Positions 1 to 32,000 of a stretch of DNA of 32,000 nt are shown here, one piece after another. The stretch comes from Kiritimatiella glycovorans (GTDB lineage: Bacteria; Verrucomicrobiota; Kiritimatiellia; Kiritimatiellales; Kiritimatiellaceae), in NCBI RefSeq assembly GCF_001017655.1, contig NZ_CP010904.1, positions 1,140,001 to 1,172,000 on the forward strand. Direction: 5' to 3'. The translations under genes were made by a program, and so were the position numbers. A model generated the notes under the pieces. It saw nothing but the letters and a program-made list of their open reading frames with translations. It was not told where the DNA came from and searched no databases. The stretch's first letter is position 1. Every line of letters begins with the position of its first letter.

Positions 1-744
1 TACCCCGATTGGCGTATCTACATCTCGGATCGGCTCACGGATAGCGAATACGCAGCAGGCCACGCACTCGATACGCTGGCAGATCGCCCGAACGTCGTCC
101 ACACGCCGGAGTTGCACCTCGGTGTTTCGATGCGCTCTTTCCGTGCGGAAAACGTCTCGCTGCTGGTGAAGCAGATTCTTGACCTCGATGCAGATGGCGC
201 TCGGGAAACGCTTGCGGCGATCGCCGATAAGTATCCCATCGTCATTACGCGTGATCTTAACAAGGCCAAGCGCTGGGTAAGTTCACATGCACGTGGATCA
301 GAACGATATGGCTTGGTCGTGTCCTCTCACGCGGAACGCCTGAAACCACATGCGATTGATGTCCGGTCGCCGATGAACCCGATTCACTGGTTTCTGGCAG
401 GAAAGGATGATGTTCGGTCCTCCTACTACCTGGAAGATGTGGCCACGGAGTTCCATATTCAGGGTTTAGAGCTCGACTGGGCGTGTGTCACGTGGGACGG
501 GGACTTCAGGCGATCGGAAAATGGCTGGGCGCACCACTCATTCCGAGGAAATCGGTGGGAGCGAATCCGGAAAGAAGACCGGAAGAGGTACCAGAAGAAC
601 GCTTACCGTGTTCTTCTCACCCGCGCGCGTCAGGGGATGGCGATTGTGGTCCCGCATGGCGATCCTGAGGACCCGACAAGGCGTCCGGAATTCTACGATC
701 CGACATATGAGTATCTGCGTGATATTGGGTTCAGGGTGATTTGA
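1..744 (+). CDS. DUF2075-family (Schlafen-like / UvrD_C-type) ATPase-helicase, C-terminal part; the 5' end lies outside the window
   Basis: Frame 1 is open from base 1 ([12 protein letters not shown]...) into the listed 112..744 ORF. C-terminal motifs are typical of DUF2075 proteins ([30 protein letters not shown]). Family call is from remembered motifs only. Confidence 0.6.
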
Positions 745-768
745 GCGGAATGCCGTATTGACTGCTGT

Positions 769-1653
769 CTATCGCTGGTTCTCCAGAAGCAGCGCTTCCT
801 GTTCGAGGCCGTAGCCGGTGGTGTCCATGATCTGAACAAGGCGAGAGACGATGGGGTGTGCTTCGCGGCGTAGTCGAGCCAGTATCGGCTCCGAATCGCG
901 AAGCAGGGCGCGTTTACCGTAGCGAGCGAACAGCTCATCGATGGACTCAGGCACATGCAGGTCAACGCGGTTACCGAACCTGTTGTATAGTCGCAGGAAT
1001 TCGTCGAGTCCGACGGGGTCGTAGTCGCCGCAGTGCAGGATCGAAGCGCCATTCATTTCGTCGGATGCAAGCCAGCGCTGGACGCGACCGGATAGACGCC
1101 CTCCAGCGTAGAGCGCGACAACTCGGCCGGTATCCAGCTTCTCGAAGTGGAGAAATACCTCCAGATTCTCGACGATGGCGATGCCTGTTTCAATCCGCCA
1201 GTTTTCTTCATCGTCAAGCAGCAAACAGGCGACTCCGGCGGAACGCGTGAGATCGAGCAGATCGACCTGGCTCTCACCGCGCGTGGCCTGGGCGGGTGCG
1301 AGGGCCCGCAGAAGAATGGGCTCCGCCGATGCCGTGCGGGCGCGCTTGGCATCTCGGAGTGTGCCGACGGCTTTGGCGCGCGGCATGATATCCCCGTCTT
1401 TGCAAGCGAGAGGAATGTCGCCATGAGGAAACAGCTTCGCCGTGAACTGATCCAACGCATCACGATCCGTCATCTCGAGAACCATGCCGCGTCCACGTCT
1501 GCGGCGCACCACCGCGCCGGTCTCGAGTAGCGGCCGCAGTTGTCTCTCAGTTCGGGCACTGAGTGCCGAATAGGGGAGGCTGCCCGCTTCAGCCAGTGCC
1601 TTCAATGCACGGTATGTGCCATCAGTGATCAACAGAGGCCTCTCTGTCGACAA
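769..1653 (-). CDS. jetD: JetD/MksG-like Toprim nuclease subunit, short form (294 aa)
   Basis: Last gene of the 4-gene operon. Toprim-type acidic motifs: IAIVENLEVF (Glu) and ILHCGDYDPVGLDEF (DxD). N-terminal winged-helix-like region. The listed start is TTG at 1653, overlapping the upstream stop by 32 nt; the true start is uncertain. Confidence 0.6.
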   Translation of the reverse strand: MSTERPLLITDGTYRALKALAEAGSLPYSALSARTERQLRPLLETGAVVRRRRGRGMVLEMTDRDALDQFTAKLFPHGDIPLACKDGDIMPRAKAVGTLRDAKRARTASAEPILLRALAPAQATRGESQVDLLDLTRSAGVACLLLDDEENWRIETGIAIVENLEVFLHFEKLDTGRVVALYAGGRLSGRVQRWLASDEMNGASILHCGDYDPVGLDEFLRLYNRFGNRVDLHVPESIDELFARYGKRALLRDSEPILARLRREAHPIVSRLVQIMDTTGYGLEQEALLLENQR

Positions 1654-4348
1654 TCCGCACTAGCGAAGATGCGGGATCGAGCACAACCCGGCCGTTTTCC
1701 TGCTCCGTCATAAAGTAGAGCCGGTCCGCGGCGTCCATCGCATCCGGGCTGGCAAGAACGGCCACGAAGCCCATTTCACGCGCAGCTCGCACCAAAGCGG
1801 CCAGGTTGTCGTTATCCAAGCTCGAACACTCATCCAGATAAAACGGGATGCGTACATTGGCGCCTTCAAGAAGGCCCTGAAGCAGAACAAGGTTGACCAA
1901 CACCTTGATCGTGATCGTGGTGCCGTTGGACTCGATGGCGTCCAGATGGGCATGCTGCTGAACCCGTTCGTCCGGAGTGCCCACCTCAAACTGCAGGTCA
2001 AAGAGGTCTTCGAGGTCGACACGCGGATGCTCGGAAAGAAGCCTTCCCAGGTCGTCAAAGGACTGGCGCACGGTTTGCGCGTCTGCGAACAGCGGCATGT
2101 CCTCGTTGAGGTTGACGCCGCGTATGTGGCGAACCCAGTCGGGTCGCTCGTGAACCAGCACCCGAAGTGAGGTTAGATTGGAAATCGTAACACGGCCGAT
2201 CTGCCGGTTCAGCCTCTGAACCAGGGCCTTGAGCGTGTCCAGATCGTGACCGATATTGCTGAGCGCTTTTTTGATGCCCACCGCTATACCCGTCCACAAT
2301 TCCTGTACGGCTCTTTCGCGTAGCGGGATGCTCTCCAACTGCTCACGCAGTGCCGCAACGGTGGCCGATTCATCCGCGCGCGCATAGCGGCTGTAGGTCT
2401 GTCGTTCGATGCGGTTCAGTAGCTCGTCCACGTGGTTCTGCTGAATGCGCTGATCTTCAAATGCCCGGTGGTACCGTGCCTTCAGCTCGTCGAGATCGTC
2501 CGGAAGGTCGTCACAGGGCACCATGGGCCATGCGCTTGCGGGTCGCTCGATGTCCCGAACGGTTCGGTCAAGCTCGTCCCGGCGCTGATCGATCCGCTGC
2601 ATTTCGCTGCGGCTATGATCGGCGGCACGGCCGAGCCGCAGACGCTCCTCCTCCAGCTCGCTTCGTTCCGCTTTGCGTGCCGCCTGCTCTTTTTCGATTG
2701 TTTCAATGTCGGCTCGCCATGTCTGCTCGTGCGAGGCTTGTTCCTGAAGCCGATGGTAGTCGCTGAGATCTCGAATGAGGCGGGTCAGTTCGTCTTCAAG
2801 GGCCTGCTTCTCGGACCGAAGCTTGGCGGCGTCGCGCGCACCTTCAAGCGCCTGGCGACACTGGGACTGTTGGGATTCAAGATCGTGAATCTCGCGTTCG
2901 ATCGTCGCGGGATTGCGGTACGCATCGATCTCCGGTGGGGGTAGTCCGGCGAGGTTGATGCGTACGCCGGCGCCCCGCCACATTCCACCGTCGCGCATGT
3001 CAAGCACCGCCCGCAGGGTCTTTCGGGCATGGGCATCGTCCTCGATGCCCCCCGGGGCATTTTCGCCCTTGACAGGCAAGGACAATAGCTCGGGACTGAG
3101 CAGACGAAACAGGTCCGCCAATTCGGAGTCATCGAAGTGCTCGCGCAACCAGTGGATCGCTGCTTCGGCCAGTCCCTGCAGGCGCCTGCGCTTCTGCAGA
3201 ATATCCGCGTCCAGCCTCTTGAGACGCGCTTGAAGCTGACCCTCTGGCGTCTGTTCCGACTGGCCCAGACGGAAGGCGAGGCGATCGATCTGCCGGCGAA
3301 CGTCATGCTGCCGCTGTTCGGCCCAATCGGGGAGGAAGTCGGCAAGACGTCGGCGTTCTTCATCAATGCGCTGGACGTTGCCGTTCAACTCACCAAGCCG
3401 ATGGTCTTGTTCGGCGATCTTTCCGCTGATCTGCTCCATGCAATCCTGCACCGTCTTGCTGCGCTCCTCGGACTTCTGAAGTTGCTGGCGTAGCGCCGAC
3501 TCATACCGGTCCAATCGGGCATGCGCTTCGGTCACGGCCTGTCCCATCGCTTGCCATAGCGCCGGCAACATTCGTCGGCATTCGTCGCGTCGCTCAATAT
3601 GCTTTAACAGTGCTTCAATGTCGTCCTGAAGCCGCTTCAAATCCTGAACTTCCCGGGAGTCGTGTTGAACCTTTTCGAAGCCCTGAGCATAGGTATCAGC
3701 CAGGTTGATACTGCGCTGTTGAAACTCTCCTTCGAAGATATCCAGGATAAGCCGCTTAAGCTCGTCCTGCTTCAAGTGGGAGAGGCGGAGAATGTTGTTA
3801 AACACCTTGCGAAAGCGTTCATAGGCGCCGCTATGGCGGGCTGGAACGAGCCCTAGATCGACTCCCCGGCTGTCGCCTACGCCGGTCAAGGCCGCGCGGA
3901 GCTGGTTGGGCTTGAGGCGCGTGAAGTCGCGATCGGCGAGCGCCCGGAAGATCTCCTCGTGCGGACGAATGCGACGGTTGGTGTCCAGGTAGTCGGTCGC
4001 ATCGAGGCGGCCGGCGTAGGAAAATCGCTCGAACTCGTACTGCCTAACGGGGCCGAGACCATGCGCACCCACGACTTGGAATCCTGTCGGAGTGAGGCAT
4101 TCAAAAAGTGCGAAACTGTGAACGTCCGGAAAGTAATAACGTCTGGTTTCCGGCATCTCGCGTGCGAAGTGCATTTGGCGCTGGTCGTCGATATACAGCA
4201 TCTGCAACAGTGCGATGAGGGAAGTCTTTCCCACGTTATTGGGCCCCACAAGGTGCAGGGGGGCGTCGAGTTCGACCTCCGCAAAATCGAACTTACCGCA
4301 GTTCAACAGCACTACTTTGGAGGGGCCCTTACGTTGGCTGTCAGTCAT
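1622..4348 (-). CDS. jetC: SMC/MukB-like ABC ATPase (JetC/MksB-like), 908 aa
   Basis: N-terminal Walker A (LVGPNNVGKTSLI). About 600 aa of Q/E/R/L-rich coiled-coil-like sequence. C-terminal signature-position ESNGT, then Walker B/D-loop IPFYLDECSSLD. ATG at 4348 overlaps the upstream stop by 8 nt. Confidence 0.7.
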   Translation of the reverse strand: MTDSQRKGPSKVVLLNCGKFDFAEVELDAPLHLVGPNNVGKTSLIALLQMLYIDDQRQMHFAREMPETRRYYFPDVHSFALFECLTPTGFQVVGAHGLGPVRQYEFERFSYAGRLDATDYLDTNRRIRPHEEIFRALADRDFTRLKPNQLRAALTGVGDSRGVDLGLVPARHSGAYERFRKVFNNILRLSHLKQDELKRLILDIFEGEFQQRSINLADTYAQGFEKVQHDSREVQDLKRLQDDIEALLKHIERRDECRRMLPALWQAMGQAVTEAHARLDRYESALRQQLQKSEERSKTVQDCMEQISGKIAEQDHRLGELNGNVQRIDEERRRLADFLPDWAEQRQHDVRRQIDRLAFRLGQSEQTPEGQLQARLKRLDADILQKRRRLQGLAEAAIHWLREHFDDSELADLFRLLSPELLSLPVKGENAPGGIEDDAHARKTLRAVLDMRDGGMWRGAGVRINLAGLPPPEIDAYRNPATIEREIHDLESQQSQCRQALEGARDAAKLRSEKQALEDELTRLIRDLSDYHRLQEQASHEQTWRADIETIEKEQAARKAERSELEEERLRLGRAADHSRSEMQRIDQRRDELDRTVRDIERPASAWPMVPCDDLPDDLDELKARYHRAFEDQRIQQNHVDELLNRIERQTYSRYARADESATVAALREQLESIPLRERAVQELWTGIAVGIKKALSNIGHDLDTLKALVQRLNRQIGRVTISNLTSLRVLVHERPDWVRHIRGVNLNEDMPLFADAQTVRQSFDDLGRLLSEHPRVDLEDLFDLQFEVGTPDERVQQHAHLDAIESNGTTITIKVLVNLVLLQGLLEGANVRIPFYLDECSSLDNDNLAALVRAAREMGFVAVLASPDAMDAADRLYFMTEQENGRVVLDPASSLVRIVDREASVDH

Positions 4349-4934
4349 TGTTCACCGCTTGTTGATCACGATCGGTCGATTCGCCATCGCTGGGTTCGGA
4401 AGCAGTACGATCCGCTGCCGGCATTTCGAGTGCGAGATCGAGAAAGCGATAGGCGGCGGGGCGAAAGGTGAAGCTCTCGTCTGGAAGGCGGTTTACGAAG
4501 CCGAAGCGCTCCATGGTCTGCACAAGTTGCTCGACCTCACCCGGCTCCGTGATGCCTGCTTCACGCATAAGGCGCCGATAGCGCTCCACGGTCAGGTGAG
4601 GCAAATCGCCGGGGCGGAAATGTCGCGACATGACGGTTTCCTCTATCGCATCGCCCCGGTCGGCGAGATGCTCGATGAGGATGAACACGAACACAGCCAT
4701 CCGTGCGGAAAGGTCCGTGAAGTTGCTGCGGTCGACGAAATAGAAGAAGTCCCGGGGGTGGTGCACCAGCTCGAATCCGAGCTTTGCAAAGAGCGCTGTG
4801 AAGTCCTCGGTGTGAGACTTAAGTGGCGTGTAGAGGGAACCGTCGGTCATGCAGACGTGTCGCCCCCGACGGAGTGCCTCGAAAACGGCTTCAAGGTTCG
4901 GCAAATCGAAGCGTGTATCGGCGTCCTGAGTCAT
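4341..4934 (-). CDS. jetB: Small MukE/KITE-like subunit (JetB/MksE, DUF4194-like), 197 aa
   Basis: Position and size between the kleisin-like and SMC-like genes. ATGA start/stop overlap with the upstream gene at 4931-4934. Acidic tail. Family call rests on synteny plus loose motif memory (FTALFAKLGFELV...FFYF). Confidence 0.55.
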   Translation of the reverse strand: MTQDADTRFDLPNLEAVFEALRRGRHVCMTDGSLYTPLKSHTEDFTALFAKLGFELVHHPRDFFYFVDRSNFTDLSARMAVFVFILIEHLADRGDAIEETVMSRHFRPGDLPHLTVERYRRLMREAGITEPGEVEQLVQTMERFGFVNRLPDESFTFRPAAYRFLDLALEMPAADRTASEPSDGESTDRDQQAVNND

Positions 4935-6163
4935 CGCTCAATATCTCCGGTTGCCACCGACATGGGATGCGCGGACAGACAGAGATTCCCGAGCTGATAT
5001 CTGCGGCTGGGGGACCCGAAATTCGTGTGTCCGTAACGCCCCCCGTGCAACCGCCCATACAACTTGAGCAGAGTTAGCGGCGCCGCATGCGGATAGGTCT
5101 CGGCAAGCCACGCGAAGGCATCATCGATCGGGACTGCGGAGCGCGCATCTTCCGGGAACCGCGCCAGGTCATCATAGTCCTGTTTCTGCCCCGGAGACAG
5201 CGGGGCAGGCAGTGGCTCGGGGGCGTGCGGTTCGTAACCTCTCAGCTCGAACAGATAAGCTTCCAGGGCCAGATCGCTGAAGATGCCACGTTGCCGCCAG
5301 TTGCAAATGCCCATCTTGTTGGGTAAGTCCAGCGAGGAGAGCCCCCGGTGCACGATGCGCTCAAGGGCATGCGATGCGCCTCGCGCGATCGCCGTTTCCT
5401 GGCGGAGCTCCTCATAGAGGGGCGTGACTTCCCGCACGGTTTCGTTGAAGTCGTCCAACACGTCGCGTCGAAGACGCCGTAGGCGGGCCTCGCCGCCACG
5501 GACAACTTGTTGAACCACACCATCGGCGGCAAAACGGGTCTCCGCGTCTCCGTATACGCGCGTCAGCCGGTCGAGCGCCGCGTCCATGCTCTTCTGCGTG
5601 TCAATGATGTCGCGCAGGGGAGCGATATAGCGCGTCCATAAGCGATTGATCACCTCGTAGCGTTGCCGCGGCGCAAGGCGTTCCCGGTTGGTTTTGATCC
5701 GGATCACATCCGCGATAACCTTCGCACGGTTGTTGCGCGAGTCGTGCCGCATCCGCTCGACATGTTCCTCAAGTTCGCCGTTGACCCGTACGAGCAGGTC
5801 GCTGTTGGCCGCACTGACGGCATCTCCAAGCTCGGAGGCCAGGTTGTCGATCGCATTAAAGTAGGAGCGAATGACCTCGACGCTGGTCAGTCGGTACTCG
5901 CGCAGCAGATAGCCCATCAACGTTGCCACGGGACGTGTCATCTCGAGCTGAGCCGTCGCTTGGGGCGACGGCTCCAGGATGCCGAGGTCCAGCAGCCGGT
6001 CACGCATATATGGTGCCGTAGGAGATTGGGGCTCCGCATATCGCCGTATCAACGCGAAGACCTCCGCCTCAGGCAACCCGTCCTTCTTGTAGTACAGTTC
6101 GCACAGCAACGCATAATGCTCTGCCGCAAATCGGAAGAACGTCTGTGGATTCGTCAATGCCAT
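4931..6163 (-). CDS. jetA: Kleisin-like subunit (JetA/MksF, DUF3375-like), 410 aa
   Basis: First gene of the coupled operon, ATG at 6163. Helical, R/E-rich middle. Size and position fit the MukF/JetA role. Assignment is mainly by operon architecture. Confidence 0.5.
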   Translation of the reverse strand: MALTNPQTFFRFAAEHYALLCELYYKKDGLPEAEVFALIRRYAEPQSPTAPYMRDRLLDLGILEPSPQATAQLEMTRPVATLMGYLLREYRLTSVEVIRSYFNAIDNLASELGDAVSAANSDLLVRVNGELEEHVERMRHDSRNNRAKVIADVIRIKTNRERLAPRQRYEVINRLWTRYIAPLRDIIDTQKSMDAALDRLTRVYGDAETRFAADGVVQQVVRGGEARLRRLRRDVLDDFNETVREVTPLYEELRQETAIARGASHALERIVHRGLSSLDLPNKMGICNWRQRGIFSDLALEAYLFELRGYEPHAPEPLPAPLSPGQKQDYDDLARFPEDARSAVPIDDAFAWLAETYPHAAPLTLLKLYGRLHGGRYGHTNFGSPSRRYQLGNLCLSAHPMSVATGDIER

Positions 6164-6427
6164 CTATACCCCAAAAAACAGATCGACTATATAAGCGAAT
6201 CCTATACTACTCGCGCGGTCATGTCCATTTGAGTCGATAGATGGGTTGTCGGTGGTTGTCGGGGCATAGAGCAGAGCCGTTTCCTTATCGCCGGGCTTCG
6301 GTCAACGGCAGAAGATGGGTTCGCGGTAGTGTTCGATGGCTCCAGGGGCCGGGGTGAAGCGGTGCGGCGCTTTTCAGAGAGGCTACACGGGATACCTTGG
6401 CTGGCCTTAGCCAGCGCGGTCGGGATC

Positions 6428-6455
6428 TTGCGCCCGGCGGCGGGATGAGTATAAT
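6428..6455 (+). promoter_or_regulatory. Candidate sigma70-type promoter for serA
   Basis: TTGCGC (6428-6433), 16-nt spacer, TATAAT (6450-6455), about 40 nt upstream of the serA ATG. Confidence 0.3.
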
Positions 6456-6496
6456 GACGGCTTTTGAGCGCAAAGAAAACCGGAGAGGTATACAGG

Positions 6497-8074
6497 ATGA
6501 AAAAGGTGTTGATTCCGACGAAGCTGAATGCGGTGGCGAGAGAGCTGCTGAAGGACAGCGGAGGCTATAATGTGGTTCACGACGACAGTACGGAGCTGAA
6601 GGAACTGGCGGCGCAGCATCCGGATACGTACGCGTTGATCGTGCGCAGCGATAAGGTCACGCCGGAGATCATCGACGCGCTGCCGGAATTGAAGGTCATC
6701 GTACGCGCAGGCGCAGGCTACAATACGATCGATATCCGCTACGCCCGCCAGCGCGGCGTCGATGTCATGAATACCCCCGGCGCCAACGCGAACGCAGTCG
6801 CGGAAGAAGTCGTCACCCTCATGCTGGCCGACGCCCGCCACGTGGTCCAGGCGGATGTCTCGACCCGCGAGGGCAAATGGGAGAAAAAAACGCTCATGGG
6901 CCGCGAACTGACCGGCAAGACGGTCGGGATCGTCGGATTCGGGGCGATCGGACGCCTCGTGGCCCGGCGACTGGCGGGATTCGATATCAAACTGCTCACG
7001 TATGATCCGGTCCTTTCGGAAGATCGGGCGGAGGAATTCGGCGCGGAACTGGTCGACCTGCCGACGCTCTTCGAGCGCTGCGACTACATCTCGCTTCACA
7101 TCCCCGAAAACGACGATACGCGCGGCATGATCAATAAAGACCTGGCCGGCCGTATGAAGGAGGGCGCGACGCTCGTCAATTGCGCCCGGGCGGGAATTAT
7201 CAACGAGGACGACCTGCGCGCGGTGAAAGCCGAAAAGAACATCCGCTTCCTCAATGATGTATATCCGAAAGACGCCGCCGGCGAAAAGAGTGTGGCGGAT
7301 ATCGCCGACCTGATGATGCCGCACCTCGGCGCGAGTACGGTCGAGGCGAACTACAACGCCGCGAAACGCGCCGCGGACCAGCTCATGGAATACGACGAAA
7401 AGGGTATGTCGACCTATATCGTCAACCGCGATGTCCCCGAAGGACTGGACGAAATGTACGCGGACCTGGCCTATGATCTCGCCCACCTCGCGCGGCAGTG
7501 GGTCGGCGCACGCAATAAGCTCAAGATGATCGAAACCAGCGTGTACGGCTCGCTGAAGCCGTTCTCGGACTGGATGATCGTCCCGATCCTGGCCGCGGTC
7601 AGCGAGGAGTTCGACCGCAGTATGGAGGCCGCCGCGGCGCGCGAATACCTGAAAGATATGGGTATCGACTACAACGACCGCGAGACGGATGACACGAAGA
7701 ACTACGGTAATACGATCACGATCGATCTCGCGGCCAATGTCGATCACGGCAGCCTGCGCCGGGTGAGTATCCGCGGTACGGTCGCCGAAGGGCGCCTGAT
7801 GATCTCAAGGATCGACGATTTCGATAAGCTGTACTTTGAACCGGAAGGCCATGCCGTCTTCTTCCGCTATGAGGACCGTCCCGGCGTCCTCGGCCAGATC
7901 GGTGTGGCGCTGGCCGACCACGGGATCAATATCGACGATGTCCGTAACCCGCACGACGAAAGCGGGAAATACTCGCTGGCAATCATGAAAACCAGCAGCC
8001 CCGTCGATCAGGAGATCGTCGACCGTATCGCGGGCGAGATCGACGCGCCGTACGCGGTGGGGATCACGTTCTGA
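6497..8074 (+). CDS. serA: D-3-phosphoglycerate dehydrogenase, long form with C-terminal ACT domain
   Basis: 2-hydroxyacid dehydrogenase motifs (GIVGFGAIGRLVA NAD fold, NCARAG, HLGAST). C-terminal ACT-like segment (FRYEDRPGVLGQIGVALADHGINI). Start trimmed to ATG 6497, preceded by GGAGAGG; the track start is TTG 6464. Confidence 0.9.
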   Translation: MKKVLIPTKLNAVARELLKDSGGYNVVHDDSTELKELAAQHPDTYALIVRSDKVTPEIIDALPELKVIVRAGAGYNTIDIRYARQRGVDVMNTPGANANAVAEEVVTLMLADARHVVQADVSTREGKWEKKTLMGRELTGKTVGIVGFGAIGRLVARRLAGFDIKLLTYDPVLSEDRAEEFGAELVDLPTLFERCDYISLHIPENDDTRGMINKDLAGRMKEGATLVNCARAGIINEDDLRAVKAEKNIRFLNDVYPKDAAGEKSVADIADLMMPHLGASTVEANYNAAKRAADQLMEYDEKGMSTYIVNRDVPEGLDEMYADLAYDLAHLARQWVGARNKLKMIETSVYGSLKPFSDWMIVPILAAVSEEFDRSMEAAAAREYLKDMGIDYNDRETDDTKNYGNTITIDLAANVDHGSLRRVSIRGTVAEGRLMISRIDDFDKLYFEPEGHAVFFRYEDRPGVLGQIGVALADHGINIDDVRNPHDESGKYSLAIMKTSSPVDQEIVDRIAGEIDAPYAVGITF

Positions 8075-8096
8075 TCTGCGGGATTAGCGGAATCGG

Positions 8097-8633
8097 TTAG
8101 CGAGATCGCGCCTTGTCTTCTCTGAGCCGGACGTCGGCGGCGGCGACGAGGTCTTCGCCGTCGCCGGGAAAACATGCACAGCCGGCGGAGAAGGGCAGGG
8201 GGGCCGTCTTCCGCAGGCGGTCCAGCAGATTCAGGGCCCCCTCGGAACCGGTCTCGGGAAGCACGACCAGAAACTCGTCGCCGCCCCATCGCCCGCACAC
8301 GTCGGATCCGCGCACCGCCCTGCGCAGAAAGTCGGCGAACGCACGCAGCATCTCATCGCCGGCCGGATGCCCCTCCCGGTCGTTGACCGCCTTGAACCCG
8401 TCCAGATCGAGCAGCAGAACCGCTAACGGACGCCGGTAGCGAAGGCCGATCGCAAGCTGCTGCGAAAAAACCTGTTCAATACCCCGCCGGTTGAGGATTC
8501 CGGTGAGGGTATCCCGCGCGATAAGGGCTATTACCCGCTCAATCGTATTTTCATCGACCCCCTGCCGCCGTAAAGAATCGCAGAGCCCCCCCCACTCACC
8601 GCAGTACCGGTCATGCATGTCAGAGTTAATCAT
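8097..8633 (-). CDS. Stand-alone GGDEF diguanylate cyclase (178 aa) with intact I-site
   Basis: LLLDLDGFKAVNDREGHPAGDEML, then RGSD (RxxD), five residues, then GGDEF. Only about 45 aa precede the catalytic domain. Confidence 0.85.
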   Translation of the reverse strand: MINSDMHDRYCGEWGGLCDSLRRQGVDENTIERVIALIARDTLTGILNRRGIEQVFSQQLAIGLRYRRPLAVLLLDLDGFKAVNDREGHPAGDEMLRAFADFLRRAVRGSDVCGRWGGDEFLVVLPETGSEGALNLLDRLRKTAPLPFSAGCACFPGDGEDLVAAADVRLREDKARSR

Positions 8634-8937
8634 AAGTAATTCTTTTATGTTTTAGCCTGCCAGCTGAAAGAGCACAGAGAACCCGGATCCCAAGTATTCA
8701 AAATACGCGACATGGTGACGATATATTTTTAAATATTTCTGCAAATCATCATTGACGTAAAGAACAAAAAAGAGTTATGAACAATCCCAGTGATGGCGGG
8801 ATTTATGGAAAGAATACAGAGTCGGAACCTGCACGTGAAGTTCCGAATCCGCTTTCCTGTATTTAAGGCTCTGTATTTCATAAAAAGACCCCGGGAAGGC
8901 GGATCCGGACCATAAAGTCATACGGAGGATACCAATC

Positions 8938-9189
8938 ATGGCTAAGAAGAAAAGCAGTGTACAGCAGTCCGAGGCAGCCGACCGGAGAAAGCGCCGGGCG
9001 GAATCCAAGGAGGCGTTCCGGCGCCAGGTGTTCGACAAGCGCCGCTACCGCAGCTTCAGCGTAGAGGAGCTTCAGAAAATCCAGTCGATCTGCGATGAGT
9101 GGATCGAGCGGAAGAAGGCCAAAGAACTGGAAACGCTGAAGAAGGAAAAAGACGATCTCGATAAGCGCATCCAGGCTCTGAAGAAGTAA
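8938..9189 (+). CDS. Hypothetical small basic coiled-coil protein (83 aa, K/R/E-rich)
   Basis: GGAGGA at 8924-8929, nine nt before the ATG. Followed by a clean intrinsic terminator. AT-rich upstream region. No family recognised. Confidence 0.6.
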   Translation: MAKKKSSVQQSEAADRRKRRAESKEAFRRQVFDKRRYRSFSVEELQKIQSICDEWIERKKAKELETLKKEKDDLDKRIQALKK

Positions 9190-9220
9190 AGCATCTATCG
9201 CGGAGCAGGCTGAACACAGA

Positions 9221-9251
9221 AAAACCCCGCCTTCAGGCGGGGTTTTGTTTG
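9221..9251 (+). terminator. Rho-independent terminator
   Basis: AAAAA, then CCCCGCC-ttca-GGCGGGG, then TTTTGTTT. A 7-bp GC stem with a 4-nt loop and a T tract. Confidence 0.85.
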
Positions 9252-9291
9252 TATCGCGGTGCGGATGTTTCCTGACTTCATCAGTGCCCGA

Positions 9292-9637
9292 CTCGTACTC
9301 GAGTTCCTTGAACCGGGGGAGGGGGATCGCGCCTTCGGCGCTCCGAGTACGAATTATGTTTACCCCCCCTTACCCAACCTTCATGTGAAGGTAGGGACGG
9401 ACCTCCGGGCCGTCCGCAAACGAGCGGCGCGCTCGGAGAGCACGCCCTGCCCAAGAGGTGCAAGCCGAACCCGTGCGTGAGAGTAGGGACGGACCTCCGG
9501 GCCGTCCGCAAACGAGCGGCGCGCTCAGCCTGTCCGCCGAAGGCATAAAGGGCCGAAGGCGGAGAGATCGCGCCCTACCCGGAAATCGCAAAGATGAATG
9601 AGAAGAGCACAGGCAAAGAAATGGTGCGTTCTCTCTA
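9292..9637 (+). repeat. Dispersed modular intergenic repeat, family R1, copy A (long form)
   Basis: Aligns to the reverse complement of 30582-30849. Shared blocks: ACTCGTACTCGA.TTCCTTGAA.CGGGGGAG.GGGATCGCGCCTTCGGCGCTCCGAGTACG; CCAACCTTCATG; GAAGGTAGGGACGGACCTCCGGGCCGTCCGCAAA.GAGCGGCGCGCTCGGAGA; GAAATCGCAAAGA.GAATGAGAAGAGCACAGGCAAA. Contains a perfect 44-bp internal direct repeat (9392-9435 and 9484-9527). Confidence 0.85.
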
Positions 9638-9742
9638 AGGGTTCTGCAAGAGCCTCCTTTTACTCTGAATTTCCTCCCCCCCCACAAACCTTCATGCTCT
9701 TCATGGTCTATCCCGTACCGGTAGCGATTTTAGGCCCGGGAC

Positions 9743-11425
9743 CTATCCTTTCCCTTTCTTTCCCCAGGTATCCCGCAGGGGGACGGTACGGTTGAAGACG
9801 GGAGATTCAGGTGTGGAATCGCGATCGACGCAGAAGTACCCGAGGCGCTCGAACTGGATATGCGTTCCGGGCTCCGCCCCGGCGCCTTCGGGTTCGACCA
9901 CGGCCCGCACGGTCTGCAGCGAGTCGGGATTCAGGTGGGTCTTGAAGTCGTCGTCCGCAGCCGGATCGGGGACATTGAACAGGCGGTCGTACAGCCGCAC
10001 CTCCGCGTCGACCCCGTGGCGCGCGGACACCCAGTGGATGGTGCCGCGCACCTTGCGCCCGTCGGGCGCGGAACCGCCGCGCGATTCCGGATCGAAGGTC
10101 CCGCGGATCTCCTTCAGGCGGCCTTCCTCATCGTACACCGCGCCGGAGCAGGTGAACAGGCAGGCGTAACGCAGGCGCACCTCCGTGCCCGGAGACAGGC
10201 GCCGGAATTTCCGCGGCGGGTCCTCCATGTAGTCGCCGCGTTCGACCCACAGCTCGCGCGCGAACGGGATCGGGCGCGTGCCCGCGCCCTTATCCTCCGG
10301 ATTATTGACGGCCTCGAAGGTCTCTTCGGCGTCTTCGGGATAGTTTTCGATGACCAGTCTGACCGGGTCCAGGACGGCCAGCCGGCGGGAGGCCACGGCG
10401 TTGAGGTGATCGCGGACGCAGTGTTCGAGAAGGGCGATGTCGGAGACCCCCTCAAACTTGGTCACGCCGATCTTCCGGCAGAACGTTTGGATGGACTCGG
10501 GGGTGAATCCCCGTCGTCGCAACCCGCAGAGGGTGGGGAGGCGGGGATCGTCCCAGCCGTCCACAAGCCCTTCGCGGACGAGTTCGAGCAGCCGTCGTTT
10601 GCTCATAATCGTATAGCTCAGGTTGAGCCGCGCGAACTCGATCTGCCGGGGCGGATTCTCGAATTCCAGGGCCTGCAGAAGCCATTCGTAGAGCGGACGG
10701 TGCACCTCGAACTCCTGGGTGCAGATCGAGTGCGTCACGCCCTCGAAGGCGTCCTCCAGCCCGTGGGCGAAATCGTAGGTGGGATACACGCACCACGCGT
10801 CGCCGGTGCGGTGATGAGACACATGCCTGATGCGGTACAGAGCGGGGTCGCGCAGGTGCATGTTGGGTGAACTCATGTCGATCCGCGCCCGCAGCACGTA
10901 GGCGCCGTTCTCGAATTCACCGGCCCGCATCTTTTCAAACAGCGCGAGATTGTCGCCGGGGCTCCGCTCCCGGCCGGGCGATTCGCCGCCGGGACGGGTC
11001 GGGGTCCCGCGGATGGCCTTGAATTCTTCCGGGTTGAGTTCGCAGACGTAGGCCAGCCCTTTACGGATCAGCAGACAGGCGCATGCGTACATCCGCTCGA
11101 AGTAGTCCGAAGCGAAATAGAGGTGTTCGCCCCAGTCGAATCCGAGCCAGCGGACGTCCTCACGGATGGAGTTGACGTATTCAGGGTCCTCGGCTTCAGG
11201 GTTGGTGTCGTCGAAGCGCAGATGACACCTTCCGCCGTAGCGTTCCGCCGTGCCGAAATTGAGGCAGATCGATTTGGCGTGGCCGATGTGAAGATAGCCG
11301 TTCGGTTCCGGCGGGAACCGGGTCACCACCGCGCCGCCGTAGCGCCCGGCCGCGCGGTCGGCGTCGATCTCGTCCCAGATAAAAGGGTTCGGCGTCTCTT
11401 CCGAAGGAGTGTGCGCTTCGCTCAT
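9743..11425 (-). CDS. glnS: Glutaminyl-tRNA synthetase
   Basis: HIGH motif (PEPNGYLHIGHAKS). GlnRS-typical YPTYDFAHGLEDAFEGVTHSICTQEF. KMSKS-like IMSKRR. Start set at ATG 11425 (MSEAHTP...); the track start 11470 is also possible. Confidence 0.9.
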   Translation of the reverse strand: MSEAHTPSEETPNPFIWDEIDADRAAGRYGGAVVTRFPPEPNGYLHIGHAKSICLNFGTAERYGGRCHLRFDDTNPEAEDPEYVNSIREDVRWLGFDWGEHLYFASDYFERMYACACLLIRKGLAYVCELNPEEFKAIRGTPTRPGGESPGRERSPGDNLALFEKMRAGEFENGAYVLRARIDMSSPNMHLRDPALYRIRHVSHHRTGDAWCVYPTYDFAHGLEDAFEGVTHSICTQEFEVHRPLYEWLLQALEFENPPRQIEFARLNLSYTIMSKRRLLELVREGLVDGWDDPRLPTLCGLRRRGFTPESIQTFCRKIGVTKFEGVSDIALLEHCVRDHLNAVASRRLAVLDPVRLVIENYPEDAEETFEAVNNPEDKGAGTRPIPFARELWVERGDYMEDPPRKFRRLSPGTEVRLRYACLFTCSGAVYDEEGRLKEIRGTFDPESRGGSAPDGRKVRGTIHWVSARHGVDAEVRLYDRLFNVPDPAADDDFKTHLNPDSLQTVRAVVEPEGAGAEPGTHIQFERLGYFCVDRDSTPESPVFNRTVPLRDTWGKKGKG

Positions 11426-11527
11426 CAGTTCGTCCCCGCTGTGTGACTGGCGGCCGCGGCGATCCTGCACGGCCGGATAAACGCCGTAGTCAAACAGCCG
11501 CGGCGCGGCGAGTCAACGCGCCATTTT

Positions 11528-11542
11528 GTGGGGACCGGTTTG
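11528..11542. repeat. Left copy of the 15-bp direct repeat flanking the IS (GTGGGGACCGGTTTG)
   Basis: Identical 15-mer at 12752-12766, directly abutting both IS ends. Confidence 0.8.
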
Positions 11543-12751
11543 TGAGAAGTGTAATGTGAAATGCCGCAGGTATAGGAGAGAGCGTTCCATGCCGTGGTTC
11601 GCTATCCTTTGTGGTCTTACAACAGGACAACAGAGGAAGGAGACGGCATGGAACAGAATCAGAATAGCAGGAAGGGCAAGCACTTGACGAGGGTGGAGCG
11701 CATGGTGATTGAGCGGATGTCCCGTGGGGGGATCCCCCCACGGGACATCGCGGCCGCCTTGGAGCGTCACCCGCGTACGATCCAGCGTGAGCTCAAGCGC
11801 GGGACGGTGACCCACCGGGACTCGGAGTGGCGGGAATACCGGACCTACAGCAGCGATCGCGGCCAGGACCTCCATGATTACCACGCCACCGCAAGGGGGC
11901 CCGGTCTGAGGCTGGGCCGCAACTATGCGCTGGCCGAATTCATCCGTTGCCGCATTGTGGAACATAAGGAATCGCCCGATGTAGTCGCCTTTCGGATGCG
12001 TCAGGCCGGTCTGGAGGAGGTGGTGTGCACCAAGACGATCTATAACTACATCGATAAAGGCGTCATTTTCGGGCTCAGCAACGAGTCACTGTGGGAGAAG
12101 CGTAAGCGAGCCAAGCGGCGCAAACGCGGCGCTCGGCGGTTGGCGAAGCGGATTTCCAAAGGCAAAAGCATCGACCAGCGTCCCGAAGGAGCCGAGACGC
12201 GCGAGGAGTTCGGACACTGGGAGATGGACCTGGTGACCGGCCCCACGCGCGGGTCCAATGCCGCCCTATTGACCCTGGTGGAACGCAGACATCGGATCAC
12301 GATCATTCGCAAGCTGCCTGATAAGAGCCAAGCCAGCGTGCTCAAAGTTCTCAGAGGGCTCGAGCGTGAACATGGCTCCCGCTGCTTCCGTCAGATCTTC
12401 AAGACCATCACGGTCGACAACGGCAGCGAGTTCCTGGACTTCGAAGCCTTAGAAGCCTCTTCCTTCTCGAAGCAACAGCGAACCCAGATCTTCTACGCCC
12501 ACCCATACTCATCCTGGGAACGCGGATCGAACGAGAACGGCAACAGGATGATCAGACGGTTCGTGGCCAAGGGCCGGGATATCGCGCGCTTTACCAAGCA
12601 GAAAATCCGCGACATCGAGCTATGGATCAATAACTACCCGCGCCGGATCCTCGACTTCATGACCCCTCACGAACTCTTCACGAACGAACTCAAAACGATC
12701 TCATAAATGAAACAAGACCACTACATGCGGCATTTGGGTTTACAACCTACC
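11543..12751 (+). mobile_element. IS30-family insertion sequence, 1209 bp, apparently intact
   Basis: Single DDE transposase ORF. Imperfect terminal inverted repeats with conserved blocks TGTAA and AAATGCCGCA, each at the same distance (16 nt) from its end. Flanked by a 15-bp direct repeat. Confidence 0.8.
11648..12706 (+). CDS. IS30-family DDE transposase (352 aa)
   Basis: N-terminal HTH (LTRVERMVIERMSRGGIPPRDIAAALERHPRTIQRELKRG). Catalytic core with HWEMDLV, TVDNGSEF and SWERGSNEN. AGGAAGGAG RBS before ATG 11648. Confidence 0.9.
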   Translation: MEQNQNSRKGKHLTRVERMVIERMSRGGIPPRDIAAALERHPRTIQRELKRGTVTHRDSEWREYRTYSSDRGQDLHDYHATARGPGLRLGRNYALAEFIRCRIVEHKESPDVVAFRMRQAGLEEVVCTKTIYNYIDKGVIFGLSNESLWEKRKRAKRRKRGARRLAKRISKGKSIDQRPEGAETREEFGHWEMDLVTGPTRGSNAALLTLVERRHRITIIRKLPDKSQASVLKVLRGLEREHGSRCFRQIFKTITVDNGSEFLDFEALEASSFSKQQRTQIFYAHPYSSWERGSNENGNRMIRRFVAKGRDIARFTKQKIRDIELWINNYPRRILDFMTPHELFTNELKTIS

Positions 12752-12766
12752 GTGGGGACCGGTTTG
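12752..12766. repeat. Right copy of the 15-bp direct repeat flanking the IS
   Basis: GTGGGGACCGGTTTG, identical to 11528-11542. Confidence 0.8.
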
Positions 12767-12771
12767 CGCTA

Positions 12772-12799
12772 TTGACCTCAAAGCAACCGCTTCTATAAT
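12772..12799 (+). promoter_or_regulatory. Near-consensus sigma70 promoter for the Rrf2 regulator gene
   Basis: TTGACC (12772-12777), 16-nt spacer, TATAAT (12794-12799), about 70 nt upstream of the ATG at 12868. Confidence 0.55.
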
Positions 12800-12820
12800 G
12801 ATTAGCGCAATAATAATCAT
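12798..12820. promoter_or_regulatory. Candidate operator: 7-bp inverted repeat ATGATTA-N9-TAATCAT overlapping the -10 and start region
   Basis: Perfect 7-bp arms at 12798-12804 and 12814-12820, AT-rich in a GC-rich genome, directly upstream of an autoregulator-type Rrf2 gene. Confidence 0.4.
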
Positions 12821-12867
12821 TCGAGCCTGGGCCGGATGCTTTTGACTGCGAAGAGGGAGCGGAGCTT

Positions 12868-13260
12868 ATGAGGCTATCGACGAGAGGACGTTACGCGGTG
12901 CGCATCCTGCTCTGCATCGCGCGGCATCAGCACCGGGGTCCGGTCACGAAGCGGATCATCTACGAGGACGAAGGCATCTCGAAGGATTATATCGAGCAGA
13001 TCATCGTCCCGCTGAAGAAGGCCGGTCTGGTCGAAGGACTGCGCGGCGTGAAAGGCGGTTTTCTGCTGACCCGGCCGGCGGATGAAATCACGGTTTCCGA
13101 TGTGCTCAAGGCGTCCGAGCGCAATCTGTGTCTGGTCTCCTGTCTCATGGACGACTGTCCGCGCGCAGACGACTGTGTTATCCGTCCGGTCTGGCGCGAG
13201 GCCTCCAGCCGGCTGCATCACTATCTCGACTCCGTCACGCTGCATTCGCTGATGGCGTAG
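12868..13260 (+). CDS. Rrf2-family transcriptional regulator (IscR/CymR-like) with three-Cys cluster motif
   Basis: N-terminal MRLSTRGRYAVRIL and wHTH (ISKDYIEQIIVPLKKAGLVEGLRGVKGGFLL). C91-x6-C98-x5-C104 arrangement (CLVSCLMDDCPRADDC). Confidence 0.85.
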   Translation: MRLSTRGRYAVRILLCIARHQHRGPVTKRIIYEDEGISKDYIEQIIVPLKKAGLVEGLRGVKGGFLLTRPADEITVSDVLKASERNLCLVSCLMDDCPRADDCVIRPVWREASSRLHHYLDSVTLHSLMA

Positions 13261-13303
13261 AAAAGCGGGGAGCGCGCGGGAGCAGCGTCGGAGGGAGAGG
13301 GGG

Positions 13304-13478
13304 AGTGAGTGAGTGAGAAACCTGAGACTTGAAACCTGAGTAAGATTTACGAAGAGGGAAAGGGCATGAAGGATGGAGACTTGAAATCTGAGTAAGATTT
13401 ACGAAGAGGGGGAGGGCATGAAGGATGGAGAATTGAAGCCTGAGTAAGATTTACGAAGACGGGAAGGGCATGAAGGGT
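13304..13478 (+). repeat. Repeat family R2: (GAGT)n, the GAGAAACCTGAGACTTGAAAC core, then a 52-bp tandem array (about 2.8 units)
   Basis: Units start at 13336, 13388 and 13440 (CTGAGTAAGATTTACGAAGAGGG.A.GGGCATGAAGGATGGAGA.TTGAA..). The core recurs at 15484-15544 and, inverted, at 30921-30959. Confidence 0.85.
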
Positions 13479-13512
13479 CGTGTCCGGGAGCATGTGTACG
13501 GGGAGTAAAAGT

Positions 13513-14457
13513 ATGAACCCATCCGACAACACGATACTGCAGACGACGGGAAACACGCCGCTGGTACGGCTCCAGCGCGTGGTGCCTCCGGAGGCGGGGA
13601 CGCTCGCCGTGAAACTCGAATCGCGCAATCCGGCGGGAAGCGTCAAGGACCGCATCGGCGCGGCGATGATCGAGGCCGCGGAGCGGGAGGGGCGCCTGAA
13701 GCCCGGCGGGACGCTGATCGAACCCACGAGCGGCAACACGGGGATCGCGCTGGCGTTCGCGGCCGCGGCCAAAGGATACCGCCTGATCCTGACGATGCCG
13801 GAATCGATGAGCCTGGAGCGGCGCAAACTGCTGGCGTTCCTCGGCGCGGAGCTGGTGCTCACCCCCGCGGCGGGCGGGATGTCGGGCGCCGTGCAGGAGG
13901 CGGAGCGGCGCGTCGCGGAAGATACGGAGGCGGTGATGCTGCAGCAGTTCCGCAATCCGGCCAATCCGGAGATCCATCGCCGCACCACGGCGGAAGAGAT
14001 CTGGGAGGCGACGGGAGGCGCGATCGACGTGTTCGTGGCCGGCGTGGGCACCGGCGGTACGCTCACCGGCGTGGCGGGTGCGTTGAAGAAAAAGAAGCCG
14101 GACCTGAAGGCGGTCGCCGTCGAGCCCGCGGCGTCGCCGGTGATCTCCGGCGGAAAGCCCGGTCCGCACGGAATCCAGGGCATCGGCGCGGGATTCGTCC
14201 CGGAGAACCTGGACCGGGAACTGATCGACGATATCGTGACGGTGGAGGAGGACGACGCCGTCGCCATGGCCCGCCGTCTCGCACGCGAGGAGGGCATTCT
14301 GGCCGGGATCTCCGCCGGGGCGAACGTATGGGCGGCCTGCGAGACCGCGCGGCGCGACACGGGGCGCGAACGTTATATCGTGACGATCATCTGCGACAGC
14401 GCGGAGCGTTATCTCTCGACGCGGCTGGTCGAAGGCGAAGGCGGGGCGGACGCGTGA
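13513..14457 (+). CDS. cysK: Cysteine synthase A (O-acetylserine sulfhydrylase)
   Basis: PLP-lysine motif [24 protein letters not shown] loop. Start trimmed to ATG 13513 (MNPSDNT...) with GGGAG 8 nt upstream. Confidence 0.9.
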
Positions 14458-15500
14458 GCGACGAGGCACGCATCCCGATGCGGCGCGTGGGGCCGGCAGG
14501 CATGGCCGGGCCGGAGGTGGAAGGCGAATACGAACTTCCGCTCGCCACGCTGGAGACTCCGCTGTTTTCCTCGGTGAAACGCGGCGCGCGCGTGACCCGC
14601 GAAAACGGCGGCCTGCGGGCGGTGGTTCTGGACGCGCGGATGACCCGTTCCGTGCTGGTCGAGGCCGATGATGCCGTCGAGGCGGCGGAGGCCGCGCGCG
14701 GGATCGCGGCGGAGTTCGATCGGCTCGAGGACGTCGTTCGCGGCACGAGCCGCTACTGCCGGCTGCTGGAGATACGCCCTCAGGTCGTCGGCCGACTGCT
14801 CTACCTGCGCCTCGCCTTTTTCACCGGCGATGCCGCGGGACACAATATGAGCACCCAGGCGGCGGAGGCGGTGCTGAACGATATCCTTGAGCGTCGCCCC
14901 GGCCTGTGCTACGGGTCGATCTCCGCCAATCTCTGCACCGACAAGAAGCCGTCGGCGGTCAACGGATTACTGGGGCGCGGCATTTCGTTGGTGGCCGATA
15001 TGACCATTCCGCACGAAGCGTGCGAGAGCGTGCTGAAGACCTCAGCCGAAGCCGTCGCGCGGCTCAATGAGCGCAAGAACCTGCTGGGCACGGCGCTCGC
15101 CGGCGGGGTGCGCAGCGGCAACGCGCACTTCGCCAATATGCTGCTCGCGTTCTACCTCGCCACCGGCCAGGACGCGGCGAATGTCGTCGAGGGTTCGCAG
15201 GGCTTCACGACGGCGGAGGCGCGCGAGGAAGGACTCTACTTCTCCGTGACCCTGCCAAGCCTGATCGTCGGCACGGTCGGTCCGGGTCCGTCGCAGCCCT
15301 ACGCGCAGGATAATCTCGCGACGCTCGGCTGCCGGGAAGAACGCGAACCCGGCGCCAACGCGCGTCGGCTGGCCGTGTTCTGCGCCGCCGCGGTGTGGTG
15401 CGGCGAACTCTCGCTCCTCGCCGCCCAGACCGTTCCCGGCGAACTCATGCGCGCGCACCGGCGGATGGAGAGGAGGGGGCGTGGGAAACCTGAGACCTGA
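14454..15500 (+). CDS. Class I HMG-CoA reductase, short bacterial (Streptomyces/Vibrio-like) form, about 348 aa
   Basis: All four catalytic positions sit in conserved context: E in LPLATLE, K in [12 protein letters not shown] in [16 protein letters not shown] in GELMRAH. Their spacings (130, 76, 95 aa) match eukaryotic class I enzymes. TGDAAGHNM matches the DAMGMN region. The GTG start at 14454 overlaps the cysK TGA (GTGA). The track start 14328 lies inside cysK and is rejected. Confidence 0.8.
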
Positions 15501-15544
15501 AACCTGAGTAAGATTTTTGGGTCAGGGGAAACCTGAGACCTGAG
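15484..15544 (+). repeat. Repeat family R2 copy (core plus partial second core)
   Basis: GAAACCTGAGACCTGAAACCTGAGTAAGATTT, then GGAAACCTGAGACCTGAG. It spans the last codons and the TGA (15498-15500) of the HMG-CoA reductase gene. Confidence 0.75.
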
Positions 15545-15555
15545 CAGCGACTTTC

Positions 15556-16371
15556 TCAGCACGCTTCCAACACCCCGAAGTGTCGCGCGCCTTCGATGAC
15601 GCCTTCGGTGCAGGGGCGGGCGGCGTAGTAGATTCGTTCGGGGCGGATGCGGTTTTCGCGGACGGCGGTGTCGAGGGCGGCCCGGACGTCGTCGGGGGTG
15701 TTGGCGACGACCACGGCACACCAGCCGCCGAGGAAAGCGGCGAGGTCGTTGCCCGAATCGCCCGCATAGACCAGGTTTTCATCGGCGACACCGAGTCGGC
15801 GGCGGAGAAATCGCACCGCGGTATCCTTGGTCACGCCGGAGGGCAGCAGATCGATCAGTCCCGTGCCGTCCGTGAGGTCGCGGCTGTAGACGAGTTGCAC
15901 CTGCGCACCTTTCCCGCGAAGCACGCGGCGAACCTCATCGCAGACCTTCTGGTGGCTGCACTGCGCATCGACGTAGAAACTGCATTTCCACCGGGCCTGT
16001 TTTTCCGGTTCCTGGAGTGAAAGTCCGGTCAGGTCGTCCGCGAGATGCGCGAGATCGGCGGCCCGCACGCCGCCCATGGCGCGCTGCATCTGCCCGGCGT
16101 AGTCGGGGTTCTCGCTCCATGCACCTTCACGGTATTCGTGGACGGTGGTGCCGACGTCGCCGGCGATATAACGGGGACGGGGCAGGGGGTACCGGTTGAG
16201 GGCCTCGAGTGCCAGGGCCAGGCTGCGGCCCGTCACGCAGGCGAAGGTCGTGGAGGGCGAAGCATGGAGCGCACGGGCGAGTGCTTTCGCGGCGCGGTGC
16301 CCGGCGGCATCATCGCGGGAGGGAAGGGCGGTACCGTCCATGTCGCTCGCGAGCAGATGCGTGGTGCTCAT
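15556..16371 (-). CDS. HAD-IIB family phosphatase (sucrose-phosphate-phosphatase / Cof-like)
   Basis: Motif I (LASDMDGTAL), motif II (CVTGRS), motif IV (YAGDSGNDLAAF). ATG at 16371, preceded by AAGGGGGG that begins right at the upstream kinase stop codon. Confidence 0.75.
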   Translation of the reverse strand: MSTTHLLASDMDGTALPSRDDAAGHRAAKALARALHASPSTTFACVTGRSLALALEALNRYPLPRPRYIAGDVGTTVHEYREGAWSENPDYAGQMQRAMGGVRAADLAHLADDLTGLSLQEPEKQARWKCSFYVDAQCSHQKVCDEVRRVLRGKGAQVQLVYSRDLTDGTGLIDLLPSGVTKDTAVRFLRRRLGVADENLVYAGDSGNDLAAFLGGWCAVVVANTPDDVRAALDTAVRENRIRPERIYYAARPCTEGVIEGARHFGVLEAC

Positions 16372-16382
16372 GCGGCCCCCCT

Positions 16383-18989
16383 TCAAGTGCGCGGACGGAG
16401 GCTGTCGACGATCGCCGCGACCACCTCGTTGACGGACACGGGTTTGCGCAGACAGCGGTTGAATCCGTGCTCTTCGTACAGCTGTTTCTCATCGATATGG
16501 AGATAACCGGAACAGAGGATAACCGGCAGGTCCGGATGGAGCGCCCGAAGCCGGCCGGCCAGGTCGATCCCGGTCATTTCCGGCATGGCGTGATCCAGAA
16601 TCACCAGGTGGTAGCCGTTTCCGTCCTGTTGAAAAAGCTCCAGTGCCTCCCTGCCCGAGGCGGCGAGGTCCACATCGAATCCGCGGCTCTGCAGGAGACG
16701 GCCGAGCGAATCGCGCACGATCTCCTCGTCGTCGACCAGCAGCAGCCGACAGACGGGCATCGGGGCTTCATCCGCCGTCGTATCGGTTGTGGGGTTCTGT
16801 ACAGCGTCGTTTTCCGGCGGCCCGCACAACGGGATATAGACGGAAAATGTCGTGCCGCGGCCCGGTTCGCTGTCCGCCGTGATGGCCCCTCCGAGACGGT
16901 GGATGATGCCGTGGGCGGAGGAGAGCCCCAGTCCGTTTCCCTTACCGGGCGGTTTGGTTGTGAAATACGGATCGAATACGCGCTCGATGGTCTCCGCATC
17001 CATACCCTGCCCGTCATCCTCCACCGTGAGCACCGCGTACTCCCCGGCCGCCAGATCGGGCGGGAGGAATGATTCCTCTTCGCGGGAGTCCAGGCGGCGG
17101 ACACGCAGGGCGATCGATCCGGCGCGCGGTTCGATGGCGTGCTGGGCGTTGGTCACCAGGTTGGTAAGGATGCGCTGAATCAGCACGGCATTCGCACGGA
17201 CCCATACCGGATCGGGCGGCAGGTCGCAGGTAATCCCGATGGTGGAGGGTACCGCCCGGCGCATCAGCTTGATGTGTTCCGAGATCAGAGGCGACAGGCG
17301 CAGGGGGTGAAGCGCCTCGTCCTGGCGCCGGCTGAAGGCCAGCAGATCGCCGACCACATGGGTTGCGCGCTCCTGGCTTTTGATCAGCGACTGGATCGTC
17401 TCTTTCAACCGCTCCGGAAGCCCTGAGTCACCGAGCGCATATTCGGCGTATCCCCGGATGGCGCAGAGGATATTGTTGAAGTCGTGCGCGATGCCCGCCG
17501 CGAGTGTGCCGACGGCCTCCATCTTCTCCGCCTGCTGCAGCTGGCGCTCCAGATCGATTTCGCGGGTGATGTCCCGCTTGACCGCTACGTAATAGATCAC
17601 GCGTCCGCGGCTGTCGCGTACCGGAGAGATCGTATTCTCCTCGTGATACAAATCTCCGTCCTTACGGCGATTGGTGATGCGCCCGCTCCAGACGCGCCCG
17701 CTGCGGATGGTTTCCCACAAATCGCGGTAGAGCGATTCCGGCTGGTGCCCGCTTTTCAGGAGATCGGGTGTACGGCCCAGCGCCTCCTCGCGCGCGTATC
17801 CGCTGATCGCCTCGAAGGCGGGGTTGACGTATTCGATGACGCCCTCCGGGTCGGTGATCATGACCGCCTCGGCCGCCTGTTCGATCGCCGTCGAAAGACG
17901 CCTCAGTTCGAGGTCGGTTTGATCGCGTTCCAGGGCGCGGGCGAAGGTATTGGACACGATGCGCAGCAGGTCGATGGTTTCTCCCGACCAGTCGATCTCG
18001 TGCTGCACGGCGTCAAAGCCCACGAATCCGGTGAGCCGGTGTTCGGCGCTCATGGGTACGACCAGCAGCGAACGGATATGCTGGGACTCCAGAAGTTCGC
18101 GCTCCGCCCGGGCGGCTTCGGGCAGATCCTTCACGCGGGGGAGGTAGATGTTTTCGCGCCGGCGCAGTTTGGACATCCACCAGGGCAGCGCGGAGGCCTC
18201 GATATTCTGGAGCCGGTCCCGCTGAGGTTCGATGCCGTGGGCGCACCACTCGTGCGTATTGCTCAAACGCCGGCCGCCCTCATGGATGGTGAACAGGTAG
18301 GTGCGGTCGACGCCGCACGTCTCGCCCAGCCGCCGCAGCGCGTCACGGATCTTGGCGTCCAGATTGCCCCGCGAGACGAAGCTCGAGGAGATGCGCGAGA
18401 GCATACGCTCGAGTTCGAGCAGGCGGCGGCGCTCGTCTTCCGCTTCCTTTCTGGCCGTCTGGTCCATGATGAATCCCTCGAGCGCCACGAGGTCGCCGTG
18501 CTCATCACGCACCAGCCGTCCTCGCTCCCATACCCGGCGGGTCTGCCCGGTGGCCGTAACAATGCGGTACTCCATTTCAAACGGCAGATTCTTCGAGATC
18601 GCCCTCTGTACGCTCTCCCAGACCGCGGGACGGTCTTCGCGAAGAATGAGGTCGCCGTAGGACATGCGCCGGTTGCCGATCAGGTCCGCGGGACGGTAGC
18701 CGGTGCACTCCAGGCAGCCGTGGCTCAGGTATTCCATCGTCCACTGCCGGTCGTTGCGGCAGCGATAGGCCATGCCGGGAAGGTTTCCGAGCAGTGTGTC
18801 CAGTCGCCGCTCCGATTCCTGTGCCGCCGCCTCCTGGGCGCGGCGGCGTTCCACTTCGAGATCGCGGTCCCTGAGAAAGGTGCGCAGGCGGTGATTGACG
18901 CGCCAGGTGTAGAGCACGAGAAACAGCAGGACGAGGGTCGCCAGCACAATGAAATAGGTATGTTCCATGTAGGATGTCGTCTGCGGCAT
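16383..18989 (-). CDS. Hybrid sensor histidine kinase: TM, PAS, GAF-like, PAS, HisKA, HATPase, then C-terminal receiver
   Basis: TM helix YFIVLATLVLLFLVLYTW. PAS blocks. H-box AHDFNNILCAIRGYAE. G-boxes DDGQGM and GKGNGLGLS. Receiver LLLVDDEEIV...ILDHAMPEMTG. Start set at ATG 18989 (MPQTTSYMEH); 18968 and the track start 19145 are alternatives. Confidence 0.85.
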   Translation of the reverse strand: MPQTTSYMEHTYFIVLATLVLLFLVLYTWRVNHRLRTFLRDRDLEVERRRAQEAAAQESERRLDTLLGNLPGMAYRCRNDRQWTMEYLSHGCLECTGYRPADLIGNRRMSYGDLILREDRPAVWESVQRAISKNLPFEMEYRIVTATGQTRRVWERGRLVRDEHGDLVALEGFIMDQTARKEAEDERRRLLELERMLSRISSSFVSRGNLDAKIRDALRRLGETCGVDRTYLFTIHEGGRRLSNTHEWCAHGIEPQRDRLQNIEASALPWWMSKLRRRENIYLPRVKDLPEAARAERELLESQHIRSLLVVPMSAEHRLTGFVGFDAVQHEIDWSGETIDLLRIVSNTFARALERDQTDLELRRLSTAIEQAAEAVMITDPEGVIEYVNPAFEAISGYAREEALGRTPDLLKSGHQPESLYRDLWETIRSGRVWSGRITNRRKDGDLYHEENTISPVRDSRGRVIYYVAVKRDITREIDLERQLQQAEKMEAVGTLAAGIAHDFNNILCAIRGYAEYALGDSGLPERLKETIQSLIKSQERATHVVGDLLAFSRRQDEALHPLRLSPLISEHIKLMRRAVPSTIGITCDLPPDPVWVRANAVLIQRILTNLVTNAQHAIEPRAGSIALRVRRLDSREEESFLPPDLAAGEYAVLTVEDDGQGMDAETIERVFDPYFTTKPPGKGNGLGLSSAHGIIHRLGGAITADSEPGRGTTFSVYIPLCGPPENDAVQNPTTDTTADEAPMPVCRLLLVDDEEIVRDSLGRLLQSRGFDVDLAASGREALELFQQDGNGYHLVILDHAMPEMTGIDLAGRLRALHPDLPVILCSGYLHIDEKQLYEEHGFNRCLRKPVSVNEVVAAIVDSLRPRT

Positions 18990-19191
18990 GGCGGCCACGG
19001 ATCCCGTCCCGCTGAAAAACCGGGACAGGACGCCGGACACTGCTTCGAACCCCGGCGCGGCGGGTGCCGATATAATGCGGACACAGCTCACGGTGTAACC
19101 TCTCAGAAAATCCGATACTATCAGGGCGGTCGGCCCGAATTGCAAGACAGCGGAGCGGCGCGTATGGCCGGATCGGTCCGCAGCCCAGCGA

Positions 19192-19323
19192 TTCTCATTA
19201 TGGCATCACCCTTTTCGGTCGGGGTGGCACCCGACCCTCCCAATGCCCGAAAAGGCGTCGGATATCGACTCGGGAGGGACGGCTGCCACGCCGTCCGCGG
19301 TCGGAATGCGGCCATAATGAGAA
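19192..19323. repeat. 132-bp imperfect palindrome (candidate structured RNA or MITE-like element) in the divergent kinase intergenic region
   Basis: Perfect 13-bp terminal inverted repeat TTCTCATTATGGC / GCCATAATGAGAA. The arms are mutually complementary (CGG.GTGGCA.CCG.CCCTCCC versus its complement). Alternative pairing CCTTTTCGG (19210-19218) with CCGAAAAGG (19247-19255). Confidence 0.7.
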
Positions 19324-19411
19324 CTGCTGCCGCAGCCCCACCTGTCTTGACGCAGGCTCGAAGCATGCTAGACTGGAATCAGCCCGACGGGCGGGAAAGG
19401 GGCAGGGAACT

Positions 19412-21148
19412 ATGTCCATCGATCGCGCTACCTCCTCCGGAAAAAGCGGTCTTCGCTTCGGCTTGCGGATTGCCGTGGTCTACGTGCTCTTCGGCACCCT
19501 CTGGATCCTGCTCTCCGATCGCGCCGCGCTCCTCGCGCTTCCGGCTCCGGAGGCCCTGACGACCCTGCAGACGTTCAAGGGCATCCTGTTCGTGCTGATC
19601 TCGGGTGCCATCGTGTTCGGCTTCGCCCGACGGGAATGGAAGCATCAGTGGCGGCTGGAGGAACTGCGGCGCGAGAGCGCCGAGCGGCTCGAACTGGCCC
19701 TGCGCGGCGCCGATCTCGGACTCTGGGACTGGAACCTGCGCACCGGAGAGGTCTACTTCGATGAACGCTGGCAGGGCATGCTCGGCTTCGAACCGGGTTC
19801 GCTGGCGCCGAACGTGGAGACCTGGAGGGCGCGCGTGCATCCGGACGATCTGGGCCGGGTGCAGAAGGCGCTCGACGACCACATCGAAAACCGGACCGCT
19901 CAATACGAGACGGAGCACCGGATGCGCACGCGGGACGGGGACTGGATCTGGATTCTCGACCGCGGCAGAGTGACCGAACGAGCGCAGGACGGCACGGCCC
20001 TCCGGATGACCGGTACGCACATGGATATCACACCCCGCCGCCGCGCGGAGGCGGGGCGGCGGCTGCTGGAGGCGGCGATCGAACAGGCGGCCGAGGCGGT
20101 CATGATCACGGATGCGGACGGGGTGATCGAGTACGTGAACCCCGCCTTTGAGGACATCACGGGGTACAAGCCCGATGAGGCGGTTGGGGGTAAGCCGGCC
20201 ATGCTCAGGAGCGGCCGCCAGGACGATGCTTTTTACGAGCACTTGTGGGACACGCTGCGCGCGGGCGAGGTCTGGCGCGGGCGCTTCAGCAACCGGCGGC
20301 AGGACGGTTCGCTCTGCGAAGAGGAGGCCGTGATCTCGCCGGTGCGCGACGAGACCGGAACCATTTCCAACTTCGTGGCGGTTCAGCGCGACATCACGGA
20401 GGAAAAGACGCTGGAGACGCAGCTCGTGCAGGCCCAGAAGCTCGAAACGATCGGCACCATGGCCAGCGGCGTGGCGCACGAGATCAACAATCCGCTCACC
20501 GCGATCATCAATTATGCGACGCTGCTGCGTGAGAAAGAGGGCCACCAGCCCGGCGGGGAGCGCCTGCAGTACGCCGCCGAGATCGAACGGGAGACCCGGC
20601 GGCTGTCGCGGATCGTCCGGAACCTGCTCGTCTTCGCACGCCAGTCGCGCCCCGACCGGGGGGCCGTGCGCGTCTCGGACGTCGTGCAGGCGACCCGTTC
20701 CCTGCTTGAAACCACCCTCAGGCATGACCGCATCGAACTGGATACCGATATACCGGGCGATCTGCCCGAAGTGATCTGCAACAGCCAGCAGGTGCAGCAG
20801 ATTCTGATGAACCTGGTGATCAATGCGCGCGATGCCCTCAATTCCTCACCGCCCGAAGGCAAGGCCAAGCGCATCGTCATCCGCGCCGGGGTGGCGGAGA
20901 ACGACTCGGCCCGGTGGCTGCGGATGGAGGTGGAGGATAACGGGCCGGGGTTGAGCGAGGCGGACGCGGATCGCATTTTCGAGCCCTTCTACAGTACCAA
21001 GGGTCCGGAGGAGGGCACCGGCCTCGGGCTGGCGATCAGCCGCAGGATCGCCGCGGATCATGGCGGGATGCTGGAGGCGGCGGCAATGGACCGCGGGGGC
21101 GCGAAATTCAGCCTCGTCCTTCCCCTGAACGGCGCGTCGGCGCGCTGA
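19412..21148 (+). CDS. Membrane PAS-PAS sensor histidine kinase (no receiver)
   Basis: Two N-terminal hydrophobic segments. Two PAS domains. H-box AHEINNPLTAI. N-box LMNLVINARDA. G-boxes DNGPGL and GTGLGLAIS. Confidence 0.9.
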   Translation: MSIDRATSSGKSGLRFGLRIAVVYVLFGTLWILLSDRAALLALPAPEALTTLQTFKGILFVLISGAIVFGFARREWKHQWRLEELRRESAERLELALRGADLGLWDWNLRTGEVYFDERWQGMLGFEPGSLAPNVETWRARVHPDDLGRVQKALDDHIENRTAQYETEHRMRTRDGDWIWILDRGRVTERAQDGTALRMTGTHMDITPRRRAEAGRRLLEAAIEQAAEAVMITDADGVIEYVNPAFEDITGYKPDEAVGGKPAMLRSGRQDDAFYEHLWDTLRAGEVWRGRFSNRRQDGSLCEEEAVISPVRDETGTISNFVAVQRDITEEKTLETQLVQAQKLETIGTMASGVAHEINNPLTAIINYATLLREKEGHQPGGERLQYAAEIERETRRLSRIVRNLLVFARQSRPDRGAVRVSDVVQATRSLLETTLRHDRIELDTDIPGDLPEVICNSQQVQQILMNLVINARDALNSSPPEGKAKRIVIRAGVAENDSARWLRMEVEDNGPGLSEADADRIFEPFYSTKGPEEGTGLGLAISRRIAADHGGMLEAAAMDRGGAKFSLVLPLNGASAR

Positions 21149-21169
21149 GCGGGACGCCGCGCCGTTCAG
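21125..21169. terminator. 12-bp inverted repeat between convergent genes (possible bidirectional terminator)
   Basis: CTGAACGGCGCG (21125-21136) pairs with CGCGCCGTTCAG (21158-21169) around a 21-nt loop. It spans the kinase stop codon and ends 6 nt before the metX stop. There is no clear U tract. Confidence 0.35.
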
Positions 21170-21174
21170 GTCGT

Positions 21175-22323
21175 TTATCCGCTCTCCAGGAACCGCCGGA
21201 TGTGATGCGTGTAGAGGTCCGGTTCGAGCAGGAACGAATCATGGCCGCGGTCGGAGTGCACGGTGAGATGTTCCGAGGCGACGCGGTGCTTCACCAGCGT
21301 GTGGTGCATCTTCTCCTGTTCCTCCGGGTAGAAGCAGACGTCCGAATCGATGCTGAAGATCATGTAGCGCTGATGACGGCACGGCGCGAAAAGATCCCCG
21401 TAGGACTCCCGCTCCGCGTCGCGCAGCAGATCGTAGTCGGACCACGCGGCCATGAGGTGCAGGTAGGTGTTGGCGTCGAAGCGCGAGAGCAGCTTGCGGC
21501 CCTGGTGGAGGAGATAGGATTCCAGCGGCCGGCGCACCTGGTACCAGCTTAATTCCTCGTCGCGCTGAATGCATTCGTCGCGTGCCCGCTCTTCGATCGT
21601 GCTCAGCGAGACGTAGGTCTTGTGCCCGATGATCCGGGCAAGGGCGAGGCCGCGTTCCGGCGAGGGGCCGCCGTAATAATCCCCCTCGTTGAAATTCGGG
21701 TCGTTTTCGATCGCCAGGATCTGCTCGAAATTATGCGCCCGCGTCAGCGTACTGATCTCGAGGGCACACCCGAGCAGGACGAACCGTTCGCACAGTTCGG
21801 GGAAGCGGACCGCGAGATTCTGGGTGAGCAGTCCGCCGAGCGAAGCCCCGGCCGCCGCGTACAGACGCTCGATGCCCAGGTGGTTCAGCAGCCGCACCTG
21901 GGTGTTCACGATGTCGTTGGCGCCGAACTTCGGAAAGGCGGACCCGTAGGGTTTTCCGGTCTCCGGGTTCAGCGAAGAGGGGCCGGTCGAGCCGTAGCAG
22001 CCGCCGAAGTAATTGGCGCAGATCACGAAGAACCGGTCCGTATCCAGGGCCCTGCCCGGACCGATGAAATCGTCCCACCAGCCCTGTCGGCATTCGTGGT
22101 TCCAGAGCGATTCCACCCCGGGCACCGAGGGGTTGAATCCGGCGGCATGCTGGCTCCCCGTCAGGGCGTGAAAGAGCAGCACGGCGTTCGAGCGGTCGGC
22201 ATTGAGTTCGCCGTACGTCTCGTACGCCAGGGTAACGGGACCGAAGCGGCCGCCGGGCTGCAGCTCCAGCCGGTCCCCGGCCTCTTCGCCGAATGTGAAG
22301 AAACGGGTTTCCACCTCACTCAT
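21175..22323 (-). CDS. metX: Homoserine O-acetyltransferase
   Basis: FHALTGSQHAAG, WWDDFIGPGRALDTDRFFVICANYFGGCYGSTGP, nucleophile elbow GASLGG. ATGA overlap with the metY stop at 22320-22323. Confidence 0.9.
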   Translation of the reverse strand: MSEVETRFFTFGEEAGDRLELQPGGRFGPVTLAYETYGELNADRSNAVLLFHALTGSQHAAGFNPSVPGVESLWNHECRQGWWDDFIGPGRALDTDRFFVICANYFGGCYGSTGPSSLNPETGKPYGSAFPKFGANDIVNTQVRLLNHLGIERLYAAAGASLGGLLTQNLAVRFPELCERFVLLGCALEISTLTRAHNFEQILAIENDPNFNEGDYYGGPSPERGLALARIIGHKTYVSLSTIEERARDECIQRDEELSWYQVRRPLESYLLHQGRKLLSRFDANTYLHLMAAWSDYDLLRDAERESYGDLFAPCRHQRYMIFSIDSDVCFYPEEQEKMHHTLVKHRVASEHLTVHSDRGHDSFLLEPDLYTHHIRRFLESG

Positions 22324-23612
22324 TCCACCGCCTCCAGTCCGCGATCCAGATCGGCCAGAATGTCGTCGATGTGCTCCAGTCCCACGGAGAGTCTGACCAT
22401 GCCCGGATCGATCCCCGCCTCGACCTGTTCCTCCGCGGTCATCTGCGAGTGCGTGGTGCTGGCCGGATGGATCGCGAGACTACGGGCATCGCCCACGTTG
22501 GCGAGGTGCTTGAACAGCTCGAGGCGTTCGATGAAGGCCCGGCCCGCGTCCGCGCCTCCGCGGAGACCGCAGACGACCATCCCTCCGCAGCCGCGCGGCA
22601 GAAGACGGGCCGCGACTTCGTGCGACGGATCGCCTTCGAGCCCCGGGTAACGGACCCACTCCACCTTCGGATGCGTCTCGAGATGGCGGGCCACCGCGTC
22701 CGCGTTGGCGCAATGACGCTCCATGCGCAGCGGGAGGGTCTCGATCCCCTGCAGAAACTGCCACGCGTTGTCGGGGGAGAGGCAGGAGCCGAGATTACGA
22801 AGCGGGACGAGCCGCAGCCGGATGGCGTAGGCCACCGGGTTCAGCTCGCCGAGATCGGTGGCGTAACGCACGTCATGGTAGCTCGAATCCGGTTCCGAGA
22901 GCAGCGGATGCCTGCCCGTCGTCCAGTCGAACCGGCCGGAATCGACGACGACGCCGCCAATGCCGTTGCCGTGTCCGCCGAGCCACTTGGTGAGGGAGTG
23001 CACGACGATGTCGGCGCCGTGCTCGAGCGGCCGCAGCAGATAGGGCGTGGTGAAGGTGCTGTCGACGATCAGCGGCAGTCCGTGTTCGTGCGCGACCTCC
23101 GCGAGGGCGGGCAGATCCGAGGCTACGAGTCCGGGGTTGCCGATGGTCTCGGTGTACAGCGCGCGGGTCTTCGGCGTGACGGCCGCGGCGAATGCGGCGG
23201 GGTCGCGCGGATCGACGAAACGGGTCTTGATCCCGAAGCGGGGCAGGATGTCGTGGAACTGGGTGTACGTGCCGCCGTAGAGGCGGTTCGAAGCGACGAT
23301 CTCATCCCCTTCCTGCGCGAGGTTGATGATGCTGTAGAACACCGCGCTCGTGCCGGACGAGAGAGCCACGGCGGCGGAACCGCCTTCAAGCGCGGCGAGG
23401 CGCCGCTCGAGAACATCCACGGTGGGATTGGTGAGGCGCGAATAGATGTTGCCCAGCTCTTCGAGCGCGAACAGATCGGCGGCGTGGCGGGTGTCCCGGA
23501 ACACATAGGCGCTGGTCCGGTACACGGGCACGGCACACGACCCCGTGGCCGGGTCGGCCTCGAACCCGGCATGCAGGCAGCGTGTCTCAAGATTTGCGTG
23601 TGTGAAGTCCAT
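22320..23612 (-). CDS. metY: O-acetylhomoserine sulfhydrylase (aminocarboxypropyltransferase)
   Basis: TRCLHAG, YSRLTNPT, PLP-lysine HSLTKWLGGHG. Start trimmed to ATG 23612 (MDFTHANLETR). Confidence 0.9.
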   Translation of the reverse strand: MDFTHANLETRCLHAGFEADPATGSCAVPVYRTSAYVFRDTRHAADLFALEELGNIYSRLTNPTVDVLERRLAALEGGSAAVALSSGTSAVFYSIINLAQEGDEIVASNRLYGGTYTQFHDILPRFGIKTRFVDPRDPAAFAAAVTPKTRALYTETIGNPGLVASDLPALAEVAHEHGLPLIVDSTFTTPYLLRPLEHGADIVVHSLTKWLGGHGNGIGGVVVDSGRFDWTTGRHPLLSEPDSSYHDVRYATDLGELNPVAYAIRLRLVPLRNLGSCLSPDNAWQFLQGIETLPLRMERHCANADAVARHLETHPKVEWVRYPGLEGDPSHEVAARLLPRGCGGMVVCGLRGGADAGRAFIERLELFKHLANVGDARSLAIHPASTTHSQMTAEEQVEAGIDPGMVRLSVGLEHIDDILADLDRGLEAVE

Positions 23613-23693
23613 AATCGCGTAATGTAACGAATTCCGTGCACAGGATGAAAGGCGCAAATGGCGGTCGGGTGTCGAAGGCACGGCCGGCCGGGG

Positions 23694-24338
23694 CTAATGA
23701 CGGCGCCCGATCAGTTCGGGTCCCTCGTGATCCGGCCGGTTGACGGCGGGGGAGACGGGGTAGCGGTGCAGGTCAAATGAGTTCGCCACGTCTCTCAGGA
23801 TTCCGGGGTCGGGAAGGGTGGAGCCGAGCCAGAGATCGCGGTGATCGAGGGCGAGCATCAGCGGCATTCTGGGATGGACGGGGCGAACCGTCTCGGACGC
23901 CGGGGCGGTGAGCAGCGCGAAGGTCGGGCCGCTCTCCGGACGTTGCGACCAGATGCCGGGGAAATAGAAGAGCGGCCGCCCGGGCAGATGAAAATAGAAC
24001 GGCTGCTTATCTCCCGCCCCCTCGCGGCGCCATTCGTAGAACCCGTCGGCGGGCACCAGGCAGCGCCGCTCCCGGAACATACGCCGGATGCCTTTTTTCT
24101 GTTCGACGCTCTCCAGCCGGAGGTTGATCGGTGTCGGCCCGTCACCGGTTTCGTCCCAGGGGAAAAGCAGACTCCATCGCGCCCGCACCAGCTGACCGGG
24201 ATCGTCGTTGAGCAGGATGGCGACGGACTGGGTCGGCGCGATATTGTAGCGCGGTTCGAGCGGGGTCCCGGGCGCGGCGGGAGCGATGGTCTCCTCCACC
24301 GCGGAGGCTTTCGCGGTCCTGGTGAATCTTCCGCACAT
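23694..24338 (-). CDS. yedK: SOS-response-associated peptidase (SRAP/YedK-type abasic-site processing protein)
   Basis: Diagnostic N-terminus MCGRF (Cys2 nucleophile). YNIAPTQ. DGFYEW. C-terminal His region (PVHPRMP). Confidence 0.85.
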   Translation of the reverse strand: MCGRFTRTAKASAVEETIAPAAPGTPLEPRYNIAPTQSVAILLNDDPGQLVRARWSLLFPWDETGDGPTPINLRLESVEQKKGIRRMFRERRCLVPADGFYEWRREGAGDKQPFYFHLPGRPLFYFPGIWSQRPESGPTFALLTAPASETVRPVHPRMPLMLALDHRDLWLGSTLPDPGILRDVANSFDLHRYPVSPAVNRPDHEGPELIGRRH

Positions 24339-24341
24339 GGG

Positions 24342-24764
24342 TCAGACGATCTGCTGGATGATGAAATGTTCCCTGATGTAGCGGGTCGCTTCGTCGAGCG
24401 AGGGAAGAATCTTGGTGCAGAAGCGGATCATCCACGGGTTGCACTCCCTGTACTCGAAGGGAGAAAAGGCCACCACGAACTTCCCGAGGTCGTGGGAGGC
24501 GTAGAAAACCTCCATGGCGGTACCTACGGAATTTTTACAGTAGTTGACCAGCAGGATGTCGGCGTCGCGCACGTCCTGCAGATCGAATTCGACGATCTCG
24601 TTGCTGCTGTCCACTTCGCGGTCTTTAAAATTGCGCCGCATCGGATCCAGTATGATGAAATTGTGCCCCAGGTCCTCGTGCGCCTTCTTCCGCCAGCGCC
24701 GCGCCACGCCGTCTTCTTCGTGCATGATCGGACCGCAGAGATAAATTTTTTTCTTCTCCATCAT
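24342..24764 (-). CDS. Nucleoside 2-deoxyribosyltransferase-like (NDT/Rcl/DUF4406-type) small protein, 140 aa
   Basis: KKIYLCGPI N-terminal glycine-rich strand. DADILLVN. SVGTAMEVFYA, with Glu at the position of the family catalytic Glu. Only 3 nt separate its stop from the SRAP ATG. Visibly lower GC than its neighbours. Confidence 0.5.
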   Translation of the reverse strand: MMEKKKIYLCGPIMHEEDGVARRWRKKAHEDLGHNFIILDPMRRNFKDREVDSSNEIVEFDLQDVRDADILLVNYCKNSVGTAMEVFYASHDLGKFVVAFSPFEYRECNPWMIRFCTKILPSLDEATRYIREHFIIQQIV

Positions 24765-24809
24765 GAATAGACGCCTTGTCTGAGTCGGACTGTCAGTGGA
24801 CCCTGCATG

Positions 24810-25175
24810 CTAAACGCCGTGCGCGAGCAAGTAAACCCAATTGGCGATCCACAGCAGTAAAAGCAGGATCAGCAGCCGGGCCGGGCGCGTTCGGCGGAGG
24901 CCGTCGGGTATGGGCCGGGCGGGTCTCGCGAGCAGCACCCACGCCGCCGCGAACGCTGCGAGGACGCACCCGGAGGCCAGCGGCTGCAGCGCAAAGGCCG
25001 CGGCCCACTGTCCGCGCCCGAGATGAGCCAGCGCGCGCCACGTTCCGCACGCGGGGCAGGGCAGTCCCGTAGCCGCGTGAAAGCGACAGGCAGGCGCGCC
25101 GGGCCATACCCGGGCCGCGAGAGGGAGTCCGGCCGCGGCCAGGCCGAGGATCACACCCGCGGCGCGGGCCGCCAT
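24810..25175 (-). CDS. DUF2752-like membrane protein
   Basis: CRFHAATGLPCPACGTWRA motif (C-x7-G-x-PCPxCG), followed by hydrophobic helices. Start uncertain: ATG 25175 without an SD, or GTG 25220 overlapping the upstream gene. Confidence 0.55.
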   Translation of the reverse strand: MAARAAGVILGLAAAGLPLAARVWPGAPACRFHAATGLPCPACGTWRALAHLGRGQWAAAFALQPLASGCVLAAFAAAWVLLARPARPIPDGLRRTRPARLLILLLLLWIANWVYLLAHGV

Positions 25176-25189
25176 GGAGGAGGCCGGAC

Positions 25190-25615
25190 TCACTTCTTCA
25201 ATTCGATGCTCCGGAACCACTGCTCAGCCCAGGCGCCGATCCAGGGCAGCGGCCGCCGCTCGCCCTGGCAGGCATAGACGAGGCCGATGATATTCTCCAC
25301 CAGCAGAAAGATCGCGCCGAGCACCAGGATGGCTAATCCGACGCATATAAAGCTGAGCGCCACTCCGGCCACGCTGATCGCCACGCCGGCGATCCACAGC
25401 AGCAGGCTCTGTTTCGCGTGATAGAGCGCAAAGGAATTATTGCGCATCAGCAGCGGGATCAGGAAGAAGGGCAGCGAAACGAAATTCAGCGCATAGCTCA
25501 GAATCGCCAGCGGCTGTCCCTCCTTCACATCCGGCGGCGGGACCTCCGGCACCGGCTGAGGTTCGGTTGCGGGTTGCTCTTCAGGGCGGGAGGTGTCCTG
25601 CGGATCTTCATTCAT
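25190..25615 (-). CDS. DUF4870-like small membrane protein with a Pro/Glu-rich N-terminus
   Basis: Three predicted TM helices. LYHAKQSLLLW motif resembles the DUF4870 HAKQ signature. Confidence 0.5.
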   Translation of the reverse strand: MNEDPQDTSRPEEQPATEPQPVPEVPPPDVKEGQPLAILSYALNFVSLPFFLIPLLMRNNSFALYHAKQSLLLWIAGVAISVAGVALSFICVGLAILVLGAIFLLVENIIGLVYACQGERRPLPWIGAWAEQWFRSIELKK

Positions 25616-25851
25616 ATGCGGCCCCCTTTCTTTGAAACGGGATTGTAGGTCTCATCCGGCGGCATGGCAAGAAAGAGCGTGAGGCGACGGATAGACGGAA
25701 GCGCGATGGATCGCTTTCGGGAGGGGGATAGACCACGAAGCCCCTGAAGGGGATGAAGATTTATCAGGGGAGAGCGTATGAACGCTCGTTATCGGAGGGA
25801 TAAGACTTGATTTCGCGCCGTATTCAGCTACCGTCTCCCCTCTCTTCCCAA

Positions 25852-25925
25852 GCGGGTGTAGCTCAATGGTAGAGCCCCAGCCTTCCAAGCTGGTTGTGCC
25901 GGTTCGATTCCGGTCACCCGCTCCA
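25852..25925 (+). tRNA. tRNA-Gly (anticodon UCC)
   Basis: Manual cloverleaf. Acceptor stem GCGGGTG/CACCCGC. D arm GCTC-AATGGTA-GAGC. Anticodon arm CCAGC-CTTCCAA-GCTGG. T arm GCCGG-TTCGATT-CCGGT. Encoded CCA. Confidence 0.95.
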
Positions 25926-25963
25926 GTCCTTCTCCGCGCAGGCCGCGACTCCGGCGGGCCGGA

Positions 25964-28546
<2,583 letters not shown>

Positions 28547-28761
28547 ATCGGCTCCGGATTCTGCTTCCGGGCGGCATGCACCGCCCGTTTGGGCGGCACT
28601 GTACGGCCAACCCCGCGACCAATGCAATCCGGGATATCCCATGCCCCCGCGTCTTCTTTATGTGTATAGAGCCTTATGCCCTTCTTTTCTTCATGGTAAA
28701 TCCCGGGTTCTCTGTTAGGTTCACTCGCTCGACGGTTTCAGGCAGAAACAAGGCGGGGATC

Positions 28762-30477
28762 ATGTTGGAGAGGCAACTGAGCGAATGGGTGGGCGAGGCG
28801 TTCCGGGCGGCGTTTCCGGAGACGGATTTCGGCGGTGCGGAGTTCGCGGTCTACCCTACGAAGGACGAGTCGTTCGGCGATTACCAGTGCAATGCGGCGA
28901 TGAAGCTGGCGGGGATCCTCAAGACCGCCCCGCGCAACATCGCCCGGGCGGCGGTCGACGCCCAGGCGCCGCCCGAAGAGGTCGACCGCGTCGAGGTCGC
29001 CGGCCCGGGTTTCATCAATCTCTTTCTGAAGAACTCCGCTCTGGCCGGCGCACTCGAAGAGATGGGAGGCGACCGGAGGCTCGGCGTCCCGGATCCGGGG
29101 CAGGGGCGGACGGTGATCATGGACTACTCGAGTCCGAACGTGGCCAAGCCCATGCATATCGGCCACATTCGATCGACGGTCATCGGCAACGCCCTCGACC
29201 GGCTGTACCGGTTTGCGGGGTACGAGGTGATCTCGGACAATCACCTCGGCGACTGGGGTACGCAGTTCGGCCTGCTGATTCTCGGGTATCGTCATTTCCG
29301 CGATGGGCAGGCGCTTGAGGATCACCCCGCAGAAGAGCTGGAACGGATCTATGTCGAAAGCTACAACCGCTCGAAGGAGGACGACACCTGGCGCGATCAG
29401 GCGCGGCAAGAGCTGGTCAAGCTGCAGCAGGGGGACGAAGAGAACCTGGAACTCTGGCGCACGTTCGTGGAACTCTCCCTGAAGGAATTCGGCGCCGTGT
29501 ACGACCGCCTCGGCGTGCGTTTCGACCTGGTCCGCGGCGAGAGCTGGTACCACGACCGCCTCCCGGATGTGATCGGGAGACTGGAATCGGCCGGACTCGC
29601 GGAGGAGAGTGAGGGCGCGCTCATCTGCGATCTGAGCGACGAGGATCTCAAGGTCTGTATCGTGCGCAAGAAAGACGGTGCGTACAATTACGCGACCACC
29701 GATATCGCCACCCTTCTCGCGCGGGAAGAGGAGTTTGCCCCTGAACGCATCATCTATGTGACCGACGAGCGTCAGCAGCTCCACTTCCGTCAGGTCTTCC
29801 ACGTGAGCCGCGCGCTGGGCGTGAAACCGGACCTGGTTCACGTCTGGTTCGGACTCATGCGGCTCCCGGAGGCCACGTTCTCCACGCGCGAGGGTAACGT
29901 CATTAAGCTGGAGGCCCTGCTCGACGAGGCCGAGCGGCGCGCGCTGGAGGTGGTGAAGACGAGCAGCCCGGAGATGCCGGCCGATCAGCAGCGCGAGGTG
30001 GCGCGCGCCGTGGGCATCGGCGCGGTCAAGTACGTCGATCTGAGCCAGAACCCGCAGAGCCTGGTCACGTTCACCTGGGACAAGGCGCTGGCGATGGACG
30101 GCAACTCCGCCCCGTACCTGCAGTACGCTCATGCCCGCATCGCCAGCGTGCGCGACCGCTACCGGGAGCGTTTCCCGGAGGGTCGCTGCGACGATTGGCC
30201 GATCCGGATTGAGGAGCCGGTCGAGCGGCGCCTCGCCGGTCTGCTCACCCGCTTCCCGGCCGCGGTCCTGGGCGCGGCGGAACAGTATCGGCCGAATATC
30301 CTGGCCGACTATCTCTATAACCTCTCACAGGTCTACAGCAGCTTCTACCAGAACGTTCCATTCCTCAAAGCGGAGGAGGGCGTGCGCGAAAGCCGCGTGC
30401 GTCTCTGCGACCTCGTGGCCCGCGTGCTCAAAACCGGCCTGGATCTGCTGGGGATCGAAGCGCCGGAGCGGATTTAG
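28762..30477 (+). CDS. argS: Arginyl-tRNA synthetase
   Basis: SSPNVAKPMHIGHIRSTVIGN (HIGH). FSTREGNV (the ArgRS KMSK-equivalent). C-terminal DALR-type anticodon-binding region. Start trimmed to ATG 28762 (MLERQLSEW). Confidence 0.9.
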   Translation: MLERQLSEWVGEAFRAAFPETDFGGAEFAVYPTKDESFGDYQCNAAMKLAGILKTAPRNIARAAVDAQAPPEEVDRVEVAGPGFINLFLKNSALAGALEEMGGDRRLGVPDPGQGRTVIMDYSSPNVAKPMHIGHIRSTVIGNALDRLYRFAGYEVISDNHLGDWGTQFGLLILGYRHFRDGQALEDHPAEELERIYVESYNRSKEDDTWRDQARQELVKLQQGDEENLELWRTFVELSLKEFGAVYDRLGVRFDLVRGESWYHDRLPDVIGRLESAGLAEESEGALICDLSDEDLKVCIVRKKDGAYNYATTDIATLLAREEEFAPERIIYVTDERQQLHFRQVFHVSRALGVKPDLVHVWFGLMRLPEATFSTREGNVIKLEALLDEAERRALEVVKTSSPEMPADQQREVARAVGIGAVKYVDLSQNPQSLVTFTWDKALAMDGNSAPYLQYAHARIASVRDRYRERFPEGRCDDWPIRIEEPVERRLAGLLTRFPAAVLGAAEQYRPNILADYLYNLSQVYSSFYQNVPFLKAEEGVRESRVRLCDLVARVLKTGLDLLGIEAPERI

Positions 30478-30506
30478 AAAAGATCGCCGCCACGATTCCA
30501 GCCGTT

Positions 30507-30540
30507 CCGCGAAAATCTGGCTCTTCGCAGATTTTTGCGG
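30507..30540 (+). terminator. Strong hairpin 30 nt downstream of argS (possible terminator)
   Basis: CCGCGAAAATCTG pairs with CAGATTTTTGCGG: 13 bp including one G-U, with an 8-nt loop. The T run lies inside the 3' arm rather than after it. Confidence 0.4.
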
Positions 30541-30581
30541 TGGAGCCGCTCCGCGGACCTGCGGGCCTACTACGAAAGTGA

Positions 30582-30849
30582 GAGAGAACGCACGATTTAT
30601 TTGCCTGTGCTCTTCTCATTCGTCTTTGCGATTTCTGGGCAGGGCGCGATCTCCGAGCGCGCCGCTCTTTTGCGGACGGCCCGGAGGTCCGTCCCTACCT
30701 TCACATGAAGGACATGAAGGTTGGTTGAGGGGGGGTGAACATAATTCGTACTCGTACGCGTACTCGGAGCGCCGAAGGCGCGATCCCACTCCCCCGATTC
30801 AAGGAATTCGAGTACGAGTACCGCTTCGCTGAGTACGAGTACGCGTACG
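30582..30849 (-). repeat. Dispersed modular intergenic repeat, family R1, copy B (short form, inverted relative to copy A)
   Basis: Its reverse complement aligns block-by-block with 9292-9637. It has a single GTAGGGACGGACCTCCGGGCCGTCCGCAAA core, plus extra GTACGA/GTACGC hexamer iterations and a duplicated CATGAAGGA. Confidence 0.85.
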
Positions 30850-30920
30850 TTGTGTGGCGAGCGGACTTGCCGCCGCTCACCATAAAAATCCACGAATAAC
30901 CAAAAATCTACGATGAACCG

Positions 30921-30959
30921 TCTTACTCAGGTTTCAGCTTTCAGGTTTCTCACTCATCC
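30921..30959 (-). repeat. Repeat family R2 core copy (inverted)
   Basis: The reverse complement, GGATGAGTGAGAAACCTGAAAGCTGAAACCTGAGTAAGA, matches 13304-13345. It ends 16 nt upstream of the radical SAM gene ATG. Confidence 0.75.
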
Positions 30960-30974
30960 TGATAGGGTGTCGGC

Positions 30975-32000
30975 ATGATGTCGGATGGGACCGGAACCTT
31001 TGAACGGAAACTCGGCGACGGGCGGGTCCAGTGCACGGTATGCCCGCATCACTGTTCTCTCCGGGAGGGGGAGCGGGGAAAATGCTTCGTCCGGCGACGC
31101 GAGGACGGTCATGTCGTCTGCACCACCTACGGGAAGTCGAGCGGCTTCTGTATTGATCCGGTGGAGAAGAAACCCCTCTATCACTTCCTGCCCGGGACGC
31201 CCGTGCTCTCCCTGGGCACGGCGGGCTGTAATCTCTCCTGCTCCTTCTGTCAGAACTGGCACCTGAGCCATTCGCGCCAGGTGGCGACGACCGCGGAGGA
31301 GGCCGCGCCCGAAGCCATCGCGCGAACGGCGGAGCGCCACGGCTGCCGCAGTGTGGCGTTCACCTACAATGAACCGGTCATCTATCTCGAGTACGCGGTC
31401 GATGCGGCACGGGCCTGCCGCGCGCGCGGCATCCGTACCGTGGCGGTCACGGCGGGATATATCTCGCCCGGGGCACGCAGAACCTTCTTCGCGCACATGG
31501 ACGCCGCGAACGTCGATCTCAAGGCGTTTTCCGAGGATTTCTACCGCCGTCTGTGCGGCGTACATCTCAAGCCGGTGCTCGATACGCTCGTGTATCTCAA
31601 ACACGAGACCGACGTCTGGCTGGAACTGACGACACTGCTCATTCCCGGTGAAAACGACCGCGACGAGGAACTCGACGCCATGACCCGCTGGGTGGTCTCG
31701 GAACTCGGTCCCGACGTTCCGCTGCACTTCTCGGCCTTTCATCCCGCCGGCGAGATGAATCATGTCGCCCCGACTTCGCTCGAAACGCTGGAACGCGCGC
31801 GCGGCATCGCTCGAGACAACGGCCTCCGCTTTGTCTACCTCGGAAATATCAGCACGGTCGAAGCGGGCCGCACCTACTGTCCGGGCTGCGGTGCGCGGCT
31901 CATCGACCGCCAGGGCTACCGGCTGCGGGGGTGGGGGCTCGACGAACAGGGCCGCTGCGCCTCCTGCGGGGTGGTCTGCCCGGGGGTCTTCGAATCCGGA
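30975..32000 (+). CDS. amrS: AmmeMemoRadiSam-system radical SAM enzyme (PflA-related), 3' end outside the window
   Basis: My own translation from ATG 30975, open to the window end (342 codons): MMSDGTGTFERKLGDGRVQCTVCPHHCSLREGERGKCFVRRREDGHVV...DPVEKKPLYHFLPGTPVLSLGTAGCNLSCSFCQNWHLS (CxxxCxxC). C-terminal CPGCG...CASCG. Not in the ORF track because no stop falls inside the window. The listed antisense ORF 30954..31763 is rejected. Confidence 0.85.
   Translation, partial: MMSDGTGTFERKLGDGRVQCTVCPHHCSLREGERGKCFVRRREDGHVVCTTYGKSSGFCIDPVEKKPLYHFLPGTPVLSLGTAGCNLSCSFCQNWHLSHSRQVATTAEEAAPEAIARTAERHGCRSVAFTYNEPVIYLEYAVDAARACRARGIRTVAVTAGYISPGARRTFFAHMDAANVDLKAFSEDFYRRLCGVHLKPVLDTLVYLKHETDVWLELTTLLIPGENDRDEELDAMTRWVVSELGPDVPLHFSAFHPAGEMNHVAPTSLETLERARGIARDNGLRFVYLGNISTVEAGRTYCPGCGARLIDRQGYRLRGWGLDEQGRCASCGVVCPGVFESG

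What the first reader, a model, noticed from the sequence alone, without database searches (positions are those of the whole stretch)
769..6163. Compact four-gene kleisin / KITE / SMC-ATPase / Toprim operon: a Wadjet (JetABCD, MksBEFG)-like system with unusually short subunits
Seen in sequence: four minus-strand ORFs are translationally coupled, by an ATGA overlap at 4931-4934, an 8-nt overlap at 4341-4348 and a 32-nt overlap at 1622-1653. The gene order is a 410-aa helical protein, a 197-aa acidic-tailed protein, a 908-aa ATPase, then a 294-aa protein. The ATPase has Walker A GPNNVGKTS, a long coiled-coil-like middle and Walker B IPFYLDECSSLD. The 294-aa protein carries Toprim-type acidic motifs (IVENLE and HCGDYDPVG). 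Established knowledge: this order and content define the anti-plasmid Wadjet system, an SMC loop-extruder plus a topo-VI-like nuclease. Inference: every subunit is shorter than the canonical proteins as I remember them (JetC about 1100 aa, JetA about 480-500, JetD about 380-400). The ABC signature position also reads ESNGT rather than LSGG. So this is either a minimal or divergent Wadjet subtype, or a related uncharacterised SMC-nuclease system.
Basis: partly seen in the sequence, partly recalled or inferred. Interest (0 to 1): 0.7.

Follow-up and report, generated by a model that had tools for sequence, protein, structure and literature searches.

The report
Compact Wadjet-type plasmid defence operon
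This is a real four-gene operon from Kiritimatiella glycovorans that pairs a small DNA-looping SMC motor with a DNA-cutting enzyme, very probably to destroy invading plasmids; it belongs to a compact, widespread but experimentally unstudied branch of the known Wadjet/MksBEFG family, so it is a solid but not surprising find.

Summary
Four co-directional, overlapping minus-strand genes encode a MukF-fold kleisin (410 aa), a MukE/MksE KITE (197 aa), an SMC-type ATPase (908 aa) and a winged-helix + Toprim nuclease. The nuclease is about 287 aa: homologues and a Shine-Dalgarno site favour the TTG at 1632, giving an 11-nt rather than 32-nt overlap.

The Wadjet-like reading is right at the level of the Wadjet/Mks group. 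The "unusually short" part is mostly not.
- The three core proteins align end to end with NCBIfam Mks-condensin models of 412, 232 and 926 positions.
- They fall in Pfam families named MksB, MksE and MksF.
- The same 405/185/900/281-aa architecture recurs in about 40 genomes from many phyla and on two plasmids.
- A sister operon (Desulfosediminicola ganghwensis, 407/185/916/281 aa) is already listed as "FEBG" in a published 2025 Wadjet-group census, which also holds many MksG genes of 264-303 aa.

What is distinctive:
- PADLOC's type I-III models barely see it, and find no kleisin.
- The nuclease lacks the N-terminal extension of type I JetD.
- The core resembles models named for the Mks condensin, which is nuclease-less in Pseudomonas, yet this operon keeps an intact nuclease.

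Verdict: new member of a known kind, in an uncharacterised compact subtype. Moderate interest.

The parts
4931..6163 (-). Gene 1: kleisin (MukF / JetA / MksF role; labelled 'MksB' in Pfam PF28010 and NCBIfam NF040857), 410 aa. Layout: N-terminal winged helix (about residues 6-75), helical bundle (77-285), disordered linker (288-327), C-terminal winged helix (324-404).
   Evidence: ORF. NCBIfam condensinMksB E=7e-23 over residues 5-373 of a 412-position model. AF2 model with mean pLDDT 82.9. Foldseek PDB top 14 hits are all MukF chains, best E=2.4e-5. Precomputed Pfam PF28010 'MksB'. No sequence-level match to MukF by hhalign and no PADLOC JetA hit.
4341..4934 (-). Gene 2: KITE subunit (MukE / JetB / MksE), 197 aa, with a variable acidic C-terminal tail. 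Its start overlaps the gene 1 stop (ATGA).
   Evidence: Pfam MksE PF21980 E=3.3e-31, 109 bits against a cutoff of 27, covering 1-162 of 163 positions. NCBIfam condensinMksE E=9e-25. hhalign of the family against E. coli MukE: 94.4% probability, 148 columns. Weak PDB MukE hits. Junction read.
1622..4348 (-). Gene 3: SMC-type ABC ATPase (MukB / JetC role; labelled 'MksF' in Pfam PF28007 and NCBIfam NF040859), 908 aa. Layout: N-head about 1-215 (Walker A at 35-43); arm 216-400; Pro/Gly-rich hinge about 401-485; arm 486-690 with a Pro-rich break at 603-616; C-head 691-908 (ESNGT at 806-810, Walker B FYLDE at 836-840).
   Evidence: NCBIfam condensinMksF E=1.4e-73 over residues 5-869 against 4-894 of 926 positions. 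Pfam DUF3584 C-terminal hit. hhalign against E. coli MukB C-head: 94% probability. Motif conservation. Composition of arms and hinge. 8-nt overlap with gene 2 read.
769..1632 (-). Gene 4: JetD/MksG-like nuclease, probably 287 aa from the TTG at 1632 (the longest ORF starts at 1653, 294 aa). Layout, numbered on the 294-aa ORF: winged helix about residues 10-75, beta-rich linker 76-150, Toprim 150-294 with E162, D210-x-D212 and E284-x-E286.
   Evidence: Pfam JetD_C 25.1 bits against a cutoff of 22; DUF7281 and DUF2399 below cutoff. All 26 tested homologues hit JetD_C. PADLOC JetD1 E=2.6e-7, covering only profile positions 236-407 of 409. AF2 mean pLDDT 94.4. Foldseek PDB: Topo VI-A 9o8p 5e-5, MksG 8b7f 2e-4, JetD 7til 1e-3; the N-terminus matches ArsR/MarR-type winged helices. 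Start-site argument.
6199..6227 (-). Candidate promoter (TGGACA, 17-nt spacer, TAGGAT) 36 nt upstream of the gene 1 start, inside the 300-nt intergenic region shared with the divergent serA-like gene.
   Evidence: Consensus scan. The number of such sites in the region is no higher than in shuffles, so this is only a positional suggestion.

Best explanation
This is a compact member of the Wadjet / MksBEFG group: an SMC-based system that restricts foreign DNA, chiefly plasmids.

Proposed mechanism, by analogy with type I and II Wadjet:
1. The kleisin dimerises through its N-terminal winged helix. It bridges the neck and cap of an SMC dimer, with KITE dimers bound to its middle region.
2. This gives a dimer of ATP-driven motor units that load on DNA and extrude loops.
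3. On a small circular DNA the two motors run out of free DNA and stall.
4. The stalled complex presents bent DNA to a dimer of the fourth protein. Its Toprim metal site (E162, D210/D212, E284/E286) then cuts the DNA hydrolytically, since there is no conserved tyrosine in its winged helix.

Shown here: the identity of all four folds, intact and conserved catalytic motifs, a conserved four-gene operon, and a patchy, mobile, defence-island distribution.

Inferred only: loop extrusion, sensing of circular DNA, and plasmid restriction.

What is particular to this subtype:
- SMC arms of roughly 185-205 residues each.
- A nuclease reduced to winged helix + Toprim, without the N-terminal extension of type I JetD, so it must dock on the core differently.
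- Core subunits whose best profile matches are the Mks condensin models rather than typed JetA/B/C.
For: Architecture and coupling.

The four subunits:
- Kleisin fold.
- KITE.
- SMC ATPase, full-length match to the Mks model, MukB-like C-head, conserved Walker A, Walker B and ES(N)GT.
- Nuclease: Pfam JetD_C above its gathering score; confident model matching Topo VI-A, MksG and JetD; invariant E...DxD...ExE. In C. glutamicum MksG, mutating the Mg-binding E236 and D279 abolished cleavage, and E349/E351 are the alternative nucleophiles proposed for JetD (PMC10123090). The spacing is similar here: 48 and 74 residues, against 43 and 70 in MksG.

Conservation: about 40 complete A-B-C-D loci of the same sizes in Kiritimatiellia, Victivallales/Lentisphaerales, Elusimicrobia, Desulfobulbia, Thiomargarita, Opitutaceae, Burkholderiales, Fibrobacteraceae and others.

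Defence-type behaviour:
- Neighbours vary from genome to genome and are enriched in defence genes: PDC-S41 in the window, and SoFic, DpdE/ZorD-like helicase, AbiEi and PDC-S01 elsewhere.
- There are plasmid-borne copies next to DUF262 and ABC-3C genes.
- There are decayed copies.

Already counted in the Wadjet group: Desulfosediminicola ganghwensis FEBG, 407/185/916/281 aa, in Data S1 of PMC7617805.
Against: - No functional data exist for any member of this compact clade.
- PADLOC's typed Wadjet models give only weak, partial hits, and none for the kleisin.
- The family profile of the nuclease finds neither JetD nor MksG by sequence in the PDB.
- The closest named profiles are condensin models, and the P. 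aeruginosa MksBEF is a chromosome organiser.
- The operon sits in the chromosome next to housekeeping genes: serA-like, and a Glu/Gln-tRNA synthetase.
- The signature-position motif is non-canonical (ESNGT), and its exact register against MukB's LSTGE is ambiguous by four residues.
- The nuclease lacks the region that in type I JetD contacts JetB, so activation cannot be assumed to work the same way.
Confidence: 0.75

Rival explanations
1. It is mainly a chromosome-organising condensin of the Pseudomonas MksBEF type. The fourth protein would be an accessory DNA-processing or regulatory subunit, for example resolving entanglements, and not an anti-plasmid effector.
For: The best profile matches of the three core proteins are the NCBIfam 'Mks condensin complex' models, over their full length and with matching sizes, and Pfam MksB/MksE/MksF. 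P. aeruginosa MksBEF acts in chromosome organisation and segregation. The window copy is chromosomal and flanked on one side by housekeeping genes. The best structural match of the fourth protein is a topoisomerase subunit, Topo VI-A.
Against: - Scores are far below the NCBIfam equivalog cutoffs (81 against 750, 87 against 400, 248 against 1900 bits), so this is not the same orthologous group.
- The P. aeruginosa locus is described as a three-gene operon.
- The fourth protein has no conserved tyrosine in its winged helix and no Topo VI-B-like partner, so religation chemistry is unlikely.
- The distribution is patchy across phyla, with variable defence-gene neighbours, plasmid copies and decayed copies. 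That is typical of defence systems and not of core chromosome machinery.
Confidence: 0.12
2. It is a defence system built from the same parts but with a different trigger or target from type I/II Wadjet. It might act on phage DNA, on linear or conjugative elements, or have a markedly different size limit, because the arms are shorter and the nuclease docks differently.
For: - The SMC arms are about 185-205 residues, against the roughly 50-nm coiled coils described as typical of SMC proteins.
- The nuclease lacks the N-terminal part that links type I JetD to JetABC. PADLOC JetD1 aligns only from profile position 236.
- JetD and JetABC of different types are not interchangeable.
- At least one copy sits on a 76-kb plasmid, so that plasmid evidently coexists with it.
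Against: All parts needed for the extrusion-and-cleavage scheme are present and conserved. Types I and II, although divergent from each other, both cleave circular DNA selectively. No extra sensor gene is conserved next to the operon.
Confidence: 0.1
3. The operon is a decaying or inactive remnant.
For: Some related loci are clearly degraded. L042 and L049 have the kleisin N-terminus joined to the nuclease C-terminus, with KITE and SMC missing. L030 has a split SMC gene.
Against: In the window all four reading frames are intact and full length. They are translationally coupled and keep every invariant catalytic residue of their families.
Confidence: 0.03

Closest known systems
Wadjet / JetABCD / MksBEFG / EptABCD (types I-III; studied in E. 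coli GF4-3, P. aeruginosa PA14, C. glutamicum, Neobacillus vireti)
   Same: Four co-directional genes in the order kleisin, KITE, SMC ATPase, Toprim nuclease. The kleisin has a MukF-like fold. The KITE is MukE-like. The nuclease has the JetD_C Toprim with the E...DxD...ExE acidic residues and no catalytic tyrosine in its CAP/winged-helix domain. It sits in a defence-island context, with copies on plasmids.
   Different: - All subunits are shorter than the typed models: SMC 908 aa against PADLOC JetC profiles of 1068-1473 positions, and nuclease about 287 aa against JetD profiles of 395-430.
- The nuclease has no counterpart of the first ~235 positions of the JetD1 profile.
- The PADLOC type I-III HMMs give only weak, partial hits, and none for the kleisin.
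- The family profile of the nuclease does not detect JetD or MksG by sequence.
Pseudomonas aeruginosa-type MksBEF condensin (PA4684-PA4686), taken here to be the family behind NCBIfam NF040857/8/9 and Pfam MksB/MksE/MksF
   Same: Best profile matches for all three core subunits, over their full length and with nearly identical sizes (410/197/908 aa against models of 412/232/926). Same gene order. Published descriptions of this family note shorter coiled coils (recalled from the abstract of Petrushenko et al. 2011, which the tools could not retrieve).
   Different: Scores are far below the equivalog cutoffs, so this is a distant relative and not an orthologue. The P. aeruginosa operon is described as three genes and works in chromosome organisation. 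This operon carries a fourth, intact nuclease gene and behaves like a mobile defence locus. That the NCBIfam and Pfam models were built on the P. aeruginosa proteins is my assumption from their names; I could not verify it.
E. coli MukBEF
   Same: The kleisin fold matches MukF best of all solved structures. The KITE aligns with MukE. The SMC C-terminal head aligns with MukB residues 1205-1449.
   Different: MukB has 1486 aa with much longer arms. MukBEF has no nuclease and has MatP/Topo IV partners. Sequence similarity to MukF is undetectable.
Topoisomerase VI subunit A / Spo11
   Same: The fourth protein is a winged helix followed by a Toprim domain. M. mazei Topo VI-A is its best structural match, aligned over 267 columns.
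   Different: There is no conserved tyrosine in the winged helix, no B subunit, and only 11% identity. A hydrolytic nuclease is expected, not a reversible covalent cleavage.

Membership tests
Wadjet group (JetABCD / MksBEFG) | Operon of kleisin, KITE, SMC ATPase and Toprim nuclease genes, co-directional and adjacent | tested here: met
   The same arrangement occurs in about 40 related loci.
Wadjet group (JetABCD / MksBEFG) | Kleisin with N-terminal winged helix, helical bundle, flexible linker and C-terminal winged helix (MukF/JetA-like) | tested here: met
   AF2 model. The top 14 PDB fold matches are MukF. Not detectable by sequence against MukF or the PADLOC JetA models.
Wadjet group (JetABCD / MksBEFG) | MukE-like KITE subunit | tested here: met
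   Pfam MksE 109 bits against a cutoff of 27. hhalign against MukE gives 94% probability.
Wadjet group (JetABCD / MksBEFG) | SMC/MukB-like ABC ATPase with Walker A, signature motif, Walker B, two coiled-coil arms and a hinge | tested here: met
   Walker A, Walker B and a conserved ES(N)GT at the signature position. The C-head aligns with MukB. Arm and hinge composition. Arms and hinge are inferred from composition and weak coiled-coil-type matches, not modelled.
Wadjet group (JetABCD / MksBEFG) | JetD/MksG nuclease: Toprim domain with the metal-binding Glu and DxD, plus the ExE pair | tested here: met
   Pfam JetD_C above its gathering score. All 26 homologues tested hit it. E162, D210, D212 and E286 are invariant in 112 sequences; E284 is in at least 90%. 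The fold matches MksG 8b7f and JetD 7til.
Wadjet group (JetABCD / MksBEFG) | ATP-dependent, selective cleavage of small circular DNA, and plasmid restriction in vivo | not testable with these tools
   Needs cloning and biochemistry.
Wadjet type I (also II, III) as typed by PADLOC / Doron et al. | Significant, near full-length matches of all four proteins to the type-specific JetA-D models (DUF3375, DUF4194, JetC, and DUF3322+DUF2220 for type I; DUF2397/2398/2399 for type II) | tested here: not met
   PADLOC: no JetA hit; JetB1 E=1e-3; best JetC E=4e-5, partial; JetD1 E=2.6e-7, C-terminal part only. Pfam: DUF4194 and DUF2398/2399 below cutoff, and no DUF3375, DUF2397 or DUF3322 hit.
Wadjet type I | JetD with an extended N-terminal arm-CAP (aCAP) that binds the JetB N-terminus | tested here: not met
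   The protein has only about 150 residues before the Toprim Glu, folded as a plain winged helix plus a short beta-rich linker. PADLOC JetD1 aligns only from profile position 236 of 409.
Pfam MksB / MksE / MksF families (PF28010 / PF21980 / PF28007) | Membership by the Pfam model | tested here: met
   MksE was scored directly. PF28010 and PF28007 are not in the local Pfam copy, but they are precomputed for the window's own proteins P0387 and P0121 and are named.
Mks condensin equivalogs (NCBIfam NF040857 / NF040858 / NF040859) | Score above the curated equivalog cutoff | tested here: not met
   81 against 750, 87.5 against 400 and 248 against 1900 bits, although the alignments are full length. 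The same holds for divergent clade members.
Mks condensin (P. aeruginosa MksBEF) | Three-gene operon without a nuclease; role in chromosome organisation | tested here: not met
   A fourth, intact nuclease gene is present and conserved. PA4684-PA4686 is described as a three-gene operon. The role itself is not testable here.
Topoisomerase VI-A / Spo11 | Catalytic tyrosine in the winged-helix (5Y-CAP) domain, and a partner B subunit | tested here: not met
   There is no invariant or near-invariant Tyr before residue 150 in 112 sequences. No B-subunit gene is conserved nearby.
Other ABC-ATPase + nuclease defence systems (Lamassu, Gabija, PARIS, OLD) | Family-specific ATPase and effector models; no kleisin or KITE | tested here: not met
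   Only P-loop-level or coiled-coil-level PADLOC hits to GajA, AriA, LmuB and Old (E of 1e-2 to 2e-4). A kleisin and a KITE are present.

The most novel reading that the evidence does not exclude
The compact clade may be the nuclease-retaining sister of the nuclease-less Pseudomonas-type MksBEF condensin. That would make it a living intermediate. It would support the proposal that chromosomal MksBEF arose from a Wadjet-like defence system by losing JetD (review PMC10586767), and it would argue against the earlier view that MksBEF and MksBEFG are unrelated (Lioy et al. 2020 preprint).

In addition, its minimal winged-helix + Toprim nuclease and short arms would define a fourth mechanistic type of Wadjet. 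This type would dock its nuclease on the SMC core differently, and might have a different plasmid-size limit.
Probability: 0.3. Interest if true: 0.55.

Novelty: new member of a known kind. Interest (0 to 1): 0.35.

Why it matters
Wadjet is the one bacterial defence known to recognise foreign DNA by shape and size, not by sequence. All mechanistic work so far is on types I and II.

- This compact branch is widespread in environmental phyla and is annotated almost everywhere as "hypothetical protein", so current defence-system counts may miss it. PADLOC's 2023 models give only weak, partial hits and none for the kleisin.
- Its small size (5.4 kb, about 1,800 residues in all) and stripped-down nuclease could make it a convenient minimal model. 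It could show how an SMC motor licenses a Toprim nuclease, and how arm length relates to the size limit for plasmids.
- It also bears on an open evolutionary question: whether chromosome-organising MksBEF and MukBEF descend from defence systems. Here a core resembling the condensin models still carries the nuclease.

None of this overturns current understanding. It extends a known family.

Tried and rejected
- Sequence searches of each protein against PDB chains gave nothing useful except weak MukE hits. The nuclease family profile against the PDB also found nothing, so the links to JetD and MksG rest on the Pfam HMM and on fold.
- hhalign of the kleisin family against E. coli MukF gave no signal. 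The question was settled by structure prediction and fold search instead.
- Petrushenko et al. 2011 (PMC3179180) is not held. What I say about that paper is from memory of its abstract.
- An exact-sequence look-up of the K. glycovorans SMC protein found no record, so I could not see the genome beyond the window's left edge. The genome scan did not return K. glycovorans itself.
- I could not obtain P. aeruginosa MksBEF sequences with the remaining caps, so no phylogeny of this clade against PaMksB and JetC types I-III was built.
- I looked for a conserved fifth gene next to the operon. None exists: the most frequent neighbour family occurs in 8 of 40 loci.
- I considered Lamassu, Gabija, PARIS and OLD-type systems and rejected them. 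Their hits are at P-loop level only, and a kleisin and a KITE are present.
- I considered a topoisomerase-like function for the fourth protein and rejected it as the main reading. It has no conserved tyrosine and no B subunit.
- The promoter and terminator scans are uninformative: their counts are no higher than in shuffles.
Full report
**1. The observation**

The four minus-strand ORFs exist exactly as described: 4931-6163 (410 aa), 4341-4934 (197 aa), 1622-4348 (908 aa) and 769-1653 (294 aa, TTG start). Reading the junctions directly confirms the ATGA overlap at 4931-4934 and the 8-nt ATGACTGA overlap at 4341-4348.

The 32-nt overlap at 1622-1653 is that of the longest mechanical ORF. All full-length homologues of the fourth protein begin M-x-D-G/A. 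This aligns with an in-frame TTG at 1632, which has GAGAGG six bases upstream. The gene is therefore most likely 769-1632 (287 aa), with an 11-nt overlap.

NCBI annotates only a 238-aa product (P0001). That is too short. Residues 10-56 are conserved, with invariant G54 and G56, and are modelled at pLDDT 95-98.

The quoted motifs are present and are family invariants:
- Walker A GPNNVGKTS, Walker B FYLDE and ES(N)GT in the ATPase.
- VENLE, HCGDYDP and LEQE in the fourth protein.

**2. Source**

The window's own proteins are 100% identical to Kiritimatiella glycovorans proteins on a 2.95-Mb contig (P0001, P0121, P0387). NCBI's names for them are "JetD domain-containing protein", "hypothetical protein" and "hypothetical protein".

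**3. What each protein is**

*Gene 1 (410 aa).*
- It has no hit in the local Pfam copy or in PADLOC, and no sequence similarity to E. coli MukF by hhalign.
- It aligns over residues 5-373 with the 412-position NCBIfam model condensinMksB (E=7e-23).
- An AlphaFold2 model built from 62 homologues (mean pLDDT 82.9) shows the kleisin layout: N-terminal winged helix, long helical bundle, disordered linker at 288-327, C-terminal winged helix.
- Its top 14 PDB matches are all MukF chains.

*Gene 2 (197 aa).* It is an MksE/MukE KITE. Pfam MksE gives E=3e-31 with full coverage, NCBIfam condensinMksE gives E=9e-25, and hhalign against MukE gives 94% probability over 148 columns.

*Gene 3 (908 aa).*
- It aligns over residues 5-869 with the 926-position NCBIfam model condensinMksF (E=1.4e-73).
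- Its C-terminal head aligns with MukB residues 1205-1449 (94% probability).
- Composition indicates two charged, Pro/Gly-poor arms (216-400 and 486-690) around a Pro/Gly-rich hinge (401-485). There is a Pro-rich break at 603-616 that could be an elbow. This layout is inferred, not modelled.

*Gene 4.*
- It passes the Pfam JetD_C gathering score (25.1 against 22 bits), with weaker DUF7281 and DUF2399 hits, all confined to residues 153-291.
- Its AlphaFold2 model is very confident (mean pLDDT 94.4).
- The best solved-structure matches are M. mazei Topo VI-A (E=5e-5, 267 columns), C. glutamicum MksG 8b7f (2e-4) and P. aeruginosa JetD 7til (1e-3).
- Residues 10-75 on their own match ArsR/MarR-type winged helices.
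- In MksG, mutating the Mg-binding E236 and D279 abolished cleavage, and E349/E351 are the alternative nucleophiles proposed for JetD (PMC10123090). The counterparts here, with similar spacing, are E162, D210/D212 and E284/E286. All are invariant or nearly invariant in 112 sequences.
- No tyrosine is conserved in the winged helix, as in JetD and MksG.
- Y182 lies 20 residues after E162 and is present in at least 90% of sequences. It may correspond to MksG Y258, which lies 22 residues after E236. I did not test this.

**4. Is it unusually short?**

Mostly not.
- The three core proteins match models of almost their own length (412, 232 and 926 positions).
- The current Pfam release places them in families named MksB (PF28010), MksE (PF21980) and MksF (PF28007).
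- Homologues are tightly sized: 900-910 aa for the ATPase, about 405-420 aa for the kleisin and 278-300 aa for the nuclease.
- An exhaustive profile search found 774 nuclease representatives at 50% clustering (244 at E<=1e-30); nearly all of the 150 best listed are 275-300 aa.
- A genome scan returned 56 loci. About 40 are complete enough to show the whole operon, and they carry the same four genes in the same order and sizes, often with 4-nt overlaps. They come from Kiritimatiellia, Victivallales, Lentisphaerales, Elusimicrobia, Desulfobulbia, Thiomargarita, Opitutaceae, Burkholderiales, Fibrobacteraceae and others.
- Two plasmids carry it as well, Salinibacter ruber pSR76 and Polaromonas pPNAP02, annotated throughout as hypothetical proteins.

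The clade is also already in the literature's catalogue. Data S1 of the 2025 MukBEF paper (PMC7617805) lists Desulfosediminicola ganghwensis as "FEBG" with genes of 407, 185, 916 and 281 aa. A congener, D. flagellatus, is my locus L024. That census admitted MksB proteins above 890 aa and MksF from 400 aa. It contains many MksG genes of 264-303 aa in other clades, for example gammaproteobacterial BEFG operons.

**5. What is distinctive**

- *Typing.* PADLOC's typed Wadjet models barely recognise the system. There is no JetA hit, JetB1 scores E=1e-3, the best JetC scores E=4e-5 and is partial, and JetD1 scores E=2.6e-7 and covers only profile positions 236-407 of 409. So it cannot be assigned to type I, II or III.
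- *Nuclease.* It is reduced to a winged helix, a short beta-rich linker and the Toprim domain. It lacks a counterpart of the N-terminal part of type I JetD. In type I, the arm-CAP there shields the active site and contacts the N-terminus of JetB. Docking and licensing must therefore differ in detail. JetD and JetABC from different types are known not to be interchangeable.
- *Core.* The core subunits resemble the condensin-named Mks models far more than the typed Jet models (248 bits against about 20 bits for the ATPase), and the most divergent clade members behave the same way. However, the scores are far below the equivalog cutoffs, and the operon keeps an intact nuclease. The P. aeruginosa MksBEF locus is described as a three-gene operon and works in chromosome organisation. 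One group judged MksBEF and MksBEFG unlikely to share an ancestor. [quoted passage not shown] This clade fits the second view. I could not obtain P. aeruginosa sequences to build the tree that would test it. That the NCBIfam and Pfam Mks models are built on the P. aeruginosa proteins is my assumption from their names.

**6. Defence or housekeeping?**

In the window the operon lies between two genes.
- On one side is the 3' end of a gene matching the candidate defence protein PDC-S41 (Schlafen-type helicase). The match has E=2.9e-98, and the reading frame is open from window position 1 to 744.
- On the other side is a divergent serA-like gene.

Across the related loci no fifth gene is conserved. 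The recurrent neighbours are defence genes: SoFic, a DpdE/ZorD-like SNF2 helicase, AbiEi and PDC-S01. On the plasmids they are DUF262 and ABC-3C genes. Some loci are decayed (L042, L049, L030). Taken together, the patchy distribution across phyla, variable defence-rich neighbourhoods, plasmid copies and decay are the usual signature of a mobile defence system, not of core chromosome machinery.

**7. Mechanism**

Inferred by analogy with types I and II:
1. A kleisin-bridged dimer of SMC motor units loads on DNA and extrudes loops using ATP.
2. On small circles the motors stall against each other.
3. The stalled complex hands bent DNA to a dimer of the Toprim nuclease for metal-dependent, non-covalent cleavage.

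Shown here: the four folds, the intact motifs, the conserved operon and the genomic behaviour. Not shown: any activity.

**8. Verdict**

The finding is real and the family-level interpretation is correct. The claim of unusual shortness does not hold as an anomaly. It is a new member of a known kind, within a compact subtype that is uncharacterised and poorly annotated. Interest is moderate (0.35). The most novel reading not excluded is a nuclease-bearing sister of the chromosomal MksBEF condensin with a distinct nuclease-docking mode. I give that a probability of about 0.3.

Noticed in passing
window 1-744 (+): This is the 3' end of a gene that runs off the window start. It matches the candidate defence protein PDC-S41 (E=2.9e-98, profile positions 444-652 of 657) and the Pfam Schlafen group 3 helicase domain. 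It converges on the operon, with 24 nt between the two stop codons.
   Followed up: partly
window 769-1653 (-); also L060 12873-13589, L062 12849-13544, L058 8187-8882: The nuclease gene is systematically called too short in public annotation: 238 aa in K. glycovorans, and 231-238 aa elsewhere. Its start is a TTG/GTG overlapping the SMC gene. The missing part is the conserved, confidently folded winged helix.
   Followed up: yes
NCBIfam NF040857/NF040859 and Pfam PF28010/PF28007, as matched to window 4931-6163 and 1622-4348: Both libraries label the ~410-aa kleisin-fold protein 'MksB' and the ~900-aa ATPase 'MksF'. In the papers read here, MksB is the SMC-like ATPase and MksF the kleisin (JetA/MksF and JetC/MksB in PMC7617805; mksF-mksE-mksB gene order in the Lioy et al. 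preprint). The labels look swapped and could mislead annotation.
   Followed up: partly
L042 7008-8814; L049 7366-8498; protein P0252: In some genomes the kleisin N-terminus is followed directly by, or fused to, the C-terminal part of the nuclease, with the KITE and SMC genes missing. These look like internal-deletion remnants of the operon, found in at least two loci and one metagenomic protein.
   Followed up: partly
L058 (Salinibacter ruber plasmid pSR76, 76 kb) 3051-8882; L059 (Polaromonas naphthalenivorans pPNAP02, 190 kb) 850-6525: Complete copies of the compact four-gene operon sit on circular plasmids, one of them only 76 kb. That raises the question of how the carrier plasmid avoids being cut. 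The Polaromonas copy is more divergent (435/193/946/316 aa).
   Followed up: no
window 1622-4348 (-), SMC residues 603-616: A Pro-rich stretch (ERPASAWPMVPCDDLPDD) interrupts the C-terminal arm. Gly/Pro at residues 309-340 of the N-terminal arm lie roughly opposite it. This may be an elbow-like break in a very short arm.
   Followed up: no
window 11594-12706 (+): An IS30-like transposase ORF (HTH_38 plus an integrase core domain) lies about 5 kb from the operon, beyond the serA-like, GGDEF and Glu/Gln-tRNA synthetase genes.
   Followed up: no
window 6407-7747 (-): A 446-aa ORF lies antisense to the serA-like gene (6464-8074, +). It has a low-complexity, Arg/Val/Asp-rich translation and is most likely a shadow ORF of the high-GC sequence, not a gene.
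   Followed up: no
L062 3375-8124 and L063 2190-6939: In a Syntrophotaleaceae genome the compact operon lies directly downstream of an SbcCD-like pair: a metallophosphatase plus a 1167-aa SMC_N/AAA_23 ATPase. That puts two SMC-like nuclease systems side by side.
   Followed up: no
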